Assembly (NCBI GenBank): GCA_964348725.1
Contig: CAYGDG010000001.1
Coordinates: 1,898 to 65,897, forward strand
DNA length: 64,000 nucleotides
Direction of reading: 5' to 3'
From: an uncultured Candidatus Saccharibacteria bacterium
GTDB taxonomy: Bacteria; Patescibacteriota; Minisyncoccia; Phycocordibacterales; UBA9973
The position numbers and the translations under genes were made by a program. The notes below the pieces were generated by a model. That model worked only from the letters and a program-made list of their open reading frames with translations, was not told where the DNA came from and did not search any database. Each line of letters opens with the position of its first letter. Positions within the stretch are counted from its first letter, which is position 1. Below, in pieces: positions 1 to 64,000 of this stretch.

Positions 1-628
1 CTGCTTTAATTGTCATCTTTTCTGTTCTTGCCACACCTGTAGTTTCAGAAGTCACAAAAGATATTCTCTGTGGTGCTACACCCGCAGATACAGTACCATC
101 AACTTTGAAAAATACTCCCGCACTTCCTTGTGTTTCTACACCATCATAAATGGTACCAAGAAATGTAAGTACATCATCACCTGCAATTGGCACAGTCGGG
201 CTTGCTAAAGTTCCCCTAGAACGCGCACCTTTGTATACTGCTCTATTTCCTGCTGTATCTGAAGAAACTAAAATTGAAGTATCTACTTGTGTATTAGAAG
301 ATATTAAAAACTGCTCGCTAGTTATAAGAGAAGCTGCTGGAACATTACCATCAGAAATATGGAGTTGAACACTCGGGTTTGTAATTCCAATACCCACATT
401 TCCAGCAGTGTAATAATTGTCAGTTCCACTCGCAGTCCATACAGAACTCACAGAACAATTCGCGGATCCCGGAGTACACGATGGATTGAGCGTTTCACCC
501 GCATAAAAACCGTCCGATCCGGGACTATCGCTGGCGATAATTTTTATATTTGTCGCCACTACAACAAAAAACACAATACACATGGCCGTAGTCGCATGAC
601 GTTTTATAATGTGTTGTAAGAATTTCAT
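1..628 (-). CDS. Partial gene (3' end lies beyond position 1). Secreted surface protein with a tail-fibre-like GNVGIGT repeat; paralogue of the 38433..39665 product.
   Basis: Manual minus-strand translation from ATG at 626-628 gives MKFLQHIIKRHATTAMCIVFFVVVATNIKIIASDSPGSDGFYAGETLNPSCTPGSANCSVSSVWTASGTDNYYTAGNVGIGITNPSVQLHIS... The roughly 40-aa block ASDSPGSDGFYAGETLNPSCTPGSANCSVSSVWTASGT is identical to the 38433 protein. It has no stop in the window, so it is absent from the ORF track. Confidence 0.55.
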   Translation of the reverse strand, partial: MKFLQHIIKRHATTAMCIVFFVVVATNIKIIASDSPGSDGFYAGETLNPSCTPGSANCSVSSVWTASGTDNYYTAGNVGIGITNPSVQLHISDGNVPAASLITSEQFLISSNTQVDTSILVSSDTAGNRAVYKGARSRGTLASPTVPIAGDDVLTFLGTIYDGVETQGSAGVFFKVDGTVSAGVAPQRISFVTSETTGVARTEKMTIKA

Positions 629-690
629 ACCGGTACTTAGTATTATATAGTATAGCAGTATTATAAGGTATATCAAGACTTGGCTTGAAA

Positions 691-3600
691 CTACACCTCC
701 TTTGCTGCTTCTATCACGATGCTTTTTTCGCCGTTGCGCACGGTGACTTTGCCGGAGACCGCGATGCATTTTTCGGCTGTGAAGAGGGCGGCGGATTTTT
801 GGTATAAGGAAGGGAAGACGACGGCTTCTATGGAGCCCGTGAAGTCGGCTATCTTGATGAATGCCATTTGTTCATTCTTTTTCGTGATGATGGGGCGACA
901 GGATTCTATGATGCCGGCGATGGTGATGGGGAAACCGTTGCTGACCTCGGCGATTATTTTTTTTATGTTCATATCGCGCTTTTCCAATTTTTCGCGGATG
1001 CGGTCCAGCGGATGCCCGGAGATATACAAGCCGAGCAATTCTTTTTCCCAGAGCAATTTTTCCGCTTGCGGAACATCCGGCGCGTCTTGCAGCTTAAAGT
1101 TCGGCAGGGAACTGCCGGAGATGCCGCCAAAAAGTGAAACTTGATTTATGTTCTGTGTGGAAGATTGTTTGTTGTATTCAAGCATATCTTCTACGTTAAA
1201 AAGTAAAGCACCGCGCTGGCCGAATTCATCCAATGCTCCGGATTTGATAAGGGCTTCCATTGATTTTTTGTTTAAGTTTTTATGCTTGATGCGATCCAGA
1301 AAATTCGTGATGTCTGTAAAATTGCCATTCGTTTTGCGTTCGGTGATGATGGCGTCCGAAATATCCGTGCCCATATTTTTAATAGTATACAAACCGAAAC
1401 GGATTTTTTCGCTGACTTCGCCATTTCTGATAACAGTAAATCCACCGTAGCTTTCATTGATGTTCGGCGGCAGTACTGGTATGTTCATCTTTTTGCACTC
1501 TTCAATAATTTCAGAAATTTTTTCCACGTCGCCGGATTCGGCCGTGAGGATGGCGGTCATGTATTCCACCGGATAGTTCGCTTTCATGTATGCAGTCTGG
1601 TAGGCCACTTTGCCGTATGAAGCCGCATGCGCTTTATTGAATCCGTACGCCTGGAATGGCTCAAAGAGCTTCCATAATTCTTCGGCGAATTTTTTGGTCT
1701 GGCCATGCTCCACGATGCCTTTGGTAAATTTATCTCGCTGAGCGGCCATCTCGGCCGGAATTTTTTTACCGACGGCTTTGCGGAATTTATCCGCTTCTTC
1801 CCAGTTGTAGCCGGCCATTTCCAATGCGCAGAAAAGCAGGTCGTCCTGGTACACGATGAGTCCATACGATTCGCCAAGGAATTTTTTCATGCGCGGATCC
1901 AGATATTTCACGAGATGCGGATTGTGCTTACGCTTGATATATTCGGGAATAGATTCCATCGGGCCGGGGCGGTACAGGGCCACCATGGCATTGATGTCAT
2001 GAATGGATGACGGGCGCAGTTCTTTCAAGTAGCGCGTCATGCCGGAGCCGTTCAACTGGAACAATCCTTCGGTCTGCCCGCTGGCGAGGAGCGCGAAAGT
2101 TTTTTTGTCGTCCAAGGGGATGCGTTCTATGTCTATATCTATATTATAAAATTTCTTTACGAGCGAAATTGCATCTCCTAAAATCGCGAGGTTCCGAATG
2201 CCGAGGAAGTCAAACTTGAGGAGCCCAGCTTCTTCCACAGAATACATATCGTACTGCGTGATGCGCTTGCCGCCTTTGGGGTCCAGCTGTATCGGCGTGT
2301 AATCCGAAATGGCAGTTGGTGCTATCACGACTCCCGCCGCGTGCACGGAGATGTGCCTGGCGCATCCTTCCATTTTTTTTGCAAGGTCAATTATTTTTTT
2401 CGTGTCCGGCTCTTTCTTATACGCTTCGGCGAGTTCGGGCACGATTTCCATGGCATGGTCCAGCGTCATCGGCATGCCTTGCGAACCCATCGGAATGAGC
2501 TTGGATAATCTGTCGCCGATGTCATACGGATAACCGAGTGAGCGAGCGACATCACGCACTGCACCGCGCGCCATCATCGTACCAAACGTTCCTATCTGCG
2601 CCACTTTATCCTCGCCGTATTTGTGCTTCGCATACTCTATCATTTCGTCGCGGCGGTTGTCGGCGTAGTCCATGTCTATATCGGGCGCGGACGGGCGGAA
2701 CGGATTCAAGAAGCGCTCAAAGGGCAATTTGTATTCTATCGGGTCCACATTCGTGATGCCGAGAAGATAGGTGACCATGGAGCCCGCCACCGAGCCTCTA
2801 ATGGTAGTCAAAATCCCGTTCTCTTTGGCGTGGCGCAGAAGGTCGCCCACCACCAGGAAGTATGGCGAGTAGCCTTTGGTAAAAATAATTTCCAGCTCGT
2901 ATTCCACGCGCTTCAGTATCTCCGGCGTTTCTTTCAAGCCGAGGCGCGCGAATCCGGCAAATGCCAGCTCGCGCAATTTTTCATCATATGATTTTCCGTC
3001 TTCAATTTTTAAGTCGGGGAAAACCCACTTGCCGAGTTCAAGTTCAATATTGCACATGTCAGCCACTTTCACCGTATTCGTCACCGCTTCCGGGCAGTCC
3101 GCAAATGCTTCCATCATTTTCTCTGCTGGCAGGAATGAAAAATCATCATTTGAAAATTCAAACTTCGCGCCTTCCTTGCCATCACCCTGCGTATTTATCT
3201 GAAGCAATGTGTGATGCGCATCGTGATCGTCACTGCACGGATAGTGCGAATCCTGCGTCGCCACTACATCCACGCCATGTTTTTTTGCCAGCTTGATAAG
3301 GGTGTCGCGTACCATCTTGTCATTTTCCACTGACGGATGATGCTGGATTTCAATAAAATAATTTTCTTTGCCGAAAATATCCTGGTGCTCTTGTACTAAT
3401 GCGTCCATTTTTTCCATATCACCTCGCAATGCCGCCTGGGACAGCTCGCCGCCGAGGCAAGCGGACAGCGCGATGATGCCTTCCGAATGTTGGCGCAAGA
3501 TTTCTTTGTCCATGCGCGGCTTATAGTAATAACCTTCCAAGTTCGCTAGCGTGACGAGCTTGATGAGGTTCTTGTACCCGATATTATTTTTCGCGAGCAG

Positions 3601-3888
3601 GATGAGGTGATAGTATCGTTTACCACTGCCCGCTTCCGCCGCACGGTCAAAGCGCGAGCCGGCGGTCACATATGCTTCCACACCGATGATGGGCTTGATG
3701 CCTTCTTTTTTCGCCAGCTTGTAGAATTCTATCGCGCCGTACATATTTCCGTGGTCGGTCACTGCCATCGCCGGCATCTTGAATTTCTTGGCGAGCGCCA
3801 CCAAATCCTCCAGCTTTGAAAGCCCGTCAAGCAGGGAATAGTGGCTATGCGTATGCAAGTGGACGAATGTGCTCATGATTTTATTCAT
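691..3888 (-). CDS. dnaE: DNA polymerase III alpha subunit (PHP domain plus polymerase core)
   Basis: ORF 691..3936. N-terminus MSTFVHLHTHSHYSLLDGLSKLEDLVALAKKFKMPAMAVTDHGNMYGAIEFYK is the PHP domain. Length 1065-1081 aa fits DnaE. The likely true start is the internal MNKIM/MSTF methionine at about 3876-3888. Confidence 0.9.
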   Translation of the reverse strand: MNKIMSTFVHLHTHSHYSLLDGLSKLEDLVALAKKFKMPAMAVTDHGNMYGAIEFYKLAKKEGIKPIIGVEAYVTAGSRFDRAAEAGSGKRYYHLILLAKNNIGYKNLIKLVTLANLEGYYYKPRMDKEILRQHSEGIIALSACLGGELSQAALRGDMEKMDALVQEHQDIFGKENYFIEIQHHPSVENDKMVRDTLIKLAKKHGVDVVATQDSHYPCSDDHDAHHTLLQINTQGDGKEGAKFEFSNDDFSFLPAEKMMEAFADCPEAVTNTVKVADMCNIELELGKWVFPDLKIEDGKSYDEKLRELAFAGFARLGLKETPEILKRVEYELEIIFTKGYSPYFLVVGDLLRHAKENGILTTIRGSVAGSMVTYLLGITNVDPIEYKLPFERFLNPFRPSAPDIDMDYADNRRDEMIEYAKHKYGEDKVAQIGTFGTMMARGAVRDVARSLGYPYDIGDRLSKLIPMGSQGMPMTLDHAMEIVPELAEAYKKEPDTKKIIDLAKKMEGCARHISVHAAGVVIAPTAISDYTPIQLDPKGGKRITQYDMYSVEEAGLLKFDFLGIRNLAILGDAISLVKKFYNIDIDIERIPLDDKKTFALLASGQTEGLFQLNGSGMTRYLKELRPSSIHDINAMVALYRPGPMESIPEYIKRKHNPHLVKYLDPRMKKFLGESYGLIVYQDDLLFCALEMAGYNWEEADKFRKAVGKKIPAEMAAQRDKFTKGIVEHGQTKKFAEELWKLFEPFQAYGFNKAHAASYGKVAYQTAYMKANYPVEYMTAILTAESGDVEKISEIIEECKKMNIPVLPPNINESYGGFTVIRNGEVSEKIRFGLYTIKNMGTDISDAIITERKTNGNFTDITNFLDRIKHKNLNKKSMEALIKSGALDEFGQRGALLFNVEDMLEYNKQSSTQNINQVSLFGGISGSSLPNFKLQDAPDVPQAEKLLWEKELLGLYISGHPLDRIREKLEKRDMNIKKIIAEVSNGFPITIAGIIESCRPIITKKNEQMAFIKIADFTGSIEAVVFPSLYQKSAALFTAEKCIAVSGKVTVRNGEKSIVIEAAKEV

Positions 3889-3909
3889 GTATAATAGCAC
3901 ATAAGACCG

Positions 3910-4530
3910 ATGCCTAAAAATCTGAAAAGCCAGCAAAAAAATAGAGTAAAAATCGGCATAGACGAAGCCGGCCGCGGACCGCTTGCCGGACCTGTCGCCG
4001 TGGGCGCATTTCTTTTCCGCGCGGGGCTCACCAGCGAAATAAAAAAAATGCCCATTCCGCTCCGCGATTCAAAAAAGCTCACCGAAATACAGCGCGAAAT
4101 CTGGTTTGCAAAAATTCTAGAGTGGCAAAAAGAAGGCAAGGCGGATTTTTCCGTATCTTTCGCCGCCGCGAGTGCCATAGACAAAATCGGCATTTCACAA
4201 TGCATCAAAAATTCTCTCGCGAAATCTTTGGAGAAAATATATATGAAAGACTGCATAATACTTTTGGACGGGGGACTGAAAGCGCCAGAGAAATACAAAA
4301 ATCAGAAGACAATCATCAAAGGGGACGAGAAAGAGCCTGCCATATCCCTTGCTTCTATTTGCGTGAAAGTCCTCCGCGACCGACTCATGAAGAAATACGC
4401 CAAAAAGTTCCCAAACTATGGCCTGGAAAAGCACAAAGGCTACGGCACGGCAAAACACTATGAAAATATAAGGCTTTTTGGCGTTTGCTCACTTCATAGA
4501 AAGAGTTATCTCAAAGCCCTTGACTTTTAA
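3910..4530 (+). CDS. rnhB: Ribonuclease HII
   Basis: IGIDEAGRGPLAGPVAVGAF catalytic motif; 206 aa. Confidence 0.9.
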   Translation: MPKNLKSQQKNRVKIGIDEAGRGPLAGPVAVGAFLFRAGLTSEIKKMPIPLRDSKKLTEIQREIWFAKILEWQKEGKADFSVSFAAASAIDKIGISQCIKNSLAKSLEKIYMKDCIILLDGGLKAPEKYKNQKTIIKGDEKEPAISLASICVKVLRDRLMKKYAKKFPNYGLEKHKGYGTAKHYENIRLFGVCSLHRKSYLKALDF

Positions 4531-4608
4531 TGTTATTGGGTGTATAATGAACTGGTAAATAGTCCTGATTTTAAACCATTTAAATTCACATAAAAACTAA
4601 ATATTGAT

Positions 4609-5244
4609 ATGAAAAAAAGAAAAGTACTTCTGGCGATTGCGATCGTCAGCTTCCTGGCGCCGGGAGTCACCTGGGCACAAGAGAGTGCAGCACCTGCACA
4701 GCAAACTGTTCCTCAAAATCCGGAACAAGCTGTGGAAACTAACGAAGGAGGTGCGGTGTTGAAAGTCACGGTCGGTGCAGGCTATGATCTGCGCCGTGAT
4801 GCGTTGCTGTTGGCCGGATGGACTCTCATGACTGAAGAAGATCTGCAACGTGCGAGGTTGATGCTCTCTTTTTCTTTCCCAACGACCTCTTTCGCAGCCA
4901 CTATAGCGGTCTCGCCATTTAATGGCAGGTTTGGAAATTGTCTGCAGATCGGCGCGGAAGTGGCATACTTTTATAAATCTAATATAAGAGTAAAAATTTT
5001 CTCTAAGCATTTGGCACCATCTGACACTGCCTTTAGCGATCCCAAAGCTTCTTGGAACACAACAATGGCATATTCTTTGCCATTCATAGGGGTTTCTATT
5101 CCCTTTGGAAGTCGAGTATCTCTTGTTGTTCAAAGCAATACGTTTTGGTATCTGGCCTGGGTGCGTTATGGGTACAAAGATTGGTCAGGATCACGCGAAT
5201 GGGGAAGTGTGCACGGAAGCCTTACTTTTCGTTTGAGCGAATAA
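4609..5244 (+). CDS. Secreted hypothetical protein with an N-terminal signal peptide
   Basis: MKKRKVLLAIAIVSFLAPGVTWAQESAAPAQQ signal peptide. No recognisable catalytic motif. Confidence 0.5.
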   Translation: MKKRKVLLAIAIVSFLAPGVTWAQESAAPAQQTVPQNPEQAVETNEGGAVLKVTVGAGYDLRRDALLLAGWTLMTEEDLQRARLMLSFSFPTTSFAATIAVSPFNGRFGNCLQIGAEVAYFYKSNIRVKIFSKHLAPSDTAFSDPKASWNTTMAYSLPFIGVSIPFGSRVSLVVQSNTFWYLAWVRYGYKDWSGSREWGSVHGSLTFRLSE

Positions 5245-5252
5245 ATGTAAAT

Positions 5253-5290
5253 AAAAGAGTGAACAAAAAAAAATTGTTCACTCTTTTTTA
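5253..5290. terminator. Bidirectional rho-independent terminator between convergent genes
   Basis: Hairpin agagtgaac-(a9tt)-gttcactct followed by a T6 tract. It sits between the stop at 5244 (+) and the stop at 5291 (-). Confidence 0.55.
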
Positions 5291-5968
5291 TTACAAATTT
5301 ACAGCGAGGTATGAACCGATCATTGCCGCCGTCTCGCCGCGGAGGGTAAGCGGGCCGAGAGATGCGACAGAGAAACTTTTTTCTTTCGAGAGGGTGAGCT
5401 CTTCTTCGCTCCATCCGCCTTCGGGGCCGATCCAGATATTCATATTTTTTGTACCTGATTTTTCAAATTTCGTTCCCGACATATGGAATAAAATATTTTC
5501 GCCGGTAGTTGCCTCGAGCGCATTTTTAAAATCCCTCGGCTCGGAAATTTCCGGCACGGAATTTCTGCCGCTCTGCTCCGCCGCTTCTTTGGCGATTTTT
5601 CGCAGACGCTCCATATTGAGTCCGGTTTTTATGGTGCGAGCGGTGAGGATGGGGATTATTTTTGATACGCCACATTCGGTTGCTTTCTGCACGACGAGTT
5701 CAAAATTTTCTTTTTTCAATATGGCGCAATATAAGGACACTTCGCGTTCAAGTTTTGCTTCTTCTCGGGATTCTACGCGTATTTTCACAGCAGCACCTAC
5801 TATTTCTATTATTTCAGCCAAAGCGGATTTGCCTTTGCCATCCGAAAGTTCTATTTTTTCACCCGGCTCAAGACGCAGGATTTTGGCCATCTGGCGGCCT
5901 TCTTCACCGCCTATTTCGAGCGTATTTTGGGCTAAATCGAAATCCCCAATAAATCGGTGTATTTTCAT
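5291..5968 (-). CDS. rsmE: 16S rRNA (uracil1498-N3)-methyltransferase, RsmE family
   Basis: MKIHRFIGDF... N-terminus and the NIWIGPEGGWSEEEL motif are typical of RsmE; 225 aa. Confidence 0.8.
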   Translation of the reverse strand: MKIHRFIGDFDLAQNTLEIGGEEGRQMAKILRLEPGEKIELSDGKGKSALAEIIEIVGAAVKIRVESREEAKLEREVSLYCAILKKENFELVVQKATECGVSKIIPILTARTIKTGLNMERLRKIAKEAAEQSGRNSVPEISEPRDFKNALEATTGENILFHMSGTKFEKSGTKNMNIWIGPEGGWSEEELTLSKEKSFSVASLGPLTLRGETAAMIGSYLAVNL

Positions 5969-6015
5969 ACAAATATCCTAGCATATGTATTGGCATTTCT
6001 GGTATACTATAGGGT

Positions 6016-7065
6016 ATGGAGAATAAGAAAATCAGAGTGGCAATAAACGGATTCGGGCGCATCGGGCGAGCTTTCTTGAAAGTGGCTTGGGAGCGCGAAG
6101 AGATAGAAGTGGTAGCGGCGAATGATCTTGGCGACCATGAGAACATGGCATATCTTTTAAAATATGACACGGTGTACGGAAAATGGAATCACGAAGTCAA
6201 AGCGGAAGCTGATGGCTTGGTAATCGACGGCAAGAAGGTGTTGATGTATGCCGAAAAAGATCCGGCTATGCTGCCATGGGGCAAGCTCGATATCGATGTG
6301 GTCATCGAATCGACTGGTTTCTTTACCGCATATGACAAAGCGAATGCGCATATCACGGCGGGAGCAAAGAAAGTAGTCATCTCCGCGCCGGCAAAAGAAA
6401 GCACAGAAGCCGGCATTCCGGGCTTGCCCGCCGTGGTGGGCGCGACTATTTTACTGGGAGTGAACGAAAATAAATTTGGTACCTGCCCGCTCACTTCAAA
6501 TGCGTCATGTACTACAAATGCGGCCAGTCCTCTCATCGCGATTTTGGATGAAGCTATTGGAATTGAAAAAGCGATCTTGAATACCGTGCACGGATATACT
6601 GCCACGCAGTCCCTCGTAGACGGCCCTGCCGGTAAGAAAGGCTTTCGTGAAGGACGCGCCGCGGCGCAGAACATTGTGCCGACATCGACTGGTGCGGCCA
6701 TTGCCGTGACCAAGGCATTCCCATCACTCGAAGGACTTTTTGACGGTGTGTCCATCCGCGTGCCGGTGCCTGCCGGATCGATCGTAGACATCACTTTCAT
6801 CGCCAAGAAAAATACGAGTGCCGAAGAAGTGAATGACATCCTGCGTAAAGCAGCCAAAGAGGCCCGATGGCAGAGAATTTTTGCCGCTACTGACGAACCG
6901 CTTGTATCTTCCGACATTCTCGGAGAATCCCACGCATCCATCGCACAGCTTGATCTTACCCGTGTCATCGGGGGGAATCTGGTGAAAGTGATGGGTTGGT
7001 ATGATAATGAGATGGGGTACACCCACACACTCGTCGATCATGCCATAAAGACGGGAAGGGCATAA
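6016..7065 (+). CDS. gap: Glyceraldehyde-3-phosphate dehydrogenase
   Basis: IRVAINGFGRIGR Rossmann N-terminus and SNASCTTNAASPL active-site Cys motif; 349 aa. Confidence 0.9.
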   Translation: MENKKIRVAINGFGRIGRAFLKVAWEREEIEVVAANDLGDHENMAYLLKYDTVYGKWNHEVKAEADGLVIDGKKVLMYAEKDPAMLPWGKLDIDVVIESTGFFTAYDKANAHITAGAKKVVISAPAKESTEAGIPGLPAVVGATILLGVNENKFGTCPLTSNASCTTNAASPLIAILDEAIGIEKAILNTVHGYTATQSLVDGPAGKKGFREGRAAAQNIVPTSTGAAIAVTKAFPSLEGLFDGVSIRVPVPAGSIVDITFIAKKNTSAEEVNDILRKAAKEARWQRIFAATDEPLVSSDILGESHASIAQLDLTRVIGGNLVKVMGWYDNEMGYTHTLVDHAIKTGRA

Positions 7066-7067
7066 AT

Positions 7068-7511
7068 ATGAAAATTTACATCGCAAGCGATCACGCCGGA
7101 TACGAGCTCAAAGAGAAGCTGAAGCTGTACCTGCACGGCCCGAACCAGGATGTCCGCGATTTCGGCGCGTATGTAAATAATCCGGATGATGATTATCCCG
7201 ATTTCGTAAAACCGCTGGCAGTGGCAGTGGCAACTACATCTGACAGCTGTGGCATCGTCATTGGCGGCTCGGGCGAAGGCGAAGCGATATGCGCGAATCG
7301 CGCGCCGAATGTCCGCGCCTGCCAATTCTACGGCGGCAATCTCGATGTCGTCAAAGTGGCGCGCGAGCACAATAATGCGAATGTGCTTTCCCTCGGTGCG
7401 CGATTTATCACTGAAGAAGAAGCGCGCAAAGCAGTCGATATTTTCCTGACTACCGCATTTTCCGGTGACGAGCGGCACAAGCGCCGTATCGAGAAGCTCG
7501 ACATCCTGTAA
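7068..7511 (+). CDS. rpiB: Ribose-5-phosphate isomerase B (RpiB/LacAB family)
   Basis: MKIYIASDHAGYELKEKL... and GIVIGGSGEGEAICANR are typical of RpiB; 147 aa. Confidence 0.85.
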   Translation: MKIYIASDHAGYELKEKLKLYLHGPNQDVRDFGAYVNNPDDDYPDFVKPLAVAVATTSDSCGIVIGGSGEGEAICANRAPNVRACQFYGGNLDVVKVAREHNNANVLSLGARFITEEEARKAVDIFLTTAFSGDERHKRRIEKLDIL

Positions 7512-7514
7512 ATT

Positions 7515-8219
7515 ATGGCTGAAATAATCCCGGCAATCCTGCCAAAAAATTATGAAGATATGAAGAATAAGATCGCACTCGTGCGCGGGATCGTTCCTGT
7601 GGTGCAGATAGATTTTTGCGATGGCGTTTTTGTAAATACTCGTACGTGGCCATATTCGACCGGCGGCAATGAAGATTATTATTTCCGCAAGATCATGGAT
7701 GAGGAAGAAGGAATGCCGTTCTGGGAAGATATCGATTTTGAACTCGACCTGATGGTACGGGATGCAGTGGAGAATTTCGATATTTACATGAAGCTTGGCC
7801 CGAAGCGGATGGTTTTTCATATCGAGGCTGTAGGTGATTTGGAGGAATTCCGCAATTTTGTGGAAGGACTTGATATGTATGTGCGTGAAAATGTGCAGAT
7901 CGGTGCCGCGATACAAATAGGCACGCCTACAGAAAATATTTTTCCGATCGTGCCGCATCTCGATTTCGTCCAATGTATGGGTGCTGAAAGCATCGGCCGC
8001 CAAGGGCAGCCTTCGGATGATCGCGTGCTTGAAAAAATAAGAACGCTCGCTGAAAAATTTCCTGGCCTTGAGATATCCGTGGACGGGGGAGTAAATATGG
8101 AAACTGCGTCCGACCTCGTAGCGGCCGGAGCCACCCGTCTTGTCGTCGGCTCGGCGATATTCCGTACGGATGATATAATTGGAGCGATAGAGAACTTGCG
8201 CGATGCAAGTGAGCAGTAA
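7515..8219 (+). CDS. rpe: Ribulose-phosphate 3-epimerase-like (TIM barrel)
   Basis: The IPAILP..., VQIDFCDGVFV and ISVDGGVN...RLVVGSAIF pattern matches the Rpe family. It follows rpiB and precedes transketolase. Confidence 0.65.
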   Translation: MAEIIPAILPKNYEDMKNKIALVRGIVPVVQIDFCDGVFVNTRTWPYSTGGNEDYYFRKIMDEEEGMPFWEDIDFELDLMVRDAVENFDIYMKLGPKRMVFHIEAVGDLEEFRNFVEGLDMYVRENVQIGAAIQIGTPTENIFPIVPHLDFVQCMGAESIGRQGQPSDDRVLEKIRTLAEKFPGLEISVDGGVNMETASDLVAAGATRLVVGSAIFRTDDIIGAIENLRDASEQ

Positions 8220-8227
8220 GAATACAA

Positions 8228-9088
8228 ATGCTTAATGACCAAAAAATAAAAGAACTCGAATATAAGGCGAACGATATTCGAAAGAGCATTATTGAAATGC
8301 TTGTGGAAGCTGGTAGCGGACACACTGCCGGTCCGCTCGGCATGACGGACATCTTTACTTTTTTCTATTTTCACGCGCTCAAGCACGATCCGAAAAATCC
8401 CGAATGGCCGGAGCGCGACCGCGTCATACTTTCAAACGGGCACATCTGCCCGGTGCTGTATGCCACCATGGCGCATGCCGGTTATTTTCCGGTGGAAGAA
8501 TTAAAGACGCTCCGCAAATGGGGTAGCCGTTTACAGGGGCATCCGCACCGCGAATACTTGCCGATGGTGGAGAATTCATCCGGACCGCTCGGTTCTGGTC
8601 TTTCGCAGGCCGTGGGTATGGCGCTTGCTGATAAGATAGACGGAAAAGACAAAGATAGATTTATTTATGCTTTTCTTTCGGATGGTGAGCACAATGAGGG
8701 TAATACATGGGAGGCTATACTATTAGCGGGAAAAAACAAACTTCGGAATCTTATCGCCATCATAGACAGGAATAATATTCAGATAGACGGCAATACGGAG
8801 GACATCATGCCGCTCGAGAATTTTGCGGATAAATATCGCGCTTTCAATTGGCATGTCATTGAATGCTCCGGTCATAATTTTATCGCTTTGCAGCAAGCGC
8901 TCGATGAAGCACAGGCAGTGGCTGAGAAGCCATCCGTCATCATCGCGCATACGATTCCCGGCAAAGGCGTGCATGAATTCGAGCGAGATTACAAATGGCA
9001 CGGCAAGCCGCCGACGAAAGAAGAAGCTGTTATGGCTTTGAAAGAACTCCGCACGCTTGGCGGCAAAATTACAAGCGAACACGAATAA
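8228..9088 (+). CDS. tktA: Transketolase, N-terminal (TPP pyrophosphate-binding) subunit of a split transketolase
   Basis: GSGHTAGPLGMTDIFTFFYFHAL and GHPHREY motifs; 286 aa. The stop at 9088 is followed immediately by the C-terminal subunit gene. Confidence 0.85.
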   Translation: MLNDQKIKELEYKANDIRKSIIEMLVEAGSGHTAGPLGMTDIFTFFYFHALKHDPKNPEWPERDRVILSNGHICPVLYATMAHAGYFPVEELKTLRKWGSRLQGHPHREYLPMVENSSGPLGSGLSQAVGMALADKIDGKDKDRFIYAFLSDGEHNEGNTWEAILLAGKNKLRNLIAIIDRNNIQIDGNTEDIMPLENFADKYRAFNWHVIECSGHNFIALQQALDEAQAVAEKPSVIIAHTIPGKGVHEFERDYKWHGKPPTKEEAVMALKELRTLGGKITSEHE

Positions 9089-9090
9089 AT

Positions 9091-10086
9091 ATGCTGAACC
9101 CGAAATTAAAATTAAATCCGAAAGTATTTAATGCCGAATGCGAGCAGGTACCCATCCGCCAGGGCTTTGGGCAGGGCCTTTTGAAAGCGGGCGAGCTGGA
9201 TGAAAATGTCGTCGCTCTGTGTGCAGACCTGACCGAAAGCACAAAGATGAATTTATTTGCCGAGAAATTTCCGAAGCGCTTTGTGGAGATCGGCGTGGCA
9301 GAGCAGAACTTGGCGACGGTCGCCAGCGGCATGGCCGCGATGGGAAAAATTCCTTTCTGTTCTTCATATGCTATGTTTTCTCCTGGCAGGAATTGGGAGC
9401 AGATACGCACGACCATCGCATACAACGACCGCAAGGTCGTCATCGTCGGCTCGCACGCGGGCATTTCTGTGGGTCCCGACGGCGGTACGCACCAGGCGCT
9501 CGAAGACATGGGCCTGATGCGCCTGATTCCGAATATGGATGTCATTTCTCCGTGCGATGCGCTGGAAGCCAAACGAGCGACGCTCGCTTTAGCCAAATCA
9601 AAACGTCCGGCATACCTGCGCCTCGCTCGCGAGAAGACACCGATAATTACCACAGAAGAAACTCCGTTTGAAATAGGCAAAGCAGAAATATATTGGCTGC
9701 CGGACAGCGGTCTTGCTCATGTAGGCATCATCGCCACCGGCGCGCTTGTGCATAAGGCGCTCCTTGCCGTCAAAGAACTTGAAAATGAAATTAAAATAAA
9801 AGTATTGAACCTGCCTTCGGTAAAACCGCTTGATAGAGAAGCAGTCATTGCTCTGGCTAAAGAATGCAAAGCGATCGTGACGGTAGAAGAACATCAAAAA
9901 ATGGGTGGTATGGGTTCAGCTGTCGCTGAAGTATTGGCCCAGGAATTTCCAGTACCTATAGAATTCATCGGTGTGGCTGATCGATTCGGCCAGTCCGGAA
10001 CACCGGAAGAGCTCGTAGAAAAATACGGTATGGGAAAAGATTCTATAGTAGAAGCAGTGAGGAAAGTGTTGAAAAGAAAAAATTAA
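9091..10086 (+). CDS. tktB: Transketolase, C-terminal (pyrimidine-binding) subunit
   Basis: ORF 8995..10086. The plausible start is MLNPKLK at 9091, just after the tktA stop. FGQGLLKAGELDENVVALCADL and IGVAEQNLATVASGMA motifs. Confidence 0.85.
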   Translation: MLNPKLKLNPKVFNAECEQVPIRQGFGQGLLKAGELDENVVALCADLTESTKMNLFAEKFPKRFVEIGVAEQNLATVASGMAAMGKIPFCSSYAMFSPGRNWEQIRTTIAYNDRKVVIVGSHAGISVGPDGGTHQALEDMGLMRLIPNMDVISPCDALEAKRATLALAKSKRPAYLRLAREKTPIITTEETPFEIGKAEIYWLPDSGLAHVGIIATGALVHKALLAVKELENEIKIKVLNLPSVKPLDREAVIALAKECKAIVTVEEHQKMGGMGSAVAEVLAQEFPVPIEFIGVADRFGQSGTPEELVEKYGMGKDSIVEAVRKVLKRKN

Positions 10087-10706
10087 TTCTGACGCATTTG
10101 CTTTTTTATCTCCAATCGTTCTTTCTTTTCCTTCTGTTCATTTTCATACGATTCTCGTTCTTCGTCAGATTCATAATTTTCAGCGTACATAATCGCATTA
10201 TCAAGCTCTTTTTTGTAATGTTGTCTTATCAAGTTAATTTTAAATATCGCTTCATTTTTTGCGGCAATTTTAGCACTTAGATCTTCTTTTAGGCCTGGAA
10301 GCATGCCAGCCGTATCTATATTTTTTAGTCTCTCTAATTCCGTCTCTTCCTTTAATAAATCGTTATTTATTTTTTCTATATTTTGTTCAAACCGAGGAAT
10401 ATCCTCGATTGATTTTAAGATTGATTGCCGACTCTGCTTTTCTTTAAATTCTTCTTTGGAGAGATTGATAATTTGTTGATTGATTGTTTCTTTCACCGAT
10501 TCGTTATTAATTGTCGCACTCATTATATTTGTAAAATTTTCCTCCCCAAAAATATCTTTTAAATGCTCAAGTATGGCATTTATATCTTCCTGAGATTCTT
10601 GCCCCAAGGCATTTTTCTTGAAAAAGTTTATTTCAGATGCTGAAATCTTGTTTGACCAAAGCCCACCTTCTTTTACTTTTCTCAGAAAAAAGTCTTCTTT
10701 ATCCAT
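10083..10706 (-). CDS. Hypothetical coiled-coil protein
   Basis: 207 aa, K/E-rich with heptad-like regions. No enzymatic motif recognised. Confidence 0.4.
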   Translation of the reverse strand: MDKEDFFLRKVKEGGLWSNKISASEINFFKKNALGQESQEDINAILEHLKDIFGEENFTNIMSATINNESVKETINQQIINLSKEEFKEKQSRQSILKSIEDIPRFEQNIEKINNDLLKEETELERLKNIDTAGMLPGLKEDLSAKIAAKNEAIFKINLIRQHYKKELDNAIMYAENYESDEERESYENEQKEKKERLEIKKQMRQN

Positions 10707-10707
10707 A

Positions 10708-11703
10708 TTAATTTATTTCATTAGCTTTATAATTTGCCGGCGCGTTGGCGAGCAACGTTTCCAGCTTTTCGCGGGAAAGCAGGCCCTTCTGGGCTCCTAT
10801 ATATTGTACCACTGACATGGAATTTATGGGACCCCAGGCCAGAGCTTCAGGGACTGATTTGCCCAGGGCTATTGCCGCAGTAAAGGTAGAAGAAAATGCG
10901 TCTCCAGCACCTGTCCTGTCTACCGGGGCGGCAGTGTCCGGATACATCGGAATAGTCCAGATATTTTTTCCGTCAGATGCCGTAGCGCCGTTTGGGCCGT
11001 CGCTGATGCACACAATTTTTGGGCCCAGCGCGTGGATGCCGGCGATTAAAATTTTAATATCTTTATTCTGAATATTTAAAATCCGCTCCGCTTCCTCTAC
11101 ATTGCAGAAGAAAATTTCCGTGCGCTCATAGATGGCATGCAATTTTTCCGTGCCCAGCTTCATCTGGAATGTGCCTGGCTGGAAGGCGAGCTTCGTCTCC
11201 GGATGCGCTGCGAGCCATGCGCCTAGTTTTTCATGGAAGGGTAAGGAATTTTCTGCCAGCGACGAAAGATACACCCATTTCACCGGCGGAAGCGTCGGCA
11301 AATCATATTCAAATTCCTCGTGCTTGATAAGTATCGTGCGCTCTACGCCATACCACAGCACATAATGGTAATTCGTTTTCTTACCGGGATTTACTTTCAC
11401 AAATTCTTCGCTCACATTGTCTTTCAGAAGGGAAGCGAGGCATTTTTTGCCGTCTTCATCATCCCCGACATTTGAAAGCAGGGCAGAGGAGAGGCCGAGG
11501 CGAGCGGCGGACACGGCGGCATTCGGGCTGTTGCCCACGGCGTAGAGAACATCCACCGATTCATACGGCACCTTGTCACCGAAGCGCACACAGAGCTCCG
11601 AAGAATCCATATCTATCTTGGAATGCACATGCGCATCTTTCATTTTAATGAATGCGTCTATCACGATGTCGCCGATGGCGAGGAAATCTATGTTTTCAGT
11701 CAT
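10708..11703 (-). CDS. PfkB-family carbohydrate kinase (ribokinase-like)
   Basis: N-terminal LAIGDIVIDAF and C-terminal DRTGAGDAFSSTFTAAIALGKS (the GAGDAF anion-hole motif); 331 aa. Confidence 0.75.
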   Translation of the reverse strand: MTENIDFLAIGDIVIDAFIKMKDAHVHSKIDMDSSELCVRFGDKVPYESVDVLYAVGNSPNAAVSAARLGLSSALLSNVGDDEDGKKCLASLLKDNVSEEFVKVNPGKKTNYHYVLWYGVERTILIKHEEFEYDLPTLPPVKWVYLSSLAENSLPFHEKLGAWLAAHPETKLAFQPGTFQMKLGTEKLHAIYERTEIFFCNVEEAERILNIQNKDIKILIAGIHALGPKIVCISDGPNGATASDGKNIWTIPMYPDTAAPVDRTGAGDAFSSTFTAAIALGKSVPEALAWGPINSMSVVQYIGAQKGLLSREKLETLLANAPANYKANEIN

Positions 11704-11739
11704 GCTGGAATTATACTAGAAAACTGCATATTGCAAAAG

Positions 11740-12141
11740 CTATGCTTTTTTGGCAGGTCGGCACTTTGCACAGGTGCAGCCGTATGGCTTGATGTATTCG
11801 TCAAACATCTCTTTGCCGTAATCATAACAAAGCTCTTGGTCCGCCGTGATATTCTTTTTCGCGGATATCCAGATCCTGCCGCCAATGATATCTACTTCGC
11901 AATTCGCGACCGATTTGCAGGCGTGATTGATATAGCGCGCGAGATTTTTCCGGCTCTTGCCGTCGATCGTCCATTTGGAATTTATTTCGAAGAGATACAT
12001 CCCGCCGCGACGGTTTGCTTCTTCAGCGGTAATCTTGTCGCCGACATACTCGATTATTTTTTTACCTTTCTGGATCGGTGCGGTTATATACAGCCCCAGG
12101 CCGGCGGTGGATCTTTTTATTTTGAGCAGGGAATTTTGCAT
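11740..12141 (-). CDS. SET-domain protein (putative protein lysine methyltransferase)
   Basis: GLGLYITAPIQKGKKIIEYVG, YINHACKSVANCE (an NHSCxPN-like motif) and ELCYDYG (an ELxxDY-like motif), followed by a Cys-rich post-SET tail GCTCAKC; 133 aa. Confidence 0.7.
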   Translation of the reverse strand: MQNSLLKIKRSTAGLGLYITAPIQKGKKIIEYVGDKITAEEANRRGGMYLFEINSKWTIDGKSRKNLARYINHACKSVANCEVDIIGGRIWISAKKNITADQELCYDYGKEMFDEYIKPYGCTCAKCRPAKKA

Positions 12142-12210
12142 CCAAACATTATACTATGAAGAAAAAGAAATCCTAATGAAACAAGAAAGATTATGTGATA
12201 AAATGACGTA

Positions 12211-15200
12211 GTGGAAAAAATACCCCAGCAGTCCCCAAAAAGCTCCGAAAATAAAGAGCAAAAAACTGTTATCGCCCCGCTGAGCCTCGAATATTTCAAT
12301 AATACTGCGGAAGGAAAGAGATATAAGGAAGAAATTATTTCATTGCTGCCGGACCTGAACCAGCAATTCAAATTTCCCGGCGGGGAGCAATTTAGAATGC
12401 TCGATTATTTACATCAAGCAAGAATAAAATATTTTTTAGGGGAAAAATTTGAAGATGACATCGAAGCTGCGAGAGGCTTATTTAAAAACGTCCAAGATAC
12501 CCAGCAGAAGCAGTTAATGGAGAACAACTATGCTGACGGCCTGATGTCTTTGATGGAGGAATTCCAATCTCCCGATGATCGATATGTGGAACAGCTACTC
12601 CGGCTCGCTTCGGAACTTTCTACCGCAGATTTTATTTTAAAGAATCATAAACAAGATAAAAGCGCATTAGTGCAGCGTGTCGCCAGTTTATATGCGGAAA
12701 GTGGAAATTTCGAAAAAATTCCCAAATTATTTGAAGAAATCAAATCTCCTTTCCATCAGATTATTTTTTTTACTGACTTGATCAAGACTACTGACGATAG
12801 GGAGCAGGTCGAAAGTCTACTATCAAAAGCGAAAAATATTTTTTCAAAAGTGAATAAATCCGATTATCTATACCGTAAAGCTGCGGAAAAACTTATCTAT
12901 GCTCTCGCGCAGAACGGGTACCAGGCGGAAATCGGGCAAATCCTTAATTCTATGAGTAATAATGCTTCCAAAATAAATACGTTACTTTCTTTAGCAAAAA
13001 TGAATAATTTTTCTGAAGATACAAAAAACAAATTTCTTCAGTCGGCGCTTGAAATTGCGGAAAGCGAAAGCAATAGCGATATCGATAAAAATAATAATTA
13101 TGGCAGGATTGCGGCCTGGTATGTCGATAATAATAATACGGAAAAGGCTGATGAAATTTTAAAGCTTAATGAGCCGGGTACTACTTTTCAACCTTCAAGT
13201 TTTCTTGAAGGTCTGTCTCCACACTCTTTGCGTCACAATGAAAGAGCCAGAGAGTATGTCACTCAGTATCTAGCAGATGAGACTGTTTTTAAGCCAGTGA
13301 GCCGTGATATTAATAATGGCACTTTTATTAAAACCTTTACGCAAATGGGTCTCAATGACGAAGCTATGGATATAATTGCAGATCTCAATCTTGTGAATCC
13401 CCATATAACCCTTAGCAATATTAATTCTTTTATCAATGGCATAAATGATTATCTGTCCGCAGAAAAGACAAACAAAAAAGAAATTCAGCAAAATACAGGT
13501 GTGGAATTTTATGCAGATATTTTTTCCACTCCCAAAAAAGCTTTTTGGGCGGGATATTTTATGCTTGGAAAAAAAGAGCACATGAGTGCTGATATCCCTG
13601 AACACATACAAATAGCTTATGAATTGGGAGAATCCTATGACTATAAATATAAAAAGTACAAAAAGACACCATATGATTTTGGAGCCCTGCATGATGCTAA
13701 ATCCGTAAGAACCTTCCTCCAAGCAATGGAGAATTATAAATTTGAAAATATTCCCGAAGCTTTGGAATCTATATTGCAGGCATTGCCGGAAGAAGCGGAT
13801 CAGGCTGTCTATGAATTTATTTCAACCAATCCTGAAGCCGCTCGTCGATTGATAAAAGTGCTGATTTCCATAGATGCGAACAAGGGCAGTCGATATGCGC
13901 TTGACTTGATTGCGCGTAAAAGCACACCGGATAAAGTATTTACTTATTTCTCGAAATTGTTTATGGAGCATGGCCGCTTTACAAAAGAACTTGCTCCTTT
14001 TCTTTCGGAGCCTGAAGATATCCTTATCGTCAGACGACTTGTCTCTCAATACCCGAATCAGCTCAATAATGTAATAGACACTTTAGCCCAAATAGGATTG
14101 AAAAACTTTGCCAAAGAGGAAACCCTTTGGGATGCTCTGGAAGATCTAGGAACTTTGACTCCGGGTATATATAAAAAGTACCGTTCCTTGAATCCGTTAG
14201 AAAGAAAGAAGTTCGTGGAAAAAGTAGAAAAATTTGACTATTCAAACTTCTTTGAAAATAAGCCTGTCCCAGGCGGCGAGGCCGATCAGGAATTTGATCA
14301 GGATGTCATGCTCGATCTGCTGTACAGAGCTTATAATCCCGTAAATATGAGCTACGAACGTGTAAGGGAATTATTGCCCCAAGTCAAAGACAGGACAGGG
14401 GATCTGAAAAATTATTTTTTCCCCTCGAGCTATGACGTAGAATTTTCAGTGCCGTCGTATGTATTGAAGACCGGTGAAAGCATTTCAGGGGAAACGCTCG
14501 GAAAAATAAAAAATGTTTTAAACAGCGCTGATGACCAGCTTACGGACGAAGCGTTTTTGAAGCTCATCCGGGCGACGACCGATTTTACTGAGGCCGAAGC
14601 TGCCGCTCTTTTTTCAGTGTTGAGAAATGAGTCGCAGGTACTGGCGGCGAAAAGCAATATGTACTCCGGTCTCGATACTAATGCGTTCCAGGATCTTTCT
14701 TCCCTGAAAGAAATATTCGGTGTTTTTGCCGCGGACAATTTTGGCACAAAAATGATGGAAAAAATAAAGCAGGAAAATAAGATATCCAATAAAGCGGAGC
14801 AATTGTTAAAAAATCACACACGTCGTAAAAATCTTCTGAAAGCTCTCGGCTATCAGTCGGAAAATGAGCTCACAGAAAGCATTCCCACTATAGAACTGGC
14901 CTCACGCCTCTTCGCGGAGCAAGTACTGTCCAAATATGTTGTGCTCATCAATAAGGAGCTACGCAAATTCATTTCTTCTCCCGACGCCGGCCAAGCAAAA
15001 AAGAATGCGAAAGCGTATGTTTCAAAAAACCAAGGATCATTTTTTGCAAAAGCGACTGCCGGAATATGCACGGCAGGAGATGTAGAGCTGTGGGATATGC
15101 CGAATCATTTTCATATAAACATTGTGAATGAAAATCAAATGGTCAAAGGCAATACGATGGCGTATATAGAAAATGTCGAAGGGAAGAAATCTTTGGTATT

Positions 15201-15465
15201 GCGCGGCTTCAATCCCTCGGATATGTATCTCAAAGAAATAACTGCCGAGTCGTTTGTGGAGGAAATGCTGAAAGTTGCCCGAGATTTTAAAAAGCTAAAT
15301 AATCTGGAGCATATTTACATCATAATAGGGGGTACGTGGGATTCCAATAGACCCCAGATTAGAAATTATCTTGCGCAACAATATCTTTCCAAATTAAAAG
15401 CCGTTCCTTATGAGATGGCAGTCTCTGGGTTTTCGAAGACACAAGGTGTTTTTCTCCTGGAATAA
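12211..15465 (+). CDS. Giant (1084 aa) orphan protein in an AT-rich island. Function unknown.
   Basis: A single uninterrupted ORF, K/E/N-rich and predicted all-alpha. No signal peptide, no Walker A motif and no recognisable catalytic motif. Its GC is visibly lower than the flanking housekeeping genes. Confidence 0.5.
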   Translation: MEKIPQQSPKSSENKEQKTVIAPLSLEYFNNTAEGKRYKEEIISLLPDLNQQFKFPGGEQFRMLDYLHQARIKYFLGEKFEDDIEAARGLFKNVQDTQQKQLMENNYADGLMSLMEEFQSPDDRYVEQLLRLASELSTADFILKNHKQDKSALVQRVASLYAESGNFEKIPKLFEEIKSPFHQIIFFTDLIKTTDDREQVESLLSKAKNIFSKVNKSDYLYRKAAEKLIYALAQNGYQAEIGQILNSMSNNASKINTLLSLAKMNNFSEDTKNKFLQSALEIAESESNSDIDKNNNYGRIAAWYVDNNNTEKADEILKLNEPGTTFQPSSFLEGLSPHSLRHNERAREYVTQYLADETVFKPVSRDINNGTFIKTFTQMGLNDEAMDIIADLNLVNPHITLSNINSFINGINDYLSAEKTNKKEIQQNTGVEFYADIFSTPKKAFWAGYFMLGKKEHMSADIPEHIQIAYELGESYDYKYKKYKKTPYDFGALHDAKSVRTFLQAMENYKFENIPEALESILQALPEEADQAVYEFISTNPEAARRLIKVLISIDANKGSRYALDLIARKSTPDKVFTYFSKLFMEHGRFTKELAPFLSEPEDILIVRRLVSQYPNQLNNVIDTLAQIGLKNFAKEETLWDALEDLGTLTPGIYKKYRSLNPLERKKFVEKVEKFDYSNFFENKPVPGGEADQEFDQDVMLDLLYRAYNPVNMSYERVRELLPQVKDRTGDLKNYFFPSSYDVEFSVPSYVLKTGESISGETLGKIKNVLNSADDQLTDEAFLKLIRATTDFTEAEAAALFSVLRNESQVLAAKSNMYSGLDTNAFQDLSSLKEIFGVFAADNFGTKMMEKIKQENKISNKAEQLLKNHTRRKNLLKALGYQSENELTESIPTIELASRLFAEQVLSKYVVLINKELRKFISSPDAGQAKKNAKAYVSKNQGSFFAKATAGICTAGDVELWDMPNHFHINIVNENQMVKGNTMAYIENVEGKKSLVLRGFNPSDMYLKEITAESFVEEMLKVARDFKKLNNLEHIYIIIGGTWDSNRPQIRNYLAQQYLSKLKAVPYEMAVSGFSKTQGVFLLE

Positions 15466-15467
15466 CT

Positions 15468-15496
15468 TGACAAATTGATATCTTGGGTCTAGAATA
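15468..15496 (+). promoter_or_regulatory. Sigma-70-like promoter (TTGACA, 17-nt spacer, TAGAAT)
   Basis: ttgacaaattgatatcttgggtctagaat, located 28 nt upstream of the 15524 start. Confidence 0.4.
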
Positions 15497-15523
15497 TTCT
15501 TAAATTCTTAAACAATAATATCA

Positions 15524-16168
15524 ATGAAAACAACACCAACACCAATTCACCTTTCCCAAGTGGGAGAGCAATTAGGTCGGCTTTTCACAAAGCTCGCCGA
15601 GCCAGGGGGAAGTATTCTGTGGGAGAAACTCAATTATCTCCTTGATCAGGACTACTCGAATGATCACCCTTCGATGGTTCTTGGAGCCGTTTCGGCTGAA
15701 CAAGGAATCAAAGGCAAAGAGTTCTCCTTTTCCTTCAACGATTGCGACAAGTCTTGCCTCATAACCGAGGTAAAAAAGACCGTCAAGATCAAAGATTGGG
15801 CGAGTGATCTCATTCAGAAGAACACGCACTTTGCCATCGAGAAGATTGAAGGAAAACGAACCTTCCTTGCTGTCTCTTTGGCCGATCTCGGATTCAAGGA
15901 GAAGACGTCTCTTCCGGAGGTACTAACGAGAGCAAAAAAACTCGGATTAAATTATTGTCCGGACAGGACAGCATTGGAATATTGTTTGCACTCGCCGGCG
16001 ATCCTGAAAGCCGACAGGATATTTTTTGCTTCTGTTCCTGCGAGGATACCGAAAAGGGATCTGAAAGACCACATCTTACGCCTTTCAAAAGGGGAACTTG
16101 ATGCAGTCCGTGTTTTCTCGGATCGCTACCTGGTACCTGGGGATTTGATTATTTTCTTAAAAGGATAA
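15524..16168 (+). CDS. Hypothetical protein (214 aa) downstream of the giant orphan protein
   Basis: No recognisable motif. It has its own promoter and a strong terminator. Confidence 0.45.
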   Translation: MKTTPTPIHLSQVGEQLGRLFTKLAEPGGSILWEKLNYLLDQDYSNDHPSMVLGAVSAEQGIKGKEFSFSFNDCDKSCLITEVKKTVKIKDWASDLIQKNTHFAIEKIEGKRTFLAVSLADLGFKEKTSLPEVLTRAKKLGLNYCPDRTALEYCLHSPAILKADRIFFASVPARIPKRDLKDHILRLSKGELDAVRVFSDRYLVPGDLIIFLKG

Positions 16169-16175
16169 TCATTTT

Positions 16176-16214
16176 AAATGCCTTCTGAATTTTCAGAAGG
16201 CATTTTGTTTTTCC
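16176..16214 (+). terminator. Rho-independent terminator
   Basis: aaatgccttctgaa-ttt-tcagaaggcattt hairpin followed by tgtttttcc. Confidence 0.55.
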
Positions 16215-16262
16215 GATATTGGACTCCCAGAAAGAGGAGGGATATGTATCATAAAAAGGGAT

Positions 16263-16290
16263 ACTTGACTTTTTATTTAAAAGGTATATA
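16263..16290 (+). promoter_or_regulatory. Sigma-70-like promoter (TTGACT, 16-nt spacer, TATAAT)
   Basis: ttgactttttatttaaaaggtatataat, upstream of the 16384 gene. Confidence 0.35.
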
Positions 16291-16383
16291 ATATAAGAGT
16301 ACCGTAATTCACAGCTTTTCAACATATGTGCGCAGAAGGTACACAACAAAGCATTAAAAATTGGTATAATAATATTATAATAT

Positions 16384-17859
16384 ATGAATGATTTTAAAAA
16401 AGTGCGCAAAAACGCAGTCGTAAGCAAAGTTTCAAAGAAAATAAATTGGTCCAGGAACGGGATGCTCTCATCCGCGCTTCTTTTGGCTATTTCATTTTCT
16501 ATCGTCGCGGTTACCGGTGCGGCAAGTCCGATTCCGGATCCGGGACATCCTTTTTCTGAAATAGTAGATGCTCCTGTTGCCAATGGTGTGATCACCGCGG
16601 ACGGTATGCTTTCTCAAGCTGACTGGACTACATTCAATGGCAAGCAAGATGCGCTTGGTTTTACCGCAGTGCCAAATACAAGAACAATAAATAGCAATGC
16701 TTTGAGCGGGGATATTGTATTGGATACGGATGATATCGGAGAAGGCGCAACTAATCTATATTACACAGCAGCTAGAGCAAATGCGGATTTTGATACGCGA
16801 CTCGCTCTCAAGAGTACCACTGATGTAGCTGAAGGTACGAATTTGTATTATACAAATGCCAGAGCGGATGCCAGGATTGCGGCTGCAGCCGGCGTGAGCG
16901 TGGCTTCTTTAGTGGGCGGTACGATTCCAATTTCTCAAATTCCAGTTTCACTTATCGGTGCAGTCGCATATCAAAGCACGTGGGATGCGAATACAAATAC
17001 ACCTGCTCTTGCTGACGGCGTAGGAACTCGCGGAGACTATTATATAGTTTCAGTTGCCGGTGCTACAGCTCTCGGTATTGAAACTTCTTGGAATATAGGT
17101 GATTATGTTATTTACAATGGTACTACGTGGGAAAAAGTTCTCAATAATAACAGTGTCTTGTCTGTAAACGGATATGCAGGTGTTGTAAATCTAAATAAAA
17201 CTGATATCGGTCTTTCTAATGTAGAAAATACAGCACTTTCCACATGGGCTGGAAGTTCTGCTATTACAACACTCGGCACAATAACTACCGGAGTATGGAA
17301 TGGCACAGATATAGATCTTGCGACATATGTATCCGGCAATCTTCCAATTGCAAATTTAAACAGCGGCACGAATGCTTCCGCCACCACTTTCTGGCGCGGA
17401 GATGGCACATGGGCAAATCCAAATTACCGCACTCTCGTAATTTTAGGATCTGATGTTGTAAATAATAATGCTACTGCGAACACGATTGCTGATTGCACAG
17501 GATTATCTTTCCCAGTCATTGCGGGCAATAAATATAATTTTGAAGCAAATATATATTATACAGCAGCTTCAAATCTTACCGGTTCACGCTGGTCTATCAA
17601 TGGTCCGGCAATCTCTAATCTTGTATATAATTCCCGCTACTCACTGACAAGCACGACGACTACGCTCGGTAATTACATAGCATATGATTTGCCCGCGCTC
17701 TCTAATGCTTCTACGCCTTTCGGCAGCGGTACTGCGACAATTACAGGATTTATCACCCCGTCTGTAGACGGCACTGTAGTCGTACGGTTTGCATCCGAAA
17801 TTTCAAGCTCCGCGATCACGTGCAAAGCAGGAAGCACGCTGGAATGGTGGCAGTCATAA
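16384..17859 (+). CDS. Membrane-anchored surface protein with phage-tail-fibre-like repeats
   Basis: N-terminal TM ([16 protein letters not shown]). Repeated EG(A/T)NLYYT(A/N)ARA units: [52 protein letters not shown]. Confidence 0.5.
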
Positions 17860-17865
17860 TTTTAT

Positions 17866-18849
17866 ATGAAAAATATATTTAAAATTTTTCTTCCCGTTTG
17901 TGCGGTTCTATTCTTCTTTGGCGCATCTTCCGCTTCCGCCGGCTCGCTCTCATGCTATGTCGCGGCTGCGCCTGCGTCAGGCTCCGATGTAAAAATAATG
18001 GAAATGCGCGCGACAGCGAATTCACATGCGGCGCTTTCAGGTTCCGGCTATCCGCTCGGCGTGTACTGCAATGGTGTTTCTGGTCTCTCCACTTCATGTG
18101 CCGGGAATTTTGAAGTAGTCGCGAAACTCTCCGGCTCTGCTAACGCACATGTGAGACAGGGCGATCAGCCCGACGGTACCGATGGCATACATTATCTGCC
18201 GTCCCAGTATGCGTGTATCTCTGTGCCTACCGGCGGAAATATCGTCGTGGGCTATCAGGCGAACAATTGCAACGGTTTTGATACGACTCTTTTTTCCATG
18301 AACAAAACACCGACGAATTCCCATGTCGGCGAGAGCAGTGCGTATACAAATAAAGTGTGTGCTACAGGCAGTATGCCTTCCGGCGGCTCAGTACTTTTGC
18401 CTTCCAGTAATCCACCGGCGCCCATCACGCCTCCTGTCACACCTCTCACACCTGATCCGATTTCAGTTCCAGAAACAGATGGCAGAAATATCATTGACCG
18501 CGTGCTCGGTATAAATCGCCCAGTTTCTGCTTTACCTAATACAAATAGTGTGGATGATGACATACAAGTAGCCGGAGTTTCAGATAATACGGATGAAGTA
18601 TTTGGTATACAAAATTCCGGTTTTCCAGGAGGAACAGTGAATGAAGATGTGGCTGAAAACACTGTTGCGCCCGTAGTATCCAACACAAGAAATATTTTCT
18701 CAGCGGCATCAATATTCGGAAATAACGGTTTTCTGCCTGAAAGCCCGCTTGGCTGGGCGGCAGCCGGTGTGCTCCTTGCGGTGATATTCCTGCTCGGCAG
18801 GAGATTGGTTAAGAATAAGCTCAGGGTAGGAAAGAATGCTTCAGTTTAG
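17866..18849 (+). CDS. Secreted, Cys-containing surface protein with a Pro-rich linker and a C-terminal TM anchor
   Basis: Signal peptide MKNIFKIFLPVCAVLFFFGASSASA. PPAPITPPVTPLTPDP linker. C-terminus PLGWAAAGVLLAVIFLLGRRLVKNK. Confidence 0.5.
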   Translation: MKNIFKIFLPVCAVLFFFGASSASAGSLSCYVAAAPASGSDVKIMEMRATANSHAALSGSGYPLGVYCNGVSGLSTSCAGNFEVVAKLSGSANAHVRQGDQPDGTDGIHYLPSQYACISVPTGGNIVVGYQANNCNGFDTTLFSMNKTPTNSHVGESSAYTNKVCATGSMPSGGSVLLPSSNPPAPITPPVTPLTPDPISVPETDGRNIIDRVLGINRPVSALPNTNSVDDDIQVAGVSDNTDEVFGIQNSGFPGGTVNEDVAENTVAPVVSNTRNIFSAASIFGNNGFLPESPLGWAAAGVLLAVIFLLGRRLVKNKLRVGKNASV

Positions 18850-18899
18850 TATTTCTTTATCACAGCTTTAGATAATTTTTATATACAAGTGTATATATT

Positions 18900-20387
18900 A
18901 TGGTGATGTACAAGACACATCATCGGTATTTATATGTGTGTATTTTTATGTTATTTTGCTTATGCAGTGCGCGTATTTCTTTTGCCGCAGTCATTATCAA
19001 TGAAATAAAATTAAGCCCCACAGCTGAGCGATTTATAGAGCTGTATAATACGGATGATGCTGAAATAGATCTGACCGGCTGGTATATGCAGAGGAAAACA
19101 GCGACTGGCGCGAGCTGGGGTTCGCTTGTTTCAAATCCGAATTTTGAAGGCAAGAAAATAGATGGCCATGGATATTTTTTGATTTCTCGGAGTGAGATGA
19201 TGGGCGCGGATATCGTATTTTCTTCGCTCACCCTGACTGAATCAAATTCCATACAATTAAAAAATGCTTCAGGTGATGTCGTGAATAAAATCGGCTGGGG
19301 TGAGGCAAATGATTGTGGCGGCACATGCGCGGGAAATCCAGGCGAAGGGGAAAGCATCGCAAAAATGGCTGATGCATGGGTGGCGGGCGTACCTACGCCG
19401 CATGCGACCAATGCTGCCGGTAGTGAGAATAACACTGAAAATACAAATATCGGCAGTACATCTTCCGACGATAGTTCCTCGGCAGCTGCGGTGCCTGAAG
19501 CAAAGGCCGAGACAAAAAAGAAAGAAGAGCTGAAAATACAGGTAAAAATTTCAGGAAAAAAATCGGGGCTTGCCGGCATACCCATGGAATTTGAAGCGCA
19601 AGCGACGGGGCTTTCGGGTGAGCCGCTATCTTCCGGAAAACTTTTCTGGAATTTCGGGGACGGGGATTCATTGGAAGCGCAGAGCTCGCAGAAATTCAGC
19701 CACACATATTATTATCCCGGTGACTATGCGCTGACGCTGGAATATGCGCAAAATCCGTACGGCTATACACCGGATGCGAGTCATAAGATCATCATAAAAA
19801 TTTCAGCTGTTTCAACCGTGATTTCGCGGGTGGGGGACGGCAAAGATTTTTTCGTGGAGCTTTCAAATCCTTCGGACTATGAGCAGGATATCTCGCGCTG
19901 GATGCTTATTTCCGGCGCAAAAAGTTTTTCTTTGCCGAAGAATACTATATTGCCAGCGAAAAAATCCATTATCATTTCCGGTAAAATTACAAAGTTCATG
20001 CCAGAAGATGCGGCAGGGTTACGATTGCTGACTTCTGCGGGCGAGACGGCATTTGATTATGGAGCATCTTTGGTTCCGGCAGTCATGGAAGTAATAGAAG
20101 AAGTGGTTGCAGAAAAGCCGCCCGAGCCGGAGGCTCGGGCGGCTATGTCTATTTCTGAAATAAGTGAAGCGGAAATCCCGGACGATTTACCTATCAGCGC
20201 TCTCAGTGCCGCTGTCGCTGGTGCTGACAGCATTGATGACAGCGGCACTCGTGGCGGGAGTAGCGGAGGAAGCTTGTTCTTCTGGCTTGGCGGCTTCGGT
20301 CTTCTTCTCTTCGCCGGTGCCGGCGTTTACTTCATCCGCCGGAGCGGCAGTGTCAGTACTGGCAGCGGGTTCAAACTCCAAGAATGA
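18900..20387 (+). CDS. Surface protein with two lamin-tail domains flanking a PKD-like domain, plus a C-terminal TM anchor
   Basis: AAVIINEIKLSPTAERFIELYNTDDAEIDLTGWYM matches the LTD consensus. A second copy is DFFVELSNPSDYEQDISRWML. FWNFGDGDS...YYYPGDYALTL is PKD-like. C-terminus GGSSGGSLFFWLGGFGLLLFAGAGVYFIRRSG. Confidence 0.6.
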   Translation: MVMYKTHHRYLYVCIFMLFCLCSARISFAAVIINEIKLSPTAERFIELYNTDDAEIDLTGWYMQRKTATGASWGSLVSNPNFEGKKIDGHGYFLISRSEMMGADIVFSSLTLTESNSIQLKNASGDVVNKIGWGEANDCGGTCAGNPGEGESIAKMADAWVAGVPTPHATNAAGSENNTENTNIGSTSSDDSSSAAAVPEAKAETKKKEELKIQVKISGKKSGLAGIPMEFEAQATGLSGEPLSSGKLFWNFGDGDSLEAQSSQKFSHTYYYPGDYALTLEYAQNPYGYTPDASHKIIIKISAVSTVISRVGDGKDFFVELSNPSDYEQDISRWMLISGAKSFSLPKNTILPAKKSIIISGKITKFMPEDAAGLRLLTSAGETAFDYGASLVPAVMEVIEEVVAEKPPEPEARAAMSISEISEAEIPDDLPISALSAAVAGADSIDDSGTRGGSSGGSLFFWLGGFGLLLFAGAGVYFIRRSGSVSTGSGFKLQE

Positions 20388-21077
20388 TTCATCATCAGTA
20401 ATTTTTGCCTTTTCCAAATCCGCTTCCAGCTCCGCCATCTCTATATCCGCCGTCTTTGCTTCTAGTTTTTCTTCAAACTTTTCCGAATCGGCAGTTTCTA
20501 CCGGTTCTTCTATGAGGGCGATAGCCGCTTTGGCTTGGGAGAGTGTGGCATCTATCGCTTCTTTTTCCTCTGGCTCTTTGTCTGCCGCGGCTATTTCTTT
20601 TGATACATTATCAGTAGCTTTCTGAATGCTGGTTTTAGCTACTGCGGCGCGCGCCGGCGTGAGTTTCTTTTGCTTGGCCAGTGTTTTCACTTCAGAAATT
20701 CTTTTATCCACGCGCTTCTTGCCCTGCGCTATCTTTGCGTCCGAAGTAAATACGAGCGCATCTTCCATTTTTTCTTTCACGTTTATTTTTACAGGATATA
20801 GGAAATCGCCCGGCAGTGCCGATGCCGACGCGTAGGTCAGGCCGGACACAGAGAGTATGGCTACCATGACGCCAGCCAGGGCGACCTTGCCGAAGAGCGA
20901 AAAAGAATGTTTTGAAAAATATGGCGACGTGATGTGTATCGGATGGTTTTTTACAAATGCATCCACGCGCATCCACATGCGCGTTTTCTCGTCCGGAGTC
21001 AGGCGGCTCTGTTTCATCGCTGTTATTACTTTGTTTGTTTTATTGTGCATGTTATTCTTTTTCATTTTCTTTCTCAT
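20187..21077 (-). CDS. Putative anti-sigma factor / DUF5667-like membrane protein downstream of an ECF sigma
   Basis: A single TM (GKVALAGVMVAILSVSGL) and the LPGDFLYPVK motif typical of DUF5667-like proteins that follow ECF sigma genes. The start overlaps the sigma gene by about 25 nt. The C-terminal 200 nt overlap the convergent 18900..20387 gene. Confidence 0.5.
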   Translation of the reverse strand: MRKKMKKNNMHNKTNKVITAMKQSRLTPDEKTRMWMRVDAFVKNHPIHITSPYFSKHSFSLFGKVALAGVMVAILSVSGLTYASASALPGDFLYPVKINVKEKMEDALVFTSDAKIAQGKKRVDKRISEVKTLAKQKKLTPARAAVAKTSIQKATDNVSKEIAAADKEPEEKEAIDATLSQAKAAIALIEEPVETADSEKFEEKLEAKTADIEMAELEADLEKAKITDDESFLEFEPAASTDTAAPADEVNAGTGEEKKTEAAKPEEQASSATPATSAAVINAVSTSDSGTESADR

Positions 21078-21585
21078 TTAAAATTTTTTTCAGTTTTTCC
21101 AGCCCCCTGTGTATTCGTACTGATATGTTATTCTCGCTTTCTCTCAATATTTTTGCTATCTCTTTAATATTCATATCTTCGGCATACCGTAAGGTGAGCA
21201 CCGAGCGATATTTTTTATCCAATTGCCCGAGAGCTTCCAATGCCACTTTGCCGTCAAAATTTTCTTCATGCAGGGATCGCTCATCGGTGTCAGTCGCTTC
21301 ATCAAAACCTGTTTCCATCATCGCGTCCAGGGACTGCGCTTTTTTCCGGCGGCGGTCGTCTATGATGAGGTTGCCTGCCACTTTGTACAGGAACGCGCGC
21401 AGATTTTCCACTTCTTTGCCTTCGCGCACATATTCCCAAGTCTTAGTGAAAGTGTCCGCTGTCAGGTCTAGGGCCTTTTCGCGATTACTCGTTTGAAACA
21501 GGCAGTATCGGAATATGGCATCGGAAAAATCATCGTATGCTTTGGCAAATTCTTCTTGTTTTGATTGTTTGTGGACTTCTATCAT
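21052..21585 (-). CDS. ECF-type RNA polymerase sigma-70 factor
   Basis: Region 2 (FRYCLFQTSNREKALDLTADTF) and region 4 (LRYAEDMNIKEIAKILRESENNISVRIHRGLEKL); 177 aa. Confidence 0.8.
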   Translation of the reverse strand: MIEVHKQSKQEEFAKAYDDFSDAIFRYCLFQTSNREKALDLTADTFTKTWEYVREGKEVENLRAFLYKVAGNLIIDDRRRKKAQSLDAMMETGFDEATDTDERSLHEENFDGKVALEALGQLDKKYRSVLTLRYAEDMNIKEIAKILRESENNISVRIHRGLEKLKKILNEKENEKE

Positions 21586-21917
21586 ACGAGACGGATGAAG
21601 GCGGCTTTTCTTACAGTCTTCTAATTATACTTAATAATAGGACAAAAAAGAACCCGACTCCGATACAAGGGGAGTGACAGGTTCTCAAATATTGTTAATT
21701 TTCAGCTTTTCTTGGTTCCGAGAACATGTCGGCTCTTTTTAAAGCGGACCACTTTACGAAGTGAAAGAAAGCTATTAGCCCTATAAATAGGGGGACTATT
21801 GCTAATTGTTCCATAATTTTTTGTTTTGAATTAATTAATATATTTGTTCTGTTCTGCGTATTATGACGGAGACATTGTCAATATCTTACAAAGGCTAATA
21901 AATGCTATACTTTTTAA

Positions 21918-23117
21918 ATGCCTGAAAGAAAAATACTGATATTGGGCGGGGGATTCGGCGGCATTATTGCGGCGAGGGAATTGGCGCGGAAAAATCTGAA
22001 AAACACGCACATCACGCTTCTCTCAAATAAAAATTATTTTGAATATTATCCTGCGCTGTACCGCGTCGTCACCGGCGCGTCGCCCATTGAAGTGTGCGTG
22101 CCGCTTTCCGAAGTGTTGCCGAAGAAAGTTGAATGCAATGTGGACGCAGTTAAAGAAGTGAACGTGGCTGAAAAATTCGTGACGGGGGAGAGCGGTTCGG
22201 CATATCATTATGACGATCTCATCATCGCCCTCGGTAGTGAGACGACATATTTCGGCTTGCCCGGTATTGAAGATTTGTCGCTCGGATTCAAATCCGTGAA
22301 CGAAGCGCTCCGGCTGAAGAATCATCTAGCAAAACTTTTTGAAGAACATCAGCATCCGTCCCAGGGCGAGATGGTCGCGCATTTCCATATCGTCATCGTC
22401 GGTGGCGGGCCGTCCGGCGTGGAAGTAGCCGGTGACTTATCCGTGCATATGCAGAAATTAGCAAAAGAATATAAAGTAGACCCTTCATTTATTACTATTG
22501 ACCTTATTGAATCCGGCGGGCGACTCATACCGAGCATTCCGCCCGCGTCTTCCGCGCGCGTGCTGGCCCGCCTTCGTAAGCTCGGCATCAATGTATTCCT
22601 GAATCGCTTCGTAGTGAAAGAAGAGATAGAACAAGTATATATGAAAGATATGTCCCTTCAAGCAAAGACACTCATCTGGACGGCCGGCACGCAATTGAAC
22701 CGCCTTATATCTACGATACAAGGACTTTCTTTTGCCAAGAATAAAAGAGTAGAAGTGGATGAATATTTAGGCGCGAAAGGTACGGATAGCGTGTATATCA
22801 TCGGCGACGCGGCAGCCACGCCGTATTCCGGTCTCGCGCAAACTGCTATTTATGACGGCGAATATGTCGCGGATGTCATCGCCGCTCGGACAAAAGGCCG
22901 CGAACCAAAAAAATACAAGCCGAAGAAAACAGCATTTTCTATTCCCGTCGGTGATAATTGGGGCGTATTCGTCATGGGCCCATTTCGCATGTATGGCTAT
23001 CCGGCATACATCATGCGCCACATGATAGACTTCATGTTCTTCTCCGGTGTCCTCTCCGTTAAAAAACTTTTCAGCCTTTTCTTTGAGGGGTGGAAATACA
23101 GGAAGCTTAAAGATTAA
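21918..23117 (+). CDS. FAD/NAD(P)-binding oxidoreductase, NDH-2 (type II NADH dehydrogenase)-like
   Basis: ILILGGGFGG dinucleotide-binding motif, a second Rossmann motif HIVIVGGGPSGVE, and a C-terminal membrane-association region; 399 aa. Confidence 0.7.
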   Translation: MPERKILILGGGFGGIIAARELARKNLKNTHITLLSNKNYFEYYPALYRVVTGASPIEVCVPLSEVLPKKVECNVDAVKEVNVAEKFVTGESGSAYHYDDLIIALGSETTYFGLPGIEDLSLGFKSVNEALRLKNHLAKLFEEHQHPSQGEMVAHFHIVIVGGGPSGVEVAGDLSVHMQKLAKEYKVDPSFITIDLIESGGRLIPSIPPASSARVLARLRKLGINVFLNRFVVKEEIEQVYMKDMSLQAKTLIWTAGTQLNRLISTIQGLSFAKNKRVEVDEYLGAKGTDSVYIIGDAAATPYSGLAQTAIYDGEYVADVIAARTKGREPKKYKPKKTAFSIPVGDNWGVFVMGPFRMYGYPAYIMRHMIDFMFFSGVLSVKKLFSLFFEGWKYRKLKD

Positions 23118-23691
23118 TTTTTTTCAGCACCTTCGGAATTTTTTTGAAATCTTGCATTAATGTTTCTCGCATACCGCCATTGTAGAGCGCAGCGGCGGGG
23201 TGGTAGAGGGGGAAGAAATGTTTTGTGTTTAATTTGGCGAATTTTTTGATGAGGAGCTTGCCGTGGATGGCGGATATTTTTTCCGCGGGGAAAAAGTCAT
23301 TCATGGAATGCCTGCCTAAGAAAATAATAAGCTTCGGGTCTATGAAATTTAATTCTTCCAAGAGCCACTCGCGGCACGCGTCTTTTTCTTCCGGCAGGGG
23401 ATCGCGATTGTTTGGCGGGCGGTATTTTACGATGTTGGTGATATAAATGTTTTCGCGCTTCAGGCCAATTTCCGCCAACATCTCATTTAAGAATTTTCCA
23501 GCGGCGCCAACGAAGGGAATGCCCTGCTCATCCTCACTTTTACCCGGCGCTTCGCCGATGAAGACTATCTCGGCTTTCGGATTACCATCACCCGGCACAG
23601 GCTGGGTAGCCGTCTTTTTCAGCTCGCAGGCGCATTTTTGGAACCATTTTTTATGGATCTCATTAAGTTGTTGGCTTTTATCCATACACAT
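23107..23691 (-). CDS. Uracil-DNA glycosylase, family 4
   Basis: EIVFIGEAPGKSEDEQGIPFVGAAGKFL and HPAAALY motifs; 194 aa. Confidence 0.85.
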   Translation of the reverse strand: MCMDKSQQLNEIHKKWFQKCACELKKTATQPVPGDGNPKAEIVFIGEAPGKSEDEQGIPFVGAAGKFLNEMLAEIGLKRENIYITNIVKYRPPNNRDPLPEEKDACREWLLEELNFIDPKLIIFLGRHSMNDFFPAEKISAIHGKLLIKKFAKLNTKHFFPLYHPAAALYNGGMRETLMQDFKKIPKVLKKINL

Positions 23692-23707
23692 ATAGTATAA
23701 TATAAAT

Positions 23708-23917
23708 ATGAATAAACATTATATATGTACGGGAGGGTGCGGGGGCGTGTCGGAAATGCCAGGCGTGTGCCAGGATCCAAATTGCGCAAAGCACGGCCAG
23801 CCGCTGATGGAATGCAAATGCGGCGACGGCAAGCATGAAAATGGCACGTGTGAAAATTGCAGCAAAATCTGTAACGGCACATGTGACATCGAGCCAGCCA
23901 AACCGGAATTAAATTAA
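23708..23917 (+). CDS. Cysteine-rich small protein (10 Cys in 69 aa); putative metal-binding
   Basis: MNKHYICTGGCGGVSEMPGVCQDPNCAKHGQPLMECKCGDGKHENGTCENCSKICNGTCD. Arranged divergently from the UDG gene, with only 16 bp between them. Confidence 0.5.
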   Translation: MNKHYICTGGCGGVSEMPGVCQDPNCAKHGQPLMECKCGDGKHENGTCENCSKICNGTCDIEPAKPELN

Positions 23918-24133
23918 ATGTTCAAAAACTTTTTGCTGAAAAAAATGCTCCGGATGCAAGGCATTCCGGAGGCGCAGATAGATATGGTCATCGCGATGAT
24001 GGAAAAAGATCCGGAGCTTTTTAAGACTATCGCCTCTGAGATACAAGAGGAAATGAAAAAAGGAACAGACCAGCAGACTGCCGCGATGCAGGTGATGCAG
24101 AAGTACCAGGACAAGCTGAAAAAATTGGCATAA
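23918..24133 (+). CDS. Small helical hypothetical protein (71 aa)
   Basis: Its start abuts the stop of the Cys-rich ORF. It ends 2 nt before the ECF sigma start. Confidence 0.35.
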   Translation: MFKNFLLKKMLRMQGIPEAQIDMVIAMMEKDPELFKTIASEIQEEMKKGTDQQTAAMQVMQKYQDKLKKLA

Positions 24134-24135
24134 TT

Positions 24136-24714
24136 ATGGACAGAGACGACACACAATTGATATCCGATTATCTTGAAGGCGATGAAAAGGCGCTCGCTGT
24201 TCTTGTGGAACGTTATTTTACCGACGCCTATTCTTTTGCACGGAAGCTCACGAATGACGCACAGATTGCCGAAGATGTGACGCAGGAATCTTTTACCAAG
24301 GCATGGAAGAATATGCGGAAGTTTATTCCGGGCAAGAGCTTTCGGGGATGGCTTTTTACAATCATCCGCAATACGGCGATTGATATCTTGAGAAAGAAAA
24401 AGGAAATTCTGTTTTCTTCATTTGAAGCGGATATTGCAAATACTGACGGAGAGAACATGTTGACGGCAACGCTTGCGGACGAGATGCCTCTGCCGGACGA
24501 GCTTTTGGCTCGTGCCGAAGATGCGCAGTATGTCGCCATGCTCCTTGAAAAGATTAATCCTGATTATAAGGAGGTGCTCACGCTTAAGCACGAACATGAT
24601 ATGACATTTACTGAAATCGGGGAACTCCTGCAAAAGCCGCTTCATACTGTAAAAAGCCAGTATCGCAGAGGGCTTACGGCATTGCGGCGCTTGTTGGAAG
24701 CGCAGGCAGCTTGA
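24136..24714 (+). CDS. ECF-type RNA polymerase sigma-70 factor (second copy)
   Basis: ISDYLEGDEKALAVLVERYFTDAYSFARKLT in region 2 and LTLKHEHDMTFTEIGELLQKPLHTVKSQYRRGLTALRRLL in region 4. Confidence 0.8.
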   Translation: MDRDDTQLISDYLEGDEKALAVLVERYFTDAYSFARKLTNDAQIAEDVTQESFTKAWKNMRKFIPGKSFRGWLFTIIRNTAIDILRKKKEILFSSFEADIANTDGENMLTATLADEMPLPDELLARAEDAQYVAMLLEKINPDYKEVLTLKHEHDMTFTEIGELLQKPLHTVKSQYRRGLTALRRLLEAQAA

Positions 24715-24727
24715 GCTAACAGAAAGA

Positions 24728-25141
24728 ATGCACCAAAATGCATTCTTTTTTCGTAGTATTGGTATGGACAGGATGCAGCAGTTGGAAAGGCTTTATACGA
24801 AAGTGCTTGCCTCCATACAAAAAGAGGAACTGAAGCGTGCCCGCGTGTTTGCCGCTTCGGCGCTTCTAGTAGCGTTTTCTTCGGTAATCAGCGGAGTGTT
24901 TGCGGTCAAATATATGGTTCAAGGATTTTTACAGTCGGGTTTTTACAGTTACGTATCCCTTCTTTTTTCCGACACGGATATTGTCGTTGCTTCTTGGAAG
25001 GAATTATTTTTATCGCTTACTGAATCTCTTCCGTTTGCCGGCATGACTTTCTCGCTCATCGCCCTAGCAGTCTTGCTCGCTTCGGTTCGTACTTTGGCAA
25101 GAAACATGCGACCGCACTTGATTCCATCGTTTATCAATTAA
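24728..25141 (+). CDS. Putative anti-sigma factor (small bitopic membrane protein) following the ECF sigma
   Basis: A short cytoplasmic N-terminus followed by TM helices (VFAASALLVAFSSVISGVFAV and MTFSLIALAVLLASV). Position is immediately downstream of the sigma gene. Probable start is MDRMQQ at about 24764. Confidence 0.35.
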   Translation: MHQNAFFFRSIGMDRMQQLERLYTKVLASIQKEELKRARVFAASALLVAFSSVISGVFAVKYMVQGFLQSGFYSYVSLLFSDTDIVVASWKELFLSLTESLPFAGMTFSLIALAVLLASVRTLARNMRPHLIPSFIN

Positions 25142-25150
25142 ATTAAAAAT

Positions 25151-25639
25151 ATGAACATACAAGCATACATCAAATCAGCATCGTTCAAAGGCATTCTCAT
25201 CGGCTTATGTATTGCCATTGCCGCGCTTATTATTTTCCAGGCAGGCATCACGGTCGGTGAGCGAAGATCGACATTTGCACGCCATTTCGGCGACAGTTTT
25301 GAAAGAAATTTCAGGAATCCACGGGATGACGGGTTTGCGCGACGCAAATTGCCGGGCGGCTCCGATATGCCGGGAGGGCACGGCGCCGTCGGAGAAATCG
25401 TGAGCATCGCGCTTCCTCAAATCATAGTTGCCGGGCAGGACAAGTTTGAAAAGACGGTAGTTGTCGGTGGTTCGACAGAAATCCGCGAGTTCCGTGATAC
25501 ACTGAAAGCAGATGAGTTGAAAGTCGGAAATTTCATTATCGTGCTCGGCAGTCCAAATGATAACGGAGAGATAGAGGCAAAACTTATTCGCCTCCTGCCT
25601 TCACCTGGCGCAAAACCTGGCAGTAAGCCTGCTCAATAA
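25151..25639 (+). CDS. Membrane-anchored hypothetical protein
   Basis: N-terminal TM ILIGLCIAIAALIIF followed by a soluble domain; 162 aa. Confidence 0.4.
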   Translation: MNIQAYIKSASFKGILIGLCIAIAALIIFQAGITVGERRSTFARHFGDSFERNFRNPRDDGFARRKLPGGSDMPGGHGAVGEIVSIALPQIIVAGQDKFEKTVVVGGSTEIREFRDTLKADELKVGNFIIVLGSPNDNGEIEAKLIRLLPSPGAKPGSKPAQ

Positions 25640-25642
25640 AAT

Positions 25643-27424
25643 ATGAAAAACTTTTTTCTAAAATTTAAAAAATGGATTCTTGCTCATAAGTTCTGGAGCG
25701 CGGTGATCATTGTCGTCGTTATTTTCACAGGCTGGAAGCTGGTACAGGCAGCGAGGAGCACGGATGGGAATGTACGATATGTGACCGCGGCGGTAAAAAA
25801 AGGCGCCGTCATTTCTTCCATCAATGCGAGCGGACAAGTATCTTCCACGAACCAGGTGGACATAAAAGCGAAAGTTTCCGGCGATGTGACATATGTCGCT
25901 GCGCAGGCGGGGCAGAAAGTGGCCGCCGGCGCTTTGCTCTTCCAGCTGGATGCGAAAGAGGCGCAGAAGTCAGTGCGCGATGCGGAGATAAGTTTAGAGT
26001 CCGCAAAATTATCTTTGGAAAAATTAATGAAGCCAGCTGATTCTCTTTCTATTCTTGAAGCGGAAAATTCACTGACCAAAGCCAAAGCCGACCTCGTGAA
26101 AGCGTATGACGACGGATTCAATACGGTGGCAAACGCCTTTCTGGATTTGCCGGGTGCTATGACCGGACTGTATGACATCCTGTATTCTTCCGATGCGTCT
26201 AGCTCTTCCGTGCAGTGGAATATTTCTTATTACGCCGATTCCGCCCGCGACCAATATAATGACGACGGAAAATCTACAGTATACAAAGAAGACGCCGACA
26301 AAAAATATCAGGCGGCGAAAGCGGCATATGACAAGAATTTTTCAGACTACAAGAATGCCACCCGCTATGACGATGCTGTCGCCATAGAAGTGCTGATAAC
26401 CAAGACATATGATACGACTAAAGTAATGGCTGAAGCAGTGAAGAGCACTACGAACCTCATCCAGTATTATCAGGACAGGCTCACTTCGCGGGGCATGGAT
26501 ATCGTGCCGAAATCATACACGCATCTTGCGAGCCTCGGTTCTTATACAGGCGACACGAATTCACACCTCCTTTCTTTGCTCAATATAAAAAATTCCATTC
26601 GCGACGCGAATTTTTCAATTCCGCAGAAGACCCAGTCCCTGGAAAAATTGCGCGAGGGATCGGACAGTCTGGATATACGGTCTTCCGAGCTCTCGCTCAA
26701 ACAGCGGGAAAACGCTCTTGCCGATGCCAAAGAAAAACTGTCGGACTATTTCATCCGCGCGCCGTTTGCCGGCACGCTGGCGGCGATGAATTTTAAAAAG
26801 TCCGATTCCGTTTCCAGCGGCATTGCGGTGGCCACACTCATCACCGCGAACAAGTTCGCCGAAATTTCTCTCAATGAAGTGGACGTGGCAAAAATACAAA
26901 TCGGGCAGAAAGCGACGCTCACTTTTGACGCCATTCCCGATCTGTCCATCGCGGGCGCGGTGGCGGAAATAGATTCTCTCGGCACTTCCTCGCAAGGAGT
27001 CGTCACCTATAATGTAAAAATAAGTTTTGACACGCAGGATGAAAGGATAAAGCCGGCGATGAGCGTCTCCGCCGAAATCATCACCGACATGAAAGAGGAT
27101 GTCCTTATCGTGCCGAACAGCGCGGTCAAATCCCAGAACGGTCAGAGCTATATGGAAATGTTCAGCGAGCCTCTCCCGGAGGCCGAGCGCGGCGCGGGCG
27201 TTATCTCCAAAATTACGCCTCGCAGAGTGCCGGTGGAGGTCGGCATCTCAAATGATTCCCTGACCGAAATAATTTCTGGAGTGAAGGAAGGGGATGAAAT
27301 CGTCGTGCGCACCATCCTCCCTACGGGCGCCAAAGCCGCCGCGACCGCAGCCCCGAGCCTGTTCGGTTCTCCGAGTACCAGTACCCGCCCCGCGGGCGGC
27401 GGAAATTTCCGCAGTGGCAATTAA
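25643..27424 (+). CDS. Efflux-pump periplasmic adaptor (HlyD/MacA-like membrane fusion protein), unusually long
   Basis: N-terminal TM, a biotin-lipoyl-like hairpin (VDIKAKVSGDVTYVAAQAGQKVAAGALLFQLD), long coiled-coils, and a beta-barrel/MP domain. 593 aa, against roughly 380 aa for typical MacA proteins. Confidence 0.75.
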   Translation: MKNFFLKFKKWILAHKFWSAVIIVVVIFTGWKLVQAARSTDGNVRYVTAAVKKGAVISSINASGQVSSTNQVDIKAKVSGDVTYVAAQAGQKVAAGALLFQLDAKEAQKSVRDAEISLESAKLSLEKLMKPADSLSILEAENSLTKAKADLVKAYDDGFNTVANAFLDLPGAMTGLYDILYSSDASSSSVQWNISYYADSARDQYNDDGKSTVYKEDADKKYQAAKAAYDKNFSDYKNATRYDDAVAIEVLITKTYDTTKVMAEAVKSTTNLIQYYQDRLTSRGMDIVPKSYTHLASLGSYTGDTNSHLLSLLNIKNSIRDANFSIPQKTQSLEKLREGSDSLDIRSSELSLKQRENALADAKEKLSDYFIRAPFAGTLAAMNFKKSDSVSSGIAVATLITANKFAEISLNEVDVAKIQIGQKATLTFDAIPDLSIAGAVAEIDSLGTSSQGVVTYNVKISFDTQDERIKPAMSVSAEIITDMKEDVLIVPNSAVKSQNGQSYMEMFSEPLPEAERGAGVISKITPRRVPVEVGISNDSLTEIISGVKEGDEIVVRTILPTGAKAAATAAPSLFGSPSTSTRPAGGGNFRSGN

Positions 27425-27435
27425 AGCAAACTAAT

Positions 27436-28152
27436 ATGATTGAAATAAAAAACATCACCAAGATATATAAGACCGGCGATGTGGAATTCCAAGCATTGAA
27501 AGGTGTCAGCTTCACCATAGCGGACGGCGAATTCGTGGCAATCATGGGTCCGTCCGGCTCCGGAAAATCCACCCTCATGCACATCCTCGGCGCGCTGGAT
27601 AATCCCACTGGCGGCGAGTATTTTCTGGACGGCAAGGATGTCTCTACGCTCTCCGACGATGAGCTTGCCGATATCCGGCGGGACAAGATAGGCTTCGTCT
27701 TTCAGGCATTCAATCTCCTGCCGCGCACTACGGTGCTCAGGAATGTCATGCTCCCACTCGTCTATGAAGGCATATCGGCGGAAGAACGGGAAAGCCGCGC
27801 CAAAAAAGCGCTCATCTCCGCCGGGCTGGATGAAGCTCACTTTCTGCATCTTTCCAATCAGATTTCCGGTGGGCAGATACAGCGCGTCGCCATCGCCCGC
27901 GCGCTGGTGAACAATCCTTCGCTCATTCTTGCCGACGAGCCCACAGGCAATTTGGATTCCAAGACAGGCGAGATAGTGCTCGGCACATTCCAGAAGCTCA
28001 ACAAAGAATTCGGGCGCACCGTCGTGCTCATCACGCACGAGCAGGATGTCGCCGAACACGCGGACAGGATACTTTTCATAAAAGACGGACTGCTTACAGA
28101 AGATAGGAAGACGCACACTAAAAAAGTCATCCATCAGCATTACATACAATAA
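27436..28152 (+). CDS. ABC transporter ATP-binding protein, MacB/LolD family
   Basis: Walker [10 protein letters not shown], signature [15 protein letters not shown], Walker [13 protein letters not shown]. Confidence 0.9.
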
Positions 28153-28161
28153 AAAAGTAAA

Positions 28162-29379
28162 ATGAAATTATACGACGTCTTACACGAAACATATTCCGCC
28201 CTCTCCGCGAACAAAGCGCGGTCGGGTTTGACGATGCTCGGCATTGTCATCGGCATCGCGTCCGTCATCGCCATGGTGTCCATCGGCAACGGGGCGAAAG
28301 CATCCATCCAGTCCTCCATTGAAGGGCTCGGCTCAAATCTACTCACCATCATTCCCGGAGTCGTTCAGCCGGGGCGCGGCATCGTCTCTTCCGGGCGCGG
28401 CGGCGCGCAGACCTTGAAGAATGACGATGTAGAAGTCATCGCGCGGATAGACGGTGTGGGTACAGTTTCACCCGAAATTTCCAGCCGTTTCCAAGTCGTA
28501 GCGGCGGGGAATAATACCAATACCACAATTACCGGCGCAGTGGCGGATTATGCCCCCGTGCACAATATCGCCGTCGGCACCGGCTCTTTCATTTCAGAAG
28601 CCAATCAGCGAAGCATCGGCAGGCAGGCAGTCCTTGGCGCGACCGTGGCCACCGACCTTTTCCCTGACCAGGATGCCGAGAGTGTTCTTGGTAAAAGCAT
28701 CCGCATCAAAAAAGTAAATTTCACCGTCGTCGGCGTGCTCACCGCCAAAGGCGGGGCGGGATTTTCCGGACCGGATGATATGATATTCGTGCCGCTTTCC
28801 ACTATGCAGAAAATTCTTTCCGGCTATGATTACCTTTCCACCATTTCCGTCTCCGTCACCAACAAGGACCAGATGACTGCGGTCAAAGATGCCGTCACCA
28901 ATGCCTTGCTGTTGGAGCATGATGTCGCCGAAGCTGACTTCTCCGTCATTTCGCAGGAAGATATTTTAGGCACGCTCACCACCGTCATAGACACCTTTAC
29001 AGTCTTCCTCGCCGCCATCGCTTCCATCTCGCTCCTCGTCGGCGGCATTGGCATCATGAACATGATGCTCACCACCGTCACCGAGCGCACCAAAGAAATC
29101 GGCCTGCGCAAAGCCATCGGCGCAAAGCGCCGCGACATCAACCTGCAGTTCTTGGCCGAAGCGGTGATGCTCACTTTCATCGGCGGGGTGATAGGGGTCG
29201 TCCTCGGCTGGCTTATCTCCTACGGCGTCACTTCTCTCGGCATCGTCAAGACGCAGGTATCCCTCTCATCCGTGCTCCTCGCATTCGGCGTCTCCGCCGC
29301 CATCGGCATCGTCTTCGGCTATTATCCCGCCCGCCGCGCTTCCAAACTCAATCCGATAGATGCCCTACGATACGAATAG
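28162..29379 (+). CDS. ABC transporter permease, FtsX/MacB family
   Basis: N-terminal TM, a large extracytoplasmic MacB_PCD-like domain, and a C-terminal FtsX 3-TM bundle (IGGIGIMNMMLTTVTERTKEIGLRKAIGA). Confidence 0.85.
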   Translation: MKLYDVLHETYSALSANKARSGLTMLGIVIGIASVIAMVSIGNGAKASIQSSIEGLGSNLLTIIPGVVQPGRGIVSSGRGGAQTLKNDDVEVIARIDGVGTVSPEISSRFQVVAAGNNTNTTITGAVADYAPVHNIAVGTGSFISEANQRSIGRQAVLGATVATDLFPDQDAESVLGKSIRIKKVNFTVVGVLTAKGGAGFSGPDDMIFVPLSTMQKILSGYDYLSTISVSVTNKDQMTAVKDAVTNALLLEHDVAEADFSVISQEDILGTLTTVIDTFTVFLAAIASISLLVGGIGIMNMMLTTVTERTKEIGLRKAIGAKRRDINLQFLAEAVMLTFIGGVIGVVLGWLISYGVTSLGIVKTQVSLSSVLLAFGVSAAIGIVFGYYPARRASKLNPIDALRYE

Positions 29380-29417
29380 GCTGTTTTTTTGAGGCAATTT
29401 CTGCTATTATTTTCCCT

Positions 29418-30419
29418 ATGTCATTATCCATCGGAATCGTAGGTCTCCCAAATGTTGGCAAATCAACGCTGTTCAACGCGCTGACGAAAAAGTGCGTGCC
29501 GGCGGAAAATTATCCATTCTGCACGATTGACCCATCCGTGGGCGTGGTGGCAGTTCCCGATGAGCGCTTGTGGAAGCTCTCTGAATTTTCAAAATCAAAA
29601 AAGACTTTGCCGGCTGCTGTGGAATTCGTAGACATCGCCGGCCTCGTAGCTGGTGCGGCGAAGGGCGAAGGCCTCGGAAATAAATTCTTGGCGAATATCC
29701 GCGAGACAGATGCGATATTACATATGGTGCGCACATTTCAGGATAAAGATGTCATCCACGTGGCGAATAAAGTAGATCCCCTTCAGGATATCGCCGTGAT
29801 TAATTTTGAACTTATTCTTGCAGACTTGGAAACAGTACAGAAGCGCCTGGCAAATCTTTCCCGCGATGTGAAAAGGGGAGATAAAGAAGCGGTGAAAGAA
29901 GATGCTGTATTAAAAAAAGTGGAGCAGGTATTACTTGATTCCAAGATGGCAAATAGCGTCATATTAGATGAAGAAGAAAAGAAAGTTTTAAAAAGCATGC
30001 ACCTTATTTCCGCGAAGCCGGTGCTGTACGGCCTGAATGTCTCGGCCGCAAATGAAAATGTGGTGGATGCCATCATTCCGAAATTGGACAGTAATTATGT
30101 AAAAATTGACCCGATTTTTGAGGAGGGCTTGGATGACCTGATTAAAGAGAGCTACAAATTGCTCCAACTGGAAACATTTTTCACCACCGGCGAAGACGAA
30201 ACGCGCGCCTGGACGATACAAAAAGGCAGCACTGCGCCGATCGCCGGCACAGCCATTCATACCGATTTCAAAGACAAATTCATCCGCGCGGAAGTGGTGA
30301 ATTGGCAAGATCTGCTAGACGCAGGCTCCTACAGCGAAGCCCGCGCCAAAGGCAAAGTCCGCACGGAAGGGAAGGAATATATTGTGAAAGACGGGGATGT
30401 CGTAGAATTCAAAATATAA
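29418..30419 (+). CDS. ychF: Ribosome-binding ATPase YchF (Obg-family GTPase)
   Basis: GIVGLPNVGKSTLFNALT G1 motif, FCTIDPSVGVV, and a C-terminal TGS domain; 333 aa. Confidence 0.85.
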   Translation: MSLSIGIVGLPNVGKSTLFNALTKKCVPAENYPFCTIDPSVGVVAVPDERLWKLSEFSKSKKTLPAAVEFVDIAGLVAGAAKGEGLGNKFLANIRETDAILHMVRTFQDKDVIHVANKVDPLQDIAVINFELILADLETVQKRLANLSRDVKRGDKEAVKEDAVLKKVEQVLLDSKMANSVILDEEEKKVLKSMHLISAKPVLYGLNVSAANENVVDAIIPKLDSNYVKIDPIFEEGLDDLIKESYKLLQLETFFTTGEDETRAWTIQKGSTAPIAGTAIHTDFKDKFIRAEVVNWQDLLDAGSYSEARAKGKVRTEGKEYIVKDGDVVEFKI

Positions 30420-30478
30420 TTTTGAATTCGTAGATACTGAGCGAAGCGAATGTGTTATTGAGTTTAAAATTTAGATAT

Positions 30479-30513
30479 TGACAAATTATTAATTATAGTA
30501 TATGATGATATGG
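30479..30513 (+). promoter_or_regulatory. Sigma-70-like promoter (TTGACA, 17-nt spacer, TATGAT), with an AAAGGAG Shine-Dalgarno sequence 8 nt before the ATG at 30555
   Basis: ttgacaaattattaattatagtatatgat ... aaaggagaaaaaactatg. Confidence 0.4.
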
Positions 30514-30554
30514 AAATAATTCAACAACATTTAAAACAAAAAGGAGAAAAAACT

Positions 30555-31013
30555 ATGTTTGAAAAAATTGACCGTAAATCACCTGAAATTATCACTGCGC
30601 TTGTAAAAGCACCTATCTTCAAAAAGCAGGGACTCGTGCAGGCACGACCAGCAACTGAAGGTGAAGTAATCGTCACTAAACTTGCGAGTGGCGCAGAGGA
30701 AACGACAAATACTGCCAAAGTAGATGATTGGATTATGACGAATCCGTCTGGCGAGCAGTATATTATCAGCAAGGAGAAGTTCTTTAACCGGTATGAATCT
30801 ACTGATACGGATAAAACCTATCAGGCCAAGGGCTACTGTCGTGCAATTAAGAATCCATTTAATAAGCCAATTGAAATTATGGCTTCCTGGGGTTCGCCTC
30901 AGACTGGTGACGAGAATTGTATGATTGCAGACACCTGTGATGTGGACGGCACGAATATGGGTGGTGAGCCATATCTCATTGAGAGCAAAGCTTTTGCTGA
31001 GACTTATGCCTAG
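30555..31013 (+). CDS. Hypothetical protein (152 aa from MFEKIDRK)
   Basis: ORF 30510..31013. I prefer the internal Met at 30555 because of the Shine-Dalgarno match. No recognisable motif. Confidence 0.45.
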   Translation: MFEKIDRKSPEIITALVKAPIFKKQGLVQARPATEGEVIVTKLASGAEETTNTAKVDDWIMTNPSGEQYIISKEKFFNRYESTDTDKTYQAKGYCRAIKNPFNKPIEIMASWGSPQTGDENCMIADTCDVDGTNMGGEPYLIESKAFAETYA

Positions 31014-31041
31014 TTCAGATTATTTCTAAAAGTAACATTAA

Positions 31042-31078
31042 AGAGCCATCACGCATAAAGTGATGGCTCTTTCTTTAA
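31042..31078 (+). terminator. Rho-independent terminator
   Basis: agagccatcac-gcataaa-gtgatggctct hairpin, then ttcttt. Confidence 0.5.
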
Positions 31079-31104
31079 CCCATAAATAAGGGTATTATAA
31101 TCCT

Positions 31105-31446
31105 ATGAATCTAGCCGACAAAAAATGCAAAGCGTGCGAGGATAAGAATATGAAGCCTTTTTCGTCTGCGGAGGCGGCGGATTATGCGGTGCAAGTACCG
31201 GGGTGGGAGGTAGGAGAGGGAGGCAAGAAGATAAGCCGGAAGTTTGTTTTTAATAACTTCGTGCAGGCGGTGGATTTTATTTCTGGGCCGATTGCGGACA
31301 TCGCCGAGGAAGAAGGGCATCATCCGGATGTGCACCTCACGGGATATAAGAATGTGCTCATTGAGCTTTCTACGCACTCCATCGGCGGATTGTCGGAAAA
31401 TGATTTTATCGTGGCGGCGAAGATAAACCGCCTGCCAATTTTCTAA
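31105..31446 (+). CDS. Pterin-4a-carbinolamine dehydratase (PCD/DCoH)
   Basis: EEGHHPDVHLTGYKNVLIELSTH motif; 113 aa. Confidence 0.8.
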   Translation: MNLADKKCKACEDKNMKPFSSAEAADYAVQVPGWEVGEGGKKISRKFVFNNFVQAVDFISGPIADIAEEEGHHPDVHLTGYKNVLIELSTHSIGGLSENDFIVAAKINRLPIF

Positions 31447-31958
31447 TGCAAAAAAGCGAAGTTATAAAAATTCTTAAAAAAGACGGCGTGGGCGTGATGC
31501 CGACGGATACTTTGTATGGGTTGGTGGGTAGCGCGTTTTCAAAAAAAGCCATCGCGCGGATTTATAAATTGAAAGGCCGCGATGCGGATAAGAAGCTCAT
31601 CGTTTTAATTTCAAAAATTTCTGACTTAGAAAAATTCGGCATACGACATTCTCACATTCTCAAGAATGTCGGAATGTTGAAAAAGTTTTGGCCGGGGAAG
31701 GTGAGTATTATTATCGGCGGTACGGCTTTCAGATTGCCGAAGAAAAAGAGCTTGATTGAAATTTTGAACAAGACAGGCCCGCTGGTGGCGCCAAGTGCAA
31801 ACTTGCAAGGCATGTCTCCCGCGAAAAATATCAAACAAGCCAAAAAATATTTTAATACTCAGGTAGATTTTTATGTATCAGGCGGCACACTCGTAGGTAA
31901 GCCGTCTCATCTGATAGAAATAAGAAAAGATGGGAGTATCTCAGTATTGCGTGATTAG
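31446..31958 (+). CDS. tsaC: L-threonylcarbamoyladenylate synthase (YrdC/TsaC/Sua5 domain)
   Basis: GVGVMPTDTLYGLVGSAFSKKAIARIYKLKGR YrdC signature; 170 aa. Confidence 0.8.
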   Translation: MQKSEVIKILKKDGVGVMPTDTLYGLVGSAFSKKAIARIYKLKGRDADKKLIVLISKISDLEKFGIRHSHILKNVGMLKKFWPGKVSIIIGGTAFRLPKKKSLIEILNKTGPLVAPSANLQGMSPAKNIKQAKKYFNTQVDFYVSGGTLVGKPSHLIEIRKDGSISVLRD

Positions 31959-31990
31959 TATAATGCATCTTTGCATGCTATTATAAACTA

Positions 31991-32665
31991 ATGGAAAAAA
32001 CTAAAAACAATGGAAAGTTATTTATCAGCATCGCACTCGTTTTATTTGCAGTAGCATTTTTTATCGCAGCCAAGAGTTTTTCAGATCAAGGTGCATATGT
32101 TGAAGTAAAAGGATTGTCTGAAAAAATTGTAAAAGCAGACACCGCCATCTGGTCTATGAATTTTGAAGTTAAATCAAATAGCATAGATATGCTTTATGCA
32201 GATATTGAAAAGAATTTAACGACCATTAAAACTTTTCTCAAAGAACAAGGTTTTGAGGATAGTGAAGTGAACATAGCTCCTGCTAATATATATCAAGATA
32301 CATACAGAGAAGCTGTCTTTAGATATAATTCTATGAATCAAATTTCCGTGTATACAAACAAAGTAGATCAAGCAAAAAAGAGCTCAAATGAGACTTTGAT
32401 GCTCGTAAAAAAAGGTGTGGTGCTTACGCAAAATTCGATTTCATTTAATTTCTCAGATTTAAACAGTATCAAGCCAGAAATGCTCGCAGAAGCTATAAAA
32501 AATGCTCGTGATACAGCATCACAATTTGCAGTAAATTCTGGCTCCTCTATCGGAGGGATAGTGAGAGGAAATCAAGGTGTATTTGATATCACCGACAAAG
32601 ACCCAGGCTCTCCAGAATTCAAAAAGATTCGTCTCGTCTCCACACTTCGTTTTCTGCTTAAATAG
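31991..32665 (+). CDS. Membrane-anchored protein, possibly SIMPL/DUF541-like
   Basis: N-terminal TM plus a roughly 200-aa domain whose size and pattern (VEVKGLSEKIVKADTAIWSMNFEV...) resemble SIMPL. This is a weak call. Confidence 0.4.
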   Translation: MEKTKNNGKLFISIALVLFAVAFFIAAKSFSDQGAYVEVKGLSEKIVKADTAIWSMNFEVKSNSIDMLYADIEKNLTTIKTFLKEQGFEDSEVNIAPANIYQDTYREAVFRYNSMNQISVYTNKVDQAKKSSNETLMLVKKGVVLTQNSISFNFSDLNSIKPEMLAEAIKNARDTASQFAVNSGSSIGGIVRGNQGVFDITDKDPGSPEFKKIRLVSTLRFLLK

Positions 32666-32720
32666 ATCGGTTTTTACTTATAAGAGGGAGTATTTCAGTT
32701 TTGCGTGGTAATATAAAAAG

Positions 32721-33623
32721 ATGAAAGAAATAAAGATTTTTACAGCAAAAAACTGGAAAGACTATGAAATGCTAGACACTGGTGAAGGCGAGAAGCTGGA
32801 GCGTTTTGGGCAATATGTTTTTGTGCGTCCATATGAAGAAGCGGTATGGAAAAAGACTTTAGATAAAAAAGAATGGGAAAATGCTGACGGGAAATTTTGG
32901 AGCTCCAAGACCGGTGCAAAAGCAGGTTGGGTTTTCCGCAAGGACAGTCCTCGCGGAAATTGCGAAAAGAAATGGGAGATGAGTTGGGGAGATGTGAAAT
33001 TCTTCGCTTCACCGACTTCTTTTCGCCACCTTTCTTTTTTCCCCGAGCAAGCGAGCCATTGGGAATTTATCAATGAGCAAATTAGTAAGGCAAAGAAACC
33101 AGTAAAGTTTTTAAATTTGTTCGGGTACACAGGAGTGGCGAGCCTCGTCGCTTTGCAAGCCGGCGCAGAAGTGACGCATGTGGACGCTTCAAAACAAAGC
33201 ATAGATTTACTAAAAGAAAATCAAAAACTCAATAGTCATTTGGGATTTGAAGATAAGCCTTTGCGAGTGATAGTGGACGATGTATTAAAATTTTTGGAGC
33301 GCGAAATAAAAAGAGGAAACACATATGATGCGGTGATCATGGATCCGCCAAAATTCGGCCGTGGTCCAAAAGGGGAGACGTGGAAAATAGAAGAAATGCT
33401 ACCAAAACTTTTAGAAAATGTTGCAAAAATTCTTTCTGAAAAACCGCTTTTTGTAATTCTAAATTCCTACGCAGTGGATTCCTCGTCTCTATCTTTATCA
33501 TATGCGTTAGAAGAATCTTTAAAATCTTTCGGCGGAAAAGTAGCGGCGGGCGAATTGTGTATTTTAGAAAAATCAAACTCTCGCGCAATTCCGCTTTCAA
33601 ATACTGCTATCTGGCAGGTTTGA
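32721..33623 (+). CDS. Class I SAM-dependent RNA methyltransferase (RlmI/COG1092-like)
   Basis: FLNLFGYTGVASLVALQAGAEVTHVDASKQS (motif I) and VIMDPPKFGRG (the DPPxF motif); 300 aa. Confidence 0.65.
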   Translation: MKEIKIFTAKNWKDYEMLDTGEGEKLERFGQYVFVRPYEEAVWKKTLDKKEWENADGKFWSSKTGAKAGWVFRKDSPRGNCEKKWEMSWGDVKFFASPTSFRHLSFFPEQASHWEFINEQISKAKKPVKFLNLFGYTGVASLVALQAGAEVTHVDASKQSIDLLKENQKLNSHLGFEDKPLRVIVDDVLKFLEREIKRGNTYDAVIMDPPKFGRGPKGETWKIEEMLPKLLENVAKILSEKPLFVILNSYAVDSSSLSLSYALEESLKSFGGKVAAGELCILEKSNSRAIPLSNTAIWQV

Positions 33624-33972
33624 TTTCTTCCTCAATTTCCTCCACGTCTTCCTGAATATCCTCCACATCCTCGGCGATTTCTTCCACATCTTTTTGGATT
33701 TCATCCACGTCTTCCTGAATTTCTTCTATATCTTCGGACACTTCTTCTAATTCTTTAGAGTGTTGGTTTACCGTCATCTGGATAAAAATGGAAAGATATA
33801 TGGCTTCAAGTGAAACAATCGTAGTGAGAATGAGCAGAATATCCGCCACTGCCACTCCAAAAAATCGCAATGAAAAAATACCGATAAAAAATATCGTATG
33901 GAGGGCGATGGATGCCGGCGAGCCTATGAAGCGGGTGAGCTTTTTAGAAAATTCTTCAAATTTCTTATCCAT
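33607..33972 (-). CDS. Small membrane protein (DUF1003-like core) with a C-terminal acidic tandem-repeat tail
   Basis: Two TM helices followed by SIFIQMTVNQHSKELEE. The tail is EEVSEDIEEIQEDVDEIQKDVEEIAEDVEDIQEDVEEIEEEIK, with an 8-aa periodicity. Confidence 0.4.
   Translation of the reverse strand: MDKKFEEFSKKLTRFIGSPASIALHTIFFIGIFSLRFFGVAVADILLILTTIVSLEAIYLSIFIQMTVNQHSKELEEVSEDIEEIQEDVDEIQKDVEEIAEDVEDIQEDVEEIEEEIKPAR
33620..33760. repeat. Imperfect 24-nt tandem repeat, about 5-6 units, inside a coding region
   Basis: The units ttcctccacgtcttcctgaatatc, ctccacatcctcggcgatttcttc, cacatctttttggatttcatccac and gtcttcctgaatttcttctatatc encode the acidic E-D-x-E-E-I-Q repeats of the minus-strand ORF. 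Confidence 0.6.
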
Positions 33973-33996
33973 ACAAAGTATGATATATTATATGAT

Positions 33997-35019
33997 ATGG
34001 AAACACAAACAAAAATAAAGCTCAGTGCGGGGTATTTCTTTCTTTCTTTAGGGGTATTGACGACGCTCATCGCCTCGGTGGTGTCATTTTTGAATCTTGC
34101 ATTTGAAATATTAAACAAAAAATTTCCTGATGTGCTCAATGCCATGTATCAGTACGGCTACAATACCTACCAGTTTGATTCGGCGCGCACGGCACTCGCC
34201 ACGCTCATCATCGTATTTCCAGCATTGCTTGTGCTCGTGCATTTTTGGCGCAAAGTCAGTCTTGAAAATCTTTCCGAGACGGAGCGCGTCATCCGCAAAT
34301 GGATGATATATGTCGTCCTCTTTCTTTCGGCGGCCGTCATTCTCATTGATCTCATTACGCTCGTAAAATATTTTGTCGGCGGGCAGATTACTATCCGCTT
34401 CATCCTCAAAGTGCTGGTGGCGGGTATGGCTGCAAAGATGATCATCTATTATTTCGCTGCAGATGTTTTTACCTGGCGCTGGGGAAATATCTTGCGCCGT
34501 ATCAGTGCGTGGGTGAGCCCAATCCTCGTGATTGCGCTCATCGTGTGGAGCTTCTTTATCATCGGTAGTCCGATGGACCAGCGAAAACTCCAGCTGGACC
34601 AGCGCCGTACAGATGATCTTCAAAATATACAGTGGCAGATCATCAGCTATTGGCAGCAGAAAGAAAAATTACCAGCATCTTTTGCCGATATGAAAGACCC
34701 GATCTCGAGCTACATGGTTCCTGTGGATCCAGAATTCCAGAAAGGAAATGTGTATGAATATACAAAGACGGGGAATTTATCATTTGAACTGTGTGCTACA
34801 TTCTCACTTCCGATGCCGGAAGGCTGGCAGGAATATAATTACGGCAAAGGCGGCGGCGTCATGCCGATGACGGCGGAGCGTGATGTGGCAGTATCATATC
34901 CGTATCCCGGAGGCGGCGGTATGAATGAAAGCTGGGATCACGAAGCCGGACGCACGTGCTTTGCTCGCACGATAGACCCCGAAATATATCCGCCATATCC
35001 AAAGCCGGACAAAGAGTAA
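33997..35019 (+). CDS. Polytopic membrane protein with an extracytoplasmic C-terminal domain. Hypothetical.
   Basis: ORF 33898..35019. The internal start METQTKIK at 33997 avoids overlap with the divergent gene. Four to five TM helices, then a Trp/Tyr/Cys-containing soluble domain. Confidence 0.45.
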   Translation: METQTKIKLSAGYFFLSLGVLTTLIASVVSFLNLAFEILNKKFPDVLNAMYQYGYNTYQFDSARTALATLIIVFPALLVLVHFWRKVSLENLSETERVIRKWMIYVVLFLSAAVILIDLITLVKYFVGGQITIRFILKVLVAGMAAKMIIYYFAADVFTWRWGNILRRISAWVSPILVIALIVWSFFIIGSPMDQRKLQLDQRRTDDLQNIQWQIISYWQQKEKLPASFADMKDPISSYMVPVDPEFQKGNVYEYTKTGNLSFELCATFSLPMPEGWQEYNYGKGGGVMPMTAERDVAVSYPYPGGGGMNESWDHEAGRTCFARTIDPEIYPPYPKPDKE

Positions 35020-35020
35020 T

Positions 35021-38000
35021 ATGAAAAGTTACGACCACACAAAAATAGAAAAAAAGTGGCAGAAGGAATGGGAAGCGAAAAAAATCTATACAGCCCAAAA
35101 TAGCTCCAAGCAGAAAAAGTTTTACGGGCTGATAGAATTCCCGTATCCTTCCGGCGCCGGCCTCCATGTCGGCCATATCCGTTCAAACACTGCGATGGAT
35201 ATTATCGCCCGCAAGCGCCGCATGGAAGGGCACAATGTCCTGTACCCCATCGGCTGGGATGCGTTCGGCTTACCGACAGAAAACTACGCCATCAAGACCG
35301 GCATCCAGCCGGCGAAAGTGACGAAAGATAATACGGATATGTTCCGCAAGCAATTAAAAGCGCTCGGTTTTTCTTTTGACTGGTCCCGCGAAGTGAATAC
35401 GACCGATCCCGCGTACTACAAATGGACGCAATGGATATTCCTCCAGATGTACAAAAAAGGTCTCGCGTACAAAGCGAAGACGGAAATAAACTGGTGCCCG
35501 AAGGACAAGATAGGCCTGGCAAATGAAGAAGCCGCGGGCGGCGTGTGCGAGCGCTGCGGCGGACCAACTGAGAAAAGATTGAAAGAGCAGTGGATGCTGG
35601 CTATCACGAAATATGCTGATCGTTTGGATAAAGATTTGGATGATGTAAATTATCTAGAGAAAATAAAAATCCAGCAGAGGAATTGGATAGGCCGGAGCGA
35701 GGGGAGCGAGATTGAATTTGCAATAAAGAATAATGCCGGTAATGTAATTATCGTGCATGGTTCAAATAAAGATGAATCTTCATCCAAGATAGGGAAACTT
35801 GAGAATATGCGTCATTGGAAGCCATGGATTAAAAAACAGCTTGAAAATGCCGGTTTTAGTGTTTCAAACGATCTTTATCCTGAAGATTGGAAACCTGACT
35901 ATATTGCTTGGAAAAAAGTTTTTGAAAAAAATGATATAGATGAAAATACGACACTTATTGGGCACAGTGCCGGCACCGCTTTTTTGTTGCGATGGTTGAG
36001 TGAAAATAAAAGAAAAATAAACAAGCTCATCCTTATTGCGCCTTCTTTGCTCAAATCGGAAAAGTATATCAGGACCAGCAAGCTGAAAGATTTCACTTAC
36101 GATTCATCACTGAAAAAGTATTTTAATGAAATTATTATATTCTACTCAAACAACGATCATCCGAATATGATTGCAAGTGCAAAGGAAGCTCATACTAAAC
36201 TCGGTGGTAAATTGATTCTTTTGGAAAACAGGGGACATTTTGTGCTAGAGCATATGGGTTCTGAAGAATTTCCTGAGCTTTTAGCTGAAATAGTTCCAAA
36301 AATAAAAGTATTTACCACACGCGCTGATACGCTTTTTGGCGCTACCTATGTAGTGCTCGCGCCGGAGCATGAGCTCGTGCAAAAATTGAAACCTGAAATC
36401 AAGAATTTTTCGGAAGTAGAAAAATATTTAAGTGAAGTAAAAAAGAAAGATGAATTAGAACGCACTGCGGAAAATAAAGAAAAGACGGGCGTGGAATTGA
36501 AAGGCATCAAAGCAATCAATCCGGCAAACGGCGAAGAAATCCCCGTATGGATTGCGGACTATGTGCTCGCGAGTTACGGCACCGGCGCAGTGATGGCCGT
36601 GCCCGCGCATGACGAGCGCGATTTTGAGTTCGCGAATCGATATGATCTCTTAATCAAACAGACTGTCGTTTCTAAAAATTTACTCAAATCTATAGTCGTA
36701 GCGCCTACTTTAGAAAATGAACTTGCTTTTAAAACAGAATTACGGAAGTTAAATATCAGTTTTGATTTATCAATAAGTGCTATCAGTAAACGCGAGCATA
36801 TTAGGGTAACTTTAAATAAAGAAAATCTTCACGATTTTATATCTCTTGTTCAAAAATATATCAAAAAAGACAATTGGGTTGAGATACTGGGAAATGAGAA
36901 CATTATTGTACTTAAAAAAGAAATTCAATCAGATTTCTTTAATCATGCAACAGAGTGGTTTGTAAAATTTAGAGAATGGGAGCCTTTTGTCAGAGATCAG
37001 AAAAATCTTTGGTGTATGTTGGCTAAGAACTCTTTTTTAAATGAATTAGTGTGCTATAAAAATGATGGCATTTTAGTACATTCAGGAAAATTTAACGGCC
37101 TCTCTTCAGAAGAAGCAAGAAAAAAAATAACTGAAGCTGTTGGCGGAAAGATGGTAACGAAATTCAAGCTCCGCGACTGGGTTTTTTCCCGCCAGAGATA
37201 TTGGGGTGAGCCGATACCGCTTATCTTCTGTGATGATTGCGGCGAAGTGCCTGTGCCGGAAAAAGACTTGCCGGTAGTCCTGCCGAAAGTGAAATCATAC
37301 GCGCCGACGGATACAGGTGAGAGTCCTCTGGCGAATATTTCCGCCTGGGTAAATGTGAAGTGCCCGAAGTGCAAAGGTAAAGCAAAAAGAGAGACGGACA
37401 CGATGCCGAACTGGGCGGGAAGCTCCTGGTATTTCTTGCGCTATGTTGACCCGAAGAATAAAAAAGAATTTGCCTCCAAAAAATCTCTGGAATACTGGAT
37501 GGACAAAAAGTCTGGTGGCATTGATTGGTACAACGGCGGCATGGAGCACACGACTTTACATCTTTTATACTCGCGCTTCTGGCATAAATTTTTATTTGAC
37601 TTAAAGCTTGTGCCGACGAGCGAGCCGTACATGAAGCGCACTTCGCATGGCATGATCCTGGCTGAAGGAGGGGACAAGATGTCAAAGTCTAAAGGCAATG
37701 TGGTAAATCCGGACGACATTGTGAAGACATACGGAGCGGATACTTTGCGCTTGTACGAAATGTTCATGGGCCCGTTTGACCAGGCAGTGGTATGGAGCAC
37801 GGAAAGCATGATCGGCCCGCGGAGATTTATAGAAAAAGTTTTTAGGATCGCCCAGAAGCCGAGCCTGCATGCTTTTGAGAAGGAGTGGCCTCGCACCAGC
37901 GAGGAGAACCGAGCGACTGAGCAAAAGCATCAGGCGAGGCTTCTCCATAAAACTATTAAAAAAGTTTCTGAAGATATTGAGACTATGAGTTTTAATACAT

Positions 38001-38386
38001 GCGTATCTTCCATGATGATTCTCGCCGGAGAAATGGAAAAAGCGGAATCTGTTTCCAGGGATGATTTCAAAAAGTTTTTGCAAATCCTTGCGCCATTTGC
38101 GCCGCATATTGCGGAAGAATTGTGGCGCGGCATGGGGGAGAAGAAATCAATTCACTTATCTGCATGGCCGGAATATGATGCGAAGCTCATCGTGGATGAT
38201 GAAATAAAAATAGCTGTGCAGGTGAATGGCAAGGTCAGGGGAGAGATGCTCATCGCGCCGGATACTGCCGAGGCTGATGTGCGGAGCATGGCCTTGCACA
38301 TGCCAAAAGTCATTGAATTTTTAGGGGGTGAGGAGCCGAAGAAAGTGATTTATGTTAAAAACAGACTTATTAACATTGTTAGGTAA
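35021..38386 (+). CDS. leuS: Leucyl-tRNA synthetase carrying two large in-frame insertions
   Basis: N-terminus FPYPSGAGLHVGHIRSNTAMDIIARKRRMEGHNVLYPIGWDAFGLPTENYA (HIGH region), the editing domain TTRADTLFGATY, and KMSKSKGNVV. 1121 aa, against roughly 800-870 aa for typical bacterial LeuRS. Confidence 0.9.
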   Translation: MKSYDHTKIEKKWQKEWEAKKIYTAQNSSKQKKFYGLIEFPYPSGAGLHVGHIRSNTAMDIIARKRRMEGHNVLYPIGWDAFGLPTENYAIKTGIQPAKVTKDNTDMFRKQLKALGFSFDWSREVNTTDPAYYKWTQWIFLQMYKKGLAYKAKTEINWCPKDKIGLANEEAAGGVCERCGGPTEKRLKEQWMLAITKYADRLDKDLDDVNYLEKIKIQQRNWIGRSEGSEIEFAIKNNAGNVIIVHGSNKDESSSKIGKLENMRHWKPWIKKQLENAGFSVSNDLYPEDWKPDYIAWKKVFEKNDIDENTTLIGHSAGTAFLLRWLSENKRKINKLILIAPSLLKSEKYIRTSKLKDFTYDSSLKKYFNEIIIFYSNNDHPNMIASAKEAHTKLGGKLILLENRGHFVLEHMGSEEFPELLAEIVPKIKVFTTRADTLFGATYVVLAPEHELVQKLKPEIKNFSEVEKYLSEVKKKDELERTAENKEKTGVELKGIKAINPANGEEIPVWIADYVLASYGTGAVMAVPAHDERDFEFANRYDLLIKQTVVSKNLLKSIVVAPTLENELAFKTELRKLNISFDLSISAISKREHIRVTLNKENLHDFISLVQKYIKKDNWVEILGNENIIVLKKEIQSDFFNHATEWFVKFREWEPFVRDQKNLWCMLAKNSFLNELVCYKNDGILVHSGKFNGLSSEEARKKITEAVGGKMVTKFKLRDWVFSRQRYWGEPIPLIFCDDCGEVPVPEKDLPVVLPKVKSYAPTDTGESPLANISAWVNVKCPKCKGKAKRETDTMPNWAGSSWYFLRYVDPKNKKEFASKKSLEYWMDKKSGGIDWYNGGMEHTTLHLLYSRFWHKFLFDLKLVPTSEPYMKRTSHGMILAEGGDKMSKSKGNVVNPDDIVKTYGADTLRLYEMFMGPFDQAVVWSTESMIGPRRFIEKVFRIAQKPSLHAFEKEWPRTSEENRATEQKHQARLLHKTIKKVSEDIETMSFNTCVSSMMILAGEMEKAESVSRDDFKKFLQILAPFAPHIAEELWRGMGEKKSIHLSAWPEYDAKLIVDDEIKIAVQVNGKVRGEMLIAPDTAEADVRSMALHMPKVIEFLGGEEPKKVIYVKNRLINIVR

Positions 38387-38432
38387 TTTTGAAAATATAT
38401 GATATAATATATAGACCTAATAAATTATATTT

Positions 38433-39665
38433 ATGCATTTAATCAGACACATCATACACAAGCATTGGAAAACAGCTTTCTTTCTGCTTTTTTTCATTTT
38501 AGTCGGTACTAATCTACATAGTATCGCCAGCGATAGTCCCGGATCGGACGGTTTTTATGCGGGTGAAACGCTCAATCCGTCGTGTACTCCGGGATCCGCG
38601 AATTGCTCGGTGAGTTCTGTATGGACCGCATCGGGAACAAGTGCTTATTACAGTGCTGGAAATGTAGGAATAGGTACTACAACTCCTACAAAATTATTGG
38701 ATGTAAATGGCACTTCTATTTTTAGAGGATCTACTACTTTTCAAGACATAAACCCTGAACTTATAACGACAACTACTAATGGCTACGTAGCTACTTCATA
38801 CGATTCCACCTCTTCAGGTGGCGGAGCACAAAATGTATTCCGTAGAGCAAATGGAACAGAAGCTACACCCACCGCAATTACAAATGGAATGACACTCGGT
38901 TCGTTTTCTTTCCGAGGACATACAGGCAGTGCTTTTACAGGAAGTAAGGGATATTTTGAAGTAACAGCGACAGAAAACTGGAGTCCATCTGCAAATGGCA
39001 CTGATATGACGTGGGCGATAACGCCAAATGGTTCTACAACCCTAGACTATGCTATGACATTATCGCAAGCTGGGTATTTGGGTATAGGCACGAGAACACC
39101 AGAAGCTAAACTACACGTTTCAGGTGCAGATGCGACTATCGGTGCTTTTGTAGAAAATACTTCTTCAACTTCAGCCAGATACCCGCTTACTTATATCGCA
39201 AACTATGCAGGTGCAACCACAGGACATCCATTGACTGTGATGGCAAATGCCAGAGGCACGAAAGCTTCTCCGACAGCTAGTCAATCGGGAGATTCTTTTG
39301 GAATGTATGTTTTCAAAGGATATGATGGTGCTGCTTTTATAGACGGCGCAAGGATAGCAGCTTTTGCTCCGGCGACGTGGAGCGTAGGAAGCACTCCGAC
39401 AGATTTGAGATTTTATACTACAGATACAAGTGGAACTTATGCAGAAAGAATGAGGATTATGGAGAATGGAAATTTGGGAATTGGTACTACTGCACCATCT
39501 ACCAAATTACATGTAGTGGGCTCTGGCGCCACTGCCACTACTCCAGCCGTACGAATAGAAAATCTTCCGACGTCCGCGCCATCGGGTACGAATGAAGGCA
39601 TCGTCTGCGTAGATGATGCCGGCGCGTTATGGAATGATTCTGACGGTACGGAAGATTGTATGTAG
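38433..39665 (+). CDS. Secreted surface protein with three phage-tail-fibre-like G(N/Y)(V/L)GIGT repeats
   Basis: Signal/TM N-terminus. Repeats GNVGIGTTTPTKLLDVNGT, GYLGIGTRTPEAKLHVSGA and GNLGIGTTAPSTKLHVVGSG. C-terminus VCVDDAGALWNDSDGTEDCM. Confidence 0.5.
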   Translation: MHLIRHIIHKHWKTAFFLLFFILVGTNLHSIASDSPGSDGFYAGETLNPSCTPGSANCSVSSVWTASGTSAYYSAGNVGIGTTTPTKLLDVNGTSIFRGSTTFQDINPELITTTTNGYVATSYDSTSSGGGAQNVFRRANGTEATPTAITNGMTLGSFSFRGHTGSAFTGSKGYFEVTATENWSPSANGTDMTWAITPNGSTTLDYAMTLSQAGYLGIGTRTPEAKLHVSGADATIGAFVENTSSTSARYPLTYIANYAGATTGHPLTVMANARGTKASPTASQSGDSFGMYVFKGYDGAAFIDGARIAAFAPATWSVGSTPTDLRFYTTDTSGTYAERMRIMENGNLGIGTTAPSTKLHVVGSGATATTPAVRIENLPTSAPSGTNEGIVCVDDAGALWNDSDGTEDCM

Positions 39666-39666
39666 T

Positions 39667-40869
39667 ATGAAAAAAATATATTTTAAAAAAAATATTCTCC
39701 TCATACATTCACTCGCAATTATTTTTGCATTGGTTGCACCGTATGCATATGCTCCACTGAAAGTCTCTGCTGCTGACATGGTAATCTCATCTACCGTCGT
39801 GACGCATCCTGAATCGTCAGATTTATATCCCGGTGAAGATGACGCGGTCATGGCATTACTAGTAATACATACGACCGGCGCCGATAATCCGCTGCATTTG
39901 ACCAACCTAGTCCCTGATTTGGGAGATATGACCCCGACTGCATCTGCAAGTAATACATCGGCTATTCAAATATTTTACACGACTACCTCTACATTTGATA
40001 CAAATACTCAATTTAGTTTTGATTTATCTAATTTGAATGGCGGTGGATCGGAATCATTTGACGGTGATCAAGTATTGCAATCAGGAGCAAATTATTTTTG
40101 GTTTGTATATGATCTGAATGAAAACCTTGATTGCGACAATACGATGGATATTAGTATATTTAATTATACTATTGATTATAGTTATATATTTAGTGATGGT
40201 GTTGAATTTGATGGTAATCCAGTAGGAAATAGAGATATAACTTCATACACAAATTTGACTCCCGCCAATGCATCTTCTTCTCCTTATCAAGGCGTACTCT
40301 TGAACTGGACCAGAAATCCTCGGTATACGGGAGGTTTTGATGTATATTTGGACGGTGCGCTTAAAATGAATAATATAGATCAAGAATACGCGTATCTCCC
40401 GTCGTATGATAGCTCCGGAGCTCATACATTTGAATTAAGAAATTCAACCAATGGCATTTCTTGCGATACAAGAAATATTACACTCGGTACCAGGCCTTTT
40501 ATCTCACAGATAAATACGATCGTCTCGCTCGGTGATCCTTTGATACCTAAAAAAAATACGAGCACCGCTTTTACACTCAGCGTATGGGGCGCCGGATTTA
40601 CATCGTCTTCCAAGGTATGGTTCAACGGTGTTGAAAAAAGCATCACATGGAATGGCGCTACCGCAGGACATTCTCCAAACTTGCAAGCATCTATTTTAGC
40701 AGCTGATATTCCAAATACAGGCTACTATTCTGTCTATATTATAAATCCCACAAATCAAGTATCCAATCCTATGATATTCGCGGCGCATTCGGCGATGCTG
40801 TGCAAAGATACGCTCGGTAATCTATGGAAAGATACAAGCAATATTCCGGATTGCGACGAGACGAATTAG
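39667..40869 (+). CDS. Secreted hypothetical protein. Its C-terminal Cys motif is shared with the upstream gene.
   Basis: ORF 39613..40869. Start MKKIYFKK at 39667, just after the upstream stop. Signal peptide LIHSLAIIFALVAPYAYA. C-terminus MLCKDTLGNLWKDTSNIPDCDETN. Confidence 0.45.
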   Translation: MKKIYFKKNILLIHSLAIIFALVAPYAYAPLKVSAADMVISSTVVTHPESSDLYPGEDDAVMALLVIHTTGADNPLHLTNLVPDLGDMTPTASASNTSAIQIFYTTTSTFDTNTQFSFDLSNLNGGGSESFDGDQVLQSGANYFWFVYDLNENLDCDNTMDISIFNYTIDYSYIFSDGVEFDGNPVGNRDITSYTNLTPANASSSPYQGVLLNWTRNPRYTGGFDVYLDGALKMNNIDQEYAYLPSYDSSGAHTFELRNSTNGISCDTRNITLGTRPFISQINTIVSLGDPLIPKKNTSTAFTLSVWGAGFTSSSKVWFNGVEKSITWNGATAGHSPNLQASILAADIPNTGYYSVYIINPTNQVSNPMIFAAHSAMLCKDTLGNLWKDTSNIPDCDETN

Positions 40870-40954
40870 CTTGCTTTTCAAAATCTATATGGAGTATAAT
40901 ATGCTTACTATCTCAGCGGTGCGTGTTTATTATTAATTTTTTTATACAGTATAT

Positions 40955-43015
40955 ATGTCAAAAATTTTAGACAAGATTTCTTTTTGGTCACTCTTTGTAG
41001 TCATCGTGCTTCTCCCCGTATTTTTTCTGCCGTTCACAAAAATACCGATAGAGACCGGAAAGGGACTTCTTCTTGTCGGCGGACTCGCCATATCAATACT
41101 CTGCTGGACTGCCGCGCGATTTTCTGACGGCAAGATATCTATCCCGCGTTCTCCCGTGCTGCTTGCGGGTCTCGGCGTCGCATTCGCATTTCTGCTTTCC
41201 GCATTTTTTTCACAAGCCACGCAAGCATCATTTTTCGGGACGATGTTTGATACGGGAACTTTTTGGTTTATGTGCGCGGCAGTGATTTTGATGATTTTTT
41301 CTTCAATTATTCTTCACGAGAGCGCACGCGCACGAATTACGTGTATCGGGCTCATGATTGCTTCCGGTGCGCTTCTTCTCTTCCAAACCCTGCATGTCTT
41401 TATGCCGCAGTTTCTTTCCTTCGGTTTTTTAGAAAGCAAAACGGATACCATCATAGGTTCGTTTACTGCTCTCGGTATTTTTGCGGGGTTCAGCATGATG
41501 CTCTCGCTGTTCCTGCTTGAATTTTACAGTCTTTCTAACATAAAGAAATTTTCCCTGTATATAGTGCTTCTGCTCTCACTTTTTATCGCTCTGCTCGTAA
41601 ATACACCCGTCATGTGGGGACTCACAGGAATATTCGCCCTCATCATATTCGTCTATAAAATAAACTCTACCCATGCGGCAGGTCATGTGAAGCCGGCTTT
41701 TCCGGCCTTGCCATTCTTTACCGTGATGATATGCCTCCTATTCTTTATGGCTGGAAATTTTATCGGTAATTATATGCCGACACGACTCGGTGTTTCAAAT
41801 CTGGAAGTCCGCCCCTCATTTGCGTCAACTCTCGTGATAGCAAAAAATGAACTCACTCAGCATCCGATGTTCGGCACAGGCCCGGGACGTTTTACCACAG
41901 CTTGGTCTTTGTATAAGCCTGCAGATCTGAATACGACTCGTTTTTGGGATTCGACATTTGAATCCGGTTCGGGTACATTACCTACATTCGCAGTGACGAC
42001 TGGGGCAGTCGGTATCGTATCTCTTATTGTATTTTTCTGTATCTTTCTGTGGTCCGGCGTGCGTTCCTTGTTTGCAAAAAGGGATGCCGGCTCGCAAGTA
42101 CATGCATTCTTCCTCGGTTCGCTTTTCCTCTTCTGTGCCGCCTTTTTCTATGTGCCTGGTCCGGCGATACTCCTCCTCGCCTTCGCGCTTGCAGGCGTAT
42201 TCGCGGGGCTTTCATCTCGGAAGTCGTTGCAATTTAATTTCCTTGATGATCCGAGAAAGAGCTTTTTCTCTATTTTGTTATTAGTTCTCGTGATGGTGGC
42301 ATCCGCCGCCGGAGCATTCAAGTATGTGGAGCGTTTCGCTTCCGTAGTCCATTTTCAAAAAGCCATATCTGCACCGACTATCGCCGAAGCCGAAGCATCT
42401 ACCACTAAAGCTTTGAATTTATACGACAATGATTTATATTATCGCACCTATGCACAGATAGAAATGATCAAAGTATCGTCAGTCGCAAGTAAGTTCAATA
42501 CTCCCAATGCAGATACATCAGAATTACAGATTAGTTTTGATCGTGCCGTAGCGGCGGCGGAGGCTGCCATCGCATATGACGACGGCAATTTTCTCAATCA
42601 TCGCGCACTCGGTTCCATATACGATGCTGTTATTTCTCTCGGCGTGCAGGGTGCGTTGGAAAAAGCTGTAGAATCTTATCAGGTTGCGGCTGATCTTTCA
42701 CCATTGCATCCCGGTCCAAAATTGGCTATTGCGCGCGCATACCTCGTGGCAGGTAAGCTCACGGAGGCCGGTACGCATGCTGCAGCAGCACTTACATTGA
42801 AGCCGGACTATACTGATGCGCTGATCACTCTATCCCAGATAGCAAAAGCCGAGAGCAATACTGCAGACGCGATCGCATACGCTGAAGCCGCATTACGCAC
42901 TGCTCCGGAGAGCGAGGATTTACAGAATTACATTCGTTCACTCAAATCATCGGACGCACCGAAAGCGGCGCCCGCAGATGACAAAGAAAAAGAAACGGAC
43001 GATACCGATAACTAA
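40955..43015 (+). CDS. Polytopic membrane protein, O-antigen ligase/polymerase-like, with C-terminal TPR repeats
   Basis: About 12 TM helices followed by roughly 250 aa of TPR-like helices (AIARAYLVAGKLTEAGTHAAAALTLKPDYTDALITLSQIAKAE). It precedes murJ. Confidence 0.5.
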   Translation: MSKILDKISFWSLFVVIVLLPVFFLPFTKIPIETGKGLLLVGGLAISILCWTAARFSDGKISIPRSPVLLAGLGVAFAFLLSAFFSQATQASFFGTMFDTGTFWFMCAAVILMIFSSIILHESARARITCIGLMIASGALLLFQTLHVFMPQFLSFGFLESKTDTIIGSFTALGIFAGFSMMLSLFLLEFYSLSNIKKFSLYIVLLLSLFIALLVNTPVMWGLTGIFALIIFVYKINSTHAAGHVKPAFPALPFFTVMICLLFFMAGNFIGNYMPTRLGVSNLEVRPSFASTLVIAKNELTQHPMFGTGPGRFTTAWSLYKPADLNTTRFWDSTFESGSGTLPTFAVTTGAVGIVSLIVFFCIFLWSGVRSLFAKRDAGSQVHAFFLGSLFLFCAAFFYVPGPAILLLAFALAGVFAGLSSRKSLQFNFLDDPRKSFFSILLLVLVMVASAAGAFKYVERFASVVHFQKAISAPTIAEAEASTTKALNLYDNDLYYRTYAQIEMIKVSSVASKFNTPNADTSELQISFDRAVAAAEAAIAYDDGNFLNHRALGSIYDAVISLGVQGALEKAVESYQVAADLSPLHPGPKLAIARAYLVAGKLTEAGTHAAAALTLKPDYTDALITLSQIAKAESNTADAIAYAEAALRTAPESEDLQNYIRSLKSSDAPKAAPADDKEKETDDTDN

Positions 43016-43037
43016 TAATATGTTAAATTTCTAACGG

Positions 43038-44717
43038 ATGGAGAAGATCTGGAGAATGTTCGGCAAAGAGTGGGGAAATGTGAACCAGGCGGCGTTGCTG
43101 CTCGGCTCGTTTGCTCTGCTCTCGCAGATACTCGGCCTTTTGCGCGATCGCTCCATAGCGCATTTCATCGGGCCTTCTGCTGAGCTTGATGCATATTACG
43201 CGGCATTCCGCGTTCCTGACCTCATATTCGTATCCATCGCATCGCTCTGTTCTGTCACTGTCCTGGTGCCATTTCTTTCTGCTAAAATGCGCGGGGAAGA
43301 AATCACTCCAGAAGCCCGTAAATTCTTAAATGACATATTCACCGTTTTTTTGGGCATCATGATCGCCGTGTCTCTCATTGCATTTTTTGCTATGCCGTCT
43401 CTTGCCGCATTCATCGCTCCGGGTTTTACGCCGGAAATGCAGGCAAAAGTGATAGACCTCTCGCGCATTATGCTGCTCTCGCCGATACTGCTCGGACTGT
43501 CTAATCTTTTTGGCACCGTCAATCAGCTTTTTCGCAGATTTTTTGTGTACTCTTTATCGCCGCTTCTCTATAACTTTGGGATTATCGGCGGCATCCTGCT
43601 TTTATATCCAGCATTCGGAATTTACGGCCTGGCTATAGGTGTCGTATTCGGAGCATTTATGCATTTTGCGATACAGGCCATTTCCTCAAATGAGATCGGG
43701 TTTGGCCCGCGCTTTTCGCTGTCCATAAATTTTACCGATCTGAAGAAAGCGGCGCTCGTATCCCTGCCGCGCACGCTCGGACTTTCTTTCAACAGCATCG
43801 CACTTATATTAGTGGTGGCTCTCGCTTCCTTCCTGTCGCTCGGCTCTATTTCTATTTTTAATCTGTCGCTCAATCTGCAGTCCGTACCGCTCGGCATTAT
43901 CGGCCTGTCGTACGCGGTGGCGGCTTTTCCCGCGCTCACGCGTTCTTTTGCTGCCGGCAAGATTGATGACTTCAAGGCCCAGCTTCGCTCGGCGGCACGG
44001 CAAGTGGTGTTTTGGTCCATACCCATTACATTTCTTTTTATCGTGCTGCGCGCCCAAATAGTGCGCGTCATCCTCGGCTCCGGTTCGTTCTCCTGGGAAA
44101 ATACACGCCTGGTAGCGGCATCGCTTGCCGTATTTTCTATCTCTATCATCGCGCAGGGGCTCATCGCCCTGTTTGCGCGGGCATACTACGCGGCAGGGAA
44201 TACCCGCCGTCCGCTTTTCATAAATTTTATTTCTTCCGTGTCTATCGTGGCTCTCGCTCACGTCTTCCTCAATTTCTTTGGCCGTTTTCCATTCTTCAAA
44301 GACTTCATCGAGTCGCTCTTCAAAGTGGAAGGAATACTCGGCACCGAAGTCCTGATGCTCCCGCTCGCATATTCCGTGGGCACGATACTGAATTTCACTT
44401 TGCTCTGGATATTCCTAAAGCGTGATTTTATGAAGAACGAGCCGTTCATTATGCGCACGTTCTCGCAGTCGCTCGGCGCGTCGTTTTTCATCGGCTTCAT
44501 CTCATACATACTGCTCAATATTCTTTCGCCGATATTCGGCACCGAAACTTTTTGGGGCGTTTTCTTGCAAGGCTTTATCTCCGGAATTTTCGGCATCAGC
44601 GTCGGCGTACTCGTGCTGTATCTCCTAAAGAACGAAGAGCTGTCCGAACTCATGCAGACATTGCGCACCAAATTCTGGAAAGCAAAAGTCGTCGCTCCCG
44701 CTCAGGAAGGGCTTTGA
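43038..44717 (+). CDS. murJ: Lipid II flippase MurJ (MviN family)
   Basis: LLLGSFALLSQILGLLRDRSIAHFIGPSAELDAYYAAFRVPDLIF N-terminus, roughly 14 TM helices, 559 aa. Confidence 0.85.
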   Translation: MEKIWRMFGKEWGNVNQAALLLGSFALLSQILGLLRDRSIAHFIGPSAELDAYYAAFRVPDLIFVSIASLCSVTVLVPFLSAKMRGEEITPEARKFLNDIFTVFLGIMIAVSLIAFFAMPSLAAFIAPGFTPEMQAKVIDLSRIMLLSPILLGLSNLFGTVNQLFRRFFVYSLSPLLYNFGIIGGILLLYPAFGIYGLAIGVVFGAFMHFAIQAISSNEIGFGPRFSLSINFTDLKKAALVSLPRTLGLSFNSIALILVVALASFLSLGSISIFNLSLNLQSVPLGIIGLSYAVAAFPALTRSFAAGKIDDFKAQLRSAARQVVFWSIPITFLFIVLRAQIVRVILGSGSFSWENTRLVAASLAVFSISIIAQGLIALFARAYYAAGNTRRPLFINFISSVSIVALAHVFLNFFGRFPFFKDFIESLFKVEGILGTEVLMLPLAYSVGTILNFTLLWIFLKRDFMKNEPFIMRTFSQSLGASFFIGFISYILLNILSPIFGTETFWGVFLQGFISGIFGISVGVLVLYLLKNEELSELMQTLRTKFWKAKVVAPAQEGL

Positions 44718-44755
44718 AATCCAACCCTTTTTTGCTAGTATGAGCATATTACGTT

Positions 44756-46585
44756 ATGGACTTAAAATACATCAGGAATTTTTCAATTATCGCCCATATT
44801 GACCACGGCAAGAGCACTCTTGCGGACAGGATGCTGGAAATCACTCACACGATTGAGGAGCGCAAAATGCGCGACCAGGTGCTAGATTCTATGGAGCTGG
44901 AACGCGAAAGGGGAATTACGATTAAGATGCAACCCGTCAGAATGGAATACACCACCCCCAGCCCCCTCCTTGGAAAAGGAGGGGAGCAAAAATACGTTTT
45001 GAACCTTATAGACACGCCGGGACACATAGACTTCTCATACGAAGTATCCCGCGCTCTGAAGGCCGTGGAAGGCTCTATACTGCTCGTAGACTCTACGCAG
45101 GGCGTACAGGCACAGACATTGACTACTTTGCAAATGGCGCGCGATGGCGGGCTTAAAATCATTCCAGTGCTTTCAAAAATAGACTCGCCGCTTTCCCGCG
45201 TGGATGATGTAAAAGAAGAAGTGGTAAAGCTCCTTGATTGCGATCCGGATGAGATATTGCTCGTCTCCGGACGCACCGGCGAAGGCGTGGCCGAGCTCTT
45301 GGCCGAAGTCATCAAGCGCGTGCCGCCACCGCAGGAATCATATCAGGGCGATAATAATTTGCGCGCGCTCGTTTTTGATTTTAAATATTCCAACCATCGC
45401 GGCGTCATCGTGTATGTACGCGTGCTGGATGGCAAAGTGCGAAAAGGGGACAGCCTCATCTTCTCCGCTTCAAATGAAAAATTTAACTCGCTTGAAGCCG
45501 GTACATTTTCCCCAGAAGAAACGCCGCGCGAATTTTTGGCCGCCGGAGATACCGGCTACCTGGTAACCGGCATCAAGAAGCCGGGCATAGCCTCAGTGGG
45601 AGATACCATTACCATGCTCAAAAATCCCTTGCCCGCGCTTGGCGGATATATGCAGCCGCGGCCGGTCGTGTGGGCATCTATTTTCCCGGAAGACGCGGAT
45701 GAATTCAATGAATTGAAAGCGGCCCTCGGAAAATTAAAGCTTTCTGATTCGGCATTTTCATACGAAGAAGAATCCTCTGGTTCGCTCGGGCGCGGTTTTC
45801 GCTGCGGCTTCCTTGGCATGCTCCACTTGGAAATAATCACCGAGCGCTTGAAAAGAGAATTTGATTTAGAGCTCGTCATCACCACGCCGTCCATCACCTA
45901 CGAGGTGACGATGATAAATGGAAAGACAGAGAAAGTATACTCACCATATTTTTTCCCGGATGATGGGTTTATCAAGCAGGTCTTTGAGCCGTGGGTGGCG
46001 GTGAAAATAATCACGCCGGCACCGTACCTCGGTGGTATCATGCAATTACTTTTTGATCACGAGGCAGAAGTAGGGGAAACAGAAAACTTCGGCGATGCGC
46101 GTTCAGCAGTATCCGTAAAAATGCCGCTTCGCGAGCTGATGCGGAACTTTTTTGATGAATTAAAAAGCGTCTCTTCCGGCTATGGTTCAATTTCATATGA
46201 AATAGGCGAGATGCGCGAGGCGAATGTAACACGTTTAGATATTTTAGTGGCGGACGAAGCCGTGCCGGCATTTTCCCGCGTCGTATCCAAAAAGCGCGTG
46301 GAAGAAGAAGCGGAGAACGCCGTAGAAAAATTACATACTATTTTACCAAAGCAGATGTTTACGACGAAGATCCAGGGCAAAGCATTAGGCAGAATAATCT
46401 CATCCCGCACTATCCAGGCATTCAAAAAAGATGTCACCCAGCACATGTACGGCGGCGACATCACCCGCAAGATGAAGCTCCGCGAGAAGCAGAAGAAAGG
46501 CAAGAAGAAGATGAAAGACCGCGGACGCGTAAATATCCCTCAGGACGTGTTCCTGAAGATGATGCGCTCGGGGGATAATAAATAA
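44756..46585 (+). CDS. lepA: Elongation factor 4 (LepA)
   Basis: IRNFSIIAHIDHGKSTLADRML, DSMELERERGITIK and NLIDTPGHIDF motifs, plus the LepA-specific C-terminal domain. It contains a small in-frame GC-rich hairpin insertion. Confidence 0.9.
   Translation: MDLKYIRNFSIIAHIDHGKSTLADRMLEITHTIEERKMRDQVLDSMELERERGITIKMQPVRMEYTTPSPLLGKGGEQKYVLNLIDTPGHIDFSYEVSRALKAVEGSILLVDSTQGVQAQTLTTLQMARDGGLKIIPVLSKIDSPLSRVDDVKEEVVKLLDCDPDEILLVSGRTGEGVAELLAEVIKRVPPPQESYQGDNNLRALVFDFKYSNHRGVIVYVRVLDGKVRKGDSLIFSASNEKFNSLEAGTFSPEETPREFLAAGDTGYLVTGIKKPGIASVGDTITMLKNPLPALGGYMQPRPVVWASIFPEDADEFNELKAALGKLKLSDSAFSYEEESSGSLGRGFRCGFLGMLHLEIITERLKREFDLELVITTPSITYEVTMINGKTEKVYSPYFFPDDGFIKQVFEPWVAVKIITPAPYLGGIMQLLFDHEAEVGETENFGDARSAVSVKMPLRELMRNFFDELKSVSSGYGSISYEIGEMREANVTRLDILVADEAVPAFSRVVSKKRVEEEAENAVEKLHTILPKQMFTTKIQGKALGRIISSRTIQAFKKDVTQHMYGGDITRKMKLREKQKKGKKKMKDRGRVNIPQDVFLKMMRSGDNK
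44951..44987 (+). repeat. GC-rich hairpin element ACCACCCCCAGCCCCCTCCTT-ggaaa-AAGGAGGGGAGC, in-frame inside lepA
   Basis: Near-identical to 51730..51765 inside tsaD. The 9-bp stem CCCCTCCTT/AAGGAGGGG is perfect. Confidence 0.55.
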
Positions 46586-46727
46586 AGATTATTTAACTCC
46601 TCCCGTAAAGATAGGGGAATAGAGCAGAACCATAGAGATGATGATGAGCACGCACAGGACGGCCCAAACCTTCTGGATCTTCTTTTGATTTTTCTGATTG
46701 AAAAGCATACAATGATAGTAGCATATT

Positions 46728-47102
46728 ATGAGGAAATTTCAAGAAAAAAAGGGAAAACAGGGTTTTATGCGATCTCGTCCCGTGCTTATCTGTCTCGGAC
46801 TGCTTATCCTACTTTTTTCTTGGAATATAGCCGTATTCATCGGCAAAGCGGTCAATACGGGCAGAAATAAGCAAATGGCAGCCGATAAATTAGCTGAGCT
46901 GCAGCAAGAAAAAGAGAAACTTTCAGCAGACATAGAAAGATTGAAGACCGATAAAGGCAAAGAAGAAAGTATCCGTGAAAAATTCGGACTTGCCTTGCCT
47001 GGCGAAGGCCTGATAGTAGTAGTGGACGAGAAGCCTGTACCTGCATCAGTTGAAAACGATACAGGCGGCCTCTTCTCTTTTTTCAAGAGATGGTTCGAGT
47101 AG
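46728..47102 (+). CDS. ftsB: Septum formation initiator, FtsB/DivIC-like
   Basis: An N-terminal TM, a coiled-coil (LAELQQEKEKLSADIERLKTDKG), and the conserved tail SIREKFGLALPGE. The start could be the internal Met at 46767. Confidence 0.6.
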   Translation: MRKFQEKKGKQGFMRSRPVLICLGLLILLFSWNIAVFIGKAVNTGRNKQMAADKLAELQQEKEKLSADIERLKTDKGKEESIREKFGLALPGEGLIVVVDEKPVPASVENDTGGLFSFFKRWFE

Positions 47103-47172
47103 AATATTTTGTTTTTTCAGCAAGTATGCTAAAATAATAACTCATTAATAATAATTTTTAATCACGCCAAGC

Positions 47173-47427
47173 GTGATTTTGCTAAATCATATGAAACCAA
47201 TCACCATTTACACGACCCAGAATTGCCACTTTTGCCACGCGGCGAAGGAATTTTTTACTGCAAATAATCTTACGTATACCGAATACAACGTCGGTACCGA
47301 TCCCGAAAAGAGAAAGGAAATGATTGAAAAATCAGGCCAGATGGGTGTGCCAGTCATCATCATCGGCGAGGAACTTATCGTCGGCTTTAATAAGCCGGTC
47401 GTCGCAAAGGCTCTCGGATTGGCTTAA
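47173..47427 (+). CDS. Glutaredoxin-like protein (NrdH/Grx family)
   Basis: ITIYTTQNCHFCHAAKEFF (CxxC) and MGVPVIIIGEELIVGF motifs. The start may be MKPITIY at 47191. Confidence 0.7.
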   Translation: MILLNHMKPITIYTTQNCHFCHAAKEFFTANNLTYTEYNVGTDPEKRKEMIEKSGQMGVPVIIIGEELIVGFNKPVVAKALGLA

Positions 47428-47448
47428 AAAATTACGAAAGTCGGGTTT

Positions 47449-47523
47449 TGGTGCCGAGGGTGAGAATCGCACTCACGACCTATCCCTCTTCAGGGGAGAG
47501 CTCTACTACTGAGCTACCTCGGC
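47449..47523 (-). tRNA. tRNA-Phe (anticodon GAA)
   Basis: Reverse complement: GCCGAGG-TA-GCTC-AGTAGTA-GAGC-T-CTCCC-CTGAAGA-GGGAT-AGGTC-GTGAG-TGCGATT-CTCAC-CCTCGGC-A-CCA. Cloverleaf with a 7-bp acceptor stem and an encoded CCA. Confidence 0.8.
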
Positions 47524-47542
47524 ATATTTTTTCTTAAACTTC

Positions 47543-47797
47543 TTACTTCGGCAAAAGATTTTTAAAACCATTTATCGTATCCTGTGATTCACCCACAAAA
47601 TTCTGTGCTTCTTCTATGTATGGGCTGACAAAATAATACGAAGCCACGCCGATGGCGATGATGACTACCCAATACAATGTACGCATCAAGGATGCTACAT
47701 TTTGTGTACGGCGAACACGGCGAATAATCTTATTGTTTTCTTCAGACAATTTGAGCGTACGCTCAAGCATTTGCTTTATTTCCGGTTCCACAGGCAC
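47543..47797 (-). CDS. Small membrane protein (84 aa). Hypothetical.
   Basis: A single TM, LYWVVIIAIGVASYYFV. Confidence 0.35.
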   Translation of the reverse strand: MPVEPEIKQMLERTLKLSEENNKIIRRVRRTQNVASLMRTLYWVVIIAIGVASYYFVSPYIEEAQNFVGESQDTINGFKNLLPK

Positions 47798-47864
47798 ATT
47801 TTAGCATAACAGAACAAAAAAGCCAATTTTCCAAAATCGCATTTCTGTGGTAGATTATTCTTAC

Positions 47865-47938
47865 GTCCTTGTAGTTAAATGGATATAACAGTTCCGTCCT
47901 AAGGAATAGTTGCAGGTTCGATTCCTGCCGAGGACACC
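47865..47938 (+). tRNA. tRNA-Arg (anticodon CCT)
   Basis: GTCCTTG-TA-GTTA-AATGGATA-TAAC-A-GTTCC-GTCCTAA-GGAAT-AGTT-GCAGG-TTCGATT-CCTGC-CGAGGAC-A-CC. The T-arm is canonical. The CCA is not fully encoded. Confidence 0.7.
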
Positions 47939-48394
47939 TTACAAAGATTTTACCTTCAGGCTGGATTTCTTTTCCTTGTCTATTTTTGGCATTTTGATGG
48001 TCAGGAGGCCATGACGCTCGGTGGCTTCCGCTTCTTCGGGATCCACTTCAGCAGGCAGAGAAATCGTACGGGAAAATGCTCCCCAGTACAGCTCCTGCGT
48101 GAAATAATTATCTTCATCTATGGTGCGGCTCTCTTCGCGCTTGCCGCGGATGGTGATAAGGTCGCGAGCGATAGTGAGCTCCAGATCCTCAGGCTTTACG
48201 CCGGCCACCATGGTCTGCACGATAATTTCAGTATTCGTCTGATACACATCCACAGTCAGCTCCGCTTCGCTCTCATCTTCTTCCATCCAGTTCTGCTTGT
48301 CGCTTTTCGCGGGAAGTTTTTTCTCCTCGTGCTCTTCTTCCATGCGTACGCTTCCCGTCAGTCTTTCAAAAAATCCTCTTTTTTTATTTTGCAT
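47939..48394 (-). CDS. Hsp20/alpha-crystallin family small heat-shock protein
   Basis: Alpha-crystallin domain DVYQTNTEIIVQTMVAGVKPEDLELTI...GAFSRTISLPAEVDPEEAEATERHGLLTIKMPK; 151 aa. Confidence 0.85.
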   Translation of the reverse strand: MQNKKRGFFERLTGSVRMEEEHEEKKLPAKSDKQNWMEEDESEAELTVDVYQTNTEIIVQTMVAGVKPEDLELTIARDLITIRGKREESRTIDEDNYFTQELYWGAFSRTISLPAEVDPEEAEATERHGLLTIKMPKIDKEKKSSLKVKSL

Positions 48395-48397
48395 ATA

Positions 48398-49096
48398 CTA
48401 TGAATTAAGTTCGCCGCTCATTCTACGTAATTTTTCGAAAAGCAGCATGTTGATAATTGTCGCTACCCACAGGAAGCCGAACACTTGCAAAAAATTGCTT
48501 CCGTTATTCTCCATTATAAAGAAATTAAACGCAGCATGCAAGGCTATGGACACCAAAATACCCGCGATGAGGTACATCCGCTTCTTTGCCGGATTCATAA
48601 AAAATGCTAATCCCATAGAAATACCTATCATACCGCTCGCCACCGCGTGGAGCAGGGTAGACCCGAGGAAACGCAGTTGGCTCGTCAAGAGTCCTACAGT
48701 TGCTTGATCAAGTGAGAGAGGTTTTATGAGGAAGAGCGTGTTTTCCAGTGCAGCGAAACCAAGCGCCGCGGTGATGAGATATATGGCCCAGTCTATCGGC
48801 TCTTTGATGTATGCAGTGTTGTACAGCACGATCATCACTGCCATATATTTTATGAGTTCTTCCGCAGCTGACCACGAGATGATCTGTCCGAGATGCGAGC
48901 CGATGTGTGCCTGCAGGAATTTTTCTATGGGGAGAACGAATATCACGGCTGTCATGCCGATAAGGAAAGTGATCGTCAGGAGGCCTTTCGGTTCCGGCTT
49001 TTCGCGATTCTCACGCAGCCAGAACCATAACCATACCAGAGAGGGAATGATGCCGCCGAGAAGCGCGAGGCCCAAGATTTTCGGGTCGTTAGTCAT
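48398..49096 (-). CDS. PrsW-family intramembrane protease (M82-like)
   Basis: Polytopic, with the conserved SAAEELIKY (EExxK), GFAALENTLF (FxxxEN) and LLHAVASGMIG (His) motifs; 232 aa. Confidence 0.6.
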   Translation of the reverse strand: MTNDPKILGLALLGGIIPSLVWLWFWLRENREKPEPKGLLTITFLIGMTAVIFVLPIEKFLQAHIGSHLGQIISWSAAEELIKYMAVMIVLYNTAYIKEPIDWAIYLITAALGFAALENTLFLIKPLSLDQATVGLLTSQLRFLGSTLLHAVASGMIGISMGLAFFMNPAKKRMYLIAGILVSIALHAAFNFFIMENNGSNFLQVFGFLWVATIINMLLFEKLRRMSGELNS

Positions 49097-51224
49097 GAGG
49101 GGTTTTCCCGTCCATGGCGGGCCATTTTTCCACCATGAGTAAATTTTTTTCAGCGGATGGCAAGAGCGACCAGATCTCTTCCGTGACGAATGGCATAAAA
49201 GGGTGGAGCACTTTCAGGCAATCTTTCCAGAGGGGCAGCAGCGCGGCTTTCATCTCTGGATTTTTTTTACTTTCTTCTACTATCTCATCAGCAAACCTAT
49301 GCCAGATGTAATGATAAATTTTTTCAGACGCCAAGTGAAAGCGGTATTGTTCCATGTCGCTGGTGATGTCTTCCGCGATTTTTCTAAATTCTTCGGCAAG
49401 TAACTTGGTACTTGGAGTACTGAGTTCACTTGGTACTCCAAGTACCAAGTCAGCATTTTCCAAAATATACCGCGTGATATTCCAGATCTTATTCGCAAAA
49501 TTCTTATAGCCTTTTATTTTATTTTCATCTATCTTGCTATCGGTCCCTGGAGCAGTGCCCACGATCAGTGCCATACGCCCCGCATCCGCGCCGAATTTAT
49601 CCGCGATTTCCAGCGGATCTATGCCGTTATTCAAAGACTTGCTCATCTTCTGTCCTTTCGCATCGCGCACCGTGCCGTGCAAATATACATTTTTGAAAGG
49701 CACTTCACCGAGGGCGTATTGGCTCATCAGCACCATACGAGCTACCCAGAAGAAAAGAATCTCATAGCCGGTTTCTAATACATCCGTCGGGTGGAAAGTT
49801 TTTAAATCTTTGTTTTCATTTGGCCAGCCGAGCGTGGAAAAAGTCCACATACCGGAAGAGAACCAGGTGTCCAGCGTGTCATCATCCTGCTCCCAATCCG
49901 AACCGGGGGATTCAATACCGACAAAAATTTCCTCGCCCTTATACCACACCGGCACGCGGTGACCGTACCATATCTGGCGGCTGATGCACCAGTCGCGCAA
50001 GTTTTCTATCCAATGGAAATATGTTTTGGAAAAATGCTCTGGGATTATTTTTATATCGCCGTTTTCAAACGGCTCGCGCATGAGGTCTTTGAGCGTCTTC
50101 TCGCCACGGGCAGGAATCGGCTTATTTACATTCACGAACCACTGGAGCTTTGGCAACGGCTCTATGATGCCGCCCGTGCGCTCTGCTGTACCGATATTTT
50201 GCTTCACATCTTCTTCTTTTTCCAAAAGATTTTGTTCACGCAGCCAAGCTACTACTATTTCCCGCGCTTCGGTAGTTTTTTTGCCGAGCATATCTGCGCC
50301 CACGGTCATCTTCGCATATTCATTTATCACCTGCGGGCGGGGGAGGCTGTGCCGGTCCGCTATTTCCCAGTCAATCATAGAATGCGCGGGGGTCACACCG
50401 AGCGCGCCGGTGCCGAAATCTTTTTCCACTGCCTCATCCGCGATGATTTTTATATGGAGCGGTACGCCGCAGAATTCCAAGTCGTATTCCTTGCCGATAA
50501 ATTCCTGATAGCGCGGGTCTTCCGGATGCACGGCTACGGCTGTATCGCCGACTTTTGTTTCTGGTCTGGTGGTAGAAATAGAAATAGGAAAATCTTTTGT
50601 ATATTTAAAAGTATAGAGCTTCGCGGTGCGCTCTTCGTATACGATTTCGTCGTCGGAAATAGTGGTCTGTCCTTTCGGATCCCAGTTCACGATGCGATGC
50701 CCGCGGTAAATGAGCCCGTCATCATACATCTGCTTGAACATCGTGTTCACTGCGAGATTTCTTTTTTCATCCAGCGTAAATGCCTCGCGCGACCAATCAC
50801 AAGAAGCGCCCATAATACGCATCTGTGAAGTCATGGTGCTGCGATTTTCTTCCACGAATACATCTATTCTTTTGAGCAGCTCTGCTCTGCCCAGATCGTG
50901 GCGAGATTTACCTTCTTTTTTATATATTTCTTTTTCTACTTTTGATTGCGTAGCGATGGAAGCATGGTCAGTGCCGGGTAGCCATAGAGTTTTGAAGCCC
51001 CTCATTCTTTTATAGCGAATCATTATATCTTCTAGCGTCAAAAATAGCGCATGACCCATATGTAGCACCCCCGTGGCATTTGGAGGAGGCATCATGATCG
51101 TAAAAGGTTCTGTCCTGTTGCCCGGCAGATTATCAGGATTAAAAAAACCGCTCTTTTCCCAGAGCTCGTACATACGGGATTCGGTATTTTTCGGGTCGTA
51201 TGGTTTCAGGAATTTCTCATCCAT
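49089..51224 (-). CDS. valS: Valyl-tRNA synthetase (compact form lacking the C-terminal coiled-coil)
   Basis: PPPNATGVLHMGHALFLTLEDIMIRYKRMRG and KMSKSLNNGIDP motifs. ORF 49089..51263. The start MDEKFLKPYDP at 51224 aligns with canonical ValRS N-termini and avoids overlap with tsaD. Confidence 0.9.
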   Translation of the reverse strand: MDEKFLKPYDPKNTESRMYELWEKSGFFNPDNLPGNRTEPFTIMMPPPNATGVLHMGHALFLTLEDIMIRYKRMRGFKTLWLPGTDHASIATQSKVEKEIYKKEGKSRHDLGRAELLKRIDVFVEENRSTMTSQMRIMGASCDWSREAFTLDEKRNLAVNTMFKQMYDDGLIYRGHRIVNWDPKGQTTISDDEIVYEERTAKLYTFKYTKDFPISISTTRPETKVGDTAVAVHPEDPRYQEFIGKEYDLEFCGVPLHIKIIADEAVEKDFGTGALGVTPAHSMIDWEIADRHSLPRPQVINEYAKMTVGADMLGKKTTEAREIVVAWLREQNLLEKEEDVKQNIGTAERTGGIIEPLPKLQWFVNVNKPIPARGEKTLKDLMREPFENGDIKIIPEHFSKTYFHWIENLRDWCISRQIWYGHRVPVWYKGEEIFVGIESPGSDWEQDDDTLDTWFSSGMWTFSTLGWPNENKDLKTFHPTDVLETGYEILFFWVARMVLMSQYALGEVPFKNVYLHGTVRDAKGQKMSKSLNNGIDPLEIADKFGADAGRMALIVGTAPGTDSKIDENKIKGYKNFANKIWNITRYILENADLVLGVPSELSTPSTKLLAEEFRKIAEDITSDMEQYRFHLASEKIYHYIWHRFADEIVEESKKNPEMKAALLPLWKDCLKVLHPFMPFVTEEIWSLLPSAEKNLLMVEKWPAMDGKTPHD

Positions 51225-51243
51225 ATGCCCGAAATTATAGCAT

Positions 51244-52422
51244 TTACAAGGACATCCCGCCATCAGCGCGGAAGTTTTTCTTTGTATTCGCGCGGCGGAA
51301 ATACCCAGTCAAAGCAATCATCAGCGCATTATCAGCAGAAAGCGAGCCGGTAGGGAATATCGGCTTGATGCCGTGCTGTTTTGCCGCGGCAGTGAGCGTC
51401 TTTCGCAAGTGCCTGTTCGCGGACACGCCGCCAGCCACTATGAGCGTCTTCGCGCCGTATTTTTCTATGGCTTTCATCGTCTTATGCGTCAGCGTTTCCA
51501 CCACGGCATCCTCAAATTCTTTAGCTATCGCCATTTTCATTTTGTCATTTTGCAAAATGTTTGAATGTTCTTTTTTGAGATCGCGGATTAAATACAATAC
51601 TGCCGTCTTCAGTCCGGAAAAAGAGAAATCAAAATTTTTCGTGTACATCATCGGGCGTGGGAGTTTGATTTCCTCTCCTCCTTTTTGAGGAGGAGTGCCC
51701 TTCAGGGCGAGGTGGTGATTTTTTGAATTACCACCCCCAACCCCCTCCTTATCAAGGAGGGGAGCTTTCCGTGCTAATTCTGCCAATCTTGAAATTTCAG
51801 GTCCGCCCGGATACGGCAATTCCATCATCCGCGCCACTTTATCAAATGCTTCGCCGGCGGCATCATCCAGCGTCTGGCCTATTTTTTTATATTTCAAAAA
51901 GCTTTCAGAAAGCACGAGTTCCGTGTGTCCGCCGGAGACGAGGAGTGAGAGCACCGGGAATTTCCATTTTGGCAACGAAAAAGTTTTCTTATTCGCAATG
52001 ACGGAAAGAATATGCCCCTCCATATGGTTCACCGGTATCACCGGCACGCCCCATTTTTTGGAAAGTTCTTTGGCAAAGACGATCCCTGTCCACAGCGCGG
52101 GTTCTAATCCCGGCCCGGAAGTTACGGCTATCATATCTACCCCGTTAGAGGCAGAGGGTCGCTGCGATCCCTCGCGGCCTCTAACGGGGTCTATTTTCAT
52201 CCCTGCTTTTTTGAGCGCTTTTGCTAGCACTATCGGCAAGTTCTTCATATGCTCGCGTTTGGCCAGCATCGGAAAAACTCCGCCGTATGGGGAGTGGATC
52301 GCCGTCTGTGAGGATACGATATTTGCCAGGACTTTGAAATTTTTACCCTTTACTTCCAATATGCTGATGCCGGTGTCGTCGCAGGAAGTTTCTATGCCCA
52401 AGACAATAGTCTTTTTTGTCAT
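51244..52422 (-). CDS. tsaD: tRNA N6-adenosine threonylcarbamoyltransferase TsaD (Kae1/Gcp family), with a roughly 30-aa in-frame insertion
   Basis: MTKKTIVLGIETSCDDTGISIL N-terminus, GHTELV, and LPRPMMYTKNFDFSFSGLKTAV. ORF 51244..52461, with the internal start at 52422. Confidence 0.85.
   Translation of the reverse strand: MTKKTIVLGIETSCDDTGISILEVKGKNFKVLANIVSSQTAIHSPYGGVFPMLAKREHMKNLPIVLAKALKKAGMKIDPVRGREGSQRPSASNGVDMIAVTSGPGLEPALWTGIVFAKELSKKWGVPVIPVNHMEGHILSVIANKKTFSLPKWKFPVLSLLVSGGHTELVLSESFLKYKKIGQTLDDAAGEAFDKVARMMELPYPGGPEISRLAELARKAPLLDKEGVGGGNSKNHHLALKGTPPQKGGEEIKLPRPMMYTKNFDFSFSGLKTAVLYLIRDLKKEHSNILQNDKMKMAIAKEFEDAVVETLTHKTMKAIEKYGAKTLIVAGGVSANRHLRKTLTAAAKQHGIKPIFPTGSLSADNALMIALTGYFRRANTKKNFRADGGMSL
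51670..51765 (+). repeat. Composite GC-rich hairpin element (three stem-loops) in-frame inside tsaD. The 3' unit ACCACCCCCAACCCCCTCCTT-atca-AAGGAGGGGAGC matches the lepA element.
   Basis: ctcctcc-ttttt-gaggaggag; ggtggtgattttttgaattaccacc; cccctcctt-atca-aggagggg. It encodes LLDKEGVGGGNSKNHHLALKGTPPQKGGEE on the minus strand. Confidence 0.55.
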
Positions 52423-52461
52423 ATCGCGATTATACCTTTTTTCTGGTAGAATGGAAGCCAT

Positions 52462-53040
52462 ATGGAAATGAGTCCAGATTTCAAATGCATCATCATATCC
52501 GCGCCGTCCGGTGCGGGGAAGACGACTATCGCGCGCGCACTCCTCGCCGCAAACCCGGCGCTCGCATTTTCAATATCCGCCACCACGCGCGCGCCGCGCG
52601 GCAGGGAAGAAAATGGCAGGGAATATCATTTTCTTTCGGCGGAAGAATTTAAAAAAAATATAGAAGCAGATGGTTTTGTGGAATATGAAGAAGTGTATTC
52701 GGGCGTGTATTACGGCACGCTCCGTGCTGAGTTGGAAAAAATGTCTACTGGAGGCAAATGCCCGGTATTTGATGTGGATGTAAAAGGCGCGGTGAATTTG
52801 AAAAAAATATTCGGTGCGCAAGCCCTCTCTATTTTCATCCACCCCGGCTCGCTGGAAAATCTCCGCCGCCGCCTGGAAGCCCGCGGCACAGAACCTGAAG
52901 AAAAAATAAAAGAGCGCCTCGCCCGCGCGGCGGAAGAGATGTCCTACGCTCCGGCATTTGATGTGGTGGTAATAAATGAAGTCCTAGAAACTGCAAAAAA
53001 GGAAACTATAGAAAAGGTGAGAACATTTTTAGGAAAATAA
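52462..53040 (+). CDS. gmk: Guanylate kinase
   Basis: IIISAPSGAGKTTIARALL P-loop, SISATTRAPRGRE, and YYGT; 192 aa. Confidence 0.85.
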   Translation: MEMSPDFKCIIISAPSGAGKTTIARALLAANPALAFSISATTRAPRGREENGREYHFLSAEEFKKNIEADGFVEYEEVYSGVYYGTLRAELEKMSTGGKCPVFDVDVKGAVNLKKIFGAQALSIFIHPGSLENLRRRLEARGTEPEEKIKERLARAAEEMSYAPAFDVVVINEVLETAKKETIEKVRTFLGK

Positions 53041-53052
53041 AAACCCTCCGGA

Positions 53053-53586
53053 TTATTCCGGAGGGAAGTATTGTCTGTCTAATTCTTTACACATCTCACC
53101 TAGAAAGAAACCTCCTATAATGAAAGGTAAGAAACAGAATAGCATTTCCAATGTCGTCCAGTTGTAACCGACCAGGATAGAAACGATAGCTGTGAGAATA
53201 CTCGCAAACACTGCGCCGCAGAGGATACCGCCAGTATATGCCATAAATATTGTGGCAGAAAAGCATATGAATACGGCATTTGAAACTCCGCTTATCACAA
53301 CGAATCCGGCAACCATTCCACCCCAGACGGTCATTTTACCGATTTGCTTTTTAATCAATGCAAATTTTGGAATCGGCATCCATTTTTCACAAGCGGTACT
53401 TTTAGCCATAAAAAGGGAAGCCAATGAAACAAGAAGGACTGCCGGAATGGCATTCAGTATGATGGCATTCTTTATCTGGTTCTCGGGCGAAGCCGTGAAT
53501 TTGTGGATGAAATAAAAACTGAGTATAAATAGTAGATAAAAACCGCTTCTGAGAGCGGCAACGGAGGGGAGCTGAGTGTTTTTCAT
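53053..53586 (-). CDS. Polytopic membrane protein. Hypothetical.
   Basis: Five to six predicted TM helices and no motif. A GC hairpin ccctccgga-ttat-tccggaggg overlaps its stop codon at 53044-53065 and may act as a terminator. Confidence 0.4.
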   Translation of the reverse strand: MKNTQLPSVAALRSGFYLLFILSFYFIHKFTASPENQIKNAIILNAIPAVLLVSLASLFMAKSTACEKWMPIPKFALIKKQIGKMTVWGGMVAGFVVISGVSNAVFICFSATIFMAYTGGILCGAVFASILTAIVSILVGYNWTTLEMLFCFLPFIIGGFFLGEMCKELDRQYFPPE

Positions 53587-53725
53587 TTTTCTTGAGTTTT
53601 GAAGGTTTTTAATATTCTACAAAAGCAGGAGATTTTGTCAAAGTATACACACTTGCAATTTTTGTATTCTATGATATAGTATAGCGTAAATAACCCTTGT
53701 ATTTTAACAATTAAAAAACAAAAAA

Positions 53726-54703
53726 ATGAATTACATCATTCAAGACTACGGTAAAACCGTGACTCCAAAGCTTCACATTAATGCTCTGCAAGGACATCAG
53801 TACATCCCGCAAGCGGATCAATGTATCAAAAACATCGTACAAAAATTCTGCACTAACAAACCTTTCCCTTCCAGGGAATACATTTTAGATGTTGGATGTG
53901 GCCCTGGCAGGATTACTTCCGACCTGGGACTTCCTCACTGCCACAGAATCGGCCTTGATATTTCCCAAGATTTTATTAATTATGCTTGGACAAGTTTCCT
54001 AAACCGCAACAAAGGCACGGACCCGTGTGTGAGCTTTCAGCAAATGAACTTTGCCGAAGAAGCAGACATAATGCTTGCAAGCGGAAAAATCATCAAAGAT
54101 TTTGATATTATCCTCATGCAAGGCGTGATGCACCATGTGCACGGAGATGACCGGGCCAAATTTCTGCAAAGAAGCTTTGAGCTATTGAAGCCAGACGGAA
54201 TCTTGATCATTGGTGACGAATTCATTAAAGATTACGAAACCGAAGATGAGCGTATCCTGAATGTCGCAAAGTTCTATCTGCATATCATTGATGAGGCTCG
54301 CAAAGGCGGCTTTATTGAACTTGCGGAAGAAGAAGCAAAGAACCTAGTTGATGATTGTTTTTCAGGTACTAAGTATGCCGGATGTGCGACTCAAAAAACA
54401 TTTGAACATATCTACGAGTACGCTCGGATGATAAATCAAATGTTTTGTGAGTACGGTGGTATAGGTGGATTAAACTTTGAGGCAAATAATCAGATCCGTA
54501 ATATGTTTGATTACATAAAACGGAGTGTGGAAGGCATCCTTGATGCTCAAGCTGAAAATTTCAATCGCGGAGATCTCAAAGTCTCCACGAGAGTTTTCAC
54601 TGAAGAGCTCACAAACTACGGTTTTGTACTTGAAGAAAAGTATGAGATCGGACCGGTTAAACAACTGGGAGGGATGGGCGTGCTGATGTTTATGAAGCGA
54701 TAA
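53726..54703 (+). CDS. Class I SAM-dependent methyltransferase with a C-terminal extension
   Basis: ILDVGCGPGRITSDL (motif I) and IILMQGVMHHV (motif II/post I); 325 aa. Confidence 0.7.
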   Translation: MNYIIQDYGKTVTPKLHINALQGHQYIPQADQCIKNIVQKFCTNKPFPSREYILDVGCGPGRITSDLGLPHCHRIGLDISQDFINYAWTSFLNRNKGTDPCVSFQQMNFAEEADIMLASGKIIKDFDIILMQGVMHHVHGDDRAKFLQRSFELLKPDGILIIGDEFIKDYETEDERILNVAKFYLHIIDEARKGGFIELAEEEAKNLVDDCFSGTKYAGCATQKTFEHIYEYARMINQMFCEYGGIGGLNFEANNQIRNMFDYIKRSVEGILDAQAENFNRGDLKVSTRVFTEELTNYGFVLEEKYEIGPVKQLGGMGVLMFMKR

Positions 54704-54720
54704 AGTTTGAATCTATTTAA

Positions 54721-54752
54721 AGAGCTATCTCTAAAGGTAGCTCTTTTTTTTG
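54721..54752 (+). terminator. Rho-independent terminator
   Basis: agagctatctc-taa-aggtagctct hairpin followed by T8. Confidence 0.55.
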
Positions 54753-54910
54753 TGCGCGATAGGATTCGGTCACGAATAATTTGCCCGCCGTCGCGTGCAA
54801 ATTTTCTCGACCCCGGCTCGCTCATTTTTTCTGCTGAAAAAATATAGCTGCGCCTTTCTCATCCTGACACAAGCAAATCAATTTGCTTGCTTATCGTGCT
54901 CGCTTCGCTG

Positions 54911-54983
54911 TGCGCGATACAGGATTCGAACCTGTGGCCTACCCCACGTCAAGGGGTCGCTCTACCAACTGAGCTAACCGCGC
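54911..54983 (-). tRNA. tRNA-Val (anticodon GAC)
   Basis: Reverse complement: GCGCGGT-TA-GCTC-AGTTGGTA-GAGC-G-ACCCC-TTGACGT-GGGGT-AGGCC-ACAGG-TTCGAAT-CCTGT-ATCGCGC-A. The CCA is not encoded. Confidence 0.8.
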
Positions 54984-55181
54984 GTTCCTCTATACTATAA
55001 AAAAAACAAGCTAAAAACAAGGCTGTTTGATTCATTGACTTTATATATAAATATGTGTATAATTAAACAAAGTAAAAAGTCCATTAAAATATAGATTTCA
55101 GTGGTGAAAGTTTGGTTTTCTTTTATTTTCTATATGGAAATCAGAGACAACTAAATTTTCACTTAACTTAATTTCTATACT

Positions 55182-55478
55182 ATGAAAACAAATGTAACAG
55201 TTGTAAATGTAAAAGTTAACTGCACTCAATGCGAGGGTAGCGGAGTCTATGGTCCTGTAGATAAAAAAGGTTCAGGCTGGGTTTGTCTGGAATGTGAGGG
55301 CACAGGTGCTCAGTCATTAAACCTCACCTACACTTTGTTTACAGAACGCGTAAAAAAAGAATCCGTAAAAACAGTTACGGCAAAACCCAAATGGGAAGAT
55401 CCAGGAGAAACGATTACATATAAGGAATTTCTTGAAGGGAAGATGCCTCAGTTTCCCGAAAAAGAAAAAAAGGCATAG
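55182..55478 (+). CDS. Small protein with two DnaJ-type zinc-finger units (CxxCxGxG)
   Basis: CTQCEGSG and CLECEGTG motifs; 98 aa, with a Lys-rich C-terminus. Confidence 0.5.
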   Translation: MKTNVTVVNVKVNCTQCEGSGVYGPVDKKGSGWVCLECEGTGAQSLNLTYTLFTERVKKESVKTVTAKPKWEDPGETITYKEFLEGKMPQFPEKEKKA

Positions 55479-55498
55479 CTTAAACCACTTAGCAAAAA

Positions 55499-55533
55499 GA
55501 AAAACCACTTTTGCTGAGTGGTTTTTCTTTTTG
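55499..55533. terminator. Bidirectional rho-independent terminator
   Basis: aaaaccact-tttgctg-agtggtttt hairpin followed by tcttttt. It lies between convergent genes ending at 55478 (+) and 55541 (-). Confidence 0.55.
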
Positions 55534-55540
55534 AGATGAG

Positions 55541-56047
55541 TTATTCCTCTATATTTTTAGCTCGTTTCAAGAAAATTAAATCCCTTTTTACGATAAATTT
55601 GCCGCCATATATGGTCGGGCTATCTTTACTCAACTTTTTAATGGCTTCATGTAAAGTCATCCATTTTATTTGAAAACCCGCATCCTTTTCAGATTTAGTA
55701 AAACTATGATTGCCATATTTAGACACTTTTGCCATATAGCAATAAGATAATTGTATCTTTTTAAATTTATCCCTATATTCAATTATCATACCGACTTCCT
55801 TGCCAATTTTTGCAGTACATCCTGTTTCCTCCTTTATTTCTCTGGCTAGGGCAGTTTTAATATCTTCATTATTTTCTACTCCGCCGCCGGGTATTTTATG
55901 ATATCCGTCTCTAGAAACAAAGAGCATTGCAACTTTGTTTTCCTTATCAAAAAGTATCGCTCGTGCGGCTTTTCTCACAGTGTATGTGACACTTTTTTGA
56001 TTCTTAACACCAATATCTTTATTATATATTTCTTTCAGTAATTCCAT
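55541..56047 (-). CDS. NUDIX hydrolase
   Basis: Nudix box GGGVENNEDIKTALAREIKEETGC; 168 aa. Confidence 0.8.
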   Translation of the reverse strand: MELLKEIYNKDIGVKNQKSVTYTVRKAARAILFDKENKVAMLFVSRDGYHKIPGGGVENNEDIKTALAREIKEETGCTAKIGKEVGMIIEYRDKFKKIQLSYCYMAKVSKYGNHSFTKSEKDAGFQIKWMTLHEAIKKLSKDSPTIYGGKFIVKRDLIFLKRAKNIEE

Positions 56048-57265
56048 TTACATTCTCTCCTTAATTCTCTCTAAAGCTAAAATAAACGCACCTCTGCGCA
56101 AGTCGGTGGAGTGTTTCTTTGCAAGGTCGGCGATTTTTTGGGAGCTTTCGGCCAGCATTGGCTGGAGCTTGGCGAATACTTCTTGTTCGCTCCAGTGTTC
56201 GCCCTTCAAGTTCTGATCCCACTCAAAGTAGGAAACAGTGACGCCGCCGGAATTTGCCAGGATGTCTGGAATGATGGCGATGCCTTTTTTGAAAAGAATT
56301 TCATCCGCTTCCGGCGTGGTCGGGCCGTTTGCAAGTTCGAGAACGACTTTCGCTTTTACTTTATCCGCATTCGCATCGGTAATCTGGTTTTCAAATGCGG
56401 CTGGGATAAGGAGGTCACAATTTGTTTCAAGAAGTCCTTCGTTCGTTATTTCTTGTGCGCCAGGGAAGCCAGCCAAAGAGCCGGTTGATTTTTTGTGCTC
56501 CATCGCTTTCGCTACATCAAGTCCCGCCGGATTATAAATCCCGCCTTTGGAATCAGAAACGGCGACGACGGTATGCCCCGCCTTTGCCCAAATTTCTGCC
56601 GCATACGAGCCGGCATTACCAAAGCCCTGCACGGCGACGGTGCATTTTTCCGGAAGTCCGAGCGATGCGCGAAGTGCTTCAAAGACATAAAATCCGCCTT
56701 GCGCAGTGGCCGTACCGCGGCCTTCGGAGCCACCTTTATCTAGCGGCTTGCCGGTGATGACAGCACCTGTCTTATCCCCGGTCAATTTTTCAAATTCGTC
56801 CGCCATCCACGCCATTATTTCCGGCGTAGTATTCACATCCGGAGCAGGCACATCTTTCTTCGGTCCGAGAATATCCGAAAGTCTGCGCACCCAGCCGCGG
56901 GAAAGCCGTTCAAGTTCGCCCTTGGAAAGGGTCTTCGGGTCTACAGTCACGCCGCCCTTGCCGCCGCCCATCGGAATGCCTGCTACGGCGCACTTCAATG
57001 CCATCCAGAAGGCGAGCGCCTTCACTTCATTGATGTCCGTGTCCTGGTGGTAACGGATGCCGCCTTTGTATGGGCCGAGGGCATTGTTGTATTCCACGCG
57101 GTAGCCTTCAAAAGCGCGCACGGAGCCGTCGTCCATCTTTACCGGTATTGAAATTCTGACTTCGCGATTCGGATTCCGAAGGAGGGTAATAAATTGTGCA
57201 TCTAGTCCTGCCAGTTCTGCGGCCTTGTCCAGCTGTGCCATCGCGTTTTCAAATGGGTTGTGCAT
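56048..57265 (-). CDS. gdh: Glutamate dehydrogenase (Glu/Leu/Phe/Val dehydrogenase family)
   Basis: GPYKGGIRYHQDTDINEVKALAFWMALKCAVAGIPMGGGKGG catalytic motif and GFGNAGSYAA NAD(P)-binding motif; 405 aa. Confidence 0.9.
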   Translation of the reverse strand: MHNPFENAMAQLDKAAELAGLDAQFITLLRNPNREVRISIPVKMDDGSVRAFEGYRVEYNNALGPYKGGIRYHQDTDINEVKALAFWMALKCAVAGIPMGGGKGGVTVDPKTLSKGELERLSRGWVRRLSDILGPKKDVPAPDVNTTPEIMAWMADEFEKLTGDKTGAVITGKPLDKGGSEGRGTATAQGGFYVFEALRASLGLPEKCTVAVQGFGNAGSYAAEIWAKAGHTVVAVSDSKGGIYNPAGLDVAKAMEHKKSTGSLAGFPGAQEITNEGLLETNCDLLIPAAFENQITDANADKVKAKVVLELANGPTTPEADEILFKKGIAIIPDILANSGGVTVSYFEWDQNLKGEHWSEQEVFAKLQPMLAESSQKIADLAKKHSTDLRRGAFILALERIKERM

Positions 57266-57339
57266 GTTGTATATAAATTGATTATTAGTAAAGTCTAATT
57301 ATATCCCATACCAAAATTTTTCCAAAATTTGCTACGGGA

Positions 57340-58092
57340 CTACGCCGCCATTCGCTCCAGCACCGCAAGTTCGTCCTTTGTATTCGCTCCGAGGGCTTCA
57401 AGCGGGTCTATTTTTACGGTTTCTATTTTGTCGCCATGTTCCGATGCTATTTTGAAAAGGTCAGTCAGGTAATATTCTTTCTGCGCATTTTCATTTTTTA
57501 TTTTTTCCAAATTTTGCCACATCCACGCCGCGTTAAAAATATAACAGCCGGCATTTACTTCTTTTATATTCCGCTCATCTTCGCTGGCATCCTTAAATTC
57601 GCGGATGCCGAGCATCTTGCCGCCTTCGCGCAGTACGCGTCCAAAACCGGCAAAACCTGCGCGCCAGTCCGAGAAATCCGGCACTTCCGTGGAAGTGAAT
57701 GTAATCATCGCGCCGCTCTCTAAATGTTTTTCCACAAGCGAGCGGATAGTCTCCGCTTTGATAAGCGGCTGGTCGCCGGAGAGCACGATGATGTCTTCTG
57801 CTTCGGCGCATTCGCCGCGGGCGCAGGACACCGCGTGCCCCGTGCCGAGCTGTTCATCTTGATTTACATAAAAGCATAAGTCGCCGAGTTCCGAACGAAC
57901 AAGCTCGCCCTTGTGCCCGATAATGGACACAGGTTTACCGAGGCCGGCTTTTTCCGCCTCGCGGATGACATGCTTTATCATTGCTTCGCCCTTGAGCGGC
58001 GCGAGCACTTTCGGCAGGTCGCTTTCCATCCGCTTGCCCTTACCTGCGGCTAATATGACTATTTTTATCTTTCTATTACCATGGCTTTCCAT
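57340..58092 (-). CDS. Sugar-1-phosphate nucleotidyltransferase resembling the N-terminal (pyrophosphorylase) domain of GlmU. There is no LbH acetyltransferase domain.
   Basis: IVILAAGKGKRMESDLPKVLAPL closely matches the GlmU ILAAGKGTRMYSDLPKVLH motif. GDQPL and other motifs are also present. About 250 aa from MESHGN. Confidence 0.7.
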   Translation of the reverse strand: MESHGNRKIKIVILAAGKGKRMESDLPKVLAPLKGEAMIKHVIREAEKAGLGKPVSIIGHKGELVRSELGDLCFYVNQDEQLGTGHAVSCARGECAEAEDIIVLSGDQPLIKAETIRSLVEKHLESGAMITFTSTEVPDFSDWRAGFAGFGRVLREGGKMLGIREFKDASEDERNIKEVNAGCYIFNAAWMWQNLEKIKNENAQKEYYLTDLFKIASEHGDKIETVKIDPLEALGANTKDELAVLERMAA

Positions 58093-58322
58093 AGCTACAA
58101 ATCTACTCCTTTTATTTGAAAAAGGGAAGCTCAAAAAAGGGGATAGAAATGCTATAATTTAGGTATGGATAAACAAAAAGTAAAAATGAATATGGCTTAT
58201 ATCCGCGTGGCTTCCCGTATGCAGCCAAAAGCCGCCAAAGCGGCGAATCGTAACGCAAAGAAGCCGAAGAGCAAATAGTTTTTGCTTTTTCAGAAAAAAA
58301 TGCTATTATGAATTTTGTTTTT

Positions 58323-58397
58323 GGCCCTATCGTCTAACGGTTAGGACGCCGGCTTTTCAAGCCGTTAATCCGGGTTCGATTCCCGGTAGGGTCACCA
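58323..58397 (+). tRNA. tRNA-Glu (anticodon TTC)
   Basis: GGCCCTA-TC-GTC-TAACGGTTA-GGAC-G-CCGGC-TTTTCAA-GCCGT-TAAT-CCGGG-TTCGATT-CCCGG-TAGGGTC-A-CCA. CCA is encoded. Confidence 0.8.
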
Positions 58398-58413
58398 GTT
58401 TTAAATTTTTTAA

Positions 58414-58502
58414 GGAAACGTGGCTGAGTGGTTTAAGGCACTTGTTTCGAAAACAAGCGTCCGGGAAACCGGACCGTGAGTTCAAATCTCACCGTTTCCG
58501 CA
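58414..58502 (+). tRNA. tRNA-Ser (anticodon CGA), with a long variable arm
   Basis: GGAAACG-TG-GCTG-AGTGGTTTAAG-GCA-CTTGT-TTCGAAA-ACAAG-CGTCCGGGAAACCGGACC-GTGAG-TTCAAAT-CTCAC-CGTTTCC-G-CA. Confidence 0.8.
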
Positions 58503-58576
58503 TTGACTATTTGATTTTTATCTGGTAACTTGATTTCATAATCAATTCTTTTTAAACTTATAAAACCCCCTGTATT

Positions 58577-58957
58577 ATGTCAAAAAACAATTTCATCTTT
58601 ATTCTGGAGAGTTCTCTAGAGAAACAAAGTGAGTATCTAGAAAAGAATACGACAGGATTTGATATCCTGTTTGCACGTACTGCTAATCAAGCACAAGAGA
58701 TGCTTGAGGAGAATTTGAATAAGATTAAATACATTGTGATTGCCGGTTGCGGAGAAGAGCCAGGCATGGCTGAAACTTTTGAACAGGAAGAATTTGTTCA
58801 GTATATTAAAAATGAATGGTATTTTTGTGATATTTTTTTCATTTCATCAAACTTAAAAACAAATACTATTTTGAAAAATTTCGAATGTATTGTTTGTATG
58901 GAAAGCCAATTATTTCAGAAAATAGAAGAGTTGGAAAAAGAAAACAAAATAGCATAA
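58577..58957 (+). CDS. Hypothetical protein (126 aa), AT-rich, with a possible degenerate receiver-like fold
   Basis: Alternating beta-alpha pattern (FIFILESS... ILFARTANQAQEMLEE... YIVIAGC). No conserved Asp pocket is evident. Low confidence. Confidence 0.3.
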   Translation: MSKNNFIFILESSLEKQSEYLEKNTTGFDILFARTANQAQEMLEENLNKIKYIVIAGCGEEPGMAETFEQEEFVQYIKNEWYFCDIFFISSNLKTNTILKNFECIVCMESQLFQKIEELEKENKIA

Positions 58958-58976
58958 ATACTGTTTCAAGTAAAGA

Positions 58977-59002
58977 AAAAACCGTCCTGCAAGCAGGGCG
59001 GT
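58977..59002. terminator. Bidirectional terminator hairpin between convergent genes
   Basis: aaaaaccgtcct-gcaagc-agggcggttt hairpin followed by atttcg, immediately before the trxB stop at 59003. Confidence 0.5.
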
Positions 59003-59932
59003 TTATTTCGTATGTATAGCAATATAGATATCCTCCAGTGCGCGGACGGCGTCGCCGGCAGCGATGTTATTCTGGTGATAGAGGACATTGGTGCAATCGC
59101 CGGCGGCCCAGATGCCGGGGATTTCTGTTTTGCCCGTTGAGAGGTCTATTTTTACGCGGCCTATTTCGTCTAATGGCACGATGCCTTTAACCCATTCTGT
59201 ATTTGGAATCTGGCCAATCTCCACGAATATGCCGGCGACGGGGAGCGTGATGGTTTCACCTGAAGTCCTGTCCGTGTACACAATGCCTTCTACAAATTTA
59301 TCGCCTTTCACTTCTAAAATATCTACATTCTTTACCGCTTTCATTTTCGGATTTTTTAAAACTTTTTCAACGGTGATTTCATCCGCACGGAATTCAGCGG
59401 AACGGTGGAGGAGGGTGACGGATTTGCAGTAGGCGAGGAGCTGTGCGGCGCTTTCAAATCCAGCATTACCGCCGCCGATGACGACGACATCCATGTCGGC
59501 AAAAAGCGGGCCGTCGCACGATGCACAGTAGGTGAGGCCTTTATGTTCTAACGCGTCGGCATTCTTTGCTTCTAATTTTCTGCGGCCTGAACCGGAAGCG
59601 ATGAGGATGGTCTTCGTATCAAAATCTCCCGCATCAGTTTTTACTTTAAAACCGTCTGTAGTTTTTTCCAGGCCTTTGGCCCAGGTACCTTCTTTTACTT
59701 CGAGAGTGTTATTGCCTCCCGTGTTTGCGAGGACATGTTTTTTTAAATTTTCTGCGAGTTCGCCGCCGCCTATTTCTGATGTGCCGATCCAGTTAAAAAT
59801 CTTTTCGGAAACGACAGACTGCCCGCCCCACTCGGCAGTTATAAAAAGAGTATGGAGGCGCTTACGTGAAGCGTACACGGCTGCAGCTGCGCCGGCAGGT
59901 CCGCCGCCTATGATTATCAAATCGTAAAGCAT
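59003..59932 (-). CDS. trxB: Thioredoxin-disulfide reductase
   Basis: YDLIIIGGGPAGAAAAVYASR FAD motif, redox-active CASCDG, and a second Rossmann motif VVVIGGGNAGFESA; 309 aa. Confidence 0.85.
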   Translation of the reverse strand: MLYDLIIIGGGPAGAAAAVYASRKRLHTLFITAEWGGQSVVSEKIFNWIGTSEIGGGELAENLKKHVLANTGGNNTLEVKEGTWAKGLEKTTDGFKVKTDAGDFDTKTILIASGSGRRKLEAKNADALEHKGLTYCASCDGPLFADMDVVVIGGGNAGFESAAQLLAYCKSVTLLHRSAEFRADEITVEKVLKNPKMKAVKNVDILEVKGDKFVEGIVYTDRTSGETITLPVAGIFVEIGQIPNTEWVKGIVPLDEIGRVKIDLSTGKTEIPGIWAAGDCTNVLYHQNNIAAGDAVRALEDIYIAIHTK

Positions 59933-59946
59933 GTGCTTAGTATATA

Positions 59947-61140
59947 TTATTTTTTGCGTCTGAGAAAGGCGGGAACGGCGTTCCAGTCTTCGGTATCATC
60001 TTCGATGATTATTTCTTCTGCCTGTGCAGCTGGCTTTGGTTCGGTCTTTTTCAAAAAGTCATTATTCGATGGGCTGAAAGCAGGAATGCTGCCGAGGATA
60101 TCTTTTTTGACCTGAGCAGGATTTTCGTCTTTCAGGAATGTCTGCGCGCCGGCAGTGGTGTTGAAAAGGGTCTTCCTCGGCATATCGGTAGGGAAGCTAG
60201 TGGCGATGACGGTGACTTTGATTTCGCCTTTCTTAAGCTTCTCATCGCGGATAGTGCCGAAGATTACTTTCGCATCCTTGTCGATGGATTCAGTAATGAT
60301 CTTGGCGGCTTCCTGGATTTCGTGGATGGTGAGGTCGTCTCCGCCGGAGATGGCAAAGAGCACGCCTTTGGCGCCGTTGATGGATACTTCGAGGAGCGGG
60401 GAATTGATAGCCTGGAGAGCGGCTTTTTCCGCGCGCTTTTCGCCGGCCGCGGAGCCGATACCCATAAGTGCGGAGCCGGCATCACACATCACCGCGCGGA
60501 TGTCCGCGAAGTCGACATTGATGATGCCCGGCGTGGTGATGAGGTCGGAGATGCCTTCCACTGCCTGGCGAAGCACGTCATCGCAAATTGCGAATGCGTC
60601 TTTGAAGTTCGTATTCTTGTCCGCGATCTGCAGGAGCTTGTCGTTTGGGATGACGATGATGGCATCCACTTCTTTTGCGAGCGCTTCGAGGCCTTGCTCG
60701 GCGAGCTTCATGCGGTGATTACCTTCAAAGAAGAACGGCTTGGTGACGACGGCGACAGTCAGGATGCCTTGCTCCTTTGCCGCGCGTGCGACGATGGGCG
60801 CGGCGCCCGTGCCCGTGCCGCCGCCCATGCCACAGGCGATGAATATCATGTCTGCGCCTTTGATGGTGTCCTGGATTTCAGATTTTGTTTCTTCCGCAGC
60901 CTTCCTGCCGACTTCCGGATTCATTCCGGCGCCGAGGCCTTTGGTGAGGTTCTTGCCGATGTGTATCTTTTTCTCGGCGAGGGAATTGTGCAAATCCTGC
61001 GTATCGGTATTCATCGAGATGAATTCGACGCCTTTGACCTTGCTGGATATCATATGGTTGAGCGCGTTCTTTCCAGAGCCTCCGACTCCGATGACCTTGA
61101 TGCGTGCGAATGTTTCGATTTCAGGATTTACTTTTGGCAT
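59947..61140 (-). CDS. ftsZ: Cell division GTPase FtsZ
   Basis: IKVIGVGGSGKNALNHM and the tubulin signature GMGGGTGTGAAPIVA. ORF 59947..61218, with the probable start MPKVNPEIE at 61140. Confidence 0.9.
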   Translation of the reverse strand: MPKVNPEIETFARIKVIGVGGSGKNALNHMISSKVKGVEFISMNTDTQDLHNSLAEKKIHIGKNLTKGLGAGMNPEVGRKAAEETKSEIQDTIKGADMIFIACGMGGGTGTGAAPIVARAAKEQGILTVAVVTKPFFFEGNHRMKLAEQGLEALAKEVDAIIVIPNDKLLQIADKNTNFKDAFAICDDVLRQAVEGISDLITTPGIINVDFADIRAVMCDAGSALMGIGSAAGEKRAEKAALQAINSPLLEVSINGAKGVLFAISGGDDLTIHEIQEAAKIITESIDKDAKVIFGTIRDEKLKKGEIKVTVIATSFPTDMPRKTLFNTTAGAQTFLKDENPAQVKKDILGSIPAFSPSNNDFLKKTEPKPAAQAEEIIIEDDTEDWNAVPAFLRRKK

Positions 61141-61273
61141 AAAAATGGTATAATTAATGTTAATTGATATAAAAAGATTTCTGTAATCCCTATAATAGCA
61201 GAAATAAAAAAAAAGCAAAGGCCGTAAATTTCGGAAAAAATGCCAAAATTCTATACTATAATTTTATTCTGTT

Positions 61274-63013
61274 ATGAAAATTTTGCTGTCATATGTAAAA
61301 AAATATTGGAAAGTCTGCACCGGGGTGCTCCTCCTCGCCGCCATCAACCAAGGCTTCTCGCTCCTTGACCCGCTTATCTTCCAGCACATCATCGATGACT
61401 ATGCCACGAAGTTCGACTCATACACTTTATCGGGATTTTTAGGCGGTATTTCATTTTTACTCTTGCTTGCCGTCGGTGCGGCATTCGCCTCGCGCGTGGC
61501 GAAAAATTTTCAGGATTATTACCTGAACAATGTCACGCAGCGTGTGGGCGCGCAGATTTATAATGATGGCATCGAACACTCGCTCGGCTTGCCGTACGCG
61601 GTATTCGAAGATCAGCGCAGTGGGGAGACGCTTGGTACTTTGCAGAAAGTCCGCACTTCGAGCGAAACGCTCATCGCTTCATTTGTGAATGTATTTTTTG
61701 TTTCCATTTTGGGCTTCGCCTTTGTCACGGTGTATGCCATCAGCGTGTACTGGGGCGTGGCCTTGGTTTTTGCCCTTACTGTGCCGATCATAGGCACTTT
61801 GAGCTATGTGTTGACCGGCAAAGTAAAGAAGATACAACAGCTTATTTTGGCGGAAACGACGGCGCTGGCTGGTTCGACTACGGAATCCTTACGCAATATT
61901 GAATTAGTGAAAAGTCTCGGCCTGGTAGGACAGGAAATATCCCGCCTGAACGCCACGACGCAAAAAATATTGAAGCTCGAATTAAAAAAGTTGCGATACA
62001 TCCGCAGCATCAGCTTTGTGCAAGGCACGTGCATCAATTTGCTCCGCACGCTCATCCTGGCATTTCTTTTGTATTTGGTTTTTGCGCGCACGATTTCGTT
62101 CGGGCAATTCTTCTCGCTCTATATTTATTCCTTCTTCATCTTTGGGCCGCTGCAGGAGCTGGGCAATGTCATAAATAATTACCGCGAAGCGCAGGCCGCG
62201 CTCGGCAGATTCGCAAATATTATGGCGATGCCGAAAGAGCCGGCGCCGCTCGAAGCCAAGAAAATAAATCATATCGACGCGCTTGAATTCAAAGGCGTTT
62301 CATTCCGCTACAAGAGCGCGCAAAGCCCGGCGCTCGAGGACATTTCTTTCGCCGCCAAAGCGGGGGAGACGATCGCATTTGTCGGCCCGTCCGGTTCGGG
62401 CAAGACCAGCCTGGTGAAGCTCCTCGTCGGCTTGTACCGCCCGGATACGGGAGAAGTGCAGTATAACAGCCTACCCGGCAGTGATATCGATATGAATGAA
62501 CTCCGCAGCCAGCTCGGCTTTGTCACCCAGGACACGCAGCTCTTTGCCGGTACGATTCGCGAGAACCTGCTGTTCGTCAATCCGCAAGCGACCGAAACGG
62601 AAATGCTTTCGGCGCTGCAGAAAAGCGCGGCCGAGCCATTGCTTGCTCGTGGAGATAAAGGCATCGACACCGTCATCGGTGAAGGCGGCGTAAAAGTCTC
62701 CGGCGGAGAAAAGCAGCGCCTGTCCATCGCCCGCGCATTGCTCCGCAAGCCGGCAATTTTAATTTTCGATGAAGCCACTTCCGCGCTCGACTCCATCACC
62801 GAAGAAGAAATCACGCGCACCATCCGCGATGTCTCCGCCGGCTCGTCCCGCATCACCGTGCTCATCGCGCATCGGCTTTCCACCATAATGCACGCGGACA
62901 GAATATATGTACTCGAAAAAGGCCGCTTTGCCGAAGTCGGCGCGCACGAAGAATTGCTCGCACAAAAAGGCCTGTACTACGCGATGTGGCGTCAGCAGAT
63001 AGGGGAGCGGTAA
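61274..63013 (+). CDS. ABC exporter with fused TMD and NBD (ABCB/MsbA-like)
   Basis: Six TM helices at the N-terminus. Walker A GPSGSGKTSL, signature VSGGEKQRLSIARALL, Walker B ILIFDEATSALD; 579 aa. Confidence 0.85.
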   Translation: MKILLSYVKKYWKVCTGVLLLAAINQGFSLLDPLIFQHIIDDYATKFDSYTLSGFLGGISFLLLLAVGAAFASRVAKNFQDYYLNNVTQRVGAQIYNDGIEHSLGLPYAVFEDQRSGETLGTLQKVRTSSETLIASFVNVFFVSILGFAFVTVYAISVYWGVALVFALTVPIIGTLSYVLTGKVKKIQQLILAETTALAGSTTESLRNIELVKSLGLVGQEISRLNATTQKILKLELKKLRYIRSISFVQGTCINLLRTLILAFLLYLVFARTISFGQFFSLYIYSFFIFGPLQELGNVINNYREAQAALGRFANIMAMPKEPAPLEAKKINHIDALEFKGVSFRYKSAQSPALEDISFAAKAGETIAFVGPSGSGKTSLVKLLVGLYRPDTGEVQYNSLPGSDIDMNELRSQLGFVTQDTQLFAGTIRENLLFVNPQATETEMLSALQKSAAEPLLARGDKGIDTVIGEGGVKVSGGEKQRLSIARALLRKPAILIFDEATSALDSITEEEITRTIRDVSAGSSRITVLIAHRLSTIMHADRIYVLEKGRFAEVGAHEELLAQKGLYYAMWRQQIGER

Positions 63014-63020
63014 ATTTTTA

Positions 63021-64000
63021 CTACGGCATTAACTGTTTAGTGATGTTTTTTATCGTAGTGCGAAGGTCTTTGAAGAAATTCGGGAACGAGCCTTCGGTGT
63101 AGCCGTCGGAATCCTTACCGCCGACGATGAGGCCGAGGGCGGTAAACCAGGCGCTGTCGCGCAGTTTGGTCTTGCTCACGCCGAACATATCGGTAGTGCC
63201 TATTTTTGAAGGCAGGCGAAGGGCTGTGCGGGAAAGCTCTTCAAGGCCGGGAAGCCCCGCGCCGCCGCCGACAAAGACGATGCCGGCCGGCAGGAGTTCG
63301 CTGCGTTTAATTTTTTTCAGATGATTTTCGATAAGTTCAAATATGTCGGACAGGCGGGCTTCAATAATTTCATCCAATTTCTTTTTGGAATAATCGCTGT
63401 CGCCGCCGAGCTTGATGCTCTCCGCTTCTTCGAGCGGAATTTTCAGGCCGAGAGCGATGTCATTGGTGATGTCGGACGAACCGATGGAAAATGTATGCAA
63501 ATAAATGAGCGCGCTGTTTTCATATACCGAGAGCGTCGTCGTCTCCGCGCCGATATTCACGAGTGCTGCGCCGACTATCTTCTGCCGTTCAGAAAGGGCG
63601 ATGTGCGAAGCAGCTACCGGCGAGGCTATGATATCGATAGGTTCGACGCCGGCTTCGGCGATGACTTCGAGCAGGTCTTCGATATGCTGGCTGGCGGAAG
63701 TGACAAAGAGGGTGCGAGCTTCGAGCTTGATGCCGCGCATGCCTTCGGGGCGAGGCAAAGCTTCTTTGCCGTCGAGGCGGAAGGAAAGGGGGAACATCTG
63801 AATTACTTTCTTATTGCCGAGGGAGAGATTGTTTTCCGCATCTTCGACTGCTTTATTTACATCGAGCGAGGTGACTTCGCCGTCAGCCTTGCCGATGATG
63901 GCCGAGCCATTGCCGACTTCGGAGCGCAGCGTCGTGCCGCCGATACTGATGAAAGCGCGCTTTATCTTGATGCCGGAATTTTTCTCCGCCATCTCGACGG
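63021..64000 (-). CDS. ftsA: Cell division protein FtsA (actin-like ATPase). Partial: the 5' end lies beyond the window.
   Basis: VNIGAETTTLSVYEN, IGSSDITNDIALGL and VFVGGGAGLPGLEEL motifs. The reading frame is open to the window edge. Confidence 0.8.
   Translation of the reverse strand, partial: VEMAEKNSGIKIKRAFISIGGTTLRSEVGNGSAIIGKADGEVTSLDVNKAVEDAENNLSLGNKKVIQMFPLSFRLDGKEALPRPEGMRGIKLEARTLFVTSASQHIEDLLEVIAEAGVEPIDIIASPVAASHIALSERQKIVGAALVNIGAETTTLSVYENSALIYLHTFSIGSSDITNDIALGLKIPLEEAESIKLGGDSDYSKKKLDEIIEARLSDIFELIENHLKKIKRSELLPAGIVFVGGGAGLPGLEELSRTALRLPSKIGTTDMFGVSKTKLRDSAWFTALGLIVGGKDSDGYTEGSFPNFFKDLRTTIKNITKQLMP

What the first reader, a model, noticed from the sequence alone, without database searches (positions are those of the whole stretch)
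35715..36300. Complete YdeN/RBBP9-type serine-hydrolase domain inserted in-frame in leucyl-tRNA synthetase
Between the conserved NWIGRSEGSEIEF segment and the start of the editing domain (IKVFTTRADTLFGATY), canonical LeuRS has about 8 residues. Here there are roughly 195 residues with the full alpha/beta-hydrolase signature of the YdeN/RBBP9 family: VIIVHGSNKDES (oxyanion region), LIGHSAGTAFLLRWL (GxSxG nucleophile elbow), IIIFYSNNDHPNM (catalytic Asp) and ENRGHFVLEH (catalytic His). The inserted DNA is markedly more AT-rich than the rest of leuS, and the reading frame is preserved. A catalytically plausible esterase at the entrance to the editing (CP1) domain could add a second hydrolytic or proof-reading activity, or be a domesticated mobile insertion. 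I am not aware of such a fusion being described.
Basis: partly seen in the sequence, partly recalled or inferred. Interest (0 to 1): 0.7.

Follow-up and report, generated by a model that had tools for sequence, protein, structure and literature searches.

The report
Serine hydrolase nested inside leucyl-tRNA synthetase
A complete, apparently active small esterase/aminopeptidase-type enzyme sits in frame inside the proofreading domain of leucyl-tRNA synthetase in this ultra-small (Parcubacteria-type) bacterium, and it turns out to be one case of a widespread, repeatedly re-invented and apparently undescribed partnership between this hydrolase and leucyl-tRNA synthetase in CPR bacteria and DPANN archaea.

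Summary
leuS (35021-38386, 1121 aa) carries a 194-residue segment (aa 234-427) where relatives have 8. It scores 56 bits on PF06821 (cut-off 22). Its model (pLDDT 94) superposes on YdeN and RBBP9 (TM about 0.8). Ser316, Asp379 and His406 are in place. It is neither an assembly chimera nor an intein.

The fusion is not unique. Free-standing 187-190 aa homologues (up to 68% identical) are common in CPR bacteria and DPANN archaea. Of the 80 closest copies in GTDB genomes, 22 are nested in bacterial-type LeuRS at three sites. Nine more sit beside leuS on the same strand, four with overlapping stop and start codons. Nested, adjacent and unlinked copies interleave by similarity, so the link was made repeatedly. 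A syntenic Parcubacteria genome shares this insert, which is as conserved as the LeuRS core.

These LeuRS proteins also host NUDIX, Ham1 and HAD domains, and the query has a second, orphan insert.

The best reading is an autonomous second hydrolytic site tied to LeuRS. Its substrate and any role in proofreading are untested. I found no description in the searchable literature.

The parts
35021..38386 (+). leuS, bacterial-type leucyl-tRNA synthetase, 1121 aa, single uninterrupted reading frame
   Evidence: ORF. TIGR00396 scores 965 bits in three stretches. The protein aligns with T. thermophilus LeuRS 1H3N in four blocks. The identical protein is found on an independent Logan assembly.
35021..35719 (+). 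N-terminal part of the catalytic core (aa 1-233), with the HIGH motif HVGH at 35165-35176
   Evidence: PF00133 covers aa 12-216. Query 1-237 aligns with Tt 1-238. Motif position.
35720..36301 (+). Nested RBBP9/YdeN-type serine hydrolase domain with short linkers (aa 234-427), referred to here as site A
   Evidence: PF06821 scores 56.4 bits. The AF2 model has pLDDT 94.2 and pTM 0.91. Foldseek gives 1UXO TM 0.79/0.83 and 7OEX TM 0.80/0.85. Identity to free-standing 187-192 aa proteins is 60-68%.
35756..35761 (+). His246-Gly247 of the VIIVHGS strand-loop (oxyanion region)
   Evidence: HG is present in 188 of 192 free-standing family members and in all 33 embedded members that have residues there. 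Position.
35960..35974 (+). Nucleophile elbow GHSAG, with Ser316 at 35966-35968
   Evidence: Ser is invariant in 192 of 192 free-standing and 33 of 33 embedded domains. It aligns with the GHS motifs of YdeN and RBBP9.
36155..36157 (+). Asp379, the putative catalytic acid (SNNDH)
   Evidence: The column is D or E in 183 of 192 free-standing members. It aligns within one residue of RBBP9 Asp137/138.
36236..36238 (+). His406, the catalytic histidine (NRGHF)
   Evidence: Invariant in 192 of 192 free-standing and 33 of 33 embedded domains. It aligns with the GHF motifs of YdeN and RBBP9.
36302..36667 (+). CP1 editing-domain core (aa 428-549), with the threonine-rich peptide TTRADT (36314-36331) and HDERD (36608-36622)
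   Evidence: PF13603 covers aa 427-553. Query 427-549 aligns with Tt 242-362, which places T432/T433/T437 on Tt T247/T248/T252 and D533 on Tt D347.
36668..37051 (+). Second in-frame insert (aa 550-677, about 115 residues more than T. thermophilus has), very AT-rich and of unknown fold, referred to here as site B
   Evidence: GC is 0.29 and GC3 is 0.24. There is no Pfam hit. The only homologue found is P0391, 55% identical, a LeuRS fragment. AF2 pLDDT is 32-60. In 68 of the 119 nearest relatives this site holds an insert of about 155 aa, which is a NUDIX domain in most of them.
37052..38383 (+). C-terminal part of the catalytic core, the anticodon-binding domain and the C-terminal domain (aa 678-1121), with KMSKS at 37676-37690
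   Evidence: TIGR00396 covers aa 677-1120. PF08264 covers aa 974-1083. Query 678-1120 aligns with Tt 376-875, but the Tt leucine-specific domain has no counterpart.

Best explanation
Shown. The segment is a whole RBBP9/YdeN-family serine hydrolase of about 186 residues. That equals an entire free-standing protein of this family, from about residue 3 to the C-terminus. It is nested at the tip of the first beta-hairpin of the CP1 editing domain, five residues before the threonine-rich editing peptide. The HIGH and KMSKS motifs and the CP1 editing motifs of LeuRS are unchanged. The insert has been inherited and kept under purifying selection as strong as that on the LeuRS core. It is one instance of a recurrent physical link between this hydrolase subfamily and bacterial-type LeuRS in CPR bacteria and DPANN archaea. 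That link takes the form of nesting at three LeuRS sites or of translationally coupled neighbouring genes on either side of leuS.

Inferred. The domain folds on its own and works as a second, independent hydrolytic active site (Ser316-Asp379-His406) on the LeuRS polypeptide. RBBP9 cleaves bonds at the carboxyl group of hydrophobic amino acids that have a free alpha-amine, Leu/Ile included. By analogy, the most likely chemistry is hydrolysis of aminoacyl ester or amide bonds. The specific and repeated pairing with LeuRS suggests a task tied to leucylation. That task could be releasing leucine from scavenged peptides or esters for an amino-acid-auxotrophic cell. It could instead be clearing aminoacyl esters or adenylates that escape CP1. 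Which of the two applies is not resolved.
For: Identity and fold:
- PF06821 scores 56.4 bits against a cut-off of 22.
- The AF2 model has pLDDT 94.2.
- The best PDB fold matches are YdeN 1UXO and RBBP9 7OEX/2QS9/9FCR, with TM 0.76-0.85.

Catalytic residues: Ser and His are invariant, and the acid is D/E, in both free-standing and embedded copies.

Not an artefact:
- The identical protein is on an independent Logan assembly.
- The same insert occurs at the same site, in the same DUF5671-leuS synteny, in Parcubacteria GW2011_GWF2.

Selection, query against that genome: the insert is 78.6% identical (dN 0.131), the LeuRS N-core 79% (dN 0.169) and the neighbouring gene 56% (dN 0.39). Synonymous sites are saturated.

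Source pool: free-standing 187-192 aa homologues reach 68% identity.

Recurrence:
- The nearest neighbours of almost every embedded copy are free-standing copies.
- The other LeuRS found with this subfamily at site A share only 42-57% core identity with the query.
- The query's closest LeuRS relatives (79% core identity) have either no insert or a different hydrolase subtype.

Linkage to leuS, among the 80 closest GTDB loci:
- 26 copies lie in long ORFs, and 22 of those ORFs are bacterial-type LeuRS, with the domain at site A, B or C.
- Nine more copies flank leuS on the same strand. In four of these loci the stop and start codons overlap.
- No other neighbour family recurs in more than 3 of the 49 unlinked loci.
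- Nested-A, nested-B and adjacent forms interleave by similarity.

Chemistry precedent: RBBP9 needs a free alpha-amine and traps Leu/Ile, Phe, Tyr and Trp (PMC8866121).

Position: the insert lies between Tt residues 238 and 242, just before T247/T248/T252.
Against: - There are no biochemical data for any member of this subfamily.
- The loop that holds the alpha-amine-binding Glu108 of RBBP9 is not conserved here, so substrate specificity cannot be transferred.
- The CP1 editing motifs are intact in nearly all hydrolase-bearing LeuRS for which that region is held, so no editing gap is evident.
- The same LeuRS clade also hosts NUDIX, Ham1, HAD, a DUF559 endonuclease-like domain and orphan inserts.
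- The hydrolase is occasionally nested in UvrB, EngA, a GT2 glycosyltransferase, YdjC and Fmt, or fused to NUDIX or Ham1.
- Those two points fit a general 'permissive host, promiscuous guest' picture at least as well as a leucine-specific function.
- About 60% of the closest copies are not linked to leuS within 4 kb.
- The tools returned no coordinates, so whether the hydrolase pocket faces the CP1 or synthetic site is unknown. In the full-length model the insert has only moderate confidence.
Confidence: 0.5

Rival explanations
1. Passenger or 'piggyback' domain. The hydrolase is a functional housekeeping enzyme whose chemistry has nothing to do with leucylation. In ultra-small genomes, small single-domain hydrolases (YdeN-type, NUDIX, Ham1, HAD) become fused to, nested in or co-transcribed with an essential, constitutively expressed gene. 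The surface loops around LeuRS CP1 happen to tolerate insertions. An existing operon neighbourhood with leuS then biases later rearrangements towards nesting in leuS.
For: - LeuRS of this clade hosts several unrelated hydrolase families, up to three in one protein. L080 carries NUDIX, Ser_hydrolase and HAD_2. L003 carries a Ham1-like domain and the YdeN-type domain. L022 carries two alpha/beta hydrolases and a NUDIX domain. Sixty-eight of the 119 nearest relatives carry an insert of about 155 aa at site B, a NUDIX domain in most.
- The query's own site-B insert is an orphan with no recognisable function.
- The YdeN-type domain also occurs inside UvrB, EngA, GT2, YdjC and Fmt, and fused to NUDIX or Ham1.
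- Free-standing copies sit beside NUDIX and HAD genes in L012, L033 and L057.
- CP1 is intact, so there is no evident need for extra editing.
Against: - Host choice is strongly skewed. Twenty-two of the 26 long-ORF copies in the GTDB set, and 13 of about 20 in the representative search, are in LeuRS. None is in the structurally similar IleRS or ValRS.
- The other class-I synthetase in this window has no insert.
- The pairing was re-made in at least five arrangements: upstream, downstream, and sites A, B and C.
- Two divergent YdeN-like subfamilies both occupy site A.
Confidence: 0.4
2. Non-catalytic insertion. The hydrolase fold has been co-opted as a structural, regulatory or binding module, for example for tRNA or a partner protein, and no longer acts as an enzyme.
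For: Lineage-specific insertions in synthetases are often non-catalytic (general knowledge). The query's other insert, at site B, has no catalytic signature.
Against: - Ser, His, the acid and the HG oxyanion dipeptide are all retained in the query and in 33 of 33 embedded copies.
- The query keeps every invariant family position.
- dN is as low as in the LeuRS core.
Confidence: 0.05
3. Artefact. The segment is a chimeric assembly, a mis-joined contig, or an intein or mobile element mis-read as part of the protein.
For: There is a sharp compositional step inside the gene. The related assembly L083 has a frameshift within the insert.
Against: - The identical 1121-aa protein was recovered by a second assembler, on Logan contig ERR3094292_15916.
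- The same architecture occurs in an unrelated study's genome with conserved synteny, and in dozens of other LeuRS.
- The reading frame is preserved across both junctions.
- There is no Hint, intein or LAGLIDADG hit, and the junction residues are not intein-like (AGN|VIIV and IVPK|IKVF).
- The junctions carry no terminal inverted repeats or target duplications.
Confidence: 0.02

Closest known systems
RBBP9 / YdeN serine hydrolases (Pfam PF06821; PDB 1UXO, 2QS9, 7OEX)
   Same: Same minimal alpha/beta-hydrolase fold of about 190 residues (TM 0.76-0.85). Same order of HG, GHSxG, acid and GH(F/Y) motifs, and the same HWxPW motif. Ser-Asp-His triad.
   Different: Only 20-24% identical to the solved members. 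It belongs to a subfamily found almost only in CPR bacteria and DPANN archaea, with an extra loop after the HG strand (aa 250-263) and an invariant C-terminal EFPELL helix. Here it is nested inside another enzyme. The residues that bind the substrate's alpha-amine in RBBP9 are not recognisably conserved.
Canonical bacterial LeuRS with a CP1 editing domain (T. thermophilus 1H3N/2BYT, E. coli 4AQ7)
   Same: Same domain order, HIGH and KMSKS motifs, threonine-rich peptide and conserved editing Asp. The whole protein aligns block by block.
   Different: There are 194 residues where T. thermophilus has 3 (site A) and 128 where it has 13 (site B). The leucine-specific domain is missing.
Synthetases with appended or fused enzyme domains (IleRS with a GNAT domain, NCBIfam NF040702; LysX = LysRS-MprF; free-standing trans-editing factors such as AlaX and YbaK)
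   Same: A second catalytic module is physically tied to an aminoacyl-tRNA synthetase. Like AlaX and YbaK, the module exists both fused and as a separate protein (for NF040702; PMC9437257 via for LysX; the trans-editing factors are from general knowledge).
   Different: This module is an alpha/beta-hydrolase, a fold that, as far as I know, has no described role in tRNA editing. It is nested within CP1 rather than appended at an end. It has been inserted repeatedly at several sites, together with NUDIX, Ham1 and HAD domains.
Inteins and other in-frame selfish insertions in essential genes
   Same: An in-frame, compositionally distinct insertion in a conserved essential gene, occurring sporadically among close relatives.
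   Different: There is no Hint fold, no splicing junction residues and no homing endonuclease. The insert is a conserved enzyme that is predicted to stay in the mature protein.

Membership tests
RBBP9/YdeN serine hydrolase family (PF06821) | Profile-HMM match above the curated threshold | tested here: met
   56.4 bits and E 4.7e-15 for the excised segment, 53.6 bits within the full protein; gathering score 22.
RBBP9/YdeN serine hydrolase family (PF06821) | Minimal alpha/beta-hydrolase fold superposable on solved members | tested here: met
   The AF2 model has pLDDT 94.2 and pTM 0.91. Foldseek ranks 1UXO, 7OEX, 2QS9 and 9FCR first, with TM 0.76-0.85 and rmsd 2.2-3.1 A.
RBBP9/YdeN serine hydrolase family (PF06821) | Ser (GxSxG) - Asp - His catalytic triad in the canonical order | tested here: met
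   Ser316, Asp379 and His406. Ser and His are invariant and the acid is D/E across 225 aligned domains. The alignment of the acid to RBBP9 Asp138 is uncertain by one residue.
RBBP9/YdeN serine hydrolase family (PF06821) | Hydrolase activity, and substrate class (aminoacyl amide or ester with a free alpha-amine, as for RBBP9) | not testable with these tools
   Only the RBBP9 precedent is available (PMC8866121). The loop equivalent to the one holding RBBP9 Glu108 is variable in this subfamily.
Bacterial-type leucyl-tRNA synthetase (TIGR00396) | Equivalog HMM above cut-off, with HIGH and KMSKS motifs | tested here: met
   965 bits against a cut-off of 548. HVGH is at aa 49-52 and KMSKS at aa 886-890.
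Bacterial-type leucyl-tRNA synthetase (TIGR00396) | CP1 editing domain with the threonine-rich peptide and the conserved Asp | tested here: met
   PF13603 scores 199 bits. TTRADT at aa 432-437 and HDERD at aa 530-534 align with Tt T247/T248/T252 and D347.
Intein | Hint domain; Cys/Ser at the N-terminal junction; His-Asn followed by Cys/Ser/Thr at the C-terminal junction | tested here: not met
   No Hint, intein or LAGLIDADG family appears in the Pfam scan of the whole protein. The junctions read ...NNAGN|VIIVHG... and ...EIVPK|IKVF....
Transposable or other mobile DNA element | Terminal inverted repeats, target-site duplication, and a transposase or endonuclease gene | tested here: not met
   No repeat flanks the junctions; only short chance matches were found. 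The insert encodes nothing but the hydrolase.
tRNA trans/cis-editing modules (AlaX, YbaK/ProX, Dtd, CP1) | Homology to a known editing fold, or demonstrated aa-tRNA deacylase activity | tested here: not met
   The fold is an alpha/beta-hydrolase, not any known editing fold. Deacylase activity cannot be tested here. The claim that it works like an editing factor therefore rests only on genomic linkage to leuS.

The most novel reading that the evidence does not exclude
The CPR/DPANN YdeN-type hydrolase is a dedicated LeuRS accessory enzyme. It would be a previously unrecognised, alpha/beta-hydrolase-based class of synthetase-associated aminoacyl-bond hydrolase, acting either in cis (nested) or in trans (operon partner). 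It would either proofread products that CP1 misses or feed leucine to LeuRS from scavenged peptides. More broadly, LeuRS in these ultra-small organisms would serve as a modular scaffold that assembles a set of small-molecule hydrolases (YdeN-type, NUDIX, Ham1, HAD) into one multifunctional protein.
Probability: 0.3. Interest if true: 0.88.

Novelty: new variant of a known kind. Interest (0 to 1): 0.72.

Why it matters
Aminoacyl-tRNA synthetases are among the most conserved proteins, and the ways they maintain accuracy are thought to be well catalogued. Here a full, apparently active serine hydrolase has been placed, many times independently, in or next to one particular synthetase. This happens across two radiations of ultra-small, host-dependent microbes, one bacterial and one archaeal.

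If the pairing is functional, it points to a new kind of synthetase-linked hydrolysis, either quality control or amino-acid supply, in organisms that cannot make their own amino acids. It would also give the first functional handle on a hydrolase family whose bacterial and archaeal members have no known role.

If the pairing is only 'piggybacking', it is still a clear natural example of repeated domain nesting. An essential enzyme would be serving as a carrier for housekeeping enzymes in streamlined genomes, and the case would give a map of insertion-tolerant sites in LeuRS that protein engineers could use.

The claim can be tested directly with one recombinant protein and one point mutant (S316A).

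Tried and rejected
- A combined alignment of LeuRS relatives and free-standing hydrolases (A1), meant to give the full-length prediction a deep alignment over the insert. MAFFT spread the short proteins over the wrong columns, so it was discarded. Separate alignments A2 and A3 were used instead.
- Intein or mobile-element reading. There are no Hint or endonuclease hits and no flanking repeats.
- Recent horizontal acquisition as the explanation for the low GC3. The insert is shared with a relative that has diverged to synonymous-site saturation, so this reading is rejected and the compositional contrast stays unexplained.
- The hydrolase compensating for a degenerate CP1. The editing motifs are intact in nearly all hydrolase-bearing LeuRS checked where the region is held.
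- The query's site-B insert as a decayed NUDIX domain. It has no Pfam hit, no phmmer similarity to the NUDIX inserts of relatives and no Nudix box.
- A search for other conserved neighbours of unlinked hydrolase genes. None recurs in more than 3 of 49 loci.
- A copy of the hydrolase elsewhere in the 64-kb window. None was found.
- Source names and accessions for the query protein. None are held.
- Ten literature searches for LeuRS or aaRS combined with CPR, Patescibacteria, DPANN, Nudix or domain insertion. No description of this architecture turned up. One search failed on syntax.
- Whether the insert packs against CP1. This could not be answered because the structure tool returns no coordinates or PAE.
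Full report
**1. What is in the window**

A single ORF on the + strand, 35021-38386, encodes 1121 residues. It is a bacterial-type leucyl-tRNA synthetase. TIGR00396 scores 965 bits against a cut-off of 548, matched in three separate stretches. Pfam finds the class-I catalytic domain, the LeuRS editing domain and the anticodon-binding domain.

Typical close relatives are 770-830 aa, so about 300 residues are extra. They lie in two blocks of low G+C, at 35600-36300 and 36600-37100. The ORFs on the opposite strand are short overlaps with no support. The upstream gene (DUF5671, 33898-35019) ends one base before the leuS start.

The rest of the window is ordinary CPR-type content: DnaE, MurJ, LepA, another class-I synthetase, an ABC transporter, five tRNAs and many hypothetical genes.

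**2.

Between SEIEF (aa 229-233) and IKVFTT (aa 428-433) the query has 194 residues. The insert-free relative P0079 has eight, and T. thermophilus LeuRS has three.

- The excised segment hits PF06821 Ser_hydrolase at 56.4 bits, gathering score 22.
- By sequence it also finds YdeN (1UXO, E 3.6e-6) and RBBP9 (E about 1e-3) in the PDB.
- With an alignment of 114 free-standing homologues, AlphaFold2 gives a confident model (pLDDT 94.2, pTM 0.91).
- The best structural matches of that model in the PDB are YdeN and RBBP9, with TM 0.76-0.85 and rmsd 2.2-3.1 A.
- In an alignment of 226 domains of this subfamily, the Ser and His columns are invariant and the acid column is D or E.
- The AT-richness is real. 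GC3 is 0.32 in the insert against 0.61 and 0.54 in the flanking core, within the lowest 9% of 120-codon windows of the other genes.

**3. It is not an artefact, an intein or a transposon**

- The identical 1121-aa protein is encoded on a contig from a different assembler (Logan, run ERR3094292) as well as on the 174-kb NCBI/ENA contig.
- Parcubacteria bacterium GW2011_GWF2 (GCA_000993105.1) has the same gene order, DUF5671 then leuS. It carries the same hydrolase at the same place, 78.6% identical. In that assembly the reading frame is broken once inside a loop of the insert, and the contig ends within the insert.
- No Hint or endonuclease family is found. The junction residues are not intein-like. 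No repeats flank the segment.

**4. Where the insert sits in LeuRS**

Alignment with T. thermophilus LeuRS (1H3N) maps query 1-237 to Tt 1-238 and query 427-549 to Tt 242-362. The hydrolase therefore replaces the three-residue turn of the first hairpin of CP1. That is five residues before the threonine-rich peptide: query T432/T433/T437 correspond to Tt T247/T248/T252. From established knowledge of LeuRS, this peptide lines the editing pocket.

The second insert (aa 550-677, nt 36668-37051) lies 15 residues after the conserved editing Asp (query D533, Tt D347). Both editing motifs, HIGH and KMSKS are intact. The leucine-specific domain of T. thermophilus has no counterpart.

The full-length model (pLDDT 77, pTM 0.71) predicts the LeuRS core well. 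It predicts the hydrolase moderately, because the LeuRS-only alignment is thin there. The second insert is predicted poorly, at pLDDT 32-60. The tool returns no coordinates, so the packing of the insert against CP1 could not be examined.

**5. Where the insert came from**

The segment is 60-68% identical to many free-standing proteins of 187-192 residues. The insert corresponds to such a protein from about its third residue to its C-terminus. Where the sources name these proteins, they call them RBBP9/YdeN-family or alpha/beta hydrolases of Patescibacteria, Nomurabacteria, Nanoarchaeota, Woesearchaeota and Pacearchaeota.

A scan of one genome per GTDB species returned 80 loci. Almost all are from CPR bacteria or DPANN archaea, and a few carry labels that look like mis-binned MAGs.

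**6. The fusion is recurrent, and LeuRS is the preferred partner**

In an exhaustive search of 1.84 billion representative proteins, about 20 of the best 150 hits are long proteins with the domain embedded. Pfam shows what those hosts are:
- 13 are LeuRS, with the domain at site A, at site B after the editing core, or further on in the protein.
- The rest are UvrB, the GTPase EngA, a GT2 glycosyltransferase and YdjC, plus a fusion to Ham1 and a tandem hydrolase.
- An Fmt fragment with the domain was seen earlier.

In the GTDB set, 26 of 80 copies lie in long ORFs. Twenty-two of those ORFs are bacterial-type LeuRS: 17 with the domain at site A, 4 at site B and 1 at a third site inside the zinc-binding region.

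Nine further copies are separate genes immediately next to leuS on the same strand. In L007, L029 and L069 the hydrolase start codon overlaps the leuS stop. In L045 the hydrolase stop overlaps the leuS start. All nine are DPANN genomes.

So 31 of 80 copies are physically tied to leuS. Among the 49 unlinked loci, no neighbour family recurs in more than three.

**7. Independent events, not one old fusion**

- The nearest relatives of almost every embedded copy are free-standing or leuS-adjacent copies rather than other embedded ones. The query's insert is 68% identical to free-standing proteins but only 40-43% identical to the other site-A inserts found.
- Those other LeuRS proteins with this subfamily at site A share only 42-57% core identity with the query.
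- The query's closest LeuRS relatives (79% core identity) carry either no insert (P0003) or a different, more canonical YdeN-like subtype at the same site (P0002).
- In the GTDB set, nested-A, nested-B and adjacent forms interleave: query (A) with L003 (B) at 64%, L053 (A) with L029 (adjacent) at 69%, and L046 (A) with L041 (B) at 65%.

**8. The insert is under selection**

Against the GW2011_GWF2 relative, the insert has 78.6% amino-acid identity and dN 0.131. The LeuRS N-core has 79% and dN 0.169. The neighbouring DUF5671 gene has 56% and dN 0.39. Synonymous differences are saturated, with pS above 0.77.

The insert therefore predates the split of these two organisms and has been conserved as tightly as the synthetase itself. 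This also means the low GC3 is not a sign of recent arrival. That contrast remains unexplained.

**9. LeuRS as a host for other domains**

- Among the 119 nearest LeuRS relatives, 68 have an insert of about 155 residues at site B. In most it is a NUDIX domain.
- Twelve have an insert of more than 100 residues at site A: eight carry alpha/beta hydrolases and four carry Ham1-like domains.
- One (P0010) adds a DUF559 endonuclease-like domain.
- A Saccharibacteria LeuRS (L080) carries NUDIX, the YdeN-type hydrolase and a HAD phosphatase together.
- L003 carries a Ham1-like domain at site A and the YdeN type at site B. L022 carries two tandem alpha/beta hydrolases plus a NUDIX domain.
- The hydrolase is also found fused to NUDIX (L064) and to Ham1 (P0374), and sits next to NUDIX and HAD genes in L012, L033 and L057.
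- The query's own site-B insert has no family and a single homologue, in another LeuRS fragment.

**10. How it most likely works**

Shown: the domain is complete, folds like YdeN and RBBP9, keeps the triad, is selected, and leaves the LeuRS active-site motifs untouched.

Inferred: it is an autonomous second hydrolytic site on the LeuRS polypeptide.

For chemistry, the only characterised relative is human RBBP9. It is an aminopeptidase that needs a free alpha-amine. When its catalytic serine is replaced, it traps single hydrophobic amino acids, Leu/Ile included. Its authors note that it may cleave amide, ester or thioester bonds to those residues (PMC8866121). That is the same class of bond as in aminoacyl-tRNA and in peptides that a scavenging, amino-acid-auxotrophic cell must break down.

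The repeated and specific linkage to leuS argues for a task connected with leucylation. I put that at about 0.5.

The main rival, at about 0.4, is that LeuRS is simply a permissive, always-expressed carrier for small housekeeping hydrolases. The NUDIX, Ham1, HAD and orphan inserts, and the occasional other hosts, favour this view. The near-exclusive choice of LeuRS, with no case in IleRS or ValRS and none in the window's other class-I synthetase, counts against it.

CP1 motifs are intact in nearly all hydrolase-bearing LeuRS where that region is held, so the domain is not a replacement for lost editing. The loop that binds the alpha-amine in RBBP9 is not conserved, so specificity cannot be inferred.

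**11. Comparison with what is known, and novelty**

Membership of PF06821 and of bacterial LeuRS passes every test that could be run. Intein and mobile-element membership fail.

Synthetases with extra catalytic modules are known. Examples are IleRS with a GNAT domain in NCBIfam and LysX (PMC9437257). Editing factors that exist both fused and free are also known (general knowledge). An alpha/beta-hydrolase nested in CP1, re-inserted repeatedly at several sites and alternating with an operon arrangement, is a new variant of that theme.

Ten full-text searches found no description of it. No paper in the library contains both 'LeuRS' and 'Patescibacteria'. The proteins themselves are in public databases with automatic domain hits, so the novelty lies in recognition and interpretation, not in the sequence.

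Noticed in passing
window 36668-37051 (aa 550-677 of LeuS): A second in-frame insert, even more AT-rich (GC 0.29, GC3 0.24), lies 15 residues after the conserved editing Asp. It has no Pfam family, AF2 pLDDT of 32-60, and only one homologue in 5.8 billion proteins (P0391, 55% identical, itself a LeuRS fragment).
   Followed up: partly
P0004-P0120, site B of LeuRS: Sixty-eight of the 119 nearest LeuRS relatives carry an insert of about 155 residues at the same site B. In most it is a NUDIX hydrolase domain (PF00293), and 53 have a strict Nudix box. It appears to be the commonest LeuRS decoration in Paceibacteria.
   Followed up: partly
L080:2174-6325 (Saccharibacteria MAG, CAYOTK010000003.1): A 1384-aa LeuRS carries three nested hydrolase domains: NUDIX (aa 403-527), the YdeN-type Ser_hydrolase (aa 636-793) and HAD_2 (aa 854-1009). 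The last two lie inside the zinc-binding region of the catalytic core.
   Followed up: partly
P0046, P0049, P0054, P0118; L003:2324-5929: Ham1/ITPase-like domains occupy LeuRS site A in several CPR and DPANN LeuRS. P0049 (1392 aa) combines a Ham1-like domain at site A, NUDIX at site B and the YdeN type at a third site. L003 combines a Ham1-like domain at A with the YdeN type at B.
   Followed up: partly
P0010 (1352 aa): This LeuRS has, at site A, an alpha/beta hydrolase followed by a DUF559/Vsr-like endonuclease domain (PF04480, PF18741) flanked by low-complexity linkers. It is the only insert seen with a nuclease that could hint at mobility.
   Followed up: no
P0255, P0269, P0249, P0308, P0184: The same YdeN-type domain is nested in other proteins: UvrB (between helicase domains), EngA/Der (between the two GTPase domains), a GT2 glycosyltransferase, YdjC, and after an Fmt N-terminal domain.
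   Followed up: partly
L004, L007, L009, L010, L011, L029, L045, L051, L069 (DPANN MAGs): Woesearchaeota, Pacearchaeota and Nanoarchaeia genomes encode a bacterial-type LeuRS (about 40% identical to CPR LeuRS). The free-standing hydrolase gene lies directly upstream or downstream of it, and in four loci the stop and start codons overlap.
   Followed up: yes
L083:3235-4372 (Parcubacteria GW2011_GWF2, LBVM01000021.1): The closest relative of the query's nested hydrolase has a frameshift inside the hydrolase's first loop, which splits leuS into two called genes. The contig ends within the insert. This is probably an assembly error, but a real disruption cannot be excluded.
   Followed up: partly
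L002:135-707 (JGI 3300045377, Ga0490019_064260): The only homologue of the query's site-B insert is a LeuRS reading frame that stops just after that insert. It is followed by a convergent thymidylate synthase gene. It may be a split LeuRS, a pseudogene or a chimeric short contig.
   Followed up: no
L012:2144-4570; L033:3386-4570; L057:1462-2558; L064:132-1150: Free-standing YdeN-type genes sit directly next to HAD-like and NUDIX genes, and L064 is a YdeN-NUDIX fusion. These are the same hydrolase families that are nested together in LeuRS, which suggests a recurring 'small hydrolase' module.
   Followed up: no
L034 and L054 (Patescibacteria, Saccharibacteria): These variants have an N-terminal signal or transmembrane segment, a Pro-rich region, a second transmembrane helix and a coiled coil, followed by the YdeN-type domain. 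They look like membrane-anchored forms.
   Followed up: no
window 37676-37690 region (aa 880-890): The query LeuRS, like its CPR relatives, lacks the leucine-specific domain that precedes KMSKS in T. thermophilus (about Tt 592-636).
   Followed up: no
window 10083-10706, 31991-32665, 38433-40869, 55541-56047: Whole genes have GC3 of 0.28-0.34 in a window whose genes range up to 0.70. Codon composition is strongly heterogeneous across this genome, which complicates any reading of low GC as recent transfer.
   Followed up: no

Follow-up and report, generated by a model that had tools for sequence, protein, structure and literature searches.

The 64-kb stretch of DNA analysed here (the window) carries an intact lepA (EF4) gene at 44756-46585 on the plus strand, encoding 609 aa with every EF4 domain present. 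A check of the window sequence placed a 37-nt element, ACCACCCCCAGCCCCCTCCTTGGAAAAGGAGGGGAGC, at 44951-44987, in frame within this ORF and translated as TTPSPLLGKGGEQ between RMEY and KYVLNLIDTPGH. The element contains a perfect 9-bp inverted repeat, formed on the plus strand by the arms CCCCTCCTT (44963-44971) and AAGGAGGGG (44976-44984). The arms are separated by the 4-nt loop GGAA (44972-44975), the part that varies between copies, and are followed by the conserved end AGC (44985-44987); conservation ends at ...GGGGAGC in the doublet alignment. On the minus strand, where the complement of the first arm is the purine arm AAGGAGGGG, the element reads as a solo triplex motif (TM) unit, GCT-CCCCTCCTT-ttcc-AAGGAGGGG-GCT-GGGGGTGGT. 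Its last block, GGGGGTGGT (44951-44959, minus strand), mirrors the purine arm with G opposite G and T opposite A. This third-strand block was identified by reading of the sequence and with a TM detector, and the layout is that of the TM pattern in PMC4666352. The detector gave a 9-bp stem and 8 mirror triads for the lepA unit, and Watson-Crick folding gave an RNA hairpin of -21 kcal/mol (z = -4.6).

A second copy, ACCACCCCCAACCCCCTCCTTATCAAGGAGGGGAGC, was found at 51730-51765 in the same DNA orientation as in lepA, inside the minus-strand gene tsaD (51244-52461 as the ORF from the first ATG; 392 aa in the gene call on the Logan contig), where it is read as APLLDKEGVGGG. Outside the loop, the two copies differ by 1 base. 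The tsaD copy is one half of an inverted TM doublet of ~93 nt (about 51673-51765), which is also in frame and encodes APLLDKEGVGGGNSKNHHLALKGTPPQKGGEE. Module A of the doublet (51730-51765) is a minus-strand TM of the lepA unit's family, with a 9-bp stem and 9 triads according to the detector. Module B (51675-51717) is a TM on the plus strand, CTCCTCCT-ttttg-AGGAGGAG-(mini-hairpin TGCCCTTCAGGGC)-GAGGTGGTG, with an 8-bp stem and 8 triads; its second loop of 13 nt, itself a mini-hairpin, is longer than Holder et al. allowed (1-6 nt). The modules are separated by the spacer ATTTTTTGAATT (51718-51729), a place taken by the endonuclease gene in some of the DUF559 cassettes described below. The computed fold of the doublet is a series of four hairpins (-52.8 kcal/mol, z = -4.3). 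Compared with 12 doublets of other Paceibacteria, its ~95-nt core is 71-95% identical and the flanks are unrelated or near-random. In the alignment of these 13 doublets (alignment A2), 98% of cells pair, and, as read from the alignment, the pyrimidine arm, the purine arm, and the third block change in concert (T/A/A in 10, C/G/G in 3). The folding computed was Watson-Crick only; for triplex folding, this three-way covariation is indirect support.

An earlier note on this DNA, made from the sequence alone, had described the in-frame 37-nt lepA element with its perfect 9-bp inverted repeat and a near-identical tsaD copy in the same DNA orientation within a gene on the opposite strand. Both descriptions held, and the RNA folding it proposed gave the stable hairpin reported above. 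It had missed that the ACCACCCCCAG part is the functional third block mirroring the purine arm, the function as a triplex strand being inferred, and that the tsaD copy is half of an inverted doublet.

A chance match of low-complexity sequence, or an assembly artefact, could be suspected from the purine/pyrimidine bias of the element. The window contains two occurrences of a 21-mer of the element and two of the hairpin pattern, neither of which turned up in 100 dinucleotide-preserving shuffles, and the detector found exactly 3 TMs in the window and 0 in 20 shuffles. An exact 20-mer was found at a minimum of 119 loci in many phyla in a search covering 596 Gb, where by our own estimate ~2 chance matches are expected; nearly all of these loci also have the complementary arm, although the arm was not part of the search. 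The insert-bearing LepA protein is present on two contigs of the assembly collection, one of them the Logan assembly of ERR3094292, and because the protein is identical on both, an assembly artefact is unlikely. Chance and artefact are thus all but excluded.

Some genomes contain several copies of the 20-mer each; for the source organism, the count of 3 TM units comes from the 64 kb only. All 3 window units and about 18 of the ~31 patescibacterial copies lie in frame within ORFs. The patescibacterial host genes, assigned with Pfam, include LigA, RNase R, UvrA, a GatA-type amidase, FtsK, MnmA, RecG, IF2, and AtpD. A single codon phase is used by all 20 of the 20 intragenic patescibacterial copies, at ~15 distinct sites, and the 20-mer is identical at synonymous sites across unrelated host genes. 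The 20-mer also occurs between genes in other phyla. The same family is found inside many patescibacterial housekeeping genes in one codon phase and between genes in many other phyla. A census of host proteins by peptide was uninformative: a 40-aa query gave no word-sharing candidates, and an exhaustive search with 32 aa gave 8 representatives. Viral contigs gave only 4 element matches and therefore no sign of phage carriage.

No known RNA family fits the element. With Rfam at the gathering threshold, only tRNAs were detected in the window and 18 other loci, and the tsaD region gave only chance-level matches (miRNA models, DUF1874 RNA). Readings as a G-quadruplex, a Chi-like site, an integron attC-like site, or a DNA-uptake sequence were dropped on the sequence, because those consensus sequences misfit and because the mirror-repeat and hairpin anatomy accounts for every conserved block. 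An intrinsic terminator was suggested by a T-run that follows the hairpin on the C-rich strand in many proteobacterial copies. It was rejected, since copies point in either direction with respect to neighbouring genes and PIT elements showed no terminator activity (PMC4666352).

Alignment of LepA orthologues showed that the insert corresponds to residues 66-78, making the protein a net 8 residues longer than most, where 12-13 extra codons had been anticipated. The loop at this site is short in 84 of 120 orthologues, and about 30% of those listed have inserts in the same loop. These inserts belong to several unrelated sequence families; those of the element are in both orientations across orthologues and also occur as a doublet. 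The closest syntenic relative (L125) has neither the lepA nor the tsaD insert, and on an NJ tree the insert-bearing orthologues are scattered, each with close insert-free relatives. The distant lineage P0040 has an almost matching insert at this site of lepA, which may reflect transfer of the patch rather than independent insertion. Against the solved EF4 structure 5IMQ, the insert corresponds to a 7-residue gap, which separates strands two and three of the G domain in the usual GTPase strand numbering. In the AlphaFold model of LepA, the insert is predicted to be coil between two strands; the model is mediocre (mean pLDDT 65) and was used only for this strand-coil-strand context. The lepA unit was gained in the source lineage; it occupies, in frame, the tip of a G-domain beta-hairpin and adds 8 residues to the encoded protein.

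No target-site duplication was seen at lepA, at tsaD, or in the pairs P0011/P0022 and P0016/P0021, but the empty sites used for comparison have diverged. Nor was a defined insertion junction found at the compared sites, the loop sequences diverging too fast for boundaries to be fixed. The direct repeat AATAC flanking the lepA insert was rejected as a target-site duplication, being two conserved Tyr codons.

It could be argued that selection on the protein favoured the lepA insert as an extension of the loop, or that the insert is an RNA hairpin selected where it stands (for translational pausing or mRNA stability), with the likeness to other copies secondary. The in-frame insert in an intact ORF, the inserts in the same loop of other orthologues, the stable RNA hairpin, and the single codon phase throughout speak for this. 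Against it, lepA and tsaD read opposite strands of the same DNA and so encode different peptides; identical DNA also lies between genes in other phyla; the nearest relatives manage without the insert; and the inserts in the lepA loop come from several unrelated sequence families. This explanation is considered very unlikely, with later exaptation of the insert remaining possible. The further claims of the earlier note fared as follows. Conservation at the nucleotide level held, from the opposite reading, the intergenic copies, and the synonymous-site identity; insertion held, from the short loops, L125, and the scattered tree; and placement in a surface loop of EF4 held, from the 5IMQ gap and the AlphaFold coil. 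"REP-like hairpin" held only in part, because the element is not a strict REP (it has no GTAG tag, and no transposase-like recurrent neighbour such as the REP-associated tyrosine transposase RAYT was found) and the anatomy is that of BoxC/PIT/TM repeats instead. "Mobile" also held in part: it is an inference from presence/absence patterns, and no movement event or mechanism was observed.

When ORFs within 2.5 kb of the element were clustered over 123 loci, DUF559 was the sole neighbour recurring across phyla, and no transposase-like cluster appeared (by clustering only, without a RAYT profile). A DUF559 gene directly adjoins the element at 14 loci or more in this element-first scan. In the gene-first scan, 80 loci were picked by DUF559 homology alone, and 67 of them have a TM within 300 nt. 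TM density within 300 nt of DUF559 is 3.16 per kb; at these loci it drops to 0.15 per kb in the remaining non-ORF sequence, a difference of ~20-fold, and to 0.044 per kb in ORFs. On the upstream side, 48 TMs are on the gene strand and 24 on the opposite strand, while on the downstream side the opposite strand predominates (47 vs 22). All four cultured isolates checked have a TM-flanked DUF559 gene (E. coli ycjD, Deinococcus, Sphingomonas, and Picosynechococcus). In Paceibacteria, DUF559 start codons are directly preceded by the doublet type seen in tsaD, and at L014 and L051, two loci of Geobacter type, the spacer between inverted TMs is exactly where the gene is located. The architecture of the cassettes varies: some have the gene inside the doublet, some have a doublet on the upstream side alone, and others have the gene between direct repeats. 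In several cassettes a purine arm AAGGAGG lies ~10-20 nt before the DUF559 ATG. The TM-adjacent genes are free-standing and encode about 115-130 aa; their profile matches the structural-genomics DUF559 protein 3HRL (E = 8.5e-33) and the catalytic domain of I-Bth0305I (3R3P, E = 4e-4). Of 72,556 plasmid records, no more than 35 carry DUF559. No DUF559 gene occurs in the 64-kb window, which does not cover the rest of the source genome. TMs of lineage-specific sequence thus flank genes for DUF559 (Vsr-like PD-(D/E)XK) endonucleases. This flanking is new here, and no description of the link was found in the literature searched. For the element itself, literal sequence strings led only to unrelated eukaryotic G-quadruplex papers. 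The association leaves the direction undetermined, as it does not show which partner drives which. Mobilisation of the repeat by DUF559 is inferred and not shown, and DUF559 activity is untested.

The best explanation is that lepA has received one solo unit, 37 nt long, of a GC-rich repeat of the BoxC/PIT/TM type that is dispersed over many genomes, and this explanation as a whole, with the proposed DUF559 partnership, is judged likely. The DUF559 gene together with the repeats would form one selfish unit, by analogy to REP/RAYT or to the pairing of a homing endonuclease with its site, and solo units and gene-less doublets would be non-autonomous derivatives of that unit. Such derivatives may be copied to new sites via nuclease-induced repair or template switching at structure-prone DNA, and selection would spare only in-frame copies in permissive loops and in the least harmful phase (KEGVGGG / TTPNPLL). 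Counting against this explanation are the lack of a DUF559 gene in the window, the failure to see a target-site duplication or defined junction, the mixed cassette architecture, the P0040 insert, the undetermined direction of the DUF559 association, and the negative findings of Holder et al. on mobility genes and on triplex formation given below.

One possible alternative needs no dedicated enzyme. TMs would stall replication, and the nascent strand would switch template at microhomology and copy a TM patch; DUF559 leaders would merely carry TMs, for example as a hairpin sequestering the ribosome-binding site. In its favour, the similarity of lepA to the DUF559-leader copies runs past the element on both sides, with the string GAAT(T)AC on the left and AAAATAC on the right, at the same offset after ...GGGGAGC, and both strings are already present in insert-free lepA genes. 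The absence of a visible target-site duplication, the AAGGAGG arm before DUF559 start codons, and the findings that PIT elements block DNA polymerase in vitro and that TM sites are unstable in E. coli (PMC4666352) also fit. Against it, the microhomology was spotted post hoc at one site, and neither the lineage-specific TMs on both sides of DUF559 in distant phyla nor the scarcity of TMs in the leaders of other genes (0.15 per kb) is explained.

Also no more than a possibility is a homing-type relation, in which TMs exist for another reason and the free-standing DUF559 gene parasitises TM doublets, which would be its target and landing site and not its product. The exact position of the gene in the spacer at L014 and L051, the strand bias of upstream and downstream TMs, the kinship of DUF559 to the I-Bth0305I catalytic domain, and the commonness of gene-less doublets support it. 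The origin and spread of TMs are, however, left unexplained, and many cassettes have direct rather than inverted flanking composites, or a doublet upstream only.

Returning to the partnership of repeat and nuclease, BoxC/PIT/TM repeats have been known since the 1990s, with PMC4666352 the most detailed study, and their origin, function, and means of spread were never assigned. A bolder reading, toward which we lean a little less than we lean away, is that DUF559 (YcjD-family, Vsr-fold) endonucleases are their missing partner. If so, DUF559 and TMs would constitute a hitherto unrecognised class of mobile DNA that is associated with a nuclease, spans phyla, and differs from both RAYT/REP and the MITEs of DDE transposons. 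Every lineage of the nuclease would be specific for a folded motif of its own, and in Patescibacteria the derivatives without the gene would regularly reshape surface loops in essential proteins. That TMs are reproducibly linked to a single small family of nucleases, E. coli ycjD included, makes the question of TM spread experimentally simple. Translated copies in LepA, TsaD, LigA, RNase R, UvrA, FtsK, IF2, and the ATP synthase beta subunit would make selfish repeats a regular source of loop insertions in the ultra-small genomes of Patescibacteria; they bear on annotation, on alignments and phylogenies built from the affected marker proteins, and on the insertion tolerance of essential proteins.

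Several known systems were compared with the element. MITEs (Correia, ERIC, Coxiella QMITE; PMC10969869, PMC5896051) share with the doublet the form of small non-autonomous inverted-repeat DNA and the formation of in-frame ORF fusions; the doublet has inverted halves, and the tsaD type resembles an internal-deletion derivative of a gene-bearing unit. No target-site duplication was seen for the element, with diverged empty sites; its unit is much shorter than a MITE (37 nt solo), and the gene-bearing relatives carry DUF559, which is not a known transposase, so that a DDE-transposase parent is lacking. The match of the DUF559 profile to the catalytic domain of the Vsr-fold homing endonuclease I-Bth0305I (PDB 3R3P, PMC3239194) provides a selfish-DNA precedent for the fold; that enzyme is intron-encoded in phage, whereas the genes here are free-standing. 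Rickettsia palindromic elements (RPE; Ogata et al. 2000, reviewed in PMC10969869) are likewise palindromic repeats that sit in frame in housekeeping genes unrelated to one another, in a bacterium with a reduced genome, and that add peptide segments to the gene products at apparently fold-compatible positions. RPE differ in being about 100-150 bp long, against 37 nt (solo) and 93 nt (doublet) here, in their restriction to Rickettsia with ten families, and in having no triplex-type mirror block. To our knowledge, no enzyme gene is associated with RPE.

REP/REPIN-RAYT systems (PMC2817692, PMC3333891, PMC3733652) resemble the window family in their short GC-rich hairpins, found as singlets and inverted doublets. 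They also resemble the TM/DUF559 pairing in having many gene-less copies per small nuclease gene, itself repeat-flanked, and a repeat sequence that follows the enzyme lineage. The REP tag GTAG/CGTC is absent, the element ending ...GGTGGT(A) and GCTCC...; the flanking gene is a PD-(D/E)XK Vsr-like DUF559 and not a Y1 (HUH) transposase; the window family has the additional mirror block; and REPs are extragenic.

The closest anatomy is that of the BoxC/PIT/intrastrand triplex motifs (TM_ECO) described by Bachellier in the 1990s, Hoyne & Maher (2000, 2002), and Holder et al. (2015, PMC4666352). Both have a pyrimidine arm, loop, purine arm, short loop or linker, and G-rich mirror block; both are GC-rich, ~37 nt long, multi-copy, highly conserved, frequently in inverted pairs made of two subtypes, and linked to local genome variability. 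All 3 window units meet the three-block definition (stems of 6-15 nt; G*G.C and T*A.T/A*A.T triads), and the dispersed, inverted-pair character is met by the loci counted above and by the doublets in tsaD and 12 other loci. The TM_ECO consensus CCCTCNCCC-N3-6-GGGNGAGGG-N3-GGGNGAGGG is not matched by the element, CCCCTCCTT-N4-AAGGAGGGG-GCT-GGGGGTGGT; the blocks CCCCTCCTT/AAGGAGGGG/GGGGGTGG of the window family, set against CCCTCNCCC/GGGNGAGGG/GGGNGAGGG, follow the same plan in a different family. Triplex formation in double-stranded DNA or in vivo was not seen by Holder et al. (PMC4666352). TM_ECO was reported as always intergenic (PMC4666352), whereas the window element lies inside essential genes and is translated, and, unlike TM_ECO, its family occurs in Patescibacteria and many non-proteobacterial phyla. 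Holder et al. (PMC4666352) found no mobility genes near E. coli TMs, in contrast to the recurrent DUF559 neighbour found here, E. coli ycjD included.

The earlier note had described a GC-rich palindrome in frame in lepA, with a near-copy in tsaD, and had read it as a mobile or REP-like element. The observation was confirmed. The 37-mer at 44951-44987 contains a perfect 9-bp inverted repeat with a 4-nt loop and lies in frame in the 609-aa lepA ORF (44756-46585, + strand), where it encodes TTPSPLLGKGGEQ, flanked by RMEY and KYVLNLIDTPGH. The second copy (51730-51765), within the minus-strand gene tsaD, has the same DNA orientation, differs from the lepA copy by one base outside the loop and is read in tsaD as APLLDKEGVGGG. 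The 21-mer and the hairpin pattern did not occur in 100 window shuffles. The identical LepA protein was present on two contigs of the assembly collection, and its relatives (best matches 90% identity) place the window in the Patescibacteria (Paceibacteria/'Nomurabacteria').

On the minus strand, the lepA unit reads CCCCTCCTT-ttcc-AAGGAGGGG-GCT-GGGGGTGGT, the final block GGGGGTGGT mirroring the purine arm (G facing G, T facing A). This layout is the BoxC/PIT/TM (intrastrand triplex motif) anatomy of pyrimidine arm, loop, purine arm, loop, and G-rich third strand. Our own pattern search for the three-block layout returned no matches in 20 shuffles and exactly three TMs in the window: one is the lepA unit, and tsaD contains the other two as an inverted pair. 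The tsaD insert is therefore a doublet of ~93 nt (in the order module B, 12-nt spacer, module A), which folded into four consecutive hairpins (-52.8 kcal/mol, z = -4.3) and adds about 28 residues compared with solved TsaD.

Other palindromes were also recorded. An unrelated in-frame one in tsaD (52139-52190, minus strand) has a 14-bp perfect stem and an inner GAGGG/CCCTC stem; its arms are ACCCCGTTAGAGGC...GCCTCTAACGGGGT and its peptide is PVRGREGSQRPSASNG, located where the alignment to solved TsaD has a 15-residue gap, in a region that differs in the nearest relative. The aminoacyl-tRNA synthetase ORF at 49089-51263 carries an in-frame palindrome with an 18-bp stem (49403-49450, minus strand; ACTTGGTACTTGGAGTAC...GTACTCCAAGTACCAAGT, peptide DLVLGVPSELSTPSTKL), rejected as a triplex motif, in a region 5 residues longer than in the closest relative, L125. 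Together with the lepA and tsaD elements, there are therefore four palindromic inserts in three adjacent essential genes. Two GC-rich perfect palindromes of a different sequence family, at 20116-20144 (13-bp stem) and 20205-20249 (12-bp stem), lie in the C-terminal region of a putative surface protein (ORF 18900-20387, +). The GC-rich hairpin CCCTCCGGA-ttat-TCCGGAGGG (53044-53065), also rejected as a triplex motif, is in the 12-nt gap region that separates two convergent ORFs (guanylate kinase, 52462-53040, +; 53053-53586, -) and is likely a bidirectional terminator.

The lepA element is an insertion. A short loop, e.g., KFGNEN, was found at the site in 84 of the 120 best LepA orthologues, and the orthologue alignment, a check named beforehand, showed the window LepA to be 8 residues longer there. 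L125 (Nomurabacteria nzgw476) is syntenic (MurJ-LepA-DivIC-Grx ... HSP20-PrsW-aaRS-TsaD) and is without either the lepA or the tsaD insert. Insert-bearing orthologues were dispersed over a neighbour-joining tree built with the loop left out, each with insert-free close relatives; one such pair, P0011 and P0022, with and without an insert, shares 87% nucleotide identity. In four orthologues (P0016, P0041, P0038, and P0040), this loop has the window-type element, with both orientations and a doublet represented among them, and in others it has different hairpin families (TPNPSP..GEGGQRPGEV; GPERSEGQ), so gain, or gain and loss, has been recurrent. Selection in place remains as a rival explanation and is disfavoured. 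The insert lies in a surface loop: it corresponds to a 7-residue gap between two G-domain strands of solved EF4 (5IMQ), and a mediocre AlphaFold model has strand 61-66, coil 67-78 (pLDDT <50), and strand 79-84.

The LepA loop is regarded as an insertion hot spot. Another triplex-type element, CCTCACCCCAAACCCCTCTCCT-tataa-AGGAGAGGG-TGGCCAAAGGCC-GGGTGAGG with peptide TPNPSPYKGEGGQRPGEV, occurs there in other Paceibacteria (P0011, P0109, P0066, P0088, P0093, and P0033; locus L128, 3001-4845), and the GPERSEGQ family in about 15 orthologues. The LepA of P0040 (L126, 10001-11854) is 82% identical to that of the window and distant on the tree, and its insert is nearly equal in sequence (TTPKPLLEKGGEE, differing at 4 of 42 nt), with site and orientation shared; independent insertion, retention, and patch transfer are each possible and could not be distinguished from the data.

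The exact 20-mer AAGGAGGGGGYTGGGGGTGG was found at at least 119 loci (one genome per species), with about 2 loci expected by chance by our own estimate. Carriers include Paceibacteria, Saccharibacteria, Desulfobulbales, Geobacterales, Sphingomonadales, Cytophagales, Ignavibacteria, Zixibacteria, Armatimonadota, and Phycisphaerae, with cultured isolates among them, and the complementary arm, not part of the query, preceded the match in nearly all loci. Copies outside the Patescibacteria are apparently intergenic, in either direction; within the Patescibacteria, about 18 of about 31 lie deep within long ORFs. Besides TsaD and LepA, Pfam-confirmed hosts were LigA, RNase R (same site in four genomes), UvrA, a GatA-type amidase, FtsK, MnmA, RecG, IF2, and the ATP synthase beta subunit. 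All 20 of 20 intragenic copies (about 15 distinct sites) use a single codon phase, KEGVGGG one way and TTPNPLL the other, with codon boundaries coinciding on both strands. The unused phases would encode PPPTPS or HPQPPP (polyproline), RRGLGVV (AGG AGG codons), or GGGWGW, and are inferred to have been purged by selection. Over a ~95-nt core, thirteen doublets of differing genome and gene context could be aligned, at 71-95% identity to the copy in the window; their flanks were unrelated. Of the alignment cells, 98% pair, with compensatory changes in four pairs, and one position, as judged from the alignment, co-varies across all three blocks.

Single proteins can accumulate several repeat inserts: the Nomurabacteria NAD-dependent DNA ligase at L011 (4436-6580) has three separate, apparently repeat-encoded LigA inserts (PPSPLQGEGQGGEV, NPLLNKEGVGGG, and SSPLVKGGIEGGW), and FtsK at L070 has two. 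At L074 and L062 (Desulfocapsa MAG), repeats suggest that parts of the element were amplified locally: in L074 (1537-2127), a 190-bp unit containing the triplex motif is repeated in tandem arrays, and L062 has 30-31-nt tandem repeats of the purine arm and third block only. A word-indexed protein search with the 40-aa doublet peptide gave no candidate, although ORF translations of the loci contain it; low-complexity words were likely left out, and peptide-based censuses of such inserts therefore undercount.

When every ORF in the vicinity of the element was clustered over the loci compared, a single recurrent neighbour emerged, a ~120-aa protein directly adjoining the element at ≥14 loci in distant phyla. 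It is DUF559 (PF04480, E about 1e-31), a Vsr-like PD-(D/E)XK fold of unknown function. In Paceibacteria, a doublet with the plan of the tsaD insert (core 71-88% identical to it) lies upstream of the DUF559 start codon; at two Geobacter-type loci (L014 and L051) the spacer of an inverted pair contains the gene, and at several others the gene lies between direct copies of a two-TM composite. In the reverse test, with 80 metagenome loci picked by DUF559 homology alone, a TM was found ≤300 nt from the gene in 67 (on both sides in 34), and a looser hairpin-only criterion was met in 71. TM density near DUF559 was 3.16 per kb; in the same loci, it was 0.15 per kb in the remaining non-ORF sequence and 0.044 per kb within ORFs. 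Cultured isolates show the link as well, with a TM sequence specific to each (Deinococcus proteolyticus, Sphingomonas parapaucimobilis, Picosynechococcus PCC 7002, and E. coli K-12). In K-12 (L212, NC_000913.3 1351170-1351470), the stop codon of ycjD, the DUF559 member, is inside the hairpin-like CACCCTCTCCCTGAAAGAGCGAGGGGG, and about 190 nt further downstream there is a TM_ECO/BoxC unit. Across 5426 E. coli genomes, the 52-mer of this unit occupies a median of 17 places in each, with no annotation among the listed hits. No DUF559 gene is present in the 64-kb window; the rest of the source genome was outside the data. The mobile or REP-like interpretation was supported, refined by the BoxC/PIT/TM kind and the DUF559 neighbour.

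The repeats and nuclease gene are inferred to form one selfish unit, of which solo units, as in lepA, and gene-less doublets would be non-autonomous derivatives. A profile of the element-adjacent DUF559 proteins hit PDB 3HRL, and its match to the I-Bth0305I homing endonuclease catalytic domain was weaker; that DUF559 is a homing gene merely targeting doublets remains a rival. No target-site duplication was seen at insert sites. In lepA, likeness to the DUF559-leader copies continues for a few bases beyond either end of the element (GAAT(T)AC and AAAATAC), and these strings are already present in insert-free lepA genes, a post hoc hint from a single site that microhomology-mediated repair or template switching may carry copies to new sites. 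Enzyme-free spread via replication stalling also remains a rival to the selfish unit.

Among known repeats, TM_ECO is present 23 times in MG1655; its copies are described as "always intergenic" and frequently form inverted pairs composed of two subtypes. It acts neither as a promoter nor as a terminator, is linked to local genome instability, and has never been found near a transposase or integrase (PMC4666352). Its single strand forms a triplex in vitro, a structure observed neither in duplex DNA nor in vivo (Holder et al. 2015, PMC4666352). The literature searched contained no paper connecting DUF559 with TM or any other repeats, and this partner gene is apparently undescribed for TM repeats. 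The window units differ from the TM_ECO consensus and are therefore a different family of the same kind, i.e., a new sequence family within the known BoxC/PIT/TM repeats. Translated in-frame copies in essential genes are an unusual habit for such repeats, for which the Rickettsia palindromic elements (PMC10969869) are the closest precedent.

What the first reader, a model, noticed from the sequence alone, without database searches (positions are those of the whole stretch)
51670..51765. Composite triple-hairpin insertion in tsaD; its 3' unit matches the lepA element (copy 2)
On the + strand, ctcctcc-ttttt-gaggaggag, ggtggtgattttttgaattaccacc and ACCACCCCCAACCCCCTCCTT-atca-AAGGAGGGGAGC lie in tandem. 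On the coding (minus) strand they add about 30 residues (LLDKEGVGGGNSKNHHLALKGTPPQKGGEE) just before the conserved LPRPM...FDFSFSGLK block of TsaD, replacing about 6 residues in canonical TsaD. The last unit is identical to the lepA element except for one A/G and the 4-5 nt loop. Two essential genes carrying the same element in-frame implies selection for frame preservation (3n length) after insertion. It could also indicate a function at RNA level, such as mRNA structure or an RNase site.
Basis: seen in the sequence. Interest (0 to 1): 0.65.

Follow-up and report, generated by a model that had tools for sequence, protein, structure and literature searches.

The report
Mobile hairpin repeat inside essential genes
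The extra 31 codons in this candidate-phyla bacterium's tsaD gene are one copy of a small hairpin-forming DNA repeat, found across many bacterial phyla, that in these gene-dense genomes survives as translated in-frame loops inside essential proteins, much like the palindromic elements of Rickettsia.

Summary
Window 51673-51765 is a 93-nt (31-codon) in-frame insert in tsaD. It folds into four tandem hairpins, not three (z = -5 to -6). Its 3' unit matches a 37-nt insert in lepA.

The "composite" is one bipartite element: a half-unit (hairpin plus G-tract), a spacer, and an inverted, modified half-unit. The lepA copy is a solo half-unit read on the opposite strand.

- The half-unit occurs in many phyla, including cultured isolates, where examined copies lie outside genes.
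- In Patescibacteria the element sits in frame in at least 28 host-protein clusters, 12 checked by profile (FtsK, TopA, PolA, AtpD, LepA and others).
- All 33 full in-ORF copies are in one orientation, and 29 of 33 keep the reading frame.
- The same protein loops are occupied repeatedly by different elements, orientations and frames.
- Carriers are not monophyletic, two close relatives carry different cassettes, and the nearest relative lacks both inserts.
- Codons inside the insert are 95% identical across five genomes, against 46% in the rest of tsaD.

Best reading: a selfish REPIN-like repeat tolerated as a disordered loop. What mobilises it is unknown. I found no description for Patescibacteria.

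The parts
51673..51765 (-). Full bipartite element (called E1 here), 93 nt = 31 codons, in frame in tsaD. It encodes APLLDKEGVGGGNSKNHHLALKGTPPQKGGE.
   Evidence: Absent from L245 tsaD and from solved TsaD proteins. AlphaFold2 pLDDT is below 50 for residues 236-261. The 93-nt span is my own codon count on the sequence.
51742..51762 (-). Hairpin A of the left half-unit: CCCCTCCTT / loop / AAGGAGGGG, 9 bp.
   Evidence: This is the unit shared with lepA and with the cross-phylum matches.
51709..51741 (-). G-tract (sense GTTGGGGGTGGT), A-rich spacer and C-tract (CACCACCTC). The two tracts pair to form the central hairpin, which carries a conserved G.T wobble on the sense strand.
   Evidence: Pair table: 53 of 56 copies have G.T at that pair.
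51697..51708 (-). Small 4-bp hairpin (sense GCCC-tgaa-GGGC), specific to the right half-unit.
   Evidence: Compensatory variants GTCC/GGAC and GGTC/GACC occur in other copies.
51675..51695 (-). Hairpin B of the right half-unit: CTCCTCCT / loop / AGGAGGAG, 8 bp.
   Evidence: This was part of the pattern used for the metagenome scan.
44951..44987 (+). Solo left half-unit in lepA, read on the complementary strand relative to the tsaD copy. It encodes TTPSPLLGKGGEQ, a net +24 nt against the closest relative.
51244..52461 (-). Host gene tsaD (405 aa).
   Evidence: TIGR03723, 349.9 bits against a cut-off of 296.1. Also.
44756..46585 (+). Host gene lepA (609 aa).
   Evidence: TIGR01393, 738.7 bits. 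Also.

Best explanation
The tsaD insert is one full-length copy of a small, GC-rich, hairpin-forming dispersed repeat. I call it E1.

Its basic module is about 36 nt: a 9-bp hairpin (CCCCTCCTT-loop-AAGGAGGGG) followed by a G-tract (G-NN-GGGGGTGGT). A full element is two such modules in inverted orientation around a short spacer. In Patescibacteria the second module also carries a 4-bp hairpin. This is the architecture of a REPIN (a REP doublet) or a very small MITE. The lepA insert is a solo module in the other orientation.

Shown:
- The module occurs in many phyla. The non-Patescibacteria copies whose gene context I examined lie outside genes, just downstream of a stop codon.
- In gene-dense Patescibacteria the element lies inside many housekeeping genes, in frame and without stop codons.
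- The same permissive loops are occupied again and again.
- Carriage does not follow gene phylogeny.
- The nucleotide sequence is conserved beyond what the coding requires.

Inferred:
- Copies arrive by transposition, or by recombination or gene conversion from other copies or from foreign alleles.
- Selection removes every copy that breaks the frame or lands in a structured part of a protein.
- The survivors are translated as disordered Gly/Pro-rich surface loops of no particular function, as proposed for Rickettsia palindromic elements.
- Sequence homogeneity reflects the element's own requirements for propagation, meaning recognition of the hairpin and adjacent tract, and not the needs of the host protein.

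The mobilising enzyme is unknown. A single-strand hairpin-recognising HUH/Y1 transposase of the RAYT or IS200 type is the most likely candidate by analogy only.
For: Anatomy:
- Four hairpins, z = -5.0 as RNA and -6.2 as DNA.
- The same ordered arrangement in 56 distinct Patescibacteria-type copies. Stems are nearly invariant and variation is confined to loops and the spacer.

Dispersal:
- Hits include Acidobacteriota, Bacteroidota, Ignavibacteria, Armatimonadota, Desulfobulbaceae, Nitrospirota, Planctomycetota-type (Phycisphaera), Alpha- and Gammaproteobacteria and several Patescibacteria lineages.
- Cultured isolates are among them: Pedobacter, Larkinella, Erythrobacter, Adhaeribacter, Pontibacter and Saccharicrinis.
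- Many non-Patescibacteria copies are inverted doublets.
- In two Pedobacter species the copy lies 26 nt after the stop codon of the same gene.

Coding context:
- 69 copies lie in ORFs of at least 150 aa, falling into 28 host-protein clusters.
- Ten cluster representatives were scanned against Pfam: FtsK, PheT, TopA, RsmA, MurB, Tgt, PGM, LepA, AtpD and PolA. TsaD and LepA were confirmed in the window by NCBIfam. That makes 12 profile checks in all, with LepA counted in both sets. The rest (LigA, MnmA, UvrA/B, RNase R, MurI, MurC, IF-2, PheS) were identified by eye.
- All 33 full in-ORF copies are in one orientation. 29 of 33 share one length class mod 3, against 2 of 12 outside long ORFs.

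Nucleotides before peptide:
- Identical amino acids use identical codons in 95% of pairs inside the insert and 46% elsewhere in tsaD, across five genomes.
- The same C-tract DNA is read as HHLAL, PPRPS or TTSPF in different copies.

Recurrent, recent acquisition:
- E1 carriers are scattered in the tree of 120 TsaD cores. They are no closer to the window protein (0.666 identity) than non-carriers (0.70).
- L002 and L244 are 84% identical over the aligned tsaD DNA, and visibly higher outside the two cassette sites. They carry unrelated cassettes at the same site.
- The closest relative found, L245, lacks both tsaD inserts. Its lepA differs from the window's by one internal indel, which is the element.
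- About three quarters of the 120 LepA orthologues have an empty loop at that site. The rest hold sense, antisense or full E1 copies, or other elements.

Tolerance: insert residues 236-261 have pLDDT below 50 and no secondary structure, in a model with mean pLDDT 81.7.
Against: - No transposase, target-site duplication or target motif was found. The longest shared flank word is 3.63 nt observed against 3.67 in the control. Mobility is therefore inferred from distribution and not shown.
- Near-identity of about 30 nt across phyla is unusual for REP/REPIN families, which are lineage-specific.
- The 33:0 orientation bias of full copies and the conserved sense-strand G.T wobble are not predicted by a purely selfish DNA model. 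The bias can be partly explained, because two of the three antisense frames of this copy contain TGA stop codons in the A-rich loops (my own reading of the sequence).
- Re-occupation of identical sites could also mean targeting, which this model does not require.
- Translation of the insert is inferred from open frames. No proteomic data were examined.
Copy numbers and the true extent of variation are unknown.
Confidence: 0.68

Rival explanations
1. The hairpins are a functional cis-acting RNA structure in the mRNA. They might control translation pausing for co-translational folding, mRNA stability or processing. Selection would keep them at these sites for that reason.
For: - Nucleotide conservation exceeds codon constraint: 0.95 against 0.46.
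- Variation is confined to loops, and a few stem pairs show compensatory changes.
- 53 of 56 copies keep a G.T wobble that pairs only on the sense strand.
- All 33 full in-ORF copies are in the sense orientation.
- TsaD site B is occupied by some palindrome in about 88% of 120 orthologues.
Against: - Half-units work in either orientation: lepA in the window against other LepA orthologues, and TsaD site A in L002 against L003.
- The same element sits in unrelated genes and in intergenic DNA in phyla with very different biology.
- Carriage is polyphyletic, and the closest relative lacks it.
- Stems are invariant in the way of a young or homogenised repeat family. They do not covary like an old RNA.
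- No Rfam family matches.
Confidence: 0.12
2. The element is not itself mobile. Particular loops are recombination cassettes. Whole cassettes would move between alleles by homologous recombination, using the very conserved flanking codons after DNA uptake from other Patescibacteria. Copies in other genes would arise by rare illegitimate events.
For: - The cassette is swapped cleanly between close relatives, with conserved flanks.
- Chimeric cassettes exist. P0033 joins an E1 left half to the right part of a different family.
- No target-site duplication was found.
Against: - Near-identical copies sit in at least 28 host-protein clusters that share no flanking homology.
- Copies also lie in intergenic DNA in other phyla. 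Allele exchange cannot produce that.
- Solo halves and two permuted arrangements exist.
Confidence: 0.12
3. The encoded peptide is a selected functional module, such as a flexible linker or an interaction motif, recruited into many proteins.
For: The frame P(L/S)LxKEGxGGG strongly predominates among in-ORF copies, also outside Patescibacteria.
Against: - The same DNA is read in several frames and on both strands in different proteins.
- Synonymous sites are conserved, which is not expected for a protein motif.
- The region is predicted to be disordered.
- The insert is absent from close relatives of the same essential proteins.
Confidence: 0.04
4. It is an assembly or sequencing artefact, such as a chimeric or low-coverage insertion.
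For: None found. The source is probably a metagenome-assembled genome.
Against: - Independent assemblies from many projects carry the element in the same genes with intact frames.
- It is present in genomes of cultured isolates.
- Variation between copies is structured: loops vary and stems do not.
Confidence: 0.01

Closest known systems
Rickettsia palindromic elements (RPE). Ogata et al. 2000 and 2002, as summarised in PMC10969869.
   Same: Both are repeated palindromic DNA elements inserted in frame into many unrelated housekeeping genes of a small, gene-dense genome. The genes stay intact, and the insert is thought to be translated in a position compatible with the protein fold.
   Different: - RPEs are about 100-150 bp, restricted to Rickettsia, and each family encodes a conserved peptide.
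- E1 is 36 nt (half) or about 85-100 nt (full).
- Its module is shared across many phyla.
- It is read in several frames and both orientations.
- It repeatedly re-occupies the same loops.
- I made no sequence comparison with RPE consensus sequences.
REP sequences and REPINs mobilised by RAYT transposases (PMC3116915, PMC3337134, PMC3733652).
   Same: Both have a short GC-rich imperfect palindrome as the unit. Doublets occur in inverted orientation around a short spacer, and singlets also occur. In the non-Patescibacteria copies examined, the element lies just downstream of a gene.
   Different: - No RAYT was identified.
- There is no invariant GTAG or CGTC head. GTAG appears only in some copies, in the variable linker.
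- REP/REPIN families are lineage-specific and vertically inherited, whereas this module is nearly identical across phyla.
- REPs are extragenic by definition, whereas in Patescibacteria these copies are intragenic.
Bacterial MITEs such as Correia, ERIC and BOX (review PMC10969869).
   Same: Both are small, non-autonomous-looking repeats with inverted-repeat ends. They are sometimes intragenic and can form in-frame fusions.
   Different: No target-site duplication was detected, and no parent insertion sequence is known. At 36-100 nt the element is much smaller than most MITEs.
Coding palindromes in organelle genes, for example Nematomorpha mitochondria (PMC6649704).
   Same: Both are hairpin-forming inverted repeats embedded in conserved protein-coding genes and kept in frame.
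   Different: The organellar cases are gene-specific, long, perfect inverted repeats. They are not a dispersed family shared among genes and taxa.

Membership tests
Protein-coding palindromic repeats of the Rickettsia RPE type | A repeated palindromic DNA element present at many loci | tested here: met
71 distinct full copies.
Protein-coding palindromic repeats of the Rickettsia RPE type | Inserted in frame in unrelated housekeeping genes that remain intact | tested here: met
   28 host-protein clusters. Ten representatives were scanned against Pfam, and TsaD and LepA were confirmed in the window by NCBIfam. 29 of 33 full in-ORF copies preserve the frame.
Protein-coding palindromic repeats of the Rickettsia RPE type | Located where the protein fold tolerates an insertion | tested here: met
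   pLDDT below 50 and no secondary structure for residues 236-261, within a confident core; the insert falls in a gap relative to solved TsaD. Tested for TsaD only.
Protein-coding palindromic repeats of the Rickettsia RPE type | About 100-150 bp, Rickettsia-specific families with a conserved encoded peptide | tested here: not met
   The element is 36 or 93 nt. The host is Patescibacteria. Several reading frames are used. It resembles RPEs in behaviour but is not a member of the RPE families.
REP / REPIN-RAYT | A 20-40 nt GC-rich imperfect palindrome as the unit; inverted doublets with a spacer, plus singlets | tested here: met
   (for example L009, L018, L020, L053, L088). The window lepA copy is a singlet.
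REP / REPIN-RAYT | Conserved GTAG or CGTC tetranucleotide at one end (PMC3733652) | tested here: not met
   The linker between the hairpin and the G-tract varies (GTT, GTA, GCA, GCT and others). GTAG is present only in a subset and is not at an end.
REP / REPIN-RAYT | Extragenic location | tested here: inconclusive
   Extragenic in the Pedobacter loci examined. 72 of 102 non-Patescibacteria matches lie outside stop-to-stop ORFs of at least 200 aa. But 18 of 30 Patescibacteria matches in species-representative genomes and 33 of 45 full metagenome copies are inside long ORFs.
REP / REPIN-RAYT | A cognate single-copy RAYT (Y1/HUH transposase) in the same genome | not tested
   Only fragments of 2-22 kb of each genome were held, and no whole-genome protein census was possible. 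No transposase-like gene was noticed next to the copies examined.
REP / REPIN-RAYT | Lineage-specific, vertically inherited families | tested here: not met
   The same module occurs in many phyla. Carriage in TsaD is polyphyletic.
MITE | Target-site duplications flanking the element | tested here: not met
   Flank-to-flank longest common substring is 3.63 observed against 3.67 in the shuffled control, over 56 copies.
MITE | A parent insertion sequence with the same terminal inverted repeats | not tested
   No search for a longer autonomous element was possible with the fragments held.
Any described RNA family (Rfam 15) | Match to a covariance model at its gathering score | tested here: not met
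   (whole window: only 5 tRNAs). (region at E up to 10: only chance-level hits). (five other loci: none).

The most novel reading that the evidence does not exclude
The palindromes are not merely tolerated. Under this reading, specific loops of essential Patescibacteria proteins are maintained docking sites for strand-specific structured nucleic-acid modules.

Observations that fit:
- TsaD site B is filled in about 88% of 120 orthologues, by several families in several frames.
- Nucleotides are conserved beyond codon constraint.
- All 33 full in-ORF copies are in one orientation.

Such modules would either act on the mRNA or be placed there by a site-directed homing or cassette-exchange mechanism. 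The roughly 30-nt module shared across phyla would then be the recognition site of a widespread, still unidentified enzyme.
Probability: 0.12. Interest if true: 0.85.

Novelty: new variant of a known kind. Interest (0 to 1): 0.6.

Why it matters
1. Gene prediction, protein-family alignments and phylogenies of Patescibacteria marker genes contain many unexplained insertions. If E1-like repeats are a common source, and TsaD sites A and B suggest several other families behave the same way, these can be masked or modelled.

2. [quoted passage not shown] It again arises in reduced, gene-dense genomes. That supports the view that lack of intergenic space pushes repeats into permissive protein loops.

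3. A roughly 30-nt module that is nearly identical from Acidobacteriota to Patescibacteria implies either very wide horizontal spread or a conserved recognising enzyme. Either would be worth finding.

4. The filled and empty sites in close relatives give a natural experiment on how much insertion essential enzymes tolerate.

Tried and rejected
- Rfam, at gathering scores on the whole window, at E up to 10 on the region, and on five other loci. Nothing relevant.
- BLAST of the element against phage and plasmid collections. No match, though the low-complexity filter may have contributed. A pattern scan of viral contigs gave only 4 hits, so there is no evidence that a phage or plasmid carries it.
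- Target-site duplication and target-motif search on 56 copies. No signal.
- Looking for a transposase next to copies in Pedobacter loci. Only ordinary genes were there.
- Vertical inheritance of the tsaD insert. Rejected by the tree, by the cassette swap between close relatives and by the empty sites in L245.
- Three independent elements in tandem. Rejected because the ordered arrangement recurs as one unit.
- Exact look-up of the window's own TsaD (P0001) in the assembly index failed. Two orthologue contigs had no DNA available.
- My first regular expression for full copies was too strict and was replaced.
- Five literature searches found no description of such elements in Patescibacteria. 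The library lacks most subscription journals, so this absence is weak evidence.
Full report
**Observation**

The window comes from a Patescibacteria (candidate phyla radiation) genome of the Nomurabacteria/Paceibacteria type. This follows from the source names of the closest TsaD and LepA homologues.

tsaD is 51244-52461 on the minus strand and encodes 405 aa. It matches TIGR03723 at 349.9 bits against a cut-off of 296.1, and the match splits in two around residue 230.

The region folds into four consecutive hairpins, not three. In + strand coordinates these are 51675-51695, 51697-51708, 51711-51735 and 51742-51762. The sense RNA folds at -54 kcal/mol (z = -5.0, 0 of 200 shuffles as good). As DNA, z = -6.2.

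By my own codon count on the sequence, the insert runs from GCT to GAG, 51765 down to 51673. That is 93 nt or 31 codons, encoding APLLDKEGVGGGNSKNHHLALKGTPPQKGGE.

The insert is missing from several comparators:
- solved TsaD proteins, where about 28 residues are unaligned against 8iey_A;
- 14 of 120 orthologues;
- the closest relative found, L245, whose TsaD is 365 aa.

The lepA copy (44951-44987) differs from the tsaD 3' unit by one A/G and the loop. Both copies lie on the + strand while the genes are on opposite strands. The element is therefore translated from opposite strands in the two proteins.

**What the "composite" is**

I scanned one genome per species with the hairpin-plus-G-tract pattern (23 specified bases). 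Chance expectation is well below one by my own arithmetic.

The hits span many phyla:
- Acidobacteriota/Terriglobia
- Bacteroidota (Pedobacter, Chitinophaga, Larkinella, Adhaeribacter, Pontibacter, Saccharicrinis)
- Ignavibacteria/Kapaibacterium
- Armatimonadota
- Desulfobulbaceae and Geobacter
- Nitrospirota
- Phycisphaera
- Thioploca/Thiomargarita
- Erythrobacter
- several Patescibacteria lineages

Several are genomes of cultured isolates, which rules out an artefact of metagenome assembly.

Lining up the flanks gives a module: CYCC-CCTCCTT-loop-AAGGAGGGGG-NN-GGGGGTGGT. In many non-Patescibacteria loci a second module follows in inverted orientation, 20-40 nt downstream.

The tsaD insert has this same bipartite plan:
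- hairpin A plus the G-tract;
- an A-rich spacer;
- a 4-bp hairpin;
- hairpin B.

The same ordered arrangement recurs in 56 distinct Patescibacteria-type copies. Stems are almost invariant and differences are confined to loops and the spacer. There are a few compensatory pairs, and 53 of 56 copies share a G.T wobble on the sense strand.

So the tsaD insert is one element, and the lepA insert is a solo half. A permuted arrangement, with the C-tract half first, also exists. It is seen in AtpD, PheT, FtsK, PheS and IF-2, and inside a roughly 240-nt repeat in other genomes.

**Where it sits**

- 45 matches are full elements. Of these, 33 lie in ORFs of at least 150 aa, and all 33 have the G-tract strand as the sense strand.
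- 29 of the 33 share one length class modulo 3 (79, 85, 88, 91 or 97 nt by my boundary definition).
- Only 2 of the 12 full copies outside long ORFs fall in that class.

The 69 in-ORF copies fall into 28 host-protein clusters. Ten representatives were confirmed by Pfam: FtsK, PheT, TopA, RsmA, MurB, Tgt, phosphoglucomutase, LepA, ATP synthase beta and DNA polymerase I. Others I identified by eye: LigA, MnmA, UvrA, UvrB, RNase R, MurI, MurC, IF-2, PheS and CCA-adding enzyme.

In-frame copies in the same reading frame also occur in some Ignavibacteria and Bacteroidota genes. In two Pedobacter species, by contrast, the copy lies 26 nt after the stop codon of the same gene, like an ordinary extragenic palindrome.

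**Nucleotides, not peptide**

I made a codon alignment of tsaD from the window and four other genomes with 62-66% protein identity to it. Pairs of identical amino acids use the identical codon in 95% of cases inside the insert. Elsewhere in the gene the figure is 46%, and it is 43% at invariant residues.

Different copies read the same C-tract DNA as HHLAL, PPRPS or TTSPF. They are brought back into frame by 1-2 nt differences in loop or spacer length.

The AlphaFold2 model has mean pLDDT 81.7. Insert residues 236-261 score below 50 and have no secondary structure, and the second insertion site is also low. This fits a disordered surface loop.

**Recurrent, recent occupation of the same loops**

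Among 120 TsaD orthologues, the site is filled in about 88%. Fifteen carry E1. At least 51 carry a different palindrome family that is read in five or more frames. A few carry other families, and one is a chimera of E1 with another family.

E1 carriers are scattered over the neighbour-joining tree built from 320 core columns. They are no closer to the window protein (0.666 identity) than proteins without any insert (0.70).

Two contigs from one sample, L002 and L244, are 84% identical over the aligned tsaD DNA, and visibly more so outside the two cassette sites. They carry E1 and the other family respectively at this site. The upstream site is filled in one and empty in the other.

The closest relative found is L245, from GCA_023267435.1. 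It is syntenic with the window, and its LepA is 91% identical. It lacks both tsaD inserts. Its lepA differs from the window's by a single internal indel, which is the element (net +24 nt).

Among 120 LepA orthologues, about three quarters have an empty five-residue loop at that site. The rest carry a sense half, an antisense half (as here), a full E1, or other elements. The same pattern holds in other hosts, with the same site carrying a different element or orientation:
- RNase R
- LigA
- MnmA
- TsaD site A

**Mechanism**

These data fit a selfish dispersed repeat. It behaves like a REPIN or very small MITE in its architecture, and like a Rickettsia palindromic element in its relation to host genes.

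Distribution, frame filtering, orientation bias, turnover and nucleotide-level conservation are shown. Mobility itself, translation of the insert and the nature of the enzyme are inferred.

I found no target-site duplication and no target motif. I found no transposase next to the copies examined. There is no sign of phage or plasmid carriage and no Rfam family.

The clean cassette swap and the chimeras suggest that recombination between copies, or between alleles, contributes alongside any transposition.

The one-sided orientation of full copies and the sense-strand wobble keep an mRNA-level role alive as a minority view. Part of the bias may simply reflect TGA stop codons in two of the three antisense frames of this copy, which I read directly from the sequence.

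**Comparison with known systems and novelty**

The phenomenon, palindromic repeats living in frame inside housekeeping genes of a reduced genome, has been known from Rickettsia since 2000 (summarised in PMC10969869). The doublet architecture matches REPINs (PMC3116915).

Several defining features are not met, however:
- The size and taxon do not match the RPE families.
- There is no GTAG or CGTC head (PMC3733652).
- No RAYT was found.
- The family is not lineage-specific.
- There is no target-site duplication.

I therefore class it as a new variant of a known kind and not as a member of any named family. Five literature searches found no description of such elements in Patescibacteria. The library omits most subscription journals, so this is weak evidence.

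**Limits**

Copy numbers and the real degree of cross-phylum conservation are not known.
- Gene context in GC-rich genomes was judged from stop-to-stop ORFs, which overestimates coding.
- The tree is a quick distance tree.
- Only TsaD was modelled structurally.

Noticed in passing
window 52139-52190 (minus strand, inside tsaD): A second in-frame palindrome in tsaD. It has 14-bp arms (ACCCCGTTAGAGGC / GCCTCTAACGGGGT) plus an inner stem and encodes DPVRGREGSQRPSASNGV. The same 'DPVRS...SNG(I/V)D' family occupies this site in at least seven other TsaD orthologues. Other orthologues carry E1-like variants there in either orientation, and L245 lacks it.
   Followed up: partly
window 49405-49448 (minus strand, inside valS): A 19-bp hairpin (-30.9 kcal/mol) lies in frame in valyl-tRNA synthetase (...LVLGVPSELSTPSTK...). 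Five of its residues are absent from the valS of the closest relative, L245. It looks like a third palindrome family in an essential gene.
   Followed up: partly
window 20109-20152 and 20205-20248 (ORF 18900-20387, + strand): Two very stable hairpins (-31.3 and -28.6 kcal/mol; one has a 13-bp stem of 85% GC) lie inside a 495-aa ORF of unknown function.
   Followed up: no
TsaD orthologues P0012-P0120, site equivalent to window 51673-51765: A different palindrome family fills the same TsaD loop in at least 51 of 120 orthologues. It is read in five or more frames (EQIFQQKNC, RKFSAENFC, LQQFSSKKI, GIFQQKNIR, NFSAEKFTQ). From back-translating these peptides its core is roughly CAGAAAATTTTCTG. I did not read that core from DNA.
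   Followed up: partly
L002:2788-4017 versus L244:3001-4137: Two tsaD alleles from one metagenome sample are 84% identical over the aligned DNA, and more so outside the cassette sites. They carry unrelated cassettes at the same site. The upstream site is filled in one and empty in the other. L002 has a 12-nt direct repeat (AAGAACCTCACC) at the upstream site.
   Followed up: partly
L025, L026, L029, L038, L041, L042, L048, L069, L071, L100, L119: A roughly 240-nt MITE-like repeat is bounded by AGAGGCTCTTGCAAAACC inverted repeats. It contains both half-units in permuted order (C-tract half first). It is present many times in three genomes (CAZWZF01, JBIJDE01, CAZNLA01).
   Followed up: partly
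L043:21-53 and L089:4397-4429: In Pedobacter fastidiosus and P. frigidisoli the half-unit lies 26 nt downstream of the stop codon of the same 376-aa gene. I took this gene to be a 4-hydroxyphenylpyruvate dioxygenase by eye, without a profile check. The shared position suggests vertical inheritance of an extragenic copy within that genus.
   Followed up: no
window 379-629 and 38432-38682: A 251-nt inverted repeat, 77% complementary, has its arms 37.8 kb apart.
   Followed up: no
window 33620-33751: A 21-nt tandem repeat of about six copies (TCTTCCTSAATWTCYTCCACR-like) lies next to the end of ORF 32721-33623.
   Followed up: no
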